This document shows, piece after piece, positions 1 to 64,000 of a DNA stretch of 64,000 nt (position 1 is its first letter; the number at the start of each line of letters is the position of its first letter). The translations under genes were made by a program, and so were the position numbers. This DNA is from Marsupella aquatica (taxonomy: Eukaryota > Plantae > Marchantiophyta): contig OZ316899.1 in NCBI GenBank assembly GCA_973895155.1, positions 3,907,141-3,971,140 on the forward strand. Direction: 5' to 3'. Below the pieces are notes generated by a model that was not told the DNA's origin, did no database searches, and was given only the letters and a program-made list of their open reading frames with translations.

Positions 1-16
1 GCTAAGGAGTACCCTT

Positions 17-2343
17 TTGGTTGCCCATTGTACACCGGAGCTGAGGAAACAATTCTTCCATCCACAGAGCGTTAATGACAATCCAGTGAAGCAATGGTGC
101 CATACCTGGCAAACTTGGAACACTGTGGAGGGAATCGCTATTGGTTTGCTGCAAACTTCCCTACGCCAGGTCAATGATATAGTCCCCGCCAATCGGTTGC
201 AAGAGTGGGAGTGTGAGTCAATTGAATCGCTTATTGAAATAGTCTCAAATGACTTCAAGAAATTTGGGGACACTGTGAAAGGTAAGTTTTTTAATACAAT
301 GTGGCCTTCCAAGTATCTCGACAAGGTTGATTACACCCTCAAGAATCAGAAGAGGGCCAAACGATACCTGTACCGTTTCTTCATGCATATGGAGATTGTG
401 AAGCCAGATTACTTTTGGGCATACCCTGCTGCTTTCCAAAAGTGGATCGTTGTTCCTGAAGGAGACATACTGGCCGACATGTATTCAATGTATCCCGCTA
501 AAGGGTGTCTTCCACCAAGGAAATTGTCAGAATGGGAGAGAATTCATTGTCCTTGGTATTTGGACACCAATAGATGGGACTCTCCATTCGGAGACATTGA
601 GAAAGACGCATTTCATAAGCTTTCAAAGTCTCAGGTCCCTCCCAAGTTTGTGTCCAACATGAAGCAGGGAATCGAAGGTGGTGTGAGCAAGTTGGCGACA
701 GAATTGCAATCGGTGTGCGAAACTATGGTTGTTCATGTTGATCAAAGTCGCAAACCCAGAGCCAAAGCAAAAACCGAAGCTGCGGCACCGAGTACCTCAA
801 CGCGGTCCGCCAAAAAACGTAAGTTGTCATTCAGCTTGTAGCTTCACATTTTGGTTAGCGCCAGGCGCTGCTATATGACTATGTCTATTGGTTTGTTTTT
901 TCAATTGGTTTGGACAGCGCCTGGCGCTATTATTCAGCATTGAATAAATTCTGCTCTTTTTCCTTTAGGTGGGAGAAAGTTTGACGCTGCAACCGACGAA
1001 ACAAAAGTAGATGCCATAGCCTTCCGAAGCCAATACCGGTGCCTAGTCAGACCCAGTAACTCCAATTGACAAAGCAAAAGAGATCGTCCCTCTTGATGCA
1101 ACCAGTACAAAGAAGAAGAAGAAAAAGGCAATTCAAGTTGGAGAATCTTCCCGAGATGATGCCGCTGGAACTGGTGTTTAGAGAGATGTGGGAACCTTCA
1201 AGAGCAAATCTTCTAGGCATTGCATGGTGGAAACAAGTATCCAAGAATTTATTGATACTGCTTTCAACAAAGCAGCGAAACCAGATTGGGTGACTGATGC
1301 AGAGAAATGGGGAAAGGACTTAATCAAGTCGGGTTCCCGAGTAAAGGGAGTAATCAGAGGAGGAAAAGAAAGATCGTTTGGTGTCAATGCAGGATTCATC
1401 TATCTTCCTACTGGACTTAAACCTACGCTCATGGACCGTCGGGTTCCAAAGTGGAATGTACCAGACCACACAGTTCCCAGTTCTTTCTTCAAAGCGATGG
1501 ACCCTTTCCTTTCTGATGATGGCATGCTTGCGATCTTGTATTCAGATGACCATGACCAGGTCTTGCAGGTCATTTCAGCATGCCAGCAGTCAAAAAAGTT
1601 CCATTGTGTCAATTCTCACAATGTCGTCATGTCTATGCCCATGTACAGAGCAAAGACCGATATTCAGGTACAGATCGTTTTATCTCTTGTTTATTGTTAG
1701 CGCCCGGCGCTAATTTAGTCTTTGCTGTAGTTCTCGAAACATTACCCGTCGGTTGATAATTTGAGCCAAACGTGTGCGATGCGTGCAGGTATTTACCCTT
1801 AGGCTAGACATATTTTGTCGGACTTCTTCAAAAGGAAAGGTACCAAAGGATCCAAGGTTTAAGCCTCTATCAATAAGTGAAGATCCTTCGATCTCTAACT
1901 TGATTGGGCTCCCAACCTTGAAGACAGATCATTGCCCGGAGTTGGATTTTGCTGGGAATGCCTGTCTTTCGGTTGGTTTTATGTAGTCGGTGATAGAGCT
2001 TTTTACTCTTCCTGGAGATATTGTCCTTGACTGGACTGTAGGTTCAGGAAGCACATTCATTGCTGGTGATTTTTCTGGTCGTTTCGTGATTGGGTTGGAA
2101 AATAGGCGTGAGTTTGTTGAGACCGCATCAAGGGTTTTCTTAGAACTTCTTGATCCCAGGCATGTTCCGATATTGCCTCCTCCCGCGACCAATTTAAGTG
2201 GTCGCAAAAAGAAAGATAGACTCCAATCTGTTCTCAATTTTGATTCCGACGAAGAGGAAGGTACCTCTGGAGATGTCGGAGATGACACAGAGAAAACACA
2301 GGAGGAAGATTCTTCGGAGAAGAGCGAAGACTCAGACGAGTAA
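17..2343 (+). pseudogene. Spliced, decayed N6_N4_Mtase (beta-class DNA amino-methyltransferase)-like gene
   Basis: Exons about 17-818, 969-1667 and 1789-2343, with GT-AG introns 819-968 and 1668-1788 (the second is an in-frame phase-0 join, ...KTDIQ|VFTLR...). The C-terminal block IELFTLPGDIVLDWTVGSGSTFIAGDFSGRFVIGLE matches the SAM-binding motif I region of beta-class MTases. In-frame TAG stops at 1044, 1179 and 1984; the exon 1/exon 2 join needs one indel. Motif IV is degenerate (FIYLPTG). Confidence 0.72.
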
Positions 2344-3422
2344 TGTTCTTCCAGTAAGCTTCTTTATCCTTTCAAGTGTTGTTGACAATTCTGGGTTCTT
2401 GCTCTCTTATCTCCTAAACTCATATGTTTTTCCGTTTTACTGGATCAGGTCAGAATGGAATCCGAGGAAGCGTTTCCAACTCCGGAGGAGACTAGATGGA
2501 ATGTAATTGTCACTCCTGAGAAGCCGTTTGTTTTGCCCTCATATGCTGAAAATGCCGCTAGGAGGGTTGACAAAATTAGAACTCTTTGTTGGGAAACAAA
2601 AGGTCTACGTCTTCAGAGGGGAGCAGACAGGAAGTTCATGAGGAACCCTTATATAGATGATGTTTCCCAAAGCAAGTACATTGATGACGAAGCCGCGTCC
2701 ACGGACAGATCTGAAAGCTCCGCATCAGAAACATCTGGTAGTTTATAGGTAGAAATGGGGTTTTCTTCAAATACGTCATTTAATGTTTCAATATGTAACC
2801 ATTTTGATGAATTGGCTGATTTTAAGCCCTTTCAACTTTTACTAGCGCCAGGCGCTCCTCAAACATACTGTCACTATTATATTTTTATTTCAGATCCTTG
2901 AAGTTTGAGTTGTGAAGACGTGTTCTCAGGTGCAATATTGGCTAGCGTCGGGCGCTTCCCAATTTTCTAAGGGTTCTTGGGTGTGGATTCTTTCCGGGCT
3001 GTGGTTGCATGAATGTTTTGTTTTCCGTCTGATTTTGTGGTATTAGGTGAGCTGGCGGGAATAGTCATGGATCTTTGCAGCTAGATGTCTTCTGGAAAAA
3101 CCCTGATCGGGAGGAGGCTAGAGTAGACAATGGTTGTCAACTGGGATGATTGTAGTAGTGCCAGGCGCTAATGAAAGGTTTTGGTTAATTATAATTGACT
3201 TAAATAGCATTCCGAGATCGAACATTTCATAACCCCCTTCATTAAATATCCTCCGAGAGTGCAATTGGTACAAATTATAGACTCTTCATAGCGCCCGGCG
3301 CTAGCAATAATCGTGGAGAGTTCCTACTGGTACGAGTTTCTTATATTTACTCCTGTTTGTTTTTTTGGTGTCTTTTAAAAAAACCTCGCCTTCGGCGCTA
3401 TTTTTACCAGCGCCGGGTGCTA
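856..3422. repeat. Dispersed interrupted palindrome TAGCGCC-N-GGCGCTA (at least 8 copies)
   Basis: Copies at 856, 916, 1698, 2843, 2943, 3156, 3289 and 3409, a degenerate one near 3387, and another at 29687. All lie in introns or non-coding arm sequence. Confidence 0.92.
2455..2748 (+). CDS. Short acidic ORF, possibly the last exon of the MTase-like gene
   Basis: 97-aa ORF preceded by a pyrimidine tract and CAG acceptor near 2447; candidate donor GTAATG at 2340. No recognisable domain. Confidence 0.3.
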   Translation: MESEEAFPTPEETRWNVIVTPEKPFVLPSYAENAARRVDKIRTLCWETKGLRLQRGADRKFMRNPYIDDVSQSKYIDDEAASTDRSESSASETSGSL

Positions 3423-3639
3423 CCAGAATTTTTTTTCAAAAGTTTGAGACTAGAATTTTCCTGTTACCAATCTTTTTCCCTGTTACCAGTTTCTGTTATG
3501 AATGCCTGTTTCCTGTTTTCCTGCCTTTTGTAAACACCTCATACACATAAGGGTGCCAAAAATTATCATAAAGTAAATTTTTAGATATAATAAGGGTAAT
3601 GTAAATGAGGGAAAAAATACTAAGAAGGGGGGCAAGGGG

Positions 3640-5230
3640 GCTCCGGTCGCAGGGGGTTCACTTAATATACATAGAGTGAGGGCCCAGGGGGGTCAATGCA
3701 TGAGATGCTTGCTTTGAATTGGGATCAAGAGGCAACTACAAAATTGAATTAAGCTGCTATAGCTTCAGGCATGGGATGCTCATCAGAATTGGCTGGCTGC
3801 CTTGATGTTGCTAATTGGAATAGAGCTATGGCTACTGATTGGATAAAGTTGCTTGCTATGGAGGAATAGGTTGCTGCTGATCAAGAGGTGGCTGGCTGCT
3901 GCTCATCAAAATAGACTGCTAATAATCTGAATAGGCAGCTGCAAAATTGAATTGAGGCTAGCTCGATTCTGAGAATAGAGAGGTTGTTGGCTAGCTGTGA
4001 GCTATATATGGTGGGCTACGATGTTGAGTGGGCTAAAAAATTGAAGGGCTAGCGGCTGATCAGACTGACTGCTACACAAGAATTAGAAGGGTTGGCTTCG
4101 GGCACGAGATGCTACTGCTACACAAATTGATGTTGATTCAATGTGCTACCACGAGAGAATGCTGCCGTTTCAGATTGAATTCAAGAGAGGAGAAAAACAG
4201 CTGCAAATTTGAATCGGCTTCTTCCCCACTCTTTCCCTGCCATCCCTGGATCCTTACCAACTTCATAGCTCTTCCCTAAATATATCTCTTACCCCCAATC
4301 GTAGCTCTCTATTACTCCCTGAGTCCTTGCATTTGTAAGCCGTCTCTCTTCTCCCTTTATAAACTCCACTCCCCTGATTGATAAGAACTTGGTCCTTACG
4401 AGAGTCGTGGCCCTGGTGACACTTGGAATCCCTATAAGGGGCGTGTAAAGAGTAAGTGTAATTGCGACATGGTTTATACCTACTTTACACCAAAAAAAGG
4501 CCAAATGAAAATGGGCATAACTTGGGCTAGGGGCATCTGTTGGGGCTTTGTGTTAAGTAAAGGGAAGGTAAGGCACCCCTTAGTGAAGGTGGAAACCCAA
4601 GAAAAGAAACACCCAAAGAAATTCTTAGTCGAGGCCAAGAGGGGGTCCCGATAGCTTACAAACCGGAGCCGATATAGGGGAATGAATACCAGATTTAGAG
4701 GCTGACCTTTCTCGCACCCATACCACTTTATTTAGGATCTAGGGAAGGGTACTTACCCTTGGTCCAAGGTGTAAGGCCAACAAGTTAAGAGAAGTAAGCA
4801 TAGAGGGTAGTTTACTTAGGGTAGTAAAAGGGTTACAAGTAAAATAAGGTCAACTTTGACTAGGCATAACTTGAGACTCACTCACTCTTTTGGCAAGCTT
4901 TCAAGTGGGTTAGAAATCTGGTGAGGAGGACCATAAGTGGGAGCTGGTTTGGAGGTCAAAGCATGCAACTCATGTGCGACATATTCCAGGGCTTGGAAGG
5001 AGTCAAAACAATAGGTTGTAGAGTGGGCTATGAACTATAGATTTGGACTTTGTGTGTTAGGAGGACTTGGGGGAAGTGTAGTTGGACCCCAGGTCAAGCT
5101 TGGTGTGGTGTGGAAGGAGAATAGTATATAAGGTAGAAGTTTTCCTTTATTAAGGGCCCATAATTCTCAGTTCTCAATGTATAATCTATACCTTGCTAAG
5201 TTGGGGCTAGGCTTGAGAAGGAGGTGAGGG
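3640..5230 (+). mobile_element. Diverged LTR fragment of the Athila-like family at 50658-63155, in opposite orientation
   Basis: Reverse-complement similarity to about 51400-52750, e.g. GGACCCCAGGTCAAGCTTGGTGTG at 5084 versus 51520-51543, plus the GCTGCT-rich tract. Boundaries approximate. Confidence 0.8.
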
Positions 5231-6705
5231 TTTAGGTCAGCCTCTAAATCTAGGTGGAAATGAGTGGGTTCCTAACATTTACAAAGAATACTACAACTGG
5301 TGGGTGATAGCGGGCGAGACGCCAGGAGAAAGGGATGAACCGTCTGAGATAGCGAAATAAGTTGCGTTACCAGCGTTGGGCTTGCCGTCAAATTGATGTA
5401 GTGATGGCAAGCGATGCGAAGGCAACCGAGTGGGAGGCTGCATATGAAAGAGAATTAGGGCAGCCGCTTATTTTACAAGGAGGATGGATTGATGAATAGA
5501 ACTAGGTTAGGAAGAGGAGAGTAGCTCAATAGAATCACGGTGACCATTGCCCCATTCTTAGGACCAATTGTAAAGTATTTAAACCCCTGGTCCAAAGCAA
5601 TGAGGGGGGAACATTATTCAATTACATGGCATGCAGTATTTGCAAGCAGATTCGCGTTGATGTGCAATGTTCTTTTCCCATTCTGATAAGTCAATCTTTA
5701 TTGAATTTCTAGTGGAGATTGTCATTGAGGAAGTGAGATTCAAATACTAACAATAGTGACAACATGAGGCTATCTTCCCCTGGATTGCAAGTTGTTCGGA
5801 CCAGGATCAAGTTTGGATAAGTTATATCACTTTGTGGTTGTGGGTCTTGCCTATGACAAGAGCAAGGATGAAGAGGCTCTGCCATGATGTGGTAAGCATG
5901 GGGGTCTAGCGGGAATTTATCTCCCAAGCTTTACCGCTTGTCTATAACCTGGAGAATCACCCATCGGATATAGGCCCTTTGTGTGTTGCCCTAGTAGTAT
6001 ACGACTGTTCGAGGGTGGTTGAGGAAAAAGAGGTAGTCTCCCCTTTTTCCTATCCCTTGGGTGGTTTGGACACTACTAGAAAGCTTGCCCCCGCCATTGT
6101 GTACCTTCTTGTGACCCCATGGTCAAACTAGAGGAGGGAGGTACCTGGTGGAGGTTTGGACAAAGCGGAGTGCTTTGAGTGGACGTCCAGGATAAACCTA
6201 GACCAAACTTGAGGTCCTATTCTTGGTCCAAACACCATCATGATAGGACATCTGGTTCAAAATTCTGTAAAAATGACTATGAAACTGAAGGTTAGGACAA
6301 CAAGAACTATGCACAACCATGCATTTTTCTCAGTAATCCGTGCCTTGGTGCCCCTTTTTGACCAGTGGTGGGCAAGTCCTTTGAATCTCCGAGGGGCTTT
6401 CCATGCAGTAGTAATAGAGTAAGGGTTGTAGGTAGTAGTATTGGTAGTGCATTTATTTGTGTAAGGCCTTGTAACCTAGGGCTATAGAAAGGTTCCCTTG
6501 AAAGAGGATAGTTAACTAGTTTTAGACTTGGGGGGGTCACTTTCACGGAAGTGGCACATCACGTGCGACAAAGTAAAGACCCATTTAAATAGGTGTGGCG
6601 GAAGACTTCCAAAGTTTGGTGGAAGAACACATAGGGCATGTTTTATTGACTAGTCAACTTTAAAGAACACATAGGCCTATTTAATTGTAAAAAATACTTT
6701 CTTTA

Positions 6706-6859
6706 TGTTATACCCTACCCGGAAACCTACCTGATCCGAGGTTAAACCTCCTATACAGTTAGACCAAGCCTAACCGCCTAAACTGTCTAGCCACCATAAG
6801 AGCTATATGTAATGACCATATGATGAATGAAGTTATTAGTTGTTCAATCCTTTACAACA
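6706..6859 (+). repeat. 5' LTR of copia-1
   Basis: Direct repeat of 12327-12480; runs TGTTATACCC...TTTACAACA. Confidence 0.96.
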
Positions 6860-6871
6860 CGTTATCAGCAC
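6860..6871 (+). promoter_or_regulatory. Primer binding site (half-tRNA-iMet type, typical of Bianca)
   Basis: CGTTATCAGCAC immediately after the 5' LTR. Confidence 0.85.
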
Positions 6872-7197
6872 AATGCTGATTTGAATCAATTTTTTCAAGA
6901 TCATCCTCCTTTTTTCTCCTGAGAGTGAAATTTTACCACCTCTTAGGAAGGAATTTATGGCAGGCATAGGTGCAGCGGTGGCTAGAACCATGAAGGGTGA
7001 TGGAACATTATAAATCGAGATCACCATCGCAATGAATTGGGCGCAAAACCGAACATTGAGATAAGACACTCAAATTCGCCCATTACAATTCACAATTCCT
7101 TACTTCAATTCCTCAGATTTGCAATTGCGATGTTGTAATTCGCCCCTTACAACATTCAAATACATTAGCAAAATTGTGCTTACAGTCTACCACTAAA

Positions 7198-10100
7198 ATG
7201 TCATCGCATACTATGGAGAAGCTCTTATTTCAAGCACTCAGCATCGATGGTGCCAACTACTTGTCATGGATACTTGATACTGAAGCTCATCTAACCTCAA
7301 AGAATCTCCAGGATACCGTCATCACTGACCAAGGACAAACACTTCAGCAAAAGGCGCAGGCACTGGTCTTAATTCGACACCATTTGAGTGAACCTTTGAA
7401 GAGGCAATACATGAACGAATACAACCCGAGAGTTCTTTGGGACGCCCTTCAGTCACGCTTCGACCACACGCGCACCATACACCTGCCAGCGGCCAGACAC
7501 GACTGGATTAATCTTCGTGTCCAAGACCACAAAACCATTGCTGATTACAATTCTGAACTATTTCGAATTGTATCCCAATTGGCCATATGTGGCCATCCCG
7601 TCAATGATGACGAACAGATTGAGAAAACGCTCTCTACTTTTCACTCCACGAATCTCATTCTCTCTACCCAATATCGCAACATGCGTTTTACACAATACTC
7701 CGAACTAATTGCCGATATGCTCTTGGCCGAAAAGCATCAACTATTGCTCTTACAAAATTCCCAACGTCGACCCCCTGGAACTTTACCTCCAGCCACAAAC
7801 CCCGAATCCCACTATGTCATCACTCAGAGGGGAGAGAGTTCAACTTACCGCGGCCGTGGCAGCTTCAGGGGGAGAACCCCATATAGAGGCCGAGGTAACT
7901 CCTTCCGAGGACGTGGAGGCCGCAGCAACAATTTCCGAGACAGATCCAGGGGACGACATCAAAACAATGGCGGCAACTTCCAAAACAATTGGCAACGAGG
8001 AAACAATCAGCCTCGACCAAGGACCAACCTACAACCCAGCAATCAAAGAGATAAACTCGATAACCCCTCTACTTGTTTCCGTTGCGGCACTAAAGGCCAC
8101 ATTCAAAAATTCTGCCGTGCCCCTACACATCTTGTACAGCTATATAAGCAGAGCATTTCACAAAATGAACTTGAGACGTACGGGACTTTCTTAGAATCTG
8201 TTGATTTAATACCATCTATCAACATGACTATACCAAGCCACGATTCTAATATAAGAGAAAATCTTTCCCACTGCATCGTCGACAGTGGCACATCGCATTC
8301 CATTTTCCAACATAAGGCATACTTTAAGCAAATTACTCCATCACAAAGAAAACTCACGACAATTATGGGCCAGCATCAATTGGAAGAGGGTTTCGGACCT
8401 GCACTGGTCACCCTACCAAATGGCACACCAATCCATGTGAAGTCGGCGATATACGCTCCGAAGGCCACCAGGAATTTACTCAGCTTCGGGGACATCCGCG
8501 CAAACAAGCTACACATCAAGACGGGCACCAAGGATGGAGAGGATGTCTTATATGTAACCTCGGGGGAACCCCCACATACCCAGATCAGGGAGATCCTTTG
8601 TGCATCACCCCCTGGTTGTTATACCACCAAAATTTACAATTTCCATACCAAAGCACCCCAAGGCACACTTACTGAGATCTGGCATAGGAGATTGGGCCAC
8701 CCTGGAACGACGATGTTCCACAAACTCATCTGGGAAACCCAGGGTATCCCGGATAGGGTACACCCTACGTCTATGAAAGCCCCCTGTTTAGCTTGCTCAC
8801 AGGGCAAGCTCATAATACGACCCTCTCCACCCACAACTGAACACCAAATCCCACGTTTTCTGGAACGCATACACGCCGATGTATGTGGACCAATTGACCC
8901 TCCTAGCGGCCCATTCCGATTTTTCCTGGCAGTCATCGATGCATCAACAAAATGGAGTCAAATATCTCTGTTATCCACAAGAAACCTGGTATTCTCCAGA
9001 CTCCTCGCCCACATACTCAAACTGAGAGCACAATTCCCTGAGAACCACATTAAAACAGTGCGAGTGGATAACGCCGGTGAATTCACCTCAAAGACATTCG
9101 AAGATTTTTGCCAAGCCACAGGCATCGACGTCCAGTACCCGGTCCCTCACGTTCACTTCCAAAATGGGATAGCGAAATCCCTGATCAAACGATTACAACT
9201 GATTGCCCGACCCCTACTGATGCAGACGAACTTACCCACTGCTGCCTGGGGCCACGCCATACTCCACTCTGCTAAGCTATAGACCTTCATCCTTTAACTC
9301 AACTACCCCCCACCATTTAGCATTCGGCAGCATGCCAAACGTCTCCCACCTACGAACATTTGGCTGCAAAGTCATGGTCCCCACCTTAGGCCCCAAGAGA
9401 TCCAAGATGGGGCCCCAACGCCACACCGGCATCTACATAGGTTTCGATTCAACCTCCATCATAAGATATATGGAGCCTACTACGTCGGATGTATTCAAAG
9501 CACGTTTTGCCAACTGCCACTTCTACGAAGAGATCTTCCCCAGCTTACAAACGCAACAACAGCTGGACACCGAGAAGCAGACCCAACTTACTTGGCAAAT
9601 TGATACTAAATTCTGGAATGACCCACGGGACACCCATACGGACATTGAGGTACAGCGGATCCTACATTTGGCGAGGATGGCCGACCGCCTACCTGATTCC
9701 TTCACGGACGCCGCCCAAGTGACTCGCTCCCACATTCCAGCAGCAAACGCACCATCAAGAATCCAAATGGAGACCCAACCAGCATCAACTACTGCCCCGA
9801 AAGCAAAAAGAGGTCGCCCATTGGGATCTGCAGACAGACAGCCAAGACAACGAAGAGCCGCCCCACCAACTGCATCACCCAGAGGACAATCTCCACCCCC
9901 ACCACTTGTACCCGAAGACAATGCAGAAATATCAATAAACTACCACAAAACCGGGCACGTCTGGAACCGAGAACATACCACAATAGACGAGCAATTTGCC
10001 TTCCATATCGCACAACAGATTGAAGATGAACTGCCAGATCCACGAACAATTCGAGAAGCGGCAGCTCTACCTGATTGGCCCGAATGGCAACAGGCCATCT

Positions 10101-11779
10101 ACTTAGAGCTGGACTCATTGATCGCCCGACAAGTATTTGGACAAATTACCATAGCAGAACCTGAAGTACACCTCACAGGTTATAAATGGACGCTGGTTAA
10201 GAAACGAAATGCAAAAGGCGAAGTTACCAGATACAAGGCGCGACTGGTGGCCAGGGGATTTACCCAAGTCCCTGGCAGAGACTACGACCTCACATACTCA
10301 CCAGTGATGGATGTCATCACCTACCGGTACCTCATCACATTCTCACAGCGACATAACCTTTCCATGCACCAAATGGATATTGTTACAGCATACTTATATG
10401 GGCACTTAGACAAAGTCATCTACTTGGAGGCACCACCCGAGCTGGTGAAACGAGTACAATACCACACTAAAGGAAAACATATACCCACCGTTGGCACCCA
10501 CAATCTGGCGGAAACATTTGAGCACACCAATTCAGAGATACTCCTGAAGACTGCATCGAAGATAGCACTCAGCGAACCTAGCCAGCATCAACGGGACACC
10601 ACTCAAAGAACTCGATTTGCAGTACAAGTACTGCGATCCCTGTATGGCCTTAAACAAAGCGGTCTGACCTAGTATAAATGATTTAAATCGGAAATGTTGG
10701 CAATGGGCTTTACTAATGCTGACATCGCACCCTGCCTATTCCTAAAACGAGAACACACTGAATTCATTATTGTCGCTATCTACGTGGACGACTTAAACCT
10801 ATTTGGAACCAGAAAGATTATGACAGAAACGATTGCTCTCCTGAAACAAGTTTTTGAGATGCGCGACCTAGGGCAGACTTCTTTCTGCCTAGGTCTACAA
10901 TTTGAGCACCTGCACAATGGCATTGTTTTGCATCAGTCCACCTACATTAAAAAGATACTTCGACAGTTCAACATGGATAAGGCCACTGCGGTCAGATCCC
11001 CCATGGACATCCGCTCACTTGACAGAGAAAAAGATATCTTCCGGAAGAGAACTGAGACGGAGCCACTGCTTGGCCCAGAGAAACCATACCTATCTGCTAT
11101 AGGCGTACTGATGTTCCTCTCGAACCAGACAAGGCCTGATATAGCCTTTGCCGTTAACTTATTGGCACGCCACAGTGCCACGCCGACTATCCGGCATTGG
11201 AATGGGATCAAGCGCATATTCCGCTACCTTGTGGGTACCATGGACCTGGGACTTTTTTACCCATCAAATACTAACTATACACTTACAGGATATGCCGATG
11301 CAGGTTACCTCTCGGACCCAGAAGATGCGAAGTCACAGACCGGTTATATTTTCTTGATGGGACCGACAGCTATTTCATGGTGCAGTTGCAAGCAAACATT
11401 AACCACTACATCATCAAACCATTCCGAAATCATTGCCCTCTACGAAGCAAGTCGCGAGTGCATTTGGCTACGCAACATCATCAATCACATCCACGAAAAT
11501 ACGGGCATACCTATACTCACCACACCAACCATCATCCACGAAGATAACAGAGCCTGTGTCGAACAGATCCAAGCAGGCTTCATCAAGGGAGATCGAACCA
11601 AACACATTGCCCCCAAGTTTTTCTTTACGCATGAACAGCAAGGTAATAACATTGCAGTTAAATGGATACAAAGCTCAGCAAACATCGCAGATTTGTTTAC
11701 GAAATCACTTCCTCCTGTACTCCATAGACAACATACACTCTCCATAGGGTTGCGAAACTTAGCTGAATTACAGGACTAA
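7198..11779 (+). pseudogene. Copia gag-pol polyprotein, disrupted
   Basis: ATG at 7198. CCHC knuckle CFRCGTKGHIQKFC, protease DSGT, integrase HADVCGP/DNAGE, RT YVDDL, RNase H YADAGY. Frameshifting deletion near 9280; stops at 10670 (TGG>TAG) and 10679 (CGA>TGA). Confidence 0.95.
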
Positions 11780-12326
11780 CACTCTTCGGACTCCATCCGA
11801 CCTACTTGTTTTCCTGCCCAGGGGGAGAATACAGGTGACCCTCACAGCAGCTCCACGACCCCAACCAAGATGCGCTTAGACACAACAGACCTAACACCAC
11901 ATCAGGGGGAGCATCGACCATTGACCATCGACCATCGACCCTCGCTCTCAACGACGAGTAACAAGACGCCCACCATCGCAAATGTCAAAGACCTCACAGC
12001 TGCAGCTCACACCACGATCACACTACAAGATGCAACTCACCTAACGCACATCACATCCACAATATCAAAACCTAACGATGTGCACCTTACGACCAGCAAT
12101 ACACTGTGTATATAGACACATTATACATTACCATTATTTTTCATGACTTTAGATTACTATATAGCTCGGAGGAAATGGTAACACTCTTTCCCCCTGCAAG
12201 AAAGGAGAGGGGGTTTTAATGAGGTTACATTTTCCCTCCACAAATTACTAGGATAAACTACATCCCAAAGTAGGTTTTTCAAATGGCTGCAACATCACCT
12301 TGGGTTATGTTACACCCAAGGGGGAG

Positions 12327-12480
12327 TGTTATACCCTACCCGGAAACCTACCTGATCCAAGGTTAAACCTCCTATACAGTTAGACCAAGCCTAACCGCCT
12401 AAACTGTCTAGCCACCATAAGAGCTATATGTAATGACCATATGATGAATGAAGTTATTAGTTGTTCAATCCTTTACAACA
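12327..12480 (+). repeat. 3' LTR of copia-1
   Basis: Preceded by PPT AAGGGGGAG (12318-12326) and followed by TSD CTTTA. Confidence 0.96.
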
Positions 12481-12719
12481 CTTTAAAGTTTTTAGGGGTT
12501 TTTAGTAAAAAATGACAAAATTTAAAGAAAGAAAGGGTTTTGCAAAAAAAATATTTTTCACTTATAAGTTAGGGGGGTCAACCCTAAAACGTCGCACGCG
12601 ATGTATGGCCCTCCATGTAATGACCCCCCCCGAGGTTTTAGAGTGTAATGTGCTCCCCACAAACCAAACACATGACTCATCAAGGGAGAAGACTGGTCCA
12701 GATACATAATCATGGCCTG

Positions 12720-14360
12720 GGTTTGTTGCTTCTTTGTGCTCCACCTCGACGATAACAACCTAATGAACTCGGAATTCTTTGCTCCGGGTACATATTTGAA
12801 TGGGTTGCTTGGCAAATTCTTTGTAGAAGTCAGTTAAGACATGGGGGTGTCTATGGCCCAGAAGGTGGCATACTTCTTCAGCCAAGAACTGGTTACAGCA
12901 GTAAGGGTAGGGCGTGCATAGTCCAAAGCCACAAGGAGGATAGAGCAATATTGAGGTAAGGCAACCCTGTTAAATGAAGCCTCAGCCCGAGAAGCCGAGC
13001 TACAACTTTTACAGCCCCAACTTGCAACTGCCTTGGCCCAGATCACCAAAGCCAAAGCCAAGACAGCCTTGGCCGCACAAGCTGGAGCCGGAAAGGATGT
13101 TGAGCTTGCATGGATTTGGAAACAGATTGATAGCTTGAAGGGACAATCTATCATTTGGCAAAAGGATCACCAATGCTCGGGCCCAGAGAGATGCGGTGGA
13201 GGTTGACGCCTTGAAGGCAAAAGTGGCACGATTTCTACAAGAAGCCACAAAATAGGACCAATTGGTGGCATTGCTGACGAGCAACGCCCAACAGCTAGAA
13301 GAGGCATGCCAAGATGTTGTGGAGGAGATGGACGTGACAAAGCAAGAGAATGAGTCTCTCTTGGATCAAGTCCAGCTACTCAAGCAAGACGTAGGCCGTC
13401 TGAGGAGACAGCGGGACGGTCATTCTAGGTCCAACTCGGGTAGGTTTGGCAAGTGTGCCAGACATTAGTGGTCGGGTAGGTTTAGAGTAGAGACAAAATG
13501 AGACAGTAAGGACAAACGCTGGAGACAAATGCCAAAACTAGTTAGCGGCATTGTCTTGTCTGGCCGGCCCCACTTAGTGCAGACTCTTAGAATAGGACAC
13601 ACCATTTTTTGGTCTGACAATTAGACAAAACTTAGGATAGGATAGAATTAGCATCGTGGCCATTCCTGGACACGGACCTTAGTCAGTATTTAGTGCACCC
13701 CCTTGATAAAGGTAGGGGGATTTAGGTTCAGAACCGGGTAGCCATAGGATGTGCAGGGAGTCCCAACCTTCAGGACTATTGGGCACCAAGGGTGTGTGTA
13801 CAACTAATCTTGCTGGGCAAGAGCGGAGCCGGGCTTTGTTGTAGTGTACATCTCATTGCCATTGGGCCTGTTAGTCTGGAAGAAGTCAAGTCAATCGTGT
13901 GTATGTGGATACATGATTTTGAAGTAAAGTCTTTTTTCATCATTTCCTTTGTGTGAATTGGGATCTTGATGTTGTGAAGTTTGTCGCAGTCGTGAGTCCT
14001 GTATGTGTGCAGAGATGCTTGGCCAAATGCATTATGCATGTAGTGCACAGGGTGCCAGCAGCGAATAGTGGTTGCAAGCCCGGGTTGAGAGTCGCATCAA
14101 CAAATCCAGATCGGAGGTGGACAGCACAAAGGCTTAGAAATCCTTAAGCCAGGGTCAATCGAGCTACAACTAAGGTACATTCTGGCAGTGGAACACAAAG
14201 CATACCTGTGGTACGTGTGTATGTATAGTCGGGTGCGCTTAGTGCTAGGTTAGGAGTATAAGTACATTTTGCAATTCCTCCTTGCAAACCCTCAATACTA
14301 ATGAAGTTTATGTCTATCTGAAGCCAAAATTTGCGTAAGGACTCATCTTTTGGCGTGACA
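12720..14360 (+). mobile_element. Gypsy family-B LTR-end region containing a decayed coiled-coil ORF
   Basis: Collinear homology with about 35130-36784, including coding similarity (EFFAPGTYLNGLLG versus ELFVPGTFLNGLLG). Both copies end in CGTGACA; this one is followed by a PBS. Confidence 0.75.
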
Positions 14361-14373
14361 TAGCCCTTGTTTT

Positions 14374-14391
14374 TGGCGCTAGATGGAGGGG
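14374..14391 (+). promoter_or_regulatory. PBS complementary to the tRNA-Asn 3' end (1 mismatch)
   Basis: TGGCGCTAGATGGAGGGG, 13 nt downstream of the LTR end at 14360 and upstream of gag. Confidence 0.7.
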
Positions 14392-14599
14392 GCACTCTTG
14401 GTCTTGTGAGAGTGGGGCCATGTGCATATGTATGTCATAACGGGGTCCAACACCCTAGTGAGTTATTAACTACTGCATTCATAGGAGTAGATGCCCGTCA
14501 CTTGCTCTCGGGCGGCATACCTAAGGATATTGACAAGCAAACAAGAAAGTGTGTCAATAGCGAGTTCTGAATCTTCAAACTTGGGGGATTCACTCTCAC

Positions 14600-17407
14600 C
14601 GCAATGGATGAATGTCCTACCTGGACCGTCGGGTTCCAGTTCAATAGGCCCTACTCCTGCCCCTGCTGCAGCTCCGCCAGCACCACCTCCTCTAGCCGTG
14701 CCCATGGTGGCAGCCCTGGCTGCCCCTCAAGTATCACAACAATTGCGATTTCATTATTGCCCATTCAAGGGACGCCATGGGGACAATCCGGACAAATAAT
14801 TGGATGAATTTGAAGCCAAAGAAAATGGGGAGGATGTAATTAAGCTCATAGCTCTTCCAAGAGTAATGAGGGGTGAAGCTCGCCCTTGGTACAACTTGCT
14901 GCAGCCCGACATTACTTGGCCGCAGTTCCAAGCCACCTTACTACAAGAGTTTCAAGCTATTAGGGCAGAGTTGCATTCCTTGTTGAAAATCAGCCACCTT
15001 CAAATGGGGAAGAAGGAGTCCTTGCGGAAGTTCATTAAGAAGTTTCAGAAACTGGCAACTAAAATTTGGCCCAGGCCGGGCGATGCGCTCCAGCTCACAT
15101 GGTTTCTGCATGGTTTGCACATGGACATGCAATTTTGGGTTCAACAAAATAACCCAATCTCAATGCAAGTTGCCATAGCATGTGCCAAAACATACAAGGA
15201 GTCCACTTATAACTCCCGACAAAGCCAACGGGCATGACATAAGAAAAGCAAGTACCAGACCTTCAGTGACACTGATTCCAAATCAGATGATGAGAAGAAG
15301 AAGAAGTGAAAGAAGAAGAAAAGAAGAAAAAACATTGTTCAACTTTGTCCAGCTTGGAGATAGAGTCTAATTTGGCCACGATGTCATCCAGCATCTCCTC
15401 CACCTCAAGCTCATCAAGTACTGATTTGGAAAGTGAGTCCCAAAGCAAGAAGAAGAAACGGCGAACAAAGAAGGAGGAGAAAATCAAGCCCCAAGCCCAA
15501 AGAGGAGTATCGGACCCCAGAGTGGCTGAGGCAGATAAGCTCAATGAGATCACCAATCACCTGAAAGCCTTGTCTATACATCTCGTGGAGAAGCCTATAG
15601 AGAAGAAAATGTCGTCCAAAACCCAAGCACATGCGTGGTGCTCCAAGTGCTTCAATCAGGGCATGTGGTGCAAGAATGCCCGAGGTGGAATGATTGGGTC
15701 CATCAAGTAGAGTTGGATGATGTTGACGGGCCCAGCCCAGATCTGGAGTCAATCAAGTACTTTTTTGAGGACCCCCTGACTTCGTGTATCAGATCTCCAC
15801 GGTGGGTCCTTGAAACTTGGTAGGAAGAACCGCCCATACCCTAATGGTGGCCGGGGTTTACAAGTCATAAGTAACCCGAGCGTTCCTCCAAAACCAGGGA
15901 TTTGGCGGTCCCCAATCTATTACAACGGTGAGAAACCCAACCACTTTGCAAGGGAGTACACTGAGCAAAGATGGCAAGGCGATGATAGGGGCATGCCATT
16001 GTGCCAGGTTTGCAAGACAGAGGCTCATTCCACTAATTGCCCATTGGTAATAGCTGCACAAGCAAGCACAGCTAGACCGACATCTTGGGGGGGTCACTAC
16101 ATGGAGGGCCATACATCGCGTGCAACGTTTTAGGGTTTGACCCCCCTAACTTATAAGTGAAAAATATTTTTTTGAAAAACCCTTTCTTTCTTCCAATTTT
16201 GTCATTTTTTACTAAAAAACCCCTAAAACTTTAAAGAAGTATTTTTACAATTAAATAGGCCTATGTGTTCTTTAAAGTTTAATAGTCAATAAAACATGCC
16301 CTATGTGTTCTTCCACCAAACTTTGGAAGTCTTCCGCCACACCTATTTAAATGGGCCTTTACTTCGTCGCACGTGATGTGCCACTTCTGTGGAAGTTACC
16401 CCCCGAGACCGACATAGGTCAGCTAGCTTTGAGCAATGCGGTGGTACAAATGATAGACATGGAGTGCCAAGATGATACCACTGAATGGGTCGACTTGATC
16501 AACTTGATGGAACACCCCAACCCGTCTGATGAAGCCAAATGCTACCAGGTGTCAACTAGGTCCAAAAACATGCAAGAGAAGCAGGAGGAAAAACAAAGGA
16601 AGAAGCAAGATACCACCCGGGTACAGCCAACAGTAGACATACCTCCTGAAGAGGATGACGACTACCATCGGGATGACCCAACACTATTCTATCCCCACAT
16701 AGAGGAGTTAGTAAAGCAACAATTGGAGGCTTACAAAGCACAAGAATACCAAAAAGCAATCGACAAAGACTTGAAGGCAGACGAAGCTGCTCAATGTGAA
16801 GACCAAGAGAAGCGGGAGGCCAAGGCAAAGCAACTATGTACCCACGGAGGAGAAGAAGGGAGATTACAATATTTGACAAGATGTGAAGAGTTGCCCAGTC
16901 ACGACCACGGTCGGACAACTACTCCAAAATAACCCATGGTACCGGCAACAACTGAGGGAGCTGCTTATGGGTCGGCGAAGAAGACAATTACCCCGTGTAG
17001 GCACTGCAAATTGTAACATCAAGATAAAAGGTTGTACCATCAAGCTAGTCCTTATGGACGGAAGAGCGGGAGCCAATATCATGACTGAAGAAACGTTTGT
17101 TAAGTTGGGTTATCTCACCTATCAGCCCATGGTCTGCGCTATTTGATTGGCAAATGGAGCTTGACCCTAAACCCTAAACCCTTGGGTACACTCACTAAGG
17201 TCCTCACCCTAGTAGGAGGTGTGGAATTGTACCTCAACTATTTGGTCATGAGGCCAGTCCGGCCATCCTCCTACCCAGTCCTCTTGGGGAGACCATGGTT
17301 GTATGGTGGCCGAGTAACTACGGGCTGGGGAAAGAAGGAGCTAAGATTCAGGACGCCTACGGTACAAGTGTCATGGATAGTCGATGATTATCAAGGTGAG
17401 ACTCCAC
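14600..17407 (+). pseudogene. Decayed Ty3/gypsy gag-protease remnant
   Basis: Fragments homologous to the intact 53843-59911 polyprotein: RGEARPWYN, WCSKC and CQVCKTEAHSTNC knuckles, CYQVSTRS, DGRAGAN protease, YPVLLGRPWLYG. Interrupted by MITE-2 and cut off at 17408. Confidence 0.88.
16084..16407. mobile_element. MITE copy 2 (324 bp)
   Basis: Termini CTTGGGGGGGTCA / TTACCCCCCGAG; 8-bp TSD ACCGACAT (16076-16083, 16408-16415). Confidence 0.93.
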
Positions 17408-19486
17408 GGGGTATTTACAAACAACAAGAAACACAAAACAGTAACAAGAAATAGCACTGGTACATATTTTGGGTTTTTCCGATGCTCTTCTTTTGGTCGG
17501 CGACACTTTCCGATACAGAGAAGATCGGTACTCTCCGATTGTCCCCGCATTGGGGATTTACCATACATTCTACATTGGACACGTGCTGTCCCATACTATT
17601 ACAATCGGAAATAGTTTCCCATTTAAAAACTATCAGAGCATTTCCCATTCTACCTGCATCGGACAGTGAGACTGCCGCGACGCAAGAGGCATCCGATAAA
17701 GAAAATATTGCATGTTGGTTCCGATGAACTGAGGGACGAAAAGTTTCCGATATTTGTGAAATCGGAAATGTGTTCCGACTTTTGTCCGAAACCATTACAA
17801 ACGGACGTTGGTTCCGATGTGGTAAAGATGGCAAAGTTTCCTGATACCTGTAGGATGGCACATGAGTTCCGTTTCTTTTAATATTGGAAATATCGGTTTT
17901 CAGTAGAGCCGGGGTTTTTTGAGGGTTTTATCATCTTCCTAGCTTCTAATTAAGGCATGTTGTGTTTCCGATAGGTTTTTGACTCCATTTCCATTTGAAG
18001 TATGTGGGAACTCAACTAGGGTCAACTTGAAATGAATTGGAAGCTTTCATTTCATATATATTAAAAGCATAAATATATAGCCACAGCTAGAGCCCAGAGA
18101 TTTAAGTGGTATATATAAGTAAAGTAACATGCAACAAAAAATGGTAATGACAATGTAGATAACATATATATGCCAAAAAAATCAATACATGGAGGGAAGT
18201 GGTCATTAATTAGGTCTAGCTAGTGCTAGCTACCTAGCTTTTACCATGAAATTCCTAAGTAGCTAGTTGTTCTCATTTTCCAAATCTTCCACAACAACTA
18301 CATTTGGCTGTTCTTGGACTGTGGATCAGGATCGAGGAATGTAAGGCATTACAATGGACCACTCAGGATCATCTGGATAAGGGAGATAGAATGCCTGCTC
18401 AAGATTATGAGGAAATGCAAAAGGATCTGAGGCCCTCCAATTTGAGCTGATGATAGCCCCTGTCTTCAGTCGTGTGAAGCCGCAAGCATCCTCTTCACAT
18501 GTCCGATTGTGGCCAACAAGATTCATCCAAAACCATTTGCACTTCAGCACCACCTCTTCCAATGTTGTATGCGCATGGTATTTTACAACAAGGATCTCCT
18601 CTATCTTTCCATAGTGAGCTATAGTAGAACGGATGGGATTTGTGTCAGATCTGCTACTTACAGAATCATGGGTGAACCAACCCATCACCCCACAATCTTG
18701 TGTAGCTGCCCTCTTGTCATCAAGTCGTTCCACACGAAAGTGTCTCCCCTTGGACCACATGGCAGTCCTGGTTGTAACTGTAAGTAGAGGTCCATGAAAC
18801 AAGGTGCGCAACTTATCAGTCACCATTGGGAAGTGTGATACACTCTCCCCAGCAGCCACCAAGGCATCCACTTCTAACAACTTCCCCTTCATGTACATGT
18901 GGAATTTGGGAAATAAGCATGGTCGTCGACTATTGTGCTTATCCTCCTCATAAAATGTGGTCCACTCCCCAACAATCTCTGGAGAGTTATACAACATGAA
19001 TGCAGTGAGTTTAGTGCGCTCACTAGGGTCAAGAAGCCGTTCTCCCTTTGCACCTGTCAAACGGTCATCCTCATAGTCTGCTTCTCTTGATGCCTCATCT
19101 ATCCACCCCCTTGGAGCATTTGAATCAAGTGTAGCAATAATGTTTGTACAATAAAACATGCTCTCTGCTCCAAGATGACGCTCTGCAATGCTACCTTCCA
19201 CCCTTGCGCGATTTGAAACATAGGACTTCATCACTCCCATGTACCGCTCTACCTAGTACATCCAACGACAATGTACAGGGCTTGCAATACCAACCTCATG
19301 CACTAGATGTAGTAGAAAATGAACCTGACCATCAAAAAATGGAGGAAGGGCCCTTTCAAGTTTGCACACAACCTCCACTCCAAACACCTCCATTGCTGCA
19401 ACCTCATCCTCGTTCACCTCCTTTTGACACACCCATCTCAACAACTTACCCAACGACCAAAGGGCATCACGAAGATCCTCACTACC

Positions 19487-19780
19487 CTCGGGGGTCTCAG
19501 TATATGGGGACCTCCCCATCGCCTGCAACATTTTTAGGCCTCGGACCCCCTAAAATGTAAGAAAAAAAATTATTTTTTAACCCCTATAAAGTTGGAATAT
19601 TCTTGGAATATTCTAAAAATTGGATTAAGAAGACCCTAATGTTCTTATAAGTCTCAAAATTGAATTTAAAAGACCCTATTGTTCTTCTACAAAAATTCTT
19701 AAGTCTTCCCTTAGAACATAAAATGACCCTATCCTTCGTCGCACGTGATATGCCATTTTTGTGGAAGTGAGACCCCCGAG
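19487..19780. mobile_element. MITE copy 3 (294 bp, related subfamily) inserted in the CACTA transposase
   Basis: TIRs CTCGGGGGTCTCA / TGAGACCCCCGAG; 8-bp TSD TCACTACC (19479-19486, 19781-19788); shares the CGTCGCACGTGAT motif with copies 1 and 2. Confidence 0.9.
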
Positions 19781-21942
19781 TCACTACCCAATCCAATAAT
19801 AGCAATTGGAATAACATGTTGCAATAAGCGATGATAATCATGGGTCTTCAAGAAAGCTGGCCATTTTGGAGAGTCAAGTCCACCAAATGCCTTGCGAAGA
19901 TTGGCACCATACCCTGTAGGAAATCGCATAGACCCTATGCATTTGCAAAACTTGGTCCGCTCACCTTGTGTCAAAACCCAAGGAGGATGAATAGTAAGGG
20001 GGGCATTATTGGGATCCATAGATGGCCAAAAACCATGAGGGCCATGCATCCCCATCTCTTCACAACTCTCTCTCCAGTTGTTGTCTTTCTCTCCATATAG
20101 GCGGCAAATCAAGGACCTCCCAACATTTCCCTCAATATGCATAGGGTCAAATAAATGGTGAAGTGGCATCTCAGCCCAATAAGGCAGTTGTGACAATGCA
20201 AACAAACAAGTCATGCCACACCGGGCATACTGCAATGGGTCATCTGGATTAGATACTCTCTCCCATACCTCTTTCCAATATGCAGGATCTTTTGGAATAG
20301 GTTGTGGTCGTCTGTCTGGTTGGCCATCCTCAGTGTCATATAAAAAGGGGTCTCTCCTCCAATCATGGTCTGGAGGGAGGTACTTGGTGTGACCAATATA
20401 CACTATCTTCCTCAAGGTCTTTGACTTTGGCCGCGCTATTCCTTCCAAATCAGGTCCACAAGTTGGGTAAGCTCGATATCCTGATGTGGTCAGGCCAGAA
20501 ATATATCCAAACCCTGCATATAAATATATATCCCATGCATAAGTAAATAAGTTTATTAAAAGATATATGTGCTCCTAGCTAACTCAATACATAACAAAGT
20601 ATGCTAGGTACGGTTGCCTAGCTATGGGAAGGGATAATCTAACAAAGATTCATACCTGGAAGATCATGTATGGTCCACATAAGAATGGCCTTCAACTTAA
20701 ATTCTCGACGTACGTAAGCCCCCCGTTTGCACTCGACCATCATAGCAATCCACACCCCTCCAAAGCTTTTGTAGCTCCTCAATCAATGGTTGCAAGTACA
20801 CATCAATTTTTTCCACTTGCTTAGGACCAGGGATAATCATGGAAAGGAGCAAATGACCCTTCTTCATGGACATCCATGGAGGGATGTTGTAATTAGTAAG
20901 GACCACTGGCCATAGTGAATATGGTTGGGCCTTACCTGCTAGTGCAAATGGGCTGATGCCATCCGCTGCCAATCCTAGGCGAACATGACGTGGGTCAGTT
21001 CGGAACTCACCCCATCTCTCCTCCATAAACTTGTTTGCAGGGGAGTCAACCATCATGCGCATGGTGGGTGGTTGTGAACTCATATCTGAGCAATTTTGGG
21101 AATGCCAAACCATATACTCAGCCAACTCAGCACATCTATATTGGTGGCGCAAACAAGGTATAAGAGGAAAGTACCTCATGACCTTCTGAGGAACTTTTCC
21201 CGTCAACATGTCCTCACGATACCTCGGCTTCTCACATGTAGGACATGACGTTGCATCTTTATAAGTGCCTCTAAACATAACGCAATCATTCACGCAAGCA
21301 TGTATGACTTCGTACTGCAGACCTATGGACTTCAACACCTTCTTTGCCTCTTTCCAAGAGTCTGGCAAGTTGTTTCCTTCTGGCAAGATACAATCATGCA
21401 ATGTCCGAAAGAGATCATCAAGAAGTAGGTTGCTTGCTCCATGTCTTTGCTGCAAGTTCAACAACAACATTATTGCTGAAAGACGAGACAAGCATGATCC
21501 ATCAAATATCCGAGTTTGCGCATGTTGACGTGCTTCCTCCCACTGTTTGGAGGCTGAACTCCTTGAACCTTCTTGATGTGGAAGTGGGACCTCAATGTTC
21601 TCCCCATCAACCATGTCATGATCACCATCCTCTATGTCATAGAATTGGTGCATCAAGTCATCCATGGCCCTATCTTCATCAACTCTTGATTGGGAGGCAT
21701 CTGGTTCCTGCTCTGGAACATCCGGATTGCCACCTGGTGGTAGAGAGGCATGTCGCCAATCTTCCATGGCCTGCACAAGGTGTTCGCGCATAGCTCGTGG
21801 TAACACCACAACATCCGGCTCAACATATGCATTCTATCATACAACGCACAAAACAGATATATACGTTTGAGTTAGCCCATGGATTCCTAAAAAAACTACA
21901 ATATTCTTATATTACTTCAAAAATGGGGAATACACATATGTG

Positions 21943-22476
21943 CTAAGTGTGGCCAGATCGAATGCCCATCTTGGGCGTGTTCCATTCATAGTCACAAAAC
22001 AACTCATCACCCGCCCTAATGGTCCATATGGCTACTGTCATAACATGATCATCCATATGTGTGACATAGTAAGGCAGAGTGGGTGGGCCAAAAATCTGAG
22101 CCCACTCTACATTAGGCTGGAGTCCACTCCCTCTACCATGTGTACTATTGATGTACCCAGTTATGTTATCTGAACGCACAGGGTCCCCATCAATCATCCT
22201 ACAATGCCAAGGCCTCCTTAGGACCTCATCTGGGTCTGAGTCCATCTGCAATGCATATACCCCCCAAGCTAGATGTTGGCGCAAGAGGATGTTCCAACTC
22301 TTGGATGTATACACAGGCCCAATGTAAGGGAAAAGGTGTTCCCCATCATAGCCACGACGCCAAGGCTTTGGAGGGACCTCAATGTCCTCCAAAGCAAATA
22401 AGCCTAATCCAACCTCCCCGCCAAGGGTCGATGCCTTCACTATCCATTGCCGACCCCATATGTACAGGGATATCAA
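21943..22476 (-). CDS. SET-domain (lysine methyltransferase fold) coding segment
   Basis: KASTLGGEVGLGLFALEDI ... IDGDP..DNITGYINST....PNV ... VMTVAIWTIRAGDELFCDY matches the GxG, NHxxxPN (here INST) and GEELxxDY SET signatures. Confidence 0.85.
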   Translation of the reverse strand: MISLYIWGRQWIVKASTLGGEVGLGLFALEDIEVPPKPWRRGYDGEHLFPYIGPVYTSKSWNILLRQHLAWGVYALQMDSDPDEVLRRPWHCRMIDGDPVRSDNITGYINSTHGRGSGLQPNVEWAQIFGPPTLPYYVTHMDDHVMTVAIWTIRAGDELFCDYEWNTPKMGIRSGHT

Positions 22477-24292
22477 TGGCTAGGCCACGAGGAATCGCAA
22501 AACTCTCAGGGTCAAAATCCTTGAAGACACTGATTTCCTTTCCCGTCACATATGATAAGCCCAACCTCCCTTCAACTTCTATGTACTCCTCCCCTGGTGG
22601 AGGCATAACACTCCTTCTAAAGTGCTCATGGGATGGGTCTGTGTCTAGAACTACATGCTGTTATCGATGTCTATGAGAACGTGGTCTTGTGCGTAGAACC
22701 CTAGTAGGGGGCGGTGCATCATCCCTACCATGCCCCAACTCTACCACTATGGGTTCATGAACAACATCTGCCTGAACATGTGCGGGGGTACATGATTGCT
22801 CGGGGTCTTCAACTGATGATGCAAGCAACTGTCTAGCACCAGCTAGGAATGCATCATGCCATAGTTGACTAGAGACCAATGGAGGACGGGCCCTACAAGG
22901 CACCTATTCAATCATAAACAAACAAAAATTAATACTTGTCTCCTAAAAGGTCTCAAACCAGCCAACTATTATGATAGTGTATCATATATAGCGGAGTTCA
23001 TGTCAAGCAATACCTGGCGAGCTGAATATCCCGGTAAATCACCCTCATGTCGACCATAGTTTTCGATGTGTTCAATGGACTGCCACGCTTGACGAACCAC
23101 CAGTCCTTTACATCTAAGACACCAGCATGGAATAGGGCCTAATGGAGGGGGTGCTAGAGGCTGTTGAGGGGGAGGAGGAAGACAAGTCAGAGTCGGAATC
23201 TGTATCCAAACTCTCAGAAGTCGACATTGTCTGCCAATTACACACAAACAAGTCTTTACCAAAATGCAAGATTGATTCATCACCCTAACTTGAGGTAAAC
23301 CCAAACAGGAAATATATAGTATGTTAATAATTTGCAGTGTTGGACTTAATTAGTACTTGAATGATATCCGCGCTCTACAGTGCCTACTAGGCTCTAAGCC
23401 TTAGACTATATGCTAAGGCCAATCCAAAAAAACCTGCACATACAGGCTAGGTGGGGAAGTTGAAAGATGAGATGACATACATGCAAACCTAAGTAACAAA
23501 CCAATAATTAATGAAATTAATAAAAATCAATGACGAGTTGGATGTCCAATTATAAACTCCCACAAGTAACGCATATATCATGTCAAATATTTCCAATACA
23601 TTTTGGAGGATCATATATGTCATACCTTTTGGATGCGCGTACTCTCGCTGTGCATAATGCATTGGCAAAAGTAAACCCTACTAAGAAAATCAAGGAAAAG
23701 CAACAACCCGACCCTCCAAAAACAAAAAATACAAAACTGCACAAAACGGCACTAGAGTGTTAATTTAATTTGTGACTTCTTATAGTCCCCAAAAGTTGCA
23801 CCATGCATATAGCATTGCCTCATGGTCAAAATGGAAATCATTTAAAATCAAACTGAAAATAGATCTAGGTACATACATTCAATGATCATCCATACCCACC
23901 AAAAAATAGTGTGCTAGCTTTGTCACGACAACTGTACGTTGATATGCCCGTTTTGCGCCGCACACCTAATAAGCCCACAATATAGCATAATTAACCCCCA
24001 ACTAACATAAAGGGGGACATTATAGTATACATGGGATCCAAATGCCAAAGTCCAAATGCCAAGGTCATGCAATTCACAAACCATCAAAAAATACATTGGG
24101 AGGGTTAAGTCCGATACTTTGGAGGAGGGGTCCGATACTAAGTCCAATTGACCTAGAATCGGAGTTTCCGATGCGGAAAGTATCGGACGTTATGCATTTT
24201 GGGTTTTTAGGTCACCCGACTAAAGTGCGAAGGCACTCTAGTCGGGAAAAGCATCGGGAGCATTTCACGATACCTTTGCGGAGCTCGTAGCG

Positions 24293-27222
24293 ATGGAAGG
24301 GAATGCAGGAGGGATGGGAGATGGTGCCGGGCCATCAAGCAGCTATGGTGAAGTCATGGCTCAATTGTTTAGGGAGAAGGTGGGGCTCTCGCCGAAGGTT
24401 GCATTGCAGGTAGCTCAGCTCACTCAAGGACTGATCGACAGCTCCCAGAAGGTAGCCATCACTGATGCAGAAAAACCTTTCCAAGCCAGACTCGAGGAGG
24501 AGAGATTGCAGAGGAAGAGGAAACGTAACACTAGGGAGGACAAGAGAGAGAGGCCATTGGAAGCCCTATCACCAAGACAAAAGGAGAAGAGCCTAAGGAG
24601 GGAGGCTCAGGCTGCAGAATGACAGAGAATTCAGGAGGAACGAAAGAAGGCAGAGGATAGGGCCAAGAGGCCAAAATTGTTTCTGAATGAGGGAGGTGCT
24701 CCACTCTCCAGGAGTTATCGTTTGTTTGGGAGTCAAGTTAGGCAGATTGTGAGGTCTCATTTTGGCCCGATGGACTACTGGGGGAAGAAGAAGCAGGATG
24801 AGAGATTTAGAATTCGAGAGCAAATCAAAGAGAGATTTTTGAATGGGTCGTTTGTGGACAATCGATTCTTAAACAAAAAGATCTCAGTCTCACTTGCAGA
24901 CATGCAAAATCATGTACGAGAGAAGATGCGAAAGTACCTGGCTGAATGCAAACTGGATGAGGAGGTGATCAGGAAAGGGGGAAGCCCAGCTGGTGAAATT
25001 CTTGAGGATGCTTGGTGTGCTTGGGTTGAAGAAGAGTTGCATGTTCGAGCTTGGCAAGCCACACAACGCTGGGAAGCTGAAATTCAAGCAGCTCAAAAGA
25101 AGATTAAACAAGGAGAGATGGTGAATACTGCACCCATGCATCAAGAACTTGAAGAATGGTTAGCAAAATCAGCCCTGCTTGGAGACCCACCATCCTGGCT
25201 AATGAAAGCTCTGTTGAGAGTAACAAAGAGGCCAAAGGTTACTCACAGAATGGGGCAAGGCGGATCACAACGTCTCAAGGCCGATTTTGTAAGTGCTCCA
25301 TTCCCCTCCTCTCCATGCATTCCTTCAGCAACATTCCTCCTCCCTAATCACCTGAGGCCAATTGACAAATGCCTAACCCTTCCAAACCCGGGACAGGTCT
25401 TTGTATGCCTGTAGGTTGCTCGATCATGCCTTAGTTTTTTTTGCTTTTGGCATGTAAGGTCCGATTCTAGTCCGATCCTTTAAGTATCGGATGCAGCATC
25501 GGACAATAAAAAAGAATCGGAACTGTCGAGGGTACCGATTCTATTAGTATCGGATATATTCAAATTTTTGAATAGTTTGTGCATGAAAGGCTAAGTGTTC
25601 TTATGGGTCTTTGACGGTGAAGGGTTTATATAGGTGTTTAATTAGGCCAGGGTAGGGTTGCTATAATTGACCTTAGTATTGGGGGTGGCATATGGTTTGG
25701 GTGTGTAGGAGAAAGAGCACGGACGACCATTGTTGCCGGCAGAGTGAGAGCTGGCAAAGGAGCATGGTGCTCGGGCGTTGAAGATTCACATGGACGACAT
25801 GTTGGCCTCGATAAGTGCGGATATTAGAATGATTTGAAAGATGGCTTCATGCTGGTATGTATGTTGCGGAATGACATATGGATTGGAGATTGTTACTATG
25901 TGCAGGATGAGTCAGGGGGTGAGGAGGACTTGGAGAGTGAGGAGGATGGTGAGGGGGAGGAGGACGAGGAGGACAAGGAGGATGCGGAGGATGATAGTGC
26001 TTCAGAGGGGAGTGTGGCCGAGGCTCCAGTACGAGGTTCTACTGGTGCGCGTGGCCGGTCAGGACCCCAAGAGAGTGGATGTCACCAGTTTGGTCGGGGT
26101 GTAGGTGGCTCCACTCGCCGGATGGAGCGTAGAGCAGGTGATATGCCTCCTTCTCATCAAAGATTAGCTGGTAGGAGTGGACGGAGTGAGTCCCGGGTTC
26201 CAGCCATAGTAGGTCACAACCAAGGGGTTCGTAGTGAGTCCGGAGTTCTAGCCACAGCAGGTGGTCGAGTGAGGACTGGCCCTGGTGTTGTACCAGGTGG
26301 GTCTTGACAACGGGCTGGTGTTCATACTGGTCGTGTCGTTGGCCAGTCAGGAGGTTCCGGCCGTAGCAGTGGAGGTGAGTCTTGCCCTGAGGGGGGTAGT
26401 GGTGGAGTTGTTGCACCTCGTCAGTTTAGGGCTGGCCCTGGTAGTGTACCAGCTGGTTCACGACAGTCCGGGGGAGGCCTTGGTGGTCATGTGCCCACAC
26501 CATCTCCTGTTCATAGTGGTGGTGTAGGCATCCAGTTTGGAGGTTCCGGCCGTAGTGGTGGAGGTGAGTCTCGTCCTGAGGGGGGTAGTGGTGGAGTTGT
26601 TGCACCTCGTCAGTTTAGGGCTGGCCTTGGTAGTGTACCAACTGGTTCACGACAGTTCGGGGGAGGCCTTGGTGGTCATGTGCCCACACCATCTCCTGTT
26701 CATAGTGGTGGTGTAGGCATCCAGTCTAGAGGTTCCGGCCATAGTGGTGGAGGTGAGTCTCGCCCCGAGGGGGGTAGTGGTGGAGTTGCTGCACCTCGTC
26801 AGTTTAGGGCTAGCCCTGGTAGTGTACCAGCTGGTTCGCGACAGTCCGGGGGGGGCCTTGGTGGTCATGTGCCCACACCATCTCCTATTCATAGTGGTGG
26901 TGTAGGCACCCAGTCGGGAGGCTCCCGTGATAGTGGTGGAGGTGAGACTCGTCCTGAGGGGGGTAGTGGTGGTGGTGCTGGAGGGGCTTCTTTCCACACT
27001 TGTGTCGGGGAAGGAGTGCCTTCCCATGGTTCAGGCGCATCTGGAGGTGGGGGAGTACCAGAGATTGCTTCTGCACCTCATCCACATGACGATGGAGGCA
27101 GATCAGGTAGCCACGACCATGATGTCCTACCTAGTGTGTCAGTGGTAGAGACTCATAGAGCAGAGCAGCCTAGTCGTTCCCATGTGAAGAAGAGGAAGAC
27201 GCGACATAGCTTGTATGGATAG
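24293..27222 (+). pseudogene. CACTA second gene (TnpA/Ptta-like), transcribed divergently from the transposase
   Basis: ORFs 24293-24622 and 24677-25414 in one frame, with H-R-M-G-Q-G-G..L motif followed by a GTAAGT donor. Later acidic and Gly/Ser-rich ORFs (25834-26307, 26491-27222) end in a KKRK NLS-like motif. Confidence 0.55.
26350..26975 (+). repeat. 189-bp (63-codon) tandem repeat, about 3.3 units
   Basis: GTGCCCACACCATCTCC recurs at 26491, 26680 and 26869. Confidence 0.93.
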
Positions 27223-27657
27223 TGGACTAGGTAGACATGTATAGATCTAGTACCAGGCTAGCGAGGTGGATAGTTGGAGGGCATTATGTCCATTTGATAT
27301 GCCCAGCCTTTAGCATAGCTGGCACTCACTAGTACATATTAAGCTGATTTCCGATGCTCAATTTTTGCGAACAATCGGCGTTCGATTCTTTTAGCATTGG
27401 AAATTCCGATTATCACAAAATGGCAATATGCCATACTCTCGGCTTTGGATATCATCATTTCCGATATAATTGACAACGGAACCTTTCCGATGCGTTAAAA
27501 AACACATCATATCCGTTAGAAAACACATCGGATCCCTCAACAAAAACTTTGATTGATATGTCCAATGTTTTTTGTAATGAAAATGATGTGCGTTACAATA
27601 TTGATCGGAAAAGTTCCGTAGTTAATAAGAACGGATATTATATCTGATTGTGCTAAC

Positions 27658-27790
27658 ATGGCAAAGTCCGATGCTGGGAGAATGGGAAAGTCCGATGCTG
27701 GGAGTATGGGAAAGTCCGATACTAGAAGAATGGGAAAGTCCGATGCTAGAAGAATGGGAAAGTCCAATGCTGGGAGCATGGGAAAGTCTG
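27658..27790 (+). repeat. 24-bp subterminal tandem array ATGGGAAAGTCCGATGCTRGRAGA, about 5.5 units
   Basis: Visible directly; an inverted counterpart lies at about 28645-28750. Confidence 0.93.
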
Positions 27791-28644
27791 GTTGTGGCAA
27801 AAAGACAAATTTTGATTGTGTTAGAATGAAAAGTTTTGATGTGTTAGATGGGGTATGTGGTTGCACCGACATACTCTTCCCAAAAGATGCAATCATTCTT
27901 GCATGCATGAATAACTTTATACTTGAGGCAAATGGACTTGAGTGTTGTTTTTGCCTCCTTCCAAGACCCAACATATTGTTCCCTTAAGGAAATATGTGCT
28001 CAACATGCAGCCAAGTCCAAAATATATCATCTAGAAGGAGATTGCTTCTCCCATGTAGTCTTTGTTGCAAGTCCAACAACAACATAGTTGATAAAAGATG
28101 AGACAATCAGGAGCCATTGATGCTAAGGATTTGGAAGGACCAAAATATCATCAATAACTAATAAGCCATAATATTATCCCATATCAAATCTAATGAAGGA
28201 AGGCTTTACTATCGACGAATGACCCCTGCCAAATTTCTATTGGTTTCTCCTAGGGGAATGTAACAGGGTAATTAGAATAGGTCACTTGATGCAAAGATCT
28301 AATCTCATGATAGAGAAAAATGGATCAAGAATGGGTCCAAATTATGGGTCTTAGTAAATTCACAAGTGTATAAAATCCCCAAACACTCTAAGTCAAACAA
28401 CAAAAGTGCTAAGCTTGCATGTACAATGTAAGGAATAAGAACCACAAAGTTAAGCTCATGTTGGAGGAATAGCAATTGGGATGGGTGACCAATTAGTTGA
28501 GAAAATTTGAAGAGTTCACATGTCAAGGGAAATGGGCACCTAGCTCATAGTTCCAAATGAAAGTAGAACCCAATTAAAGGATCGAAAGAGATGGGTGACC
28601 TGAGCATGTCGCGTCCGCTGAAATGCATATCCCATTTTGATTGC

Positions 28645-28750
28645 TTTGGACTTTCCCATTCTCCTAGCATCGGACTTTCCCATTCTCTCACCATCGGACT
28701 TTCCCATTCTCCTAGCATCGGACTTTCCCATTCTCCCACCATCAGACTTT
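28645..28750 (-). repeat. 24-bp subterminal tandem array, inverted copy, about 4 units
   Basis: GCATCGGACTTTCCCATTCT repeats. Confidence 0.92.
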
Positions 28751-29809
28751 CTGATAGAAGTCCGATTGTCGATATCCGATACTATTAAAATGGCATGTTG
28801 CGATGCTAGTAGTATCGGATGTATGGTTTTTCAAATTTTATTTTACAAAGGCATCCGATGTGGAGAGAATCGGAAAAAGGAGGTAAAATGTACTAGTGAC
28901 TATGCATGGAGATGTTCTCCATTTTTTGTACTTTTGCCCTGGATATTTCATTTTTGTATATAAGATATAGTTATGCCGTGTCATGCCCGGGTTTCAACGT
29001 ACATAGTGTGCAATCAAAATTGATAGTCTCTCTTGACTAAATGACCTCTCTAAACCCTAGATAAAAACTCAGTTAAAGAATTAAATTGCACCCCAATTAA
29101 ACCCCCAATTAGTCCCCCATTTAAAATAGGCCCAATCAAGCTCGCCAAATAGTTTCTGGTAGATACCGATCCATATCCGATGCCACAATCATCATACTTT
29201 TCCATCCCAAACGTATCGCAAAGTCTGATTCTACTATAATTGCAATTTCCGTTCCAAATAACATCGGACAATTCCGATGTTAAAACAATCGGGCATTTCC
29301 ATGTCCAGAATATTGGTCTAGAATCAGACGCCTCCATTAACAAAAAATGCGTGGAACAGACATCCGATTAAGCGGGCATCGGACATAGTGTTTCCCGACA
29401 CTTTAGATGACTGAACTCCTGAATGTTTTGGTATCGGTAGTTCCAATTAGTTTCCGATTGTCATTTTCCGATAAAAAGTATATTGGAAAATGCGATTCTT
29501 TTGGTATCGGACAGGTGAGATTTCCGCGTCGAATTTCCTGAAGGCGTCCGATGGAAATACAATCGGTAAAACGCCTCAAAATGTACTAGTGTAGTTATTG
29601 GTAACAAGAAAGTGGGTGGTAATTTTTTTGGAATTTTTTTTGGAATTTTTTTTTGTTTTGTTTTGGGTTAGTCATCATCATACTGCTAGCGCCTGGAGCT
29701 ACAATAGCAACGCTTGGCGCTCGCAAAAAAATGTCATGATTTTAATTATTTTGAAAAATGAGACTTTAAATGGTACATTTTTAGATCATTTTTTATTGGT
29801 AACAATAAA

Positions 29810-30772
29810 ATTTTCTGAGAAGAGCTTATCAAGGCCAAGTTCTTGTGGACGCCTACTGCCAACCAGCTTGACGACCTTCTATTTTGTAAGAACAGATTTG
29901 TCGGCATCCGGGAGGCCATCAACCATTGCAATGACAAACATCGGGACCTGAAGGGTTGCACGGTGGCATGGACAAAAACAATGGAGCTAAGGGAATTGTC
30001 AGGAGCAGCCAAAATGAAGAGGAAGGTGCCCATCAACAAAGAGGCCACCCCGGCTAAAGAACAAGGTTGGCGACACCTAGAAAGTTGGTCGAGCAAGGGA
30101 GAAAGAGCTAGGAGGAGGCCAACAAACTAGAGGTCAACCCAGTCAATGCCATCCCCACAAGGGATGACACATGGAAGGGTTGGGCGACGGTCCTACCAAA
30201 GGAGGTGCAGTTATACTCTGCACAAGACGAGGATGCATGTTTTATGGCTATGCAATCCCGGAAGTACTAAGGCTTCATGGCTGGATTTTGGCTTGGAGGC
30301 CTTTGTTAGATTACCTTGGCTAAAGCCGAAGGTGCCAGATTCAGACCTGCTAGAATTTGTGGGATCCTAGGATCACAAAGTAGACACAACCAAGGTGTAT
30401 GGGAGGGTATTATATCTCACTCCCAAGGTGATTGCCAAGGTATTTGGCTTGCCGATAGGCAATAAGACCAAGGTGGACACCCAAAAAAACTTGTCGAATA
30501 AGGAGTTTGGGTCGTTCCCCTGGCCATCAATGAAGAATGGCTTCTATTGGAACACCTACACCAACCCGCATATAGGAGAAATGATTGATTTCCTATGGGT
30601 GACCATGCATTGCAATTTGGCAAGGCCGGAGATTGGCAAGGCACAGGAGACACCTTGTAGAGAGACCAGACCCAAGTTGGGACTACAACGGGTACCTCCT
30701 CACCCAATTGAAGAAGATCTTGAAGGAGAGGTGGATTGCATGATTGAGGACTACCAAAACCCTAAACCCTAA
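29810..30772 (+). pseudogene. Fragment of a gypsy accessory ORF (TR28/PMD-like), paralogous to 42000-43170
   Basis: WTPTANQLDDLLF versus WIPTSAKLDELLI; EAFVRLPW..DSDLLEFVG..MYGRVLYLTP..VFGLPIGNKTKVD versus EGFIRLPW..DEDLLDFVG..MYGKVVELTP..IFALPQGNKTKVE. Confidence 0.75.
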
Positions 30773-31256
30773 ACCCTAAACAAGGCAAAAATGTCTCCAC
30801 TCCTTTGAAAAGTCCTTGCATTGCCAACGGCCAAGATTAGGTTGATCTAGAGCAAAAAGTACTTTTACAAATCAAATATGTATGAGACAAATTCATTATT
30901 GTGTTGAGCTCCCAAGGGAACTCCTTTCTTGTCTTGACATGTATTTTATGGGTTGACAACTGGTTTTATGGGAGGGTTGGCACTATTCGTTCCCTTAGGA
31001 CTTTTTGGAAACAAGGAGTCGGACTCCTTTGGACTTAGGTGCAAGATAGAGTAGTGGCAAATAGAAGTACTCGGGCACTTTTGGTGTTCAAGATTCTTGT
31101 CTTTCCACTTGCAACTTGTCGAGAAAGTATCAAAGCTGAGCCTTGTGGAGCGCGAATGGGTAGCAAAGTCCTCTAGAATTGTTGCATTCACGTCTAGCTA
31201 TATGGGTTGAATTGATTCAAAGAGTAGTCATGCCATGGTGTGAGCCCAGATGCAAA

Positions 31257-31560
31257 GGCCAATCAAACGCAAAAAGGGACATTGATGAACACAAAAAGAA
31301 AGGCCTTGATCGAGCTCAGATTTAATTTAGGGTCTAGAGCCCTCTCTTGGCAAATGACATTCAAATCCAGACAGGAGCGGCAAGAACAAGCAAAGAAAGG
31401 AGGGCCAATCAAGCGCAAAAAGGGACATTGAGGAACGCAAAAATAAAGGCCTTTATTGAGCTGCAGATTTAATTTAGGGTCTAGAGCCCTCTCTTGGCAA
31501 ATGACATTCAAATCCAGACAGGAGCGGCGGGAACAAGCAAAGAAAGGAGGGCCAATCAAG
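31257..31560. repeat. Tandem duplication of about 146 bp, 2 units
   Basis: GGCCAATCAA at 31257, 31403 and 31550, with near-identical intervening sequence. Confidence 0.9.
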
Positions 31561-32130
31561 CTGCAAATTTGATTACGCTGTGAGCTTGTAGGTTTGTCGA
31601 TGACATTTGATTCCGAAAGGGAACATTGGAAAAGAGCATGGAGAGGATGGTCGAGTAGTCACTAAATCACCAGGTGCCACTTTAAATCTCGCTTTGCTTT
31701 TGTTTGGAAAGAGGATCTGAAGATCGACATAATTGAAATAGTTTAAATGCAAGTTTGCTTTTGTTTTTCAAGAGAACAAAACAGATCTAGGCTGCATTGG
31801 ACTCAAGAAGGGAAGGAGGAAAGATTAAATGCGTTCAGAATTTGTGAGGTACTCGTCATAAATTGAAATGCATGGTATGTACTAGGTGACAAGGTCATAT
31901 CTATTTAGGTGGTCTGCCTTTCAATTGGGTGAAGGAAGTTGAATGCCAGGACTGTCAAAGTGGGACTACTGTGATTGTTTCAAGCCTTTGATTGTGCCAA
32001 TGGTGAGTCACGCGTGTTAATTTGCATTGCAATCCTTGACATGCATGCAAAGAGTGGGAGCAGGGGCAGTGCAAAGCTTCTCAATCCCTTCTTTATGTTA
32101 CATGAGTAGGCCAAAATGGTCACAATTAAT

Positions 32131-33342
32131 CAGGTATCTGATGCCCTAGCAAGAGAGAAGCTGGAGAAGTGAAGATTGGCAAATCGCAAATCCAAGTTGA
32201 AAAAACAAGAGCAGATAGCAAGTGGTCAACAAGGAGGTGGTCACCAACCATCTCTCTCTGATGAAATGATTCTTGAAGCACAAAAGCAATGCGATCTCAT
32301 GATGGAGAGTGCAAAGCAACAATGCCAAGATTTAGTAATTGATGGCAACCAAAGGCAAAGAGAGATATTGGCTGTTGGGCAATCAGAGGCAATCAAAATT
32401 AGTAATGAGGCTCATGAAGCTGCCACTGTGATCTTACGTACAGCCCGAGAAGAAAGTGAAATTCTTATGGAGACTGCACATTCACGCCTTGCTGAGATTT
32501 TAGAGTCTAGGCAGGGGTCCCTAAGTGCAAGCATTCTAGAACAGGATGCCCACATTCAAATGGTAGAATAGAGCACCCAAACTGCTTGCAAAGAAGTGCA
32601 GGCAGCCCACATTGATCCACTAAATGAAGGTGAGCAAGGTCACAACTCTGGCTTTGATCGCCAAGTGCAGCAAGCTGCCATGCTTGAGAAGAGAAGGAAG
32701 GATGCAGGCAGGAAGAGAATTGAATATGAAAGGAAGAAGCGCCCTGCTGCTGATGACAGTGAAACTCCCAATCGAAAGCGTAGGTGTATTACAGTTGTCT
32801 TATCAGATATAGTTAGATACATTTTGGAGAAGACTGCTACATTCAATCTAGGTGCAAGGAGGGCAGTACTATATGGGGTCTGGTTGCACAAATATTTGAA
32901 GAAGTACTAGGTTCACCTAAAGTAGATGGGGCTGTAGCTGCTGCATTGATTGATGTGAGAAAAACCTTGAGCATAGTGAAGCCAGGGAAGCACAAAAATC
33001 ACCTTGCTGCAAAGTACCAAGTCCTGTCAACACTTGTAGGAAAGACATGTGTAGATAAAAGGCAGCAGACCTCTCTAGCAAAAGCTTTGGGTATACAAAA
33101 AGCAAAATCTTCATAGAGCATCTAAGATGAGGATACAGATTGATGCAGACAATACAAAAATGTATCCTATGGGGGAAGACAGGTACGTCAAGACAAGATT
33201 TCTGATGAAGTTTGAATCCAGGTGGAACACTTTTGGGAAACTCACACTAGGATTTCTCCATGTAAGAATAATGAAGCCAGATTGCGACTAGGACAGAAAC
33301 TGGTTCAAACACATCAAGTGCACTGGCTGGAGGATACACAAG
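32131..33342 (+). pseudogene. Decayed N-terminal part of a DNA transposase, Sola2-like (tentative)
   Basis: Frame-joined reading ...RQVRQDKISDEV.IQVEHFWETHTRISPCKNNEARLRLGQKLVQTHQVHWLEDTQ followed by a GTGAGA donor. As recalled, it resembles the FW...SP...H..L..TQ segment upstream of Sola2-type DDE cores; no catalytic core is present in the window. Confidence 0.4.
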
Positions 33343-33490
33343 TGAGAAACTCTATGTCATTGATGTAACTGTTATTAATCAAAAGTGTTGATGACAATGA
33401 AACTCCTTTCGTCTATAATTTGATTCAATCTGTAATTTATGTTCGGTTGCATCAAACTCTATTTCCAATCTACGTTGTTGGGCCTTTTTT

Positions 33491-35885
33491 TTGGTTCTTT
33501 ATTGCGCTCAAGGGCTTCCGGACGAGATCTTCAATATCCCGGGTACGATCGACTTGCAACGACATCACTTTGACAACATCCCTGCTCAGGTTCGGGCTAT
33601 CATCAACAGCGAGTCCAGCACTACCCGTTCGACAAGGTCGTCTGCACTTGCCTCGGAGAACTTCTACCAGCACCTGCAGAGCTTCATGGGAGCTAGACCC
33701 GTAACCACCGGCGCCAGCCCAGTGGACCCCATACCCGTACCCGTACCAACGCAGACTCAGGCTCAGGCTCAGCTTCAGTCTCAGCCTCAGCCTAGCCAAC
33801 CCCCACCGCCGATCGCCCCGCTAGCAGTACAAGTACGCTCCGTCATCAACGCTATGGACCTTAGCGACGACGACGAGGCTACCCCACCCTTGCTCAGGCG
33901 GCCCAGAGGAGCAAACACTTAGGGGGCCGACACTACATCGTCCCCTCCCCATGCTCGGACCCAAGGAGCGGCTCCAGCAGACAACACGGTGACCGTGGCC
34001 GCCCGGGACCAATACTAACGGCGGTAGCACTACCTATGCCCGATCAAGAGGATGGGGAGGTGTCACCTTCCCCGAGCCAGTCACGGGGGAAGAAGAGGAA
34101 GGAACCCGCCACTACATCCGGGTTACCATTGGCCACGGTAGCCGTGGCCAAGGTGACAATGCACCGCATGGGGGAAAACATGCATAAGAACATCCTCCAT
34201 CCCAAGCATGCGGTGTACCTGAAGACTCAGGGATTCGAGCACCTCGTCGCTCTGCCCTGGAACACTTGCAGGTACTACGGGGAGGACATGACAGAATTCA
34301 TCAAGAATTATGATGACGCACGTCAGCATACTCGGCTGCGGGGAAGGAATATGTCCCTCATGGAAGAACGGCTCAAGATGATCTTTGGATTACCCGAAGG
34401 TGACCATCGAGTCGAATCACGGGCTCCCGGGGGCAAGGGAGCCAAGTACCAATCCTCGAGTTTTCCCTCAGAAGGAGCAGTGGACAACGGGTTCGTGATG
34501 AGGACCTGCCTTATCCCCGAGATAGTTGAGCGACTGGAGTTCCAAAGGTACGCCCTCCACATGATGGAGCCCCGGGGGGAGATCTCCGCCGCCCAGGTTA
34601 TCCAGGTTGAGAACTATCGACCTAGAAAGTGGGCGTCGTACTTCCCTAAGAAATTCCATGAAGAGATGGAGCGGCGAAGGAAGACGCTGTACATTGGCGG
34701 GAAGGCGTATTTCGCTAGCCACATCGAGATCATTCTTGAGTGGTATACTCGGTTTGATCGACGAACCCTTCCCCGTGTCAATGTTACAAAGCTGGTCCCA
34801 GCTAGGTGGGTTTTTCCGGCCTTGGAGAGATGGCCCCAACCCGAGGCCCGAAGTCCAGCGGACACGCAAGCTTCACCCACCCCACCTCCACAAGTAGTTG
34901 TAGTCGTAACCGAGGAGGTACCGGATGGGTCGGTTATCGCAACCGTTGATGCGATCCAACAGGCCGGGCTAAGTACAGAAGTCGGTACAGCGGAGGTCTT
35001 ACTCGAGCCCGGGTCTCCAAAAGACCCACCGGTGGCTATTCCGGAGAACCGGACATTGCTGCAGGAGGACACTCCAACCCCTTCCAACATTACGTCCCCA
35101 GGGCTAGATGTCACTGCCCCGGCCCCCGCTCGTGTTGACGTCTGCCCGTGCCCAACTCCGGACAGGCACAACCTGGACCACCCGGAACTCTTCGTACCGG
35201 GTACATTTTTGAACGGGCTTCTAGGAGATTTCTCTCATCAAATTGCCCAGGATACCGGGGAGTTCATGGCCCGGAAGGTAGCCTATTTCTTCAATCAGGA
35301 GTTAGTTGCCGCAGTAAAGGTAGGTCGGGCCAGTCAAAGGCCCTTCAGAGGATAGAGCGGTACCGGGTGGAGTCCGTATACTTAAAGAACGAAGTTGCGG
35401 CTCAAGAGGTTGAGCTTCTGCAACTACGACCCAAAGTTGTAGCCGCCGATGATTTGTTAGCAAAGGCGCACGCCCTTACTGCCCTAGCCAAGCAGGCCAA
35501 AGCTGGGAACGAGGCCGAGATTGCACGACTCCGGAACCAGATTGACAGTTTGAAGAATCAAACTGTCATCTGGCAGAAGGACTTGGAGGAGGCCGAAGAA
35601 CGGGCCCAGCGGGACACTGCGGAGATAGCCATGCTACAAGCCGAAGTGGCACGGCTCCAAACCGAAGCCGAGAAGCAGGACCAGCTGGCGGGCAAGCTGA
35701 CGAGCGACGCCCAGCAGCTAGAGGAGGCATGCCAGGAGGCAGCGGAGGAGACGGACGCGGCGAAGCAAGAGAATGAATCTTTGCTGGACCAGGTCCAGCT
35801 CCTCAAGGCAGACAACGACAGACTTTGTAAGCAGCGGGATGGCCGCTCCCACTCGGGCGGCTCTGGCAAGCGTGCCAGGCATTAA
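33491..35885 (+). pseudogene. Gypsy family-B accessory ORF (Pro/Gln-rich, TR28/PMD-like, SMC-like coiled coil), split by frameshifts
   Basis: ORFs 33491-33922, 34036-35355 and 35148-35885. The paralog at about 12880-13468 reads through the 35331 junction (GRA-Q-SKA), showing a 1-nt deletion here. Confidence 0.72.
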
Positions 35886-36784
35886 CGGCGGAGTAGGAAT
35901 AGAATAGGGTTAGGAGTAGCTAAGTCAGGCTATTGGGACAGGCACCTGCCTTAGTTACAGCAGCACTGCCATGCTGTCCAGCCTATGTAGATTAGGATCT
36001 TCTAATAAGACACAGCCATTTTTCGGCCTGACAGTCAGATTAGTTAGGACCTAAGTCAGCGAATCTTCGGGCGGGAGGACACTCCGTTCCCCGGCCCTTA
36101 GTATTTAGTGCACCCCTCAGTAGAGGCAAGGGGGGGTTTTTAGTCTCAGAGTTGGACATCCGTGGTATGCGCGGGGAGTCCTGACCTCTGGGAGTGAAAG
36201 AGTACCAAGGGGAGGGGGTAGGACTAAGCTCGTCGGGCGAGTGCGGAGCCGGGCTCCGTTGTAGTATACTCTCTCGGCCTTGAACCTGTTCATTTCGGAG
36301 CTGTCAGGTCAACCAAGTGTATGCACATGTCCCCTATGTAGTAAAATCCTTTCCCATTATTTCCTTCGTGTAAATCGAGATTGTATGCTTGTACGCGTGT
36401 ATGTGTGTGTGAATCTCGTGTATAGGTGGCAACGCCGGGCCGAACGCACTACCGGAGTCGTGCACGGGGTGCAGCTTGCGGGTATGTGGTTGCAAGCACG
36501 GGTTGAGGACCTGTATCATTGAATCCGGATTGAAGGCGGACAACACGAAGGCTTAGAAGTCGTTAAGCCAGGGTCGATCCTGTTATCGACTAAGGTACGT
36601 TTCGGCGGCGGAACATAAACCATACCTAGGAGATGTCCGTATCTAACAGTAGGCGCACTTAGTGCTAGTTTACGTGGATTAGGTGCATTACGCGCTTCCC
36701 TCCCTGCCCGAACCCTCATATTTACGAAGGAGGTGCCCGTTTAAAGCTGAAGCCCGAGTTAAGGCCAAGGCTGATGACGTGACA
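35130..36784 (+). mobile_element. Family-B LTR-end region (3' or solo LTR), ending CGTGACA
   Basis: Homologous to 12720-14360; followed by non-PBS flank GTTCA. The 5' boundary was not found. Confidence 0.7.
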
Positions 36785-37817
36785 GTTCATGGCAGCCTCC
36801 GGCAGATTTCATTCCACAGTAGTGTATAGCTTCTTCTCCCATCCCCCTTTCGATCGAAGAGCAATGTCTTTAAGAATCCTAATGCATTCCTCCGATTCCA
36901 CCTCTTCATTATCAGTCTTCCTAGGATCAGTGAGGTGCTCTTCTTCGTGAAAAGCCTTAGCTTCCATTGCACATGCGTCCCCCAGTTCTCTTGAGGGCTC
37001 CGCACCCCAGTTAGAATGTCCAACAACAATTCCCCCTTGCAAGGCGCCCCTTCCCGAGCAAGCATCCTGGGCCGAATAGATCTCTGGTGGCCTTGCTCCA
37101 CCACCACAGCCCCGGCCAGCGCTCCCCGCAGCCCCAGCAGAGCCCTCTCCCAGCTGCACCACAGCCGCCTGAGGCGGATGACCCGAAGTAGGAAGGGAGC
37201 CCCTGTATCCTGCAAGTCTAGCTCCGCGCTCCCCAATTCGTGGACCAGGGATCCCCGATGAGCCATAGTAGTCAACCTGAGAATCTCCTATGCTCTAATC
37301 GTCACAATTTTCTAATGCAATTCCAATGAGGGGAAGAGAGGCCAAGGATAACCGAGTTTACCTTACTCTTCAATCTCACGGTGACAGTCCGGGGTTGCAA
37401 TCCACGTCCCGTTCCCTCAATCCCCTCCGCTTCCCCTTACATTCAAAGGGGTTTAGTGACCTCAACTGCAACCTGCACGTAGCGCCCTGATTCAGTCACG
37501 CACTGTAGCTAATCCCCGACCAAAGTTCACTCCCAAGCAGTTGTCATGTCCTTATCAACCGTGCACTGTAGCCTCTCCGCCCAGCTCCAAATGTCTGCAA
37601 TTTGTTCCACTTTATCAATCCTCAGCTCATTATCGTAACTCCTCCCGCAGGCCTCAGATCCCTATTCCTGTCGCCCATTCCCGCCGAGTGAAAACTGTCA
37701 CCCGCAAGCATCGCACAAGCCACCCTAAACCTAGAAGAGCTCAATGGAGGGTTCTAATCATGGCAAGGTCGAGAATGATTGAGCTGAGATTCATTCAAAG
37801 GCGGAGTCTCTCTTGCT

Positions 37818-39104
37818 TTGATTCCAACCCTCTTGGGTCTCAATGCACAAGCCCGATCCAAGCAAGGACGGGACCAAACGCTCAACGATGAGCACAAGTC
37901 AGCTCCGCATGTGCGCCTTCCAAGTTCCACCTCCAAGTCCACAACACTCCAGCAGAAAAATTGGTCATCATTCTTTCATGAAGGTTTTCATTCAACACTT
38001 AAGCGGGCAAAGAAACTCATCACAACCGGAAGCCATCTACCAGTCAAAATCGAGACGCATTTTCAGATTCTGATCGGAGAACAGTTGAAGGGGACGTCCA
38101 CTAGAGTACAAGGGGACAAACTTCAGCTAACAATGGGGAAAATACACACGGCTGACGACCGGAAGCGCAAGAGCGCAGCTACGGAAGAGGAACCGGCAGA
38201 GGGAGAAGAAGAACCGCAAATAAGGCAGCGGGGAAATGGAAAGAAACAAATCACAGAAGCGGCAAAGCGAAAAACAACGGAGAACAATCAAAGGAAGAAG
38301 GAAGAATAGATTGACAAATCCCTCAACAATGAAGACCGGAGTGTAAGAGGTGCAAACATGGGCAAAAGCAGTATCGAGGCTATAGAAGAAACAGACATCA
38401 GATACGCAATAGAAACTTGCTCTACCCTTGAAGTGCAGACCGTGCAAAGTGTAATTGGAATCAAGAAGCTTCGGGAGGAAATCAAAAACGTTAGAAGGAG
38501 TAGCATCTTCACCACCATGGCGGGACAAATCATCAACCAAGTAGCAATCTACCAGGGGATGAGCAATGCACTCGACCAGCATTTCTGGAGCAGTAGAGAA
38601 CAAGAATTCATCGCAGCAAATGCAAAGGCAGAAGAGCTAGAGAAGAAAACATCAGAGAATCAGCAAATTATGGAGAAGCTGTCAATAGAAGTAGGGAGAC
38701 TACAAAAGAAAGAGGACAGTGTTGCAACTATTGAACAAGGATGGAGACACAAAGAAACTGCCATGGAATCATTGGCAGAGTTTTTAGGCATGGGGACATT
38801 GTGGTGCGTTTCCCAACCCTCTAACCCCAAGAACTATCTACAACCGGCCATGAACGCCTACTTATGGTCGGCTTATGGTGGTTTGGCTGTCATTCGGCTT
38901 GGATACACGGTCTACTCTCGATCCACACTATGCTGGACCGATTCTTTCACTGGGCTTGCAAATTGTGTAATGCTGAGACGCCTAATTATTTCTCAATTGA
39001 CTTCATCGGGTATGTTTGTATTCCGCCCCCAGAATGTACCTCTACGGCTTAATCTCTTAAGCCGGCTGAAGGTTTTTCTCAGACCGACTCAACCCACACT
39101 TTAA
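37818..39104 (+). CDS. Two uncharacterised ORFs (163 aa basic/acidic; 248 aa coiled coil) in a TE accessory block
   Basis: Open ORFs 37818-38309 and 38358-39104; no recognisable domain. Confidence 0.35.
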
Positions 39105-39690
39105 CCAACAAAACACTCTCAATCCTCACTTTTCTCTCAGAGTTTGATTTGGCAGTCTCCAATCAAGACAATGCAATCGTATAGCTTCGCAGTCGCTCTA
39201 TTTGACTCAAATCGATCAAGCGACAAGTATCACAACACACAATGCCATGACTGCAAGAGTCTGCAAACTAGGCAACAAGGCCAACTCAATTCAAACAATT
39301 GCACAGAAATGGAAATTGTGGTTTACTGATAATCCGCGGTCTAGATTTTAGCCGAGAGGTTATGCTAGTAATACAGACTTTACACTAGAGTCTTGACTAA
39401 GAAAAAGCCCCCCGAGCCACGCTGCCCAGGTTTTTATCCTTGCAGCGCGTCCAGGGGAATTGGCAGAAATCCGCACCACAAATCACGGCCTTCCACCGCA
39501 AAATCCAGCTAATTAACTAACACCTAACATATTTTGACTTAACCCGGAACCTTGCGGGAACTGAGCATCTAATACAACCTAAGCCGACAGGGCGCTACTT
39601 GCCCTGTCCCATCCTACAACGGCCGCGCCCTTCTGGCCCAAGCCCTTCTCCTACCGCCACATCCTCCTTCCAACCGATGACTGGCCCTCC

Positions 39691-42600
39691 TTAATTGTCA
39701 GATGACCGGCGGTAGGCCTGAATCTTCCGACTCTGCACCTTCTCTTGCCATTGGCTCCGGCTTGATCCCTTCGGCTTCCTTGACCTCGGGTTCTGATTTA
39801 TCGGCCCCGGCATCGGCAGCGGCATCTTCCTGGGAAATGCTTGGATAGCGTTGGCCTTTACTTCCTCAATCCAAGCATGCTCTCCAATCCGTTCGGTATC
39901 GATCTTCCATGGCTTTACATTCTGGTAGTCCATGGTGGCTGTACCGGTGTCTGAACTTGTTACCGCAGCTCCAAGTTCATCGGCATTACTTATCTCTACC
40001 ACGGTTGCCTTTGTAGCAACAATCCCACAAATGTGAGCGGCCATACTCTCAACCTCCTCTAGAGTGGCCTTGAGAGGTACCCCAGCAGTACCTGCTGGCC
40101 CCATGAACATTTTGGCCAGATTTGCTACCAACTGCATTGCCTTACCCCCCGTTACTCTTGACAATATAGATGTCAGCTTCGGCACTTCAGTATTTCTGGT
40201 TACCATGCCAGTAGCGGGAGACCGTCTAGTTGGTGATCCGTGCCTGGTTTCGGCATACTTCCGCAACTTCTTTGTTTGATTATCTGCACGCCTCTGCAAG
40301 CCGATCATCTTGTCTTTGGCCTCCTCCAGCTCTTGGGATAAATCCTCAACTTCCTCATTGAGCCGATGCGCCTCCTCTTTGGCCGTCTTGAGCTCCTCGT
40401 TTAAGATCTGCACGATCTCAAACTCCTGCTTATCCAAAGCGGCTCTCTGGGAATTGTTGATGCTTTCCAGCTTTGTGACCTCATCCGTCCATGCCTGCTT
40501 TGTCCGGGTTATCTCCTCCTACAGCTCCTTGCATATCTGTTGAACTCGGCTCAGGTGATCATTGGCCGTAGTGCACGTGGCGTCCTCATACTTCTCTCGC
40601 ATGGCCTCCAACCGGTCGAGTAACTTGTCGTACTTCCTTTGGGCTTCTGCCAAGGCTTTCTTGCTCTGGGTGGCCTGGTCCTTTGCCATCTTTTTGAGCC
40701 TCTCAACTTGCGGATTTAGACCCTGTACCTCCGCTTTTGAATCGGCTAACTCCAGCTCTACTTTCATCAATTTTTCTTTGATCTGCTAGTTATCCAATTG
40801 GTTGTTCGCCATCTCCAATTCCTTCTGCTTAGCCAAGAGATCTTGCTGAGCTTGTTGATCAAACTTTGTCTTAGCAACTTTGGCTTCCATGGAGCGAAGC
40901 CGAGCGATTCCCTCCTCCTTCTTTAGTCGCTCCAACATCATTGCCTCCTCCAACCTTGTCTGGTCAGCCATTTCCTTTCTAAGAAATGGTCCGGATTCTA
41001 ACTCATTGCCAAAGATTTCTAAGGCTAGCAGTCCACACATGTCTCCATACTCCCTAGCCCGATCCATCGCATATTTTGACTTACCAGGTGATACTGGCAT
41101 TTGCCAACAAGGCTATTTCTCCCAAGCTTCTGCCCGTAATTGATCAAAGTCAATGAGAGGCGCGGCCTGCTTCTCACTAAGCCATTTTATTTCCTCCGGC
41201 CAATCACCACCTGGTAGCTGTCGTTCCTGTATGTCATTTTGGGCCCTCCACTTGTCGAGTTTCTCCTTGAAACCTGCCTCGGCTTCCTTCATTTGGTCAA
41301 ATTCCAATGGTGTCACGTCCGGTGGCGGAGACTCCGGGTTTTTTTGATCCTCCGGCTTGCCATAAAAGACTGAGGGAAGTCTTCTACAAAACCTTCCCAA
41401 TGTTCTCACTCCTGGCACCGGTCTATCCCCATGATTGACATAATCATCGTTGTAGTCATCCACATTAACCTGACTACCAAGCATGCCGGCCTCTTCTGCA
41501 AAGCCCCCAATCTCCTCCACTGAGTATTGTTAGGCTGCCACTGGTTGATTTACCTCCACCGGTTCCTCCACTCGGGCCCGACTAGAAGCTCTAAGGACTG
41601 GCCTCTCCTAACTACGGCCTCGGCTTCCATCTTCTGACTCTGAATCCATTTGCTCATCTTGTTTCTTTCTTTCTTCGACAGTAATTTTCCTCTCTACTAG
41701 TTGAATACCTGCATATGGGTTACTACGAGTAGGCTGTCGCAATGGATTTCTCACCACATCATATGTTACCACCTTTGGTTCCTTGAGAGGGGAATTCTCC
41801 CGTCCCTGGACTGCCTATGTTGCCGGCCTATTCTCCCGTCCCTGGACTGCCTGTATTGCCGGCCTCTTCTCTTGTCGTCGCTTGTTCAGGGGCAGCTCAT
41901 CCTCCTCCTCCACTCGTGCTATGATCGGCATCCTCTCCTGTAGTGGTAACACAGGTGCAAAAAACTGGCTTCTTGCATATCGGCAAAGTAATTGCAGATG
42001 GTACCCTAGTCTAGATACCGCTCCTTCCCCAATACTCTGCTTCTCTTCATTCAATGCCTTCTTTAACTGCATTAAAAGATAGCCATTGTAGTCTCGGCTT
42101 GAATCGATATTCTCCACCAAAAATACCTAGGCTTTGCCGATCTCTGCTCTTGGCAATGTACAGTGTAGCGTGACTCGTAACAAATCAATCAACTGCCCCA
42201 CATGTGGATTAGTGCATTGATTTCTAAAGAACCCATTCTTAGTAGAGGGCCCTGGAAATGATTGGAATTGATTATCCGACAATGTCTTTCACTGCTCCAC
42301 CTTAGTTTTATTCCCTTGTGGAAGAGCAAAGATAACTTCAATTAGTGCTGGCGTTAATTCCACCACCTTCCCATACATTAGTGTCGTGTTAGAAGAAGCC
42401 TCCCAGCATCCTACAAAGTCTAATAGATCTTCGTCTGGTATGTCAATTAACCGCCATGGTAACCGAATGAATCCCTCTAAGCTGGTGTCGTTCATGTATC
42501 CAGAATACTTGTTATCCTGGATAGCACAGAAGACCTCATCTTCTTCTCATGCAAACTGTAGTTGTAAGTCGACAGGTAGCTTATCCGCCCAACCCGTCAT

Positions 42601-43170
42601 AAACTTATCCTCCATTGCCCTATCACAAACTGGCATGGCTTCAGCCTTGGCCTACCTCTCCGATCAATTCCGCTTAGCTGGTGTTGCAGACGCCAAACTA
42701 CCTTTACGCTTCATCTCTTCAGTTCCTGAGAACTCTCCAAGAATGGCTTCCTTGGACCAAGCCAAAGTGTGACCCTTCAACTCCCACACCGGCTGTCCAG
42801 CGTTCTTAATCGCCTCCCAAATTCCAATGACTCGATTCTCTCTGATCAGCAACTCGTCAAGCTTGGCGCTGGTGGGAATCCATACAAATTTCTCAAGTAC
42901 CTCCTCCGTTCCCACAAACGCTGTCTTATGAATTCCCCATAACCAAGCAAGCTCTGCCCGTTCCCTTGCTGCTTGTTCCAGCTCGACATCTTTGTAAGTT
43001 GGTATGAGCTGTCGTGCTTCTTCAAGCAAACAGCCCCAGAACTTGGCCGCCTGATTCACCATGGTCATTCCACCAACAGAAAGGAGCTTGAACAATTCCC
43101 TAACCACCTCCCTCGATCGATCGGCAGTTGCTTCCGCGGTCCTAGGTTGATCGAACAAGCAAATGAGCAA
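39691..43170 (-). pseudogene. Long fragmented gypsy accessory ORF (TR28/PMD-like N-terminal part, long SMC-like coiled coil)
   Basis: Chain of minus-strand ORFs 43170-42664, 42495-42289, 42120-41815, 41520-41113, 41100-40786, 40770-40519 and 40437-39691, separated by stops and shifts; similar to 29810-30772 and 34036-35355. Confidence 0.7.
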
Positions 43171-43520
43171 GTGTATAGAATGTCGGTCCCCTCCTTGTGA
43201 AGCCGCCTCCTGATGGCTTGCGTGATCAAGCCCGGATTAGGTCATAACCCTAATCCCACTCAATCGCGACCGTTGGATCTTACCTTATCGCAATCCTCCT
43301 TATAACACATTGCAATCGGCTTTGGTCTTTATTCCTACCTTATACTATTTAGCTATTATCTTTATTTAGCCATTATTTTAGGCTTAACTAAGTACTTTGT
43401 GATCCTGGCAAGGCATCACAGACATTCCAAACTGGAGGCTTGACGGTAAATTACAAAGGTGTGACCACAGCAATTAGGGCAGCGATTGAAGCAGAGAAGA
43501 TGGAGAACCGCAAGGCATAG

Positions 43521-44018
43521 TTGCAATCCAAAGCGAATGCGGATTCCTTGAAAGAAGTTAAGAGATTACAGATGCAACTCAAGGATACAGTGGGTAAACA
43601 TCGAAAAGAAGCCAGCAAGTGGGAAAAAGAGCAAAAGGAGGTTAAGGAGATAAAGTTGAAATGGGAAGAATTAGATTCCCAACTACGTCAAAACATGGAT
43701 ACAACTCTACCAGGAGATAGAATGCTAGGGGGACACAAGGAAGCGCTCAACACCGAAATTAACCAATTGAGTAAACAGTTGCACACGGCGAACGAGCGAA
43801 TTGCAGAATTAGAAGCACAACTAGTGCAAGCAAAGGCTCAGCGACCAGACAACAAAGGGAGAATGGAGGAAGTAGAACAACTCAGGAATGAGAATGATCA
43901 GATTTCCCAGGAATTAGAGGATAAGGAACAATGCATTTTAGACATGAAATCAGAGATCTGGAAGTTGAAGACACACAACCGTGCAGCAGTAACTCCAAGC
44001 AAGAAAACGGGCAAATAG
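43521..44018 (+). CDS. Coiled-coil ORF of unknown function
   Basis: 165-aa E/K/Q-rich heptad-like ORF. Confidence 0.35.
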   Translation: MQSKANADSLKEVKRLQMQLKDTVGKHRKEASKWEKEQKEVKEIKLKWEELDSQLRQNMDTTLPGDRMLGGHKEALNTEINQLSKQLHTANERIAELEAQLVQAKAQRPDNKGRMEEVEQLRNENDQISQELEDKEQCILDMKSEIWKLKTHNRAAVTPSKKTGK

Positions 44019-44169
44019 TTGAGAATCAGACGGGCAACGAGACACTATAGACGAACAACGAACAAGAAGCGATGGTTAATGGAGCAGCAAACGGATATTG
44101 AGGACAAATCCGTAAGTAAGTAAAGGAGAATGTAAACAAAGGAAATAATTAAATAGAATTAGTAGAGAA

Positions 44170-44835
44170 ATGTCAAGTAGAAGACAATTGAGCAAGTATT
44201 TAAAGGGATCAGTAGTAGGTAGTAATGACTTTAGTAAGATGGTTGGGGGATTAAGAGTAGAAAACGCTATGATTTTGGCCATATGGAGTAATACTGGATT
44301 AGGGTTTTGCTACGAAGGATGCGACACCAAGTTAAGTGATGGTAGAGATTGTGTTTTGGGCGTAAAAGCGAGGCAACAAAGGCGAATGGGAGAAGGACGA
44401 TTGAATGCTTTCAGTAGAGATTGACTTACTCATTTGTGCAAACCTGTAGGAGAAGGGAAACCCATGTGTAGGTTTATGATCCGCATTAAGGAAGGAGATT
44501 GCCATGTCTTGAACGAAGCGGGGCAGCAGCTATTTGGCATGGATGGTGAATCTTTCCAACAACAGTTGACAAACCAGGAAGCTGTTGAAGAATTTTGCAG
44601 AGGAATCATGTCATCGAAATGGAACCTGATGTTGGGACGAGAACTCGATCAACGACAACATAACTGTTGGAGGCTAATCGCCGTTGAACGAGTAATCGTC
44701 TTCCGGAACCTTGCAAAACTAGAAGATACTTCAAATGTCTCTGACTTGACCTTGGTTTTGAGTGACTTAACCATTAGCAGTTCAAAAACCACAATTCTGA
44801 GCACAAATCGCTTACAGAGATGTTCAGTGCAGTAA
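44170..44835 (+). pseudogene. RPA70 C-terminal OB-fold/zinc-ribbon-like protein
   Basis: AMILAIW...FCYEGCDTKL..GRD(C)..HLC..MCRFMIRI..CHVLNEAGQQLFGMDG..WNLML..WRLIAVERV follows the Rep_fac-A_C pattern. It carries a 72-bp insertion and a TGA at 44422. Confidence 0.6.
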
Positions 44836-46928
44836 TTCCGGTTTATCGGGGATAAAGATCAGGAATAACGGATAGCGGTTTAGTAACCGCAAACAGTAGT
44901 TTAATAACCGTTATGCGGTTATGTTTGATCAGTGAGTTAGATAACCATTTTTGATAGAGTAGTCGGACAGTTGGGAACCGATAGACCTTGCTGGAAGACA
45001 GTATTTAAAGTTGGCAATGGCGTGAAGCAAGGTGTCACTTTTGCAATAGGTAATCTGATTGAAAGGCAAAGCCAAACTTTCCTTAAGATGATCAGCAGAT
45101 TTGTTTAAGTGTTCCCTACTCAGATGTGAGTGGAATTTGATGTTGAGAAGTAAAGAAATTATTATGGCACAACCTGGAGATTTGTTCTTGAATGAGCACA
45201 TTGTTGAGGAAGTTTACAGGAAGAGATGGTGATTGAATGCGAGAGTAAGAACTGAGAGTGAATGGATTCAGAGACTGAGGAGAGGGAAAATTAAAGAGAA
45301 GATTGAGTGAGACAGTTTGATAAATTCTGAATTATAAAGAAAGTTAAGCTTGTTGAAGTTATAACCAGAGAATTAGATAGAAGTATGTTAAGACGGTCAT
45401 ATTCCGATCGCAGGAATGAATGAGGATTAATTCACTCAGAGTGAACACGTTAAGGAGTAACACCTTACAGAATCAAACCAATAGACAACTCATAAGCAAT
45501 GGAGTCTGGCTGAAGTGTGTGTGTTTTGAGAATGACAATCTAATTGTCATACACCTGCAGCATAACAGAGTAATCGTTGAATTGACATTCTACTTATGAA
45601 TAGCCTTTCTTGATCTACTTCATCGCATAAGTAATTGATCAAACTCCTGGTGGGAGCATCAATGAGATGATTGGATCTAATCAGATCACAATCACTGGAA
45701 GCATGAACACTAACAACGGGGATAGGAAGAATTCCTCACTAATTAGGCTCAGGCCAATTGAATTGTGGATCTGTTTGATTGGTTCGCACCTAATTACTCG
45801 TCAGCTAAGGGAAGAGAGTATTCCAATTTGTATTTTCACTTACCGTGAGTGGTGTGGATTTATAGAAATTGTATACAGGGAAGGATTAGTGTTAATTGAG
45901 TCAATCGTACCCAAGAAGTGGAAAGAAGAAGTAGACATTGAAGAACATTCAGAGGAAATTATAGGTTTAGAGTATGAAAACGATTTACTAGATTACCTTG
46001 TTGTTGGACGATTAATCGGTTAATGCAAAAGCAAACGGATAGAGAGGGTTATGTTGCGTTAATCGTAGGGAAGAATTCGTGTTTAACAGATTTCTTTACT
46101 GGTTCTTCTCTCAGAATCCTAAAATGATTCTTCCATGAACTCCTTAATCAACAAATTCATAAGGTCTTACTTCTTATCAATAGGTAATTGGATTTTCATG
46201 TATCCTGGACTTCCATATACTCAAAAGAGATTGGCTTTACATGCAATGACTTACTACAATTCTCTTTTCCCTAGGTATCAAAGTTTCACTCTTACAAATC
46301 CATGAGTTTGAGACAAGTTTGATGTTTTCAATGCACAATGTGGTATATTTTCTTTTGATTTAATCTTCCCTCCTAAGCCCAAGATTGGCATGAGAGAAAG
46401 ACCAAAAATGGTCAAAGATTAAGTTTGCAAGGAAAAGACAATGAATCATGGTCTTGGGAGTCCACTTGTAAGGCTTCCTCAAAAGGTTAAGATGCCAAAA
46501 GGTTTAAAAACCTACAAACCTTTTCTCATCTAAACTTAAGGTCCTAAAAGGTAAGGTAAGACTAAGACTCTATAAATCTAATTCCTGAAGGTACACTAAA
46601 CTATGTCCCTCTATATCCTACTCTATCTAACTCATGGAAAGGCTCAAGAGGTGAGAAAGAGATGCAAAACAGTTTAAGCATCACATTCCAAGATATCTCG
46701 GAGAATCGGTTTAGGATATTTTGAAGTTGTTGCTTTTCATGATTTAAGAAATTCTTCATGTAGCCCTTGCAAAAATCTTTCCAACAAGACCAAAAGTTCC
46801 TCCAACCGACGTGGGGCTGATCCAAAATCATCCGGCAAAGTTGGTGCAGAATCCTCAAACCGAAATCCCACTAAAAGCGATTTTCTCCGGATTAAGCTAA
46901 AAGTGTCGCAAACCATATACTCCAACAA

Positions 46929-49900
46929 TGTGATGAATCTTATTCATGTGTCCAATATATATACATGAGGTAGTTGAGTTAGATCTTGGTTAGATCTTAA
47001 CTCGGGTTAAGATATCTAATCCTAGTTAGGGTATAACACTCCCCCTTGGGTGTTATAGTTTTTGATGAAATTATAACAACCAATCTAAGTTGCTATCAGT
47101 TAGATATCTTCTACCTATGTTATATTGTGAGATGATGGAGGTGCAACCTCATTAAAACCTTCCCTACTAACATCATGGAAGGAAAGAGTATTGCCACCTT
47201 CCATCTCTTTTGTATGATCTATTTTGTATGTATGTAAGATCTAGAGTACAATACTGGTTTAATTGTGTTTTCTATGTTGTTAAGCTCCATAGAGGTTGTT
47301 GTCTCCATTGTCTTCATTGTAGTGTATGTGAGTTATTGATGTTCTTGAGAATGTCTTGATCTCCTTTGTGGTAGTATTGATGGTTTGCTTCTTCATAGTA
47401 AGTAGTCATTCATCTTCAATAGTGTTGTTGTAGAAAAATCCATTCTCCCCCTCAATGTTAGAATCCTGCATCAGTTTCTTAAGACTTCGCATCCCTAAGA
47501 GGTGAGTTAGTGTTCTATGAGTAGATGGGGGTAGAGATTTTGTTAGGATGTCAGCCAGGTTCTTGTCTCCTGAAATCCATTGTATGTCGATGTCTTTTCC
47601 TTGTTGTTCATGTGAGAAAAAGAACTTGGGTGCAATATGTTTTGTGCGTTCACCTTTTATAAATCCTGATTTGATTTGAGTGATGCATGACATATTGTCT
47701 TCAAATATAGTTGTAGGCATGGTTAAGCGTTGTTTACCTGTTTGAATAAGAATATGGTCTAGTACTTGCCGTAGCCATAAACATTCTCTAGTAGCCTCAT
47801 AAAGGGCAATAATTTCTGAATGATTTGAAGAAGTTGTTGCAAGTGTTTGCTTAGTACTTCTCCAAGATATTGGTGTTGATCCCATTAAGAATATATATCC
47901 TGTTTGAGATCTACCGTCATGTGGATCAGAAAGGTATCCGGCGTCAACATATCCTGTCAACTTATGGTTATCCTCATTAGGAAAATATAGGCCGAGGTCG
48001 GATGTACCATTAAGGTATCTGAAAATCCGTTTTACCCCGTTCCAATGTCTTATAGTGGGCTGAGAACTATGTCTCGCCAGTAGGTTGACAGAAAATGCTA
48101 TGTCTGGTCTTGTTTGATTAGATAAAAACATAAGAGCACCGATAGCCGAAAGGTATGGCATATCTGAACCTAATATAGGTTCGAATTCTTCTCTTTTTCT
48201 AAACATATCCTTATCCTTATCAAGGGTACGGATGTCCATGGGGGATTTAACAGGCTTCAACATATTCATTCTGAATTGTTGTAATATTTTCTTTGTGTAA
48301 GTAGTTTGGTGTAAAAGAATGCCTTTTTCCAAATGTTCAAATTGTAGTCCAATGCAATAAGAAGTTCTGCCCATGTCTCTCATTTCAAATACGCTTTTTA
48401 GCGTTTGCATTGACTCATTCATCATCTTTTTCGTACCAAGGAGGTTGAGGTCATCAACATATATAGCGATGATTATGAATTCAGGTCCTTCATGCTTTAT
48501 AAATAAGCAAGGAGCTATTTCGGAATTCTTATATCCCATGGATATCATTTGATTTTTAAATCTTTGGTACCATGTACGTCCACTCTGTTTGAGTCCATAA
48601 ATGGAACTAAGGACTTGAACTGCATACCGAGTCTTTGCTCCGGTTGCCTTATGGTCCTTTCTAGGTTCTTGTAATGCAATTGCTTTAGAAGCATTGTGGA
48701 GTACCAATTTGTTCATATAGTCAAATGATTTTGCACTTTTATCATTGTGCATATGTGGATTATGTTTTGAATTTGCATGGAAGTTTACTCTCTCAATGAG
48801 TTCAGGCGGGGCTTCCATATAAATCACGTTGTCCAGTTTACCATAAAGGTAAGCAGTAACAACGTCCATTTGGTGCATTAACAGGTTGTTGTTTATGGCA
48901 AATGCTATCAAATAGCGGTATGTGGTGACGTCCATGACCGGTGAGTATGTCAGGTCATAGTCAGTTCCATAAACTTGTGTGTAGCCTTTAGCAACCAGCC
49001 TAGCTTTATATCTTACTATTTCTCCATGTGAGTTTCGCTTTTTAACAAATGTCATCCTATATCCCGTGAGGTGTTGGTCTGGGGAAGCTACTGTTATAGG
49101 TCCAAAGACTTTTCTAGATATCAAGGAGTCTAATTCGGAGTTCATGGCCTTTTGCCATTTGCTCCAATCTATTTGTTTTTGTGCTTCGGTCACTGATTTG
49201 GGATCTGGTAGGTTGTTAATATCATTTGCAACATGAAGAGCAAATATGGGATCAGGGTTGATCATCATTCTATCTAATATGTGACCAGTGGAGTTATAGT
49301 TAATGGCTATCTCTGGTTGGGGTGGTGGCCTAGTATGGTTGGTTGGTGTAGGTGGTCTACGTTTGTTTCTAGGTTGTTTGTCAACTGCCCCTAGTGGTCT
49401 ACCTCTTTTGAGTTGTGGGTGTGTGTCAGAGGATAGTCTCTGATCTTGTATGCGGGATGGTGTATTAGCCGCTGGTATATGGGGTTTAGTTACGTTGGTA
49501 GCATCAGTAAATGAGTCGGGTAAGGACTCCATGATCTTGGTTAATTGAAGTATCCTATTGACTTCTAGTTCAGTTTGGTTAGTTCGAGGATCTGGGCAAA
49601 GTGCCGGGGAAGCTTGCCATGTGAGTGTTTTGGTGTATGACTTATGTTTTCCCTCTTGCGTGTTAATGGTTGGGAAAATGTGTTCATAGAAATGGCAATC
49701 GCTAAAACGGGCTTTGAATATGTCAGTGGTTGTAGGTTCCATGTATCGTATGATAGATGTTGAGTCAAATCCTACATAGATGCCTTTCCTCCGTTGTGGT
49801 CCCATTTTGGTTCTATTAGGACCTAGTATGGGGACGAGGACTTGGCATCCAAATATTCTTAGGTGTGAGATGTTTGGTGGTTGCCCGAAAGCTAGGTGAT

Positions 49901-50657
49901 AAGGTGTGTTGCTGTTAAAGGCTGATGGTCTATAAAGGAGTAGGGTTGCAGCATGTAATACTGCATGGCCCCATGCTGATGTTGGGAGTGATGATTGCAT
50001 TAATAGTGGTCTAGCAATCAGCTGTATGCGTTTAATAAGTGACTCCGCTAGTCCATTCTGGAAGTGGACATGAGGTACATTATGTTGGGAGTCAATGCCA
50101 TTTATTGTGCAAAATTCATCAAAGGTTCTAGAAGTGAATTCACCAGCTCCATCGGTTCTAAGGGTTCTAATTGGATTTTCTGGGAATTGTGACCTTAGTC
50201 TTAGGATGTGTGTAAGGATTCTTGGGAAGACTAGGTTTCGGGTTGATAATAAGGATACTCTGGACCACTTAGAACTGGCGTCTATCACTACAAAGAAGTA
50301 TCGAAATGGTCCACTTGGTGGGTCTATTGGTCCATATACGTCCGCATGGAGTCTCTCAAGGAATGCGGGGATATGGTTTTCGGTTTTTGGGATGGAGGGG
50401 GCTGTAATCATCTTGCCCTGGGAGCAGGCGATGCATGGTTTTTGGAATGACCTTGGGTGACAGGTCTTTGGTATTCCTGTTGAGTTGTTGACTATCCTAT
50501 GGAACATGCTGGTTCCTGGGTGTCCCAATCTCATGTGCCATGTCTCGGTGATATCTTTGGTTTCTACCCCTAGGTTGTAACTTTGGTTTTGGGTGATGTA
50601 GAACCCTGAAGGGTGGGGAGAGATGGTTTCTCTAATGATTATCCCTCCTTCTGAGTG
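46929..50657 (-). mobile_element. 5'-truncated Ty1/copia (Bianca) with 3' LTR
   Basis: The LTR starts TGTTATACCCTA at 47038 on the minus strand, after PPT CAAGGGGGAG; its outer end (about 46929) is tentative. Gag/protease and the 5' LTR are missing. Confidence 0.88.
47406..50657 (-). CDS. Copia integrase-RT-RNase H, uninterrupted partial ORF
   Basis: WHMRLGH..CIAC, HADVYGP, DGAGE, YVDDL, YVDAGY and SSNHSE motifs. The ORF-track start codon lies inside the adjacent gypsy LTR. Confidence 0.95.
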   Translation of the reverse strand, partial: HSEGGIIIRETISPHPSGFYITQNQSYNLGVETKDITETWHMRLGHPGTSMFHRIVNNSTGIPKTCHPRSFQKPCIACSQGKMITAPSIPKTENHIPAFLERLHADVYGPIDPPSGPFRYFFVVIDASSKWSRVSLLSTRNLVFPRILTHILRLRSQFPENPIRTLRTDGAGEFTSRTFDEFCTINGIDSQHNVPHVHFQNGLAESLIKRIQLIARPLLMQSSLPTSAWGHAVLHAATLLLYRPSAFNSNTPYHLAFGQPPNISHLRIFGCQVLVPILGPNRTKMGPQRRKGIYVGFDSTSIIRYMEPTTTDIFKARFSDCHFYEHIFPTINTQEGKHKSYTKTLTWQASPALCPDPRTNQTELEVNRILQLTKIMESLPDSFTDATNVTKPHIPAANTPSRIQDQRLSSDTHPQLKRGRPLGAVDKQPRNKRRPPTPTNHTRPPPQPEIAINYNSTGHILDRMMINPDPIFALHVANDINNLPDPKSVTEAQKQIDWSKWQKAMNSELDSLISRKVFGPITVASPDQHLTGYRMTFVKKRNSHGEIVRYKARLVAKGYTQVYGTDYDLTYSPVMDVTTYRYLIAFAINNNLLMHQMDVVTAYLYGKLDNVIYMEAPPELIERVNFHANSKHNPHMHNDKSAKSFDYMNKLVLHNASKAIALQEPRKDHKATGAKTRYAVQVLSSIYGLKQSGRTWYQRFKNQMISMGYKNSEIAPCLFIKHEGPEFIIIAIYVDDLNLLGTKKMMNESMQTLKSVFEMRDMGRTSYCIGLQFEHLEKGILLHQTTYTKKILQQFRMNMLKPVKSPMDIRTLDKDKDMFRKREEFEPILGSDMPYLSAIGALMFLSNQTRPDIAFSVNLLARHSSQPTIRHWNGVKRIFRYLNGTSDLGLYFPNEDNHKLTGYVDAGYLSDPHDGRSQTGYIFLMGSTPISWRSTKQTLATTSSNHSEIIALYEATRECLWLRQVLDHILIQTGKQRLTMPTTIFEDNMSCITQIKSGFIKGERTKHIAPKFFFSHEQQGKDIDIQWISGDKNLADILTKSLPPSTHRTLTHLLGMRSLKKLMQDSNIEGENGFFYNNTIEDE

Positions 50658-53600
50658 TGTCAAACACTTGCCAAGGAGCTTAAGCGGCTTTTCTCCCCAA
50701 AAGACTACCTAATACCTGCTCCATGTCATACCAGGGTCACAAAGGATTGACAAAACTTCTGAAGTGTGCTTACAATGTCCAATCACTCCATACATAAGTA
50801 GTTTCAACTCTCCACTTCTAGAGAGGTAGTCCCCTTGACTACTTTTGTACTCACCCCTTCCCCTCTCCTCTACTCCAAGGATCAGCAAGGGGGATCTCCG
50901 CTCCAAGCTGTCACCTTAGAGTAGATTCTCACACAAACACCCAAGAACCCAAAGTACTTTCCTCTTCAAGCTTAAGTCTCCTCAAGACCCTCAAAGTAGT
51001 GTTACCCCTCAACCTTGCCCCCCTGGCCTTGGTTTGGGTCCACACATCCCCTTTGAGCCCTAGAGAAGGCTCCTCTATCTAAGGACTCTTCCTCTTGTTC
51101 TTACTTCTTGTTAACACCACACACCAAGCAAAGTACTTTCCACCCTCAAGCTATAATCCTCTCTAAGTCTCAAAGTAATGCTATACCTTAACCTTGCCTC
51201 CTTGGCCTTGGTTTTGTACTAGCACATCCCCTTCAAGCTTAGACCAAGATTATACCATAGCATGGACTCTTCTCTTGCTCTCATATACTTCAAATGCACT
51301 CACACTTAATGGTCACAATGAAGATTGGTAAGTCTCCTTTTATTGCATCACCTTTACAACAAAAGTTCACTACACATTCTCCACACTAAGCATGGACCAC
51401 CTCTCCTTTCTCAAGCTTAGCCCTACCTTGGCAAGGTAGAGATTTCACTTAAGAGATGAGACTCCCGGTCCCTAACAAATGAAAACTTCCTCCTTATATA
51501 CTATCTCCTTCCACATCACACCAAGCTTGACCTGGGGTCCAACTATACCTCCCCCAAGTCCTCCTAACACACAAAGTCCAACTCTATAGTTCATAGCCCA
51601 CCCTACTACTTGCTATTTTGCCTCCTTCCAAGCCCTGGAATATGCCACACATGAGTGGTATGCTTTGACTTCCAAACCTACTCCCACTTATGGTCCTCCT
51701 CACCAGCTTACCAACCCACTTGAAAGCTCGCAAAAAGAGTGAGTGAGTCTCAAGTTGTGCCTAGTCAAAGTTGGCCTTATTTTACTTGTAACCCCTTTAC
51801 TACCCTAAGTAAACTACCCCCTATATTTACTTTTCTTAACTTGATGGCCTTACACCTTTGGCCAAAGGTAAGTACCCTTCTCTAGAGCCTAACTCAAGTG
51901 GTATGGGTGCAAGAAAGGTCAGCCCCTAAATCTGGTATTCATTCCCCTATGCCGACTTTGGTTTGCAAGTTGTCGGGACTCCCTCGTGGCCTCGGTTAAA
52001 AATATATTTGAGTGATTACTTTTCTGGGGTTCCACCTTCACCAGGGGGTGCCTTATCTTCCCCTAACTCAGCACAAAAAAATTTGGGCCCCAACGGATAC
52101 CTCTAGCCAAAGTTATGCCCATTCTCCCAAGGCCTGTTTTTGGTGTAAAGCGGGTGTAAGCGGCGGCCCGATTACACTTACCTTACATGCCCCTTATGGG
52201 GATTCCACGTGTCATGAGGGGAGAGCACTCTCATTATACTCATGTTTCTTATGAAGAAATTGTAAGGACAGCAATGTTTGCAGCCATTTCTCTCTCGTGA
52301 ATTCAATCTAAAACCACAGCATTCTCTATTGGATTCTTTCTTGTGCAGCAGTCCAGCTGATCAGCCGCCAGCCCCTCAATTTCACAGCCACCATAGCTCA
52401 CAGCCAGCCTAGTCAATTTCGCAGCTAGCCCACCTCTTCAATTTTGCCGCTAGCAACACAGTCAATTTCGCAGCTAGCAGCACAGTCACATCAGCGCATT
52501 TACAGCACAACAACAGCAGATTTGAAGCACAGCAGCAGCAACCATAGCTTGATTCCTTCTCAGTCAAGCAGGTCTCTCTTCTCAATTTCGTAGCTGCCCA
52601 CCTTTGCAATTTCGCAGCTAGCAGCAGCATCATTCAATTCAGCAGCATCAAGGCAGCAGCCAGCCAATTCTCATGAGCATCTCGTGCCTGATTAGTAGGA
52701 GCACCTCTAATCTAGTGTGCAGCTGTCATAGCAGCAAGCAGCCTTCCCAATTCAAAGCCAGCAGCGATCCTAATTTGCAGCCATAGCTCTTTTCCTTCTC
52801 AGCAGCCATAGCTTCTTCAATCAGCAACAGCCCTTGCTTCTTCAATCAGCAGCAGCCATTTCAATTCAGCCGCCCTTCCTTCAATTCAGCCGCCCTTGTG
52901 CTCAATTGATTCCTCAAGTAATCATGCAGCACCTTTGGACAGCCTCCCGGTGCTTGACGTCCTCACCAGCCTCGTGCTTGCTCCTCCTTGCCTCGTGCTC
53001 GCCGCGTGATCGCCGCCCACGCGGTTTACACTTAGAAAAAAATACATTTTTTTTTTGGAAAAACAGCATTTTGGGGCGATTTTGGACCCCCCTCCAAAAC
53101 TCACACATAAGTCCAAAAGGACTTCTGAGTAGCTCCACTGATTCTATGGACATAGGACTATGTCCGGGTTTACTAAGATATAAACAAAACCCTATAACAA
53201 CTTTTCTAAAATTAGGCAAAGAGGGTCAAGTCTTTATGTCTTCCAAAATTCTTCTCAACTTTGAGATGCTCCCAAAAAGTAACCAAGTGTGACAAAGTTG
53301 TCCCACAAGTTTCTAGGGATAGAGGGGACCATACTTAACCCACTTCCAAACTTGGAACCCCTACATTTACCCATCAGCTATTTTTCCCGGGACCCGCTAT
53401 TTGGTAACTTTGATTTTTGCCAAAATACTTATAACTCCTAGGTTAAGACCCCACTTGACTTCATACTTTTTCAGGGTTCCCTAGGGACCTCCCAGCACCC
53501 ATGGGAGAAATATCAGCCAAAAATAAGATGTCCGGTGTCGGGTCATTTTTCGGTCCCGACTTAGTCGCCTATTATAACTAAGGACGGAACTAGTTTCCTG

Positions 53601-53802
53601 CCCCTCCTATAGTAACTTGCTTACCCCTAGATAACTTTGCATAACTAAAATTCCCTCTTACCTCTACTAAGCTTCCCTTCTTACTTAAGTGCCCTAAACC
53701 TAGCTACTCTGATAGCACTAAAACTTTTTCCCTAACTATTTCCTCTTCTAAACGAAAGAATGTCATGTTTCTCTACACTAGCTGACACTGAGCCATCCCA
53801 CA
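50658..53802 (-). repeat. 3' LTR (3145 bp)
   Basis: TGTCAAACAC...ATCCCACA; near-identical to 59966-63155; contains a diverged ~179-bp duplication and GCAGC-rich minisatellites. Confidence 0.96.
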
Positions 53803-53815
53803 TAGCCCCCTACTT
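53803..53815 (-). promoter_or_regulatory. Polypurine tract
   Basis: AAGTAGGGGGCTA on the minus strand, directly before the 3' LTR. Confidence 0.8.
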
Positions 53816-53842
53816 AAGTGTGCAGCGTCCCCGCAAACACAC

Positions 53843-56800
53843 TTATTCCTGATTAAAGTACCTTTTCAACCTATCATGATGCACTCTAGTAGGGAACACC
53901 TCTCCTTCAAGAGTAGCAAGCTGAATTGACCCATTAGCATAAACCTGGTGAACAACATAAGGACCCAACCACCGAGTATGCAACTTGCCTGGAAAATGAG
54001 CATACCTACTGTCATAGAGTAATACCAGTTGTCCAGCAAGTAAAGAAGTTGGCTTCTTCAACTTCTTGTCATGATGTTGCTTCACTTGAGCTTGCTTCTT
54101 CTTCACTTGCTTGCTTGCCTCTTCCCGGATTTCCTCCAACTCCTCCAGCTGGTAAGCTCTCTCCATTAAACTCTGGTCAGCCTCCATTCTCTCCTCCACA
54201 CTTACCCTCAAAGTAGGCACTTCAAACTCAACAGGTACAAGGGAGTGTTGTCCAAATACTAGGTAGAAAGGACTATGGCCGGTTGTGGTCTTGAAAGCAA
54301 GGTTGTAGGAGTACACAGCTGAGTATAATTTGTCATCCCAATCAGTCTTGTGTGCCGCCACGGTTTTGTTCAAGATCTTGCCAATGATGCCATTAGCTCT
54401 CTCCGTTAATCCATTGGCCTTGGGGTGATAGGGGGTGGTCTTCCTATGCTTAATCAAGTAATGGTTAGTGAGCTCCTCCACAACTTCATTCAAGAAGTGA
54501 GTCCCCCTATCACTAACCAGCTCTAGAGGTGGCCCAAATCTGGTAAAAATCTGTTGATACATGAACCTTGCTACTGTGAGAGCATTATCCTTGCTGGTTG
54601 GTCTTGCCTCTACCCACTTAGTAGCATAATCAGTTGCAAGAAGGATGTATCGATTCCTTCTAGACCTGGTCACAGGAGTGATGGGACCTATGAAATCTAT
54701 ACCCCACTTCTCAAAAGGTGCAAGAGGTAAGATGGTGGTAAGAGGGTGATGCCTTGAGTGAGCTGGCTTACCTGTCCTTTGGCAAGGGTCACATCCCCTC
54801 ACAAAAAGACTTACATCCTTATGAAGTGTTGGCCACCAATACCCTGCATCAAGAATTTTCCTTGCTGTTGTTGCACTTGCATAATGGCCACCAGCCTCCT
54901 CCTCATGCATAGCTCTCATCACAATGGAGATTTCCTTCTTCTCCAAACACCTCCTTAGTCTCCCATCAACTCCTTCCTTGTGAAGGACACCCTTCACCAA
55001 TAAGTAAGGTCTGATTTTTCTCAGGAAAACAGCAGCCTCCTCTTGGTTCAAATCTCTTGGTAGCCGGGTTGTGAGAAGAAATTGGATGATATCCAAATAC
55101 CATGTATCTCCTCCACTTCCCACATGAAAGAGGTCTTCATCTGGAAACTGATCATCCACCTCCTTCAAGTCCTCTTCTCCTTCAATCCTTGAGAAGAAGT
55201 CTGCATTCCCATGCTTCTTACCAGGCCTGACCCTCACCTCATAATCAAACTCTTGGAGCAACAAGATCCACCTTGCCACTCTACCAGTTACATCAGGTTT
55301 ATTCACCATATACTTGAGAGCATTGTGATCAGTATGAAAGACCACCTTATAGCCCAACAAGTAGTGCCTAAACTTCTTACAAGAGTAGATGATTCCTAGA
55401 GCTTCTCTATCGGTTGGTGAGTAATTCTTTTCAGCTGGTGCCAATAGTCTACTTGCAAAGTAGATAGGGTGATCCCTATTCTGGTCATCAAGTTGACTAA
55501 GCACCACACCAATACAAAAGCCAGACACATCCACATACACATGAAATTCTCTACTCCAATCTGGTGCTATCAAGATAGGGGCTTCAACCAACCTGTTCTT
55601 CAACTCCTGAAAACTTGCTAGCCTCTCAACTGAGGGTTCAACCTCAGCCCCCTTCTTAAGCATGCTGGTTAGGGGTAAAGCTACTTTAGCAAAGTCCTTA
55701 ATGAACCTTCTATAGTAGTTTAAACATCCCAAGAATCCCCTCAACTCTGTCACTGAAGTTGGAAACTTGACAGCCATCCAAACAGCAACCTTCTCTTGGT
55801 CCACTTCTATGCCCTTCTTGGATACCTTGTGGCCAAGTAGTATCCCTTCTTCCACACCAAAGAAGCACTTCCCTGGGTGAAGCTTCAAACCAACTTCCCT
55901 ACATCTTTGGAAGGTCATCCTCAAATGTTCAACATGGTCCTTCCCCCTTCCAAAAACAGCAAAGTCATCTATGAATACTTCCAAGAACTTTCTCAAGTAG
56001 TCATGAAAGATATTCATCATCAACCTTTGGAACATACCAGGGGCATTACAAAGACCAAAAGGCATCCTCCGAAAGGCATAAATCCCCCACTCAGTAGTAA
56101 AGGCTGTCTTCAACTGGTCCTCCTTCCTTATCCAAATCTGGTTGTAACCTGAGTACCCATCTAGGAAGCTATACACTTCCCAACCAGCTACTAAATCAAG
56201 TACCATATCAGTAAATGGAATGGGATAGTGGTCCTTCTTAGTGGCCTCATTGAGTTTCCTAAAGTCTTGGCAAACTCGGATCTTAGGCTTACCATCCAAG
56301 CCTGGTTTCTTTGGTACTATGACAATTGGAGAAACCCACTCACTATTCAACACAGGATAGATGAAACCTGCTTCCAGCAATTTGTCTATCTCTTCCTTCA
56401 CCATCAAGGAGTACTTGGGATTCATCCGATATTGCCTTTGTCTCACAGGTGAAGCTCCTAGCATCAAGTCGATTCTATGCTCACCAAGTTCAGGGTTTAC
56501 ACCAGTAAGATCCAAGTGACTCCAAGCAAACACATCCACATATTCACCTAGCAAATCTTGGATAGTTTTCTCTTCACCTGATCCCAGGGCATTTCCCAAG
56601 TTGAAGGTCTTGTCTTGCTGGACAGAGATGGTTCTGTACTGCTCAGCTCGAATCACCTCCATCTTGTTCCTCATTGTGGAGTCAAAAGTGCCCTCAAGTT
56701 GTGCCAACCTCATGCCTCCATAGACGGGTGCATTTTCAGCACTTAACTCCTCCTTCTCCTTGCTTGAATGCTGGTCTTCCTGAGTCTCATCCTCCTCTGA

Positions 56801-59800
56801 GTTTGCAGCCTTCAATTGGTCCTCTAGCTCCTTTATCTTGAGCTTTAACAAGGCTAAGTGCTTAGCCTTTAAACTCTGGTCATTACTCCTTGTCTTGATC
56901 TCAACTTGGGCAGCACCCTTGCTGGTCTGATCAACCTCCTGAGCCATTGTGATAGTGTCTTCTTGGTTGCTCTCCTTGGCTGAGGTCTCAGCCTGCTTCA
57001 CCTCCTCGAGACTGGTCACTTCACTGAGACTGGGCAGAGGTGAATGGCTGGTAAGAGCCTCCTGCTCTTGCTCCTCTCCAAACACTTCTTCTTCAGTCCA
57101 TTGGCTCACCATGTTCAACATGTATACCTCATCCTCATCAGATTCAGATTTGGTACTCAACTCATCGGAAAGTTCAGAATCATATTCATCCAACTCATCA
57201 GTAGTCTCTCCTTGATGCTTGTCATGACCCCATGAAACTGAAGTGGCTGGTTTGCCAAACCTAAACTCCTTCTTGCCCCAATCAGACACTACTTTGGCTC
57301 CATATAGCCAAGGCCTCCCAATCAAGATTGGGTAAGTAGATGGCCTTGCTGGTCTCATCACCAAGTAATTCAACAAGAACTCCTGCCCCCCAATGAGAGT
57401 AGGTACTTGAGTAAGTGTCCCCACCGGTAGCACTCTTGCTCCATTTGCTAGCCTCATTGTCCTTGCTGTTGGCTGAAGTTTCTTGAAACCTAGTTGTTGG
57501 GCAGTAGCCTCAATCATGATATTCACACCTGAGCCTCCATCAACTGGTACATACGAGAGTACACACCCATTTACTTGAACATCAATCTCAGGTGCTCCAA
57601 GGTCTTCACAAACCATCATCACATCAGCTGGGGTACCAACCTTTGGAAGCTTCCTTCTTCTCCTTCCTACCAACATCTCCTTCAGTTGCCTCCTATACAA
57701 AGGGTTGTCTTTGATCAGCTGCCCCACTGTAGCAGTAACCAAACAATCTTTCACATCCTTCTTGATGTCATAAGAGGGTACCTTGCTGGTCTCTTTCTTC
57801 TCTTCCACCTCAGCTTTTTCCTTCAAAGCTTTAGCAACCTTCAGGTCTTTGTTGATGGCCTCTTGATGCTCCTTAGCCTCCATCTCCTCTAGTTGCCTCT
57901 TGACTTCCTCATTCACCTTGGGATAGAAGAGCTTCGGATGGTCTCTCTTGTAGTCACTATCTTCAGCTGGTGGGACTTGAACTTCTGCTCCAACTTCAAC
58001 TTCGATTGGTGACTCCGTTGAGTGCTCCTTTCTCTCCTTCCTCTTCTTCCTCTCTTCCACTCTTTCCTTCTTTCTTGTGGACCTGGTAGACACCTTGTAA
58101 CACACAGCTTCCTCCTCAGGTGTCTCCATTCCTGGTAGATCTGGCTGGTTCTCCCCACCAGCAACTTGTGTCACTCCATCTTTGGCCTCCTCTTGCCACT
58201 CCATACTCAAGAAGTTCACTGTGGCTTCACCGGGAGCCTTGGCAACCGCTGGTGGTGGTGCTTCTATCCTTCCTATCATCATCTTGGCAGCAGATCCAAT
58301 AGGACAGTTGGCTGTGGTATGACCCTCCCTTTTGCACACAGCACAAAGAGGATAGGGAGCTCCTTGTCCCTGCCTCCTTGGTTCGGGGCAACTGTTGGAA
58401 TAGTGCCCTGGTTTTTGACAGTTCCAGCAGATCACCACGGTAGTTCTTGCCACTCCCCCAGGTCCTTGAGGTCCCATTTGATCCACCATCCTTGGTTGAA
58501 GACCAGGCATCAGTTGAGGTGCCATGGGTGGAGCTGGTCTTCCTTGCAAAGTTCTTGGGCCTCCTGAAATCTGGTACACCATCTCCGGGGCTTCTTCATA
58601 GAAGTAGTCCACCACTTCACTTGCTTGATAAACATCGTTGGACTCTTCATTGACATACTGAACTTGATTCCTCCAACCTTGACACTCTTGAGGTGTATGG
58701 CCAAAACTCTTGCACTTGACACACCATACATGGGCTCTATTCACCGGCACTTTTCTCCTATCAGGTTGCACACCAGCAAAGTGAACTGATAGGGCCTTGA
58801 GTTGGTTGGTGATCTCACTCATCTTGTTATCCATCACCTTCTTCTCCTTGGTTGCTGGTGTAGAACCTTCCACCAAGTTGAAGGTTGCAGATTTGTGGTG
58901 CTTACCACCTGGCTTCTTCTTGCTGGCTCTCCTCTTCTGGTCGCTTTTTCTCTTTGCCTTCTTCTTCTTCTTCTTCTTCTTCTTCTCGGAGTCCTCCTCA
59001 GAATCAGATTCTGAATCAGAACTGGAACTACTCTCCTCAGATTCCGACTCAGAAGTATCCTCAACTGAACTACTTGATTCACTTGAGCTAGAAGAAGAAT
59101 CACTATAAGCAAATCGCTTCTTCTTTCTCCTACTCTTGGAACTAGAGATCTCAGCACTCCTATAAGACTGAGCCGCCTCAATGGCCTCATCCAACGTATT
59201 AGGGTGAGATTGCCTTACTGAGACACCCATCTTCTTGGGTAGGCTTGCCACAAACCAAGCCAACAACATGGAGTCTACTGGTCTGGGGTCAAGCTTGGTA
59301 GCTAACCTTTGAAACCTTTGCAGAAACCTCCTTACTGACTCCTTGGATCCCATTCTGATCTCTCCCATCTTGATCAGAGCTTCCGATTCTTCTCCCACCT
59401 TCCTAAACTCCTGCAAGAATGCTAGCTTGAAGGCATCCCAATCATTCTTGATGGCATTTGATAGGCTATTGAACCAAGGTCTTGCTTCTCCTCTCAAGAC
59501 CCCCGCCAAAGTGGTCAACTTAATATCAAACTCTCCATTGGCTTGGGCTGTCCCAATGAAGTCCTCCAACCAAGCATCAGGATCCTCCTTGGGCTTGCCA
59601 TGGAATGTCTTGTACTGAAATCTTGCTCTTTGAGTCACCACCATGGCTGCTTCTTGATCTTCACTTGTGTTGGTAGTGGAAGAAGATGTATCACTCCACC
59701 CTACACCAGGTTCCGCTTCAGCTTGCAAATGAATGTCCACCCAATCTGGTTGCTCCAACTGGTCACCAAAGTTGAAACTAAGAGAGGCTTCTTTTAGTGC

Positions 59801-59821
59801 TTGACTCCTTGTAGTGGGCAT
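53843..59821 (-). CDS. Gypsy gag-pol polyprotein, intact
   Basis: Likely ATG at 59821. Gag, three CCHC knuckles, protease DGGSG, RT FIDD, RNase H DVSG/TDH, integrase HHCC plus GIDF/SDRG, GPY motif. Confidence 0.97.
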   Translation of the reverse strand: MPTTRSQALKEASLSFNFGDQLEQPDWVDIHLQAEAEPGVGWSDTSSSTTNTSEDQEAAMVVTQRARFQYKTFHGKPKEDPDAWLEDFIGTAQANGEFDIKLTTLAGVLRGEARPWFNSLSNAIKNDWDAFKLAFLQEFRKVGEESEALIKMGEIRMGSKESVRRFLQRFQRLATKLDPRPVDSMLLAWFVASLPKKMGVSVRQSHPNTLDEAIEAAQSYRSAEISSSKSRRKKKRFAYSDSSSSSSESSSSVEDTSESESEESSSSSDSESDSEEDSEKKKKKKKKKAKRKSDQKRRASKKKPGGKHHKSATFNLVEGSTPATKEKKVMDNKMSEITNQLKALSVHFAGVQPDRRKVPVNRAHVWCVKCKSFGHTPQECQGWRNQVQYVNEESNDVYQASEVVDYFYEEAPEMVYQISGGPRTLQGRPAPPMAPQLMPGLQPRMVDQMGPQGPGGVARTTVVICWNCQKPGHYSNSCPEPRRQGQGAPYPLCAVCKREGHTTANCPIGSAAKMMIGRIEAPPPAVAKAPGEATVNFLSMEWQEEAKDGVTQVAGGENQPDLPGMETPEEEAVCYKVSTRSTRKKERVEERKKRKERKEHSTESPIEVEVGAEVQVPPAEDSDYKRDHPKLFYPKVNEEVKRQLEEMEAKEHQEAINKDLKVAKALKEKAEVEEKKETSKVPSYDIKKDVKDCLVTATVGQLIKDNPLYRRQLKEMLVGRRRRKLPKVGTPADVMMVCEDLGAPEIDVQVNGCVLSYVPVDGGSGVNIMIEATAQQLGFKKLQPTARTMRLANGARVLPVGTLTQVPTLIGGQEFLLNYLVMRPARPSTYPILIGRPWLYGAKVVSDWGKKEFRFGKPATSVSWGHDKHQGETTDELDEYDSELSDELSTKSESDEDEVYMLNMVSQWTEEEVFGEEQEQEALTSHSPLPSLSEVTSLEEVKQAETSAKESNQEDTITMAQEVDQTSKGAAQVEIKTRSNDQSLKAKHLALLKLKIKELEDQLKAANSEEDETQEDQHSSKEKEELSAENAPVYGGMRLAQLEGTFDSTMRNKMEVIRAEQYRTISVQQDKTFNLGNALGSGEEKTIQDLLGEYVDVFAWSHLDLTGVNPELGEHRIDLMLGASPVRQRQYRMNPKYSLMVKEEIDKLLEAGFIYPVLNSEWVSPIVIVPKKPGLDGKPKIRVCQDFRKLNEATKKDHYPIPFTDMVLDLVAGWEVYSFLDGYSGYNQIWIRKEDQLKTAFTTEWGIYAFRRMPFGLCNAPGMFQRLMMNIFHDYLRKFLEVFIDDFAVFGRGKDHVEHLRMTFQRCREVGLKLHPGKCFFGVEEGILLGHKVSKKGIEVDQEKVAVWMAVKFPTSVTELRGFLGCLNYYRRFIKDFAKVALPLTSMLKKGAEVEPSVERLASFQELKNRLVEAPILIAPDWSREFHVYVDVSGFCIGVVLSQLDDQNRDHPIYFASRLLAPAEKNYSPTDREALGIIYSCKKFRHYLLGYKVVFHTDHNALKYMVNKPDVTGRVARWILLLQEFDYEVRVRPGKKHGNADFFSRIEGEEDLKEVDDQFPDEDLFHVGSGGDTWYLDIIQFLLTTRLPRDLNQEEAAVFLRKIRPYLLVKGVLHKEGVDGRLRRCLEKKEISIVMRAMHEEEAGGHYASATTARKILDAGYWWPTLHKDVSLFVRGCDPCQRTGKPAHSRHHPLTTILPLAPFEKWGIDFIGPITPVTRSRRNRYILLATDYATKWVEARPTSKDNALTVARFMYQQIFTRFGPPLELVSDRGTHFLNEVVEELTNHYLIKHRKTTPYHPKANGLTERANGIIGKILNKTVAAHKTDWDDKLYSAVYSYNLAFKTTTGHSPFYLVFGQHSLVPVEFEVPTLRVSVEERMEADQSLMERAYQLEELEEIREEASKQVKKKQAQVKQHHDKKLKKPTSLLAGQLVLLYDSRYAHFPGKLHTRWLGPYVVHQVYANGSIQLATLEGEVFPTRVHHDRLKRYFNQE

Positions 59822-59927
59822 GCCACTCACAATCACCTTCTTATCTCCCTTCTTCTCTTGAACAGCAAACCTGCAAACACACCTCCAAGTCTTGTGGCTC
59901 CACTCCAACAAAAACTGTAAAGAGTTG

Positions 59928-59945
59928 TCCCCGGCAGCGGCGCCA
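59928..59945 (-). promoter_or_regulatory. PBS, tRNA-Asp type
   Basis: TGGCGCCGCTGCCGGGGA on the minus strand, 20 nt from the LTR end. Confidence 0.85.
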
Positions 59946-59965
59946 AAAACAAGGGTGGGACTCTA

Positions 59966-62900
59966 TGTCAAACACTTGCCAAGGAGCTTAAGCGGCTTTT
60001 CTCCCCAAAAGACTACCTAATACCTGCTCCATGTCATACCAGGGTCACAAAGGATTGACAAAACTTCTGAAGTGTGCTTACAATGTCCAATCACTCCATA
60101 CATAAGTAGTTTCAACTCTCCACTTCTAGAGAGGTAGTCCCCTTGACTACTTTTGTACTCACCCCTTCCCCTCTCCTCTACTCCAAGGATCAGCAAGGGG
60201 GATCTCCGCTCCAAGCTGTCACCTTAGAGTAGATTCTCACACAAACACCCAAGAACCCAAAGTACTTTCCTCTTCAAGCTTAAGTCTCCTCAAGACCCTC
60301 AAAGTAGTGTTACCCCTCAACCTTGCCCCCCTGGCCTTGGTTTGGGTCCACACATCCCCTTTGAGCCCTAGAGAAGGCTCCTCTATCTAAGGACTCTTCC
60401 TCTTGTTCTTACTTCTTGTTAACACCACACACCAAGCAAAGTACTTTCCACCCTCAAGCTATAATCCTCTCTAAGTCTCAAAGTAATGCTATACCTTAAC
60501 CTTGCCTCCTTGGCCTTGGTTTTGTACTAGCACATCCCCTTCAAGCTTAGACCAAGATTATACCATAGCATGGACTCTTCTCTTGCTCTCATATACTTCA
60601 AATGCACTCACACTTAATGGTCACAATGAAGATTGGTAAGTCTCCTTTTATTGCATCACCTTTACAACAAAAGTTCACTACACATTCTCCACACTAAGCA
60701 TGGACCACCTCTCCTTTCTCAAGCTTAGCCCTACCTTGGCAAGGTAGAGATTTCACTTAAGAGATGAGACTCCCGGTCCCTAACAAATGAAAACTTCCTC
60801 CTTATATACTATCTCCTTCCACATCACACCAAGCTTGACCTGGGGTCCAACTATACCTCCCCCAAGTCCTCCTAACACACAAAGTCCAACTCTATAGTTC
60901 ATAGCCCACCCTACTACTTGCTATTTTGCCTCCTTCCAAGCCCTGGAATATGCCACACATGAGTGGTATGCTTTGACTTCCAAACCTACTCCCACTTATG
61001 GTCCTCCTCACCAGCTTACCAACCCACTTGAAAGCTTGCAAAAAGAGTGAGTGAGTCTCAAGTTGTGCCTAGTCAAAGTTGGCCTTATTTTACTTGTAAC
61101 CCCTTTACTACCCTAAGTAAACTACCCCCTATATTTACTTTTCTTAACTTGATGGCCTTACACCTTTGGCCAAAGGTAAGTACCCTTCTCTAGAGCCTAA
61201 CTCAAGTGGTATGGGTGCAAGAAAGGTCAGCCCCTAAATCTGGTATTCATTCCCCTATGCCGACTTTGGTTTGCAAGTTGTCGGGACTCCCTCGTGGCCT
61301 CGGTTAAAAATATATTTGAGTGATTACTTTTCTGGGGTTCCACCTTCACCAGGGGGTGCCTTATCTTCCCCTAACTCAGCACAAAAAAATTTGGGCCCCA
61401 ACGGATACCTCTAGCCAAAGTTATGCCCATTCTCCCAAGGCCTGTTTTTGGTGTAAAGCGGGTGTAAGCGGCGGCCCGATTACACTTACCTTACATGCCC
61501 CTTATGGGGATTCCACGTGTCATGAGGGGAGAGCACTCTCATTATACTCATGTTTCTTATGAAGAAATTGTAAGGACAGCAATGTTTGCAGCCATTTCTC
61601 TCTCGTGAATTCAATCTAAAACCACAGCATTCTCTATTGGATTCTTTCTTGTGCAGCAGTCCAGCTGATCAGCCGCCAGCCCCTCAATTTCACAGCCACC
61701 ATAGCTCACAGCCAGCCTAGTCAATTTCGCAGCTAGCTCACCTCTTCAATTTTGCCGCTAGCAACACAGTCAATTTCGCAGCTAGCAGCACAGTCACATC
61801 AGCGCATTTACAGCACAACAACAGCAGATTTGAAGCACAGCAGCAGCAACCATAGCTTGATTCCTTCTCAGTCAAGCAGGTCTCTCTTCTCAATTTCGTA
61901 GCTGCCCACCTTTGCAATTTCGCAGCTAGCAGCAGCATCATTCAATTCAGCAGCATCAAGGCAGCAGCCAGCCAATTCTCATGAGCATCTCGTGCCTGAT
62001 TAGTAGGAGCACCTCTAATCTAGTGTGCAGCTGTCATAGCAGCAAGCAGCCTTCCCAATTCAAAGCCAGCAGCGATCCTAATTTGCAGCCATAGCTCTTT
62101 TCCTTCTCAGCAGCCATAGCTTCTTCAATCAGCAACAGCCCTTGCTTCTTCAATCAGCAGCAGCCCTTGCTTCTTCAATCAGCAGCAGCCATTTCAATTC
62201 AGCCGCCCTTCCTTCAATTCAGCCGCCCTTGTGCTCAATTGATTCCTCAAGTAATCATGCAGCACCTTTGGACAGCCTCCCGGTGCTTGACGTCCTCACC
62301 AGCCTCGTGCTTGCTCCTCCTTGCCTCGTGCTCGCTCCTCCTTGCCTCGTGCTCGCCGCGTGATCGTCGCCCACGCGGTTTACACTTAGAAAAAAATACA
62401 TTTTTTTTTGGAAAAACAGCATTTTGGGGCGATTTTGGACCCCCCTCCAAAACTCACACATAAGTCCAAAAGGACTTCTGAGTAGCTCCACTGATTCTAT
62501 GGACATAGGACTATGTCCGGGTTTACTAAGATATAAACAAAACCCTATAACAACTTTTCTAAAATTAGGCAAAGAGGGTCAAGTCTTTATGTCTTCCAAA
62601 ATTCTTCTCAACTTTGAGATGCTCCCAAAAAGTAACCAAGTGTGACAAAGTTGTCCCACAAGTTTCTAGGGATAGAGGGGACCATACTTAACCCACTTCC
62701 AAACTTGGAACCCCTACATTTACCCATCAGCTATTTTTCCCGGGACCCGCTATTTGGTAACTTTGATTTTTGCCAAAATACTTATAACTCCTAGGTTAAG
62801 ACCCCACTTGACTTCATACTTTTTCAGGGTTCCCTAGGGACCTCCCAGCACCCATGGGAGAAATATCAGCCAAAAATAAGATGTCCGGTGTCGGGTCATT

Positions 62901-63155
62901 TTTCGGTCCCGACTTAGTCGCCTATTATAACTAAGGACGGAACTAGTTTCCTGCCCCTCCTATAGTAACTTGCTTACCCCTAGATAACTTTGCATAACTA
63001 AAATTCCCTCTTACCTCTACTAAGCTTCCCTTCTTACTTAAGTGCCCTAAACCTAGCTACTCTGATAGCACTAAAACTTTTTCCCTAACTATTTCCTCTT
63101 CTAAACGAAAGAATGTCATGTTTCTCTACACTAGCTGACACTGAGCCATCCCACA
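59966..63155 (-). repeat. 5' LTR (3190 bp)
   Basis: Direct repeat of 50658-53802 with extra 25-bp and 21-bp repeat units. Confidence 0.96.
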
Positions 63156-63402
63156 TAATTGCAGAATTCATGTAGGACCATGACCACTTCTTTATCGTTG
63201 ATAGCCATGTCCCTACAACAACATGTGTACTCTGTGGAGTGATGTCCTGAACTACAGTGCCATGGAGCTTAGAGAATCGTTTCTGTATAGTTGGCCAATG
63301 CACTTTGGTCAACCCATGCTGGCCATGGGCCAAAATGGCTCTGACCCTTGTAAACAATGCTGGGTGGTCACACTTTCTATGTTTTCCAGGCTCCATGTAC
63401 AC
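63156..63402 (-). pseudogene. BRCT-domain-like coding fragment truncated by the gypsy LTR
   Basis: LFTRVRAILAHGQHGLTKVHWPTIQKRFSKLHGTVVQDITPQSTHVVVGTWLSTIKK..SAI follows the BRCT pattern (G..V...I...THVVV...T.K) and stops at the LTR before the final W helix. Confidence 0.5.
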
Positions 63403-64000
63403 ACACCCTACATGATAAGAGTGAATTTTGGAAGAATGAGTTCACCTGACAATACAAGGACAACAAAATTCCTACATTTTGAGTTGATCCAGTCCACTGG
63501 TGCTCAGGGCCGATTTTGATAGGTACAGCGGATATGTGAACAATATGTACTAAGGCACCTGCACAGATGCAGGACATTGTTTGAATATATACTAGAAAAT
63601 CCATATCGAAGGTGAAATGAAGTGCAACCAACTTCTCATGGCACATACATCTTTTGTTGTAAAGGAGGATACATTCCAAGACAAACTTATAGGGCAATTT
63701 GATAAATTGCATGCCTGATAATTTATATGCTTACAACTTTGAAGTCCTGTTTTAATTTAGCAGTCTGATGAGAGTGTTTATGAAAACGACCACTCAGCCT
63801 AAATACTTCCAAGAAGGCTTGTAAGGATAAGTTTTTATAGGCATGTACCCAGCCACTGACGCCAGAGCATAGGATAAGTGCTGCCTATATAAACTTGCCT
63901 ACCCAACTCCTTTTCAAAATGGAATCTCTGCAATCTCCAAAAATAGTACATCCACATCTGGTGCACTGTGCATGTACAATGTTCAGCTTCACAGCCAAGA

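Follow-up and report, generated by a model that had tools for sequence, protein, structure and literature searches.

Histone methyltransferase genes of the SET type are carried by HarbingerS transposons and by MuDR families of Phytophthora (Kojima and Jurka 2014, cited in PMC12730594), and SET genes are also on record in Helitrons. The locus analysed here lies in a window (the whole stretch of DNA that was analysed, 64,000 nucleotides) from the liverwort Marsupella aquatica (contig OZ316899.1, positions 3,907,141 to 3,971,140). The HarbingerS and Phytophthora MuDR families, as reported, resemble the bryophyte family in being cut-and-paste DNA transposons with a conserved accessory SET gene of their own. 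They differ from it in belonging to the PIF/Harbinger and Mutator superfamilies, in their hosts, and in that their SET is reported as an accessory gene, whereas in the bryophyte family it is an exon inside a Transposase_21-type CACTA transposase gene. The transposase of the window is of the Transposase_21 (CACTA) type and not of the Harbinger/PIF type found in HarbingerS.

The Plavaka elements (EnSpm/CACTA) of the red alga Bostrychia moritziana carry the accessory gene PAG2 (bioRxiv 10.1101/2025.02.11.637652) and share with the bryophyte family the EnSpm superfamily, the SET domain and a very high copy number. However, PAG2 combines a DNA methylase (PF01555) with SET in a separate accessory gene of elements 17–19 kb long, whereas the bryophyte family has no methylase domain, a transposase of the plant Transposase_21 type, and SET between the transposase exons. 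The ORFs of the window, as well as P0212, P0001, P0017, P0010, P0226 and P0233, were searched for PF01555 beside SET, and SET alone turned up. A preliminary description of this DNA, made from the sequence alone, knew of no earlier report of such an arrangement, which was too strong in view of the records from HarbingerS, Phytophthora MuDR, Helitrons and the red-alga Plavaka. Transposon-carried SET genes are already known; the bryophyte case is that of a SET exon inside the transposase gene.

In the primate SETMAR gene, a SET–mariner fusion, SET and transposase likewise lie in one transcription unit and are spliced together, but SETMAR is an immobile host gene formed through transposase capture, whereas the bryophyte unit belongs to a mobile element that has kept its ends intact and is present in hundreds of copies. 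The unit is thus not a domesticated host gene, nor does splicing yield one open frame (a fusion is possible in four lineages). As the SET exon ends in a stop in the window's family, no SETMAR-like fusion protein is predicted. In maize En/Spm, TnpD and the DNA-binding protein TnpA are made from one transcript by alternative splicing. The bryophyte family resembles it as a CACTA element in which two proteins would arise from one promoter in this way; TnpA, however, is encoded downstream of the transposase ORFs, whereas the alternative bryophyte product would be an enzyme-type SET protein with the Zn module of the transposase. The anti-silencing protein VANC of VANDAL (MuDR) elements (Hosaka et al. 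2017, cited in PMC12730594) is a transposon product with a presumed effect on the chromatin state of its own element, a role that is putative for the bryophyte SET; VANC differs in being sequence-specific and not a SET-type enzyme.

The CACTA element of the window

The element starts with CACTGGTACAT at 17455 (plus strand) and ends with CACTAGTACAT at 29591 (minus strand), and is flanked by a 3-bp target duplication, TAG, at 17452–17454 and 29592–29594. Its membership in CACTA (En-Spm) follows from the terminal inverted repeats with the 3-bp duplication, the type of transposase with its Zn module, and the subterminal repeats. A subterminal motif of about 24 nt is found at 17641–17664, close to the left end of the host element, and the same motif is arrayed at 27643–27828 and 28630–28756, inside a nested element. 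The main components are as follows:

17455..29591, minus strand: whole CACTA element, 12.1 kb including the nested element, delimited by CACTA-type ends and target duplication
27327..28898: nested CACTA element of 1572 bp, internally deleted, with target duplication ACT/ACT
24293..27222, plus strand: the element's second gene, oriented divergently to the transposase/SET unit
19487..19780: MITE-like insertion of 294 bp with perfect 13-nt inverted ends, delimited in the runs by loose ends at 19487 and 19780 and by a spike in depth

The nested element retains a piece of a related transposase (about 63% amino acid identity). The first 1.1 kb of the second gene is conserved in the Calypogeia fissa element (41–60% amino acid identity), and the remainder consists of Gly/Ser/Pro-rich repeats. 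A Pfam scan of the second gene, of exon 1 and of the linker of exon 2 gave no matches. The MITE, whose own family is extremely abundant in the sequencing runs, splits a transposase exon.

The transposase/SET unit is composed of the following parts (a slash in a splice site marks the junction):

23014..23227, minus strand: exon 1, with ATG at 23227–23225 and donor CAG/GTATTG, phase 0
22904..23013, minus strand: intron 1, 110 nt, GT..AG, phase 0
21943..22903, minus strand: exon 2 or SET cassette, closed by TAG at 21945–21943; the family-majority version has 320 codons
21988..22410, minus strand: SET domain proper (PF00856), residues 23–163 of ORF 22476–21943, with GLGLFA, LFPYxGPxY, GYINST, PNVEW and GDELFCDY
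21834..21933, minus strand: intron 2 of the preliminary description, 100 nt, with donor TGT/GTATTC three codons past the TAG
20700..21833, minus strand: exon 3, an acidic linker and the first part of Transposase_21 (118 bits)
18326..20574, minus strand: remaining transposase coding sequence, interrupted by the MITE, with the C-terminal part of Transposase_21, DUF4218 and DUF4216 (Pfam)

Exon 1 carries a Zn motif, C-x-C-x2-C...H (CWCLRC..HIENYG, 23139–23014), for which hhalign shows homology with the core of the Transposase-associated domain (probability, 93.6%; E-value, 2e-7); Pfam itself gives no score to exon 1 of the window. The SET exon sits in the intron between this exon and the Transposase_21 core (from 21833), within the CACTA ends at 17455 and 29591, as had been proposed. 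Intron 1 (23013–22904) also stands as first drawn: the identical junction (SAQQ/VP) is found in P0212, a gene model of Calypogeia fissa, and the donor and acceptor are conserved in phase 0 in seven lineages, with ...ATAG/G as the acceptor of exon 2. The acceptor before exon 3 (GATAG/AAT) is in phase 0 and conserved in relatives, and coding conservation begins exactly at this point.

The state of the family was read from majority contigs of the sequencing runs of organisms A and B. These runs behave like DNA: at family depth, contigs continue unspliced across the two introns, and the 15 contig joints listed, out of 74, include no match to a predicted intron. The runs show a high-copy family, and in both organisms the SET exon is covered at the word depth of the transposase (256 against 271 in X1). 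Several defects are private to the window copy, including the stop TAA at 22663–22661, where the majority contigs read CAA, and a 2-nt deletion between 22458 and 22457, where they have two extra bases after 22457. Three further private lesions had been overlooked in the preliminary description: the loss of 17 nt after 23174, which throws exon 1 out of frame, the gain of 4 nt near 20708, which does the same to exon 3, and the MITE at 19487–19780. The TAG at 21945–21943, on the other hand, is shared with the X1 majority contig (record 6, 21659–21958, word depth 269), which has five differences from the window and none at the TAG; its presence in the majority is explicit for X1 only, with no strongly supported difference listed there for X2, X4 and X6. 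Thus, of the two stops and one frameshift initially taken for lesions, the 22661 stop and the frameshift are indeed such, but the 21943 stop belongs to the family. The element of the window is a dead member of a CACTA (En/Spm) family that is present in high copy in bryophytes.

The SET domain and its relatives

The minus-strand ORF 22476–21943 matches Pfam SET with 27.0 bits (E-value, 6e-6), above the gathering cut-off of PF00856 (22.4 bits), and its AF2 model (pLDDT, 86.8; pTM, 0.82) agrees with solved SET domains, so that the SET domain recognized by eye is real. Relatives score 34.1, 30.0, 27.8 and 25.0 bits, and two Riccia and Logan members fall slightly under the cut-off. In Foldseek, the model matches the SET domains of MLL1, SETD8, NSD1, SETD2 and LegAS4 (probability, 1.0; TM about 0.5–0.57), and identity to any characterised SET among these matches is low (15–23%). 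The language-model neighbours of the domain are small giant-virus SETs, but viral, solved cellular and AlphaFold DB SETs score alike in Foldseek (TM about 0.5–0.6, 15–25% identity), so that no donor is singled out.

Among solved structures, the best sequence-profile match (E-value, 2e-4) is to the Legionella LegAS4/RomA-type SET effectors (PDB 5czy, 8sr6). Identity is only about 23%, the effectors are bacterial secreted proteins with ankyrin repeats, and the kinship is supported no further than the level of the SET superfamily. In both groups, the canonical His of the N-H motif is replaced: LegAS4 and its homologue read YINFS, with Phe at the position equivalent to S112, and the bryophyte family reads YINSS/T.

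A SET module that is catalytically dead and has a binding or decoy role, such as occupancy of histone tails or of a host silencing factor, is considered rather unlikely; it concerns the biochemistry only and may be combined with any model of gene structure. It would agree with the invariant Ser in place of the His of NHxC, with the missing pre-SET and post-SET Cys clusters, with the very short tail past the Tyr (2–18 residues) and with the low similarity to characterised SETs. Nevertheless, GxG, Y57 (YxG), N111, E159 and the catalytic-type Y164 are invariant or nearly so in 39 family members. Moreover, small viral SETs with short tails are active, and SETs of the LegAS4 type, the closest among solved sequences, which also do without the His, are active enzymes. 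The NS in place of NH had been read at the outset as casting doubt on activity; the Ser is there, but it does not reflect decay, since S112 is invariant across the 39 sequences and the LegAS4 type lacks the His as well.

A phmmer search yielded 77 representative clusters. The named hosts are the liverworts Calypogeia fissa and Riccia sorocarpa and three Sphagnum species (mosses), and relatives were found in metagenomes, too. The order of Zn exon, SET and Transposase_21/DUF4218/DUF4216 is kept in every fetched relative locus that reaches the transposase; a metagenome scan with a narrow alignment gave one locus, L010, which ends short of the transposase junction. Judging by these comparisons, the SET exon is family-wide and conserved across bryophytes. 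The occurrence of the CACTA lineage in both mosses and liverworts suggests that it is possibly old. In bryophyte annotations, such ORFs are filed as host "SET domain-containing proteins".

The dN/dS ratio is 0.18–0.24 for the SET domain and 0.12–0.13 for the transposase, and the identities of the two co-vary (Spearman, 0.69; Mantel p about 0.005). These values show purifying selection on the SET domain (dN/dS about 0.2) and its co-divergence with the transposase.

Proposed products of the transposase/SET unit

In each of the nine lineages examined, exon 1 has two possible in-frame, phase-0 partners, namely the SET exon (or what corresponds to it) and the transposase exon, and in seven lineages both the exon 1–exon 2 and the exon 1–exon 3 joins are phase 0, in frame and free of stops. 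Since the SET exon ends in its own stop, it most likely gives rise to a separate Zn-finger–SET protein through alternative splicing, and not to a SET–transposase fusion. Thus, the reading considered probable is that of a family-wide SET cassette exon, the inclusion of which would yield the separate Zn-SET protein and the skipping of which would yield the transposase. One transcription unit would then encode two proteins: exon 1 with the SET exon would give a Zn-SET protein of about 397 aa, and exon 1 with exon 3 onward an ordinary Zn-transposase. Zn-SET proteins terminating after SET are represented by the gene models P0212 and P0017 and by ORF P0010, and in P0100, a related transposase, the Zn module is directly on the transposase. 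As both products would have the N-terminal Zn module in common, the SET protein would reach the partner or the DNA of the transposase. Speculatively, it would then methylate a lysine of some chromatin protein at copies of the element itself, most likely to counter host silencing. Among the points against the cassette model is the fate of its message: an mRNA that includes SET, with the transposase exons as its 3' UTR, would be a target of nonsense-mediated decay unless polyadenylated early.

Alternatively, the SET ORF may be an independent accessory gene in the first intron of the transposase, with its own promoter and start codon and nothing in common with the transposase protein. This is unlikely, even though ORF callers report stand-alone SET ORFs of 230–340 aa in many contigs, an internal Met lies upstream of the conserved pre-SET segment in most lineages, and HarbingerS transposons are reported to have SET as a separate gene. 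In seven of seven lineages, exon 2 has a conserved phase-0 acceptor that keeps it in frame with exon 1, and the gene model of C. fissa links exon 1 to exon 2. In L003 and Riccia-1, moreover, the Zn motif and SET are found uninterrupted in a single ORF, and both still have the homologous donor past the Zn motif, which is in phase 0 and fits the frame of exon 3.

The preliminary description had joined all three exons in frame by two introns, and had inferred a mobile CACTA family with SET fused to its transposase. On this model, the family transposase would be a single Zn-SET-TnpD polypeptide, a SETMAR-like mobile fusion, and the stop at 21943 would be decay. Indeed, the donor TGT/GTATTC and the exon 3 acceptor are both in phase 0, and the frame continues if the TAG is ignored. 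Four of ten lineages would permit an in-frame SET-to-transposase splice, namely L004, C. fissa L009 and two Riccia subfamilies; in L009, the in-frame donor AAG/GTTGTG lies upstream of the stop, Riccia-1 has the same donor as the window without a preceding stop, and the Riccia gene model P0107 is a full Zn-SET-transposase fusion. Against this, the family's majority contig, which has high depth, contains the TAG, and no GT occurs from the SET Tyr codon to the TAG, so the three exons do not join into a single open frame in the window's family. L002, an intact relative at 70% identity in which every ORF is open, also stops, as do L003, L012, L011 and L015, all of them 2–7 codons past the SET Tyr and with no in-frame donor; altogether, an in-frame, stop-free splice from SET to exon 3 is absent in six of ten lineages, the window's family included. 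Because two or three GTs in the short tail would provide an in-frame donor by chance in roughly half of the lineages, the donors of the four permissive lineages are about at chance level and do not prove a fusion, and some of the Riccia fusion models encroach on the SET domain, with loss of the conserved Tyr. A single polypeptide is therefore improbable for the family at large: what holds of the earlier proposal is that a SET protein is encoded inside the transposase unit, and what does not is the SET-TnpD polypeptide in the window's family. Read-through of the TAG was also considered and rejected, the context (TAG-CAC-ATA) being unlike the plant-virus UAG-CAR-YYA type.

A captured one-off host gene fragment or a chance ORF, for which only the damaged state of the window copy speaks, is refuted by the family depth of the exon in several organisms, by liverwort and moss relatives with SET at the same position and by dN/dS of about 0.2; the SET segment is thus not absent from other family members, an outcome that the preliminary description had named as fatal to its proposal.

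Although the cassette exon remains the preferred reading, a fusion isoform may exist in part of the family, given the four permissive lineages and P0107. The donor TGT/GTATTCCC, common to the window (just past the TAG) and Riccia-1, hints that an ancestor may have read through. A more far-reaching version of the cassette reading is put forward tentatively: a phase-0 cassette built into a CACTA transposase gene may supply either transposase or a Zn-targeted SET enzyme that is delivered to the element's own copies or to partners of the transposase, escaping or steering silencing, and Riccia and Calypogeia may in addition make a true mobile fusion.

Significance for bryophyte transposons

Transposons with chromatin enzymes of their own show mobile DNA fighting or exploiting host silencing, and few cases are known; in the literature searched, no experimental study of a transposon carrying a chromatin enzyme in land plants was found. 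According to published abstracts, bryophyte transposons are marked by H3K27me3 as well as by H3K9 methylation. The bryophyte SET-CACTA family is conserved, selected and very abundant, and the filing of its ORFs as host SET proteins inflates the counts of host chromatin genes in bryophytes. The layout of the cassette between the Zn module and the catalytic core predicts two isoforms, shared targeting and a defined histone or non-histone substrate.

Architecture and relatives of the element

Features of the CACTA element and its insertions (window coordinates)
17455 (plus) and 29591 (minus): ends CACTGGTACAT and CACTAGTACAT of the CACTA element, 12.1 kb, genes on the minus strand, flanked by TAG/TAG
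23139–23014, minus: Zn motif CWCLRC...HIENYGRH, upstream of SET
22476–21943, minus: SET ORF, 177 aa, with GLGLFA, LFPYIGPVY, GYINST, PNVEW and GDELFCDY
21809–20697, minus: Transposase_21 ORF (Pfam, 118 bits)
down to 18326, minus: further transposase ORFs (Pfam Transposase_21, DUF4218, DUF4216)
19487–19780: MITE-like insertion, 294 bp, perfect 13-nt inverted ends CTCGGGGGTCTCA / TGAGACCCCCGAG, splitting a transposase exon
24293–27222, plus: second gene carried by the element, oriented divergently to the SET/transposase unit
27327–28898: nested, internally deleted CACTA element, 1572 bp, ACT/ACT target duplication

The nested element carries a remnant of a related transposase at 28118–27850 (~63% amino acid identity) and inverted arrays of a ~24-nt subterminal motif at 27643–27828 and 28630–28756. 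The first part of the second gene shares 41–60% amino acid identity with the corresponding place in the Calypogeia fissa element (locus L009, 7339–8371), where its counterpart is a 532-aa gene model; the tail is repetitive and Gly/Ser/Pro-rich. No Pfam match was obtained for this gene (24293–27222), which may encode a TnpA-like partner protein. ORFs adjoining the left end of the element (14800–17400) resemble by eye a gag-like retrotransposon region with Zn-knuckle-type Cys/His patterns, and an inverted-repeat pair of ~60–107 nt, 3.5 kb apart, is found at 12481–12630 and 16087–16236.

A phmmer search of 1.84 billion representatives returned 77 clusters (53 with E < 1e-10), and in almost all of them SET lies at most a few residues from the protein end. 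The named hosts are the liverworts Riccia sorocarpa and C. fissa, and the mosses Sphagnum troendelagicum, S. magellanicum and S. tenellum. The order Zn exon, SET ORF, Transposase_21/DUF4218/DUF4216 on one strand was observed in all of the fetched loci that extend into the transposase (L001 and L005–L008 of Riccia, L002, L003, L004, L009, L011, L012–L014 and L015), including L002, an intact copy with 70% identity from a JGI metagenome. In L012, a Logan contig, a single 660-codon ORF (3207–5186) spans the parts forming two exons in L002 (Transposase_21 C-part/DUF4218 and DUF4218/DUF4216), so the intron between them is missing in the L012 lineage. In bryophyte annotations, P0015, P0017, P0036, P0107, P0212, P0226, P0233 and P0244 are listed among the proteins of the host, as "SET domain-containing" or hypothetical.

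SET genes are on record in Helitrons and, as cited in PMC12730594, in HarbingerS and Phytophthora MuDR transposons. A red-alga Plavaka has SET joined to a DNA methylase (bioRxiv 10.1101/2025.02.11.637652), and a Sola1 transposon of Ectocarpus carries a ParB + DNA-methyltransferase accessory gene (PMC12477816). No bryophyte or land-plant CACTA with SET was found in the literature searched, the coverage of which was incomplete and did not include Repbase reports. Transposon-borne SET is already known; what is novel here is the CACTA (Transposase_21) variant in bryophytes.

The SET domain and the Zn module

The proposed SET domain is present: the window ORF scores 27.0 bits against the Pfam SET cut-off of 22.4 (E 6e-6), and its AF2 model (pLDDT 86.8, pTM 0.82) matches solved SET domains with a probability of 1.0. 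In the C. fissa protein model, a confident block of ~205 residues (N-flank and SET) is preceded by a disordered linker. Residues G26, G54, Y57, S112, N123, E159 and Y164 are invariant in 39 members. As S112 is invariant, the NS noted at the NH motif is a trait conserved throughout the family. Among solved structures, the best matches by sequence are Legionella LegAS4 and its homologue, which have YINFS where the family has NS. That SET is a catalytically dead binding module, a reading compatible with any gene-structure model, is doubtful but deserves some weight.

The dN/dS values are 0.18–0.24 for SET, 0.12–0.13 for transposase exon 3 and 0.05–0.19 for the Zn exon. Across eight lineages, SET and transposase co-vary in their pairwise identities (Spearman 0.69, Mantel p ~0.005), which fits a single old acquisition after which the two descended jointly. 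The Zn motif at 23139–23014 is without a Pfam score; a small alignment of the motif, built from relatives, corresponds to the N-terminal ends of CACTA transposases of seed plants that contain PF13963 (hhalign probability 93.6%, E 2e-7). In P0100, a related full-length transposase, the motif is directly N-terminal and matches PF13963 weakly.

The window copy and its family

The family comparison covered four sequencing runs from three organisms, all at very high word depth. Long contigs of run X1 have a depth of 253–282 across SET as well as transposase. With contigs continuing unspliced across both introns, these runs behave like DNA. Majority contigs have A>G at 22663 (plus strand), giving codon CAA versus TAA in the window, two extra bases after 22457, which join the frame 22660–22382 to the SET ORF, 17 extra bases after 23174, which link the exon-1 ATG frame with the Zn frame, and four fewer bases near 20708. 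These lesions and the MITE are private to the window copy, and the stop at 22661–22663 and the frameshift near 22470 were rightly taken as damage. The MITE has a read depth 100–300x that of the CACTA family (X1, ~79,000 vs 300–2,000) and therefore belongs to an extremely abundant family.

The TAG at 21945–21943, likewise noted as compatible with C>T, is retained in the X1 majority contig: the five differences of X1 record 6 (21659–21958, depth 268.7) from the window, at 21728, 21733, 21785, 21808 and 21883, are all away from it. For the remaining runs, the listed differences include no strongly supported one at the TAG, although those at the nearby positions 21883 and 21976 appear for all four. 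The window's family reached high copy number while carrying this stop. Without the private lesions, exon 1 comes to 77 codons and exon 2 to 320 codons plus a stop, which predicts a Zn-SET protein of ~397 aa.

Predicted products of the transposase unit

Intron 1 (23013–22904) is supported by the C. fissa gene model P0212, which uses the identical exon 1–2 junction (SAQQ/VP) and terminates after SET. The exon-1 donor, exon-2 acceptor and exon-3 acceptor are all phase 0, and the exon 1–2 and exon 1–3 joins are in frame and stop-free in 7/7 lineages. Zn and SET share a single continuous ORF in L003 and Riccia-1, where the Zn motif is nevertheless followed by a homologous phase-0 donor (GGA/GTACCA and GAG/GTACAG, respectively) in frame with exon 3. 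Coding conservation of exon 3 starts at the acceptor itself (NAYVEPD / NQFVQPD / NQFVESD), so this exon needs an upstream coding partner; judging from the sequences, exon 1 appears to be the sole candidate that all lineages offer. It is unlikely that SET is an independent nested gene.

In each locus, the stretch from the conserved Tyr to the first stop was scanned for a GT donor whose frame fits that of the conserved exon-3 acceptor. No such donor was found in the window (14 codons from Tyr to stop) or in L002, L003, L012, L011 and L015 (2–7 codons); donors are present in L009, L004, Riccia-1 (L001/L006) and Riccia-2 (L007/L008). One Riccia gene model, P0107, joins Zn, SET and transposase in a full fusion, and other Riccia models achieve an in-frame join only if the conserved Tyr is cut out. 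Several Riccia models link SET and transposase pieces inconsistently with one another. Since the ORFs of L002, L012 and L011 are otherwise open, and since copies with the TAG multiplied in the window's family, read-through of SET cannot be a requirement for the transposase. Thus, of the SET-TnpD fusion originally described, the location of SET inside a mobile CACTA stands, whereas with the TAG kept and no in-frame donor a full Zn-SET-transposase fusion in the window's family is very improbable.

The SET exon is family-wide, under selection and provided with its own stop, within the transposase unit. Based on the reading frames, alternative splicing of this one unit would yield either Zn-SET or Zn-transposase. 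Speculatively, the shared Zn module might direct the SET protein either to the element or to partners of the transposase, and the SET protein, once there, might methylate a chromatin protein and so counter silencing.
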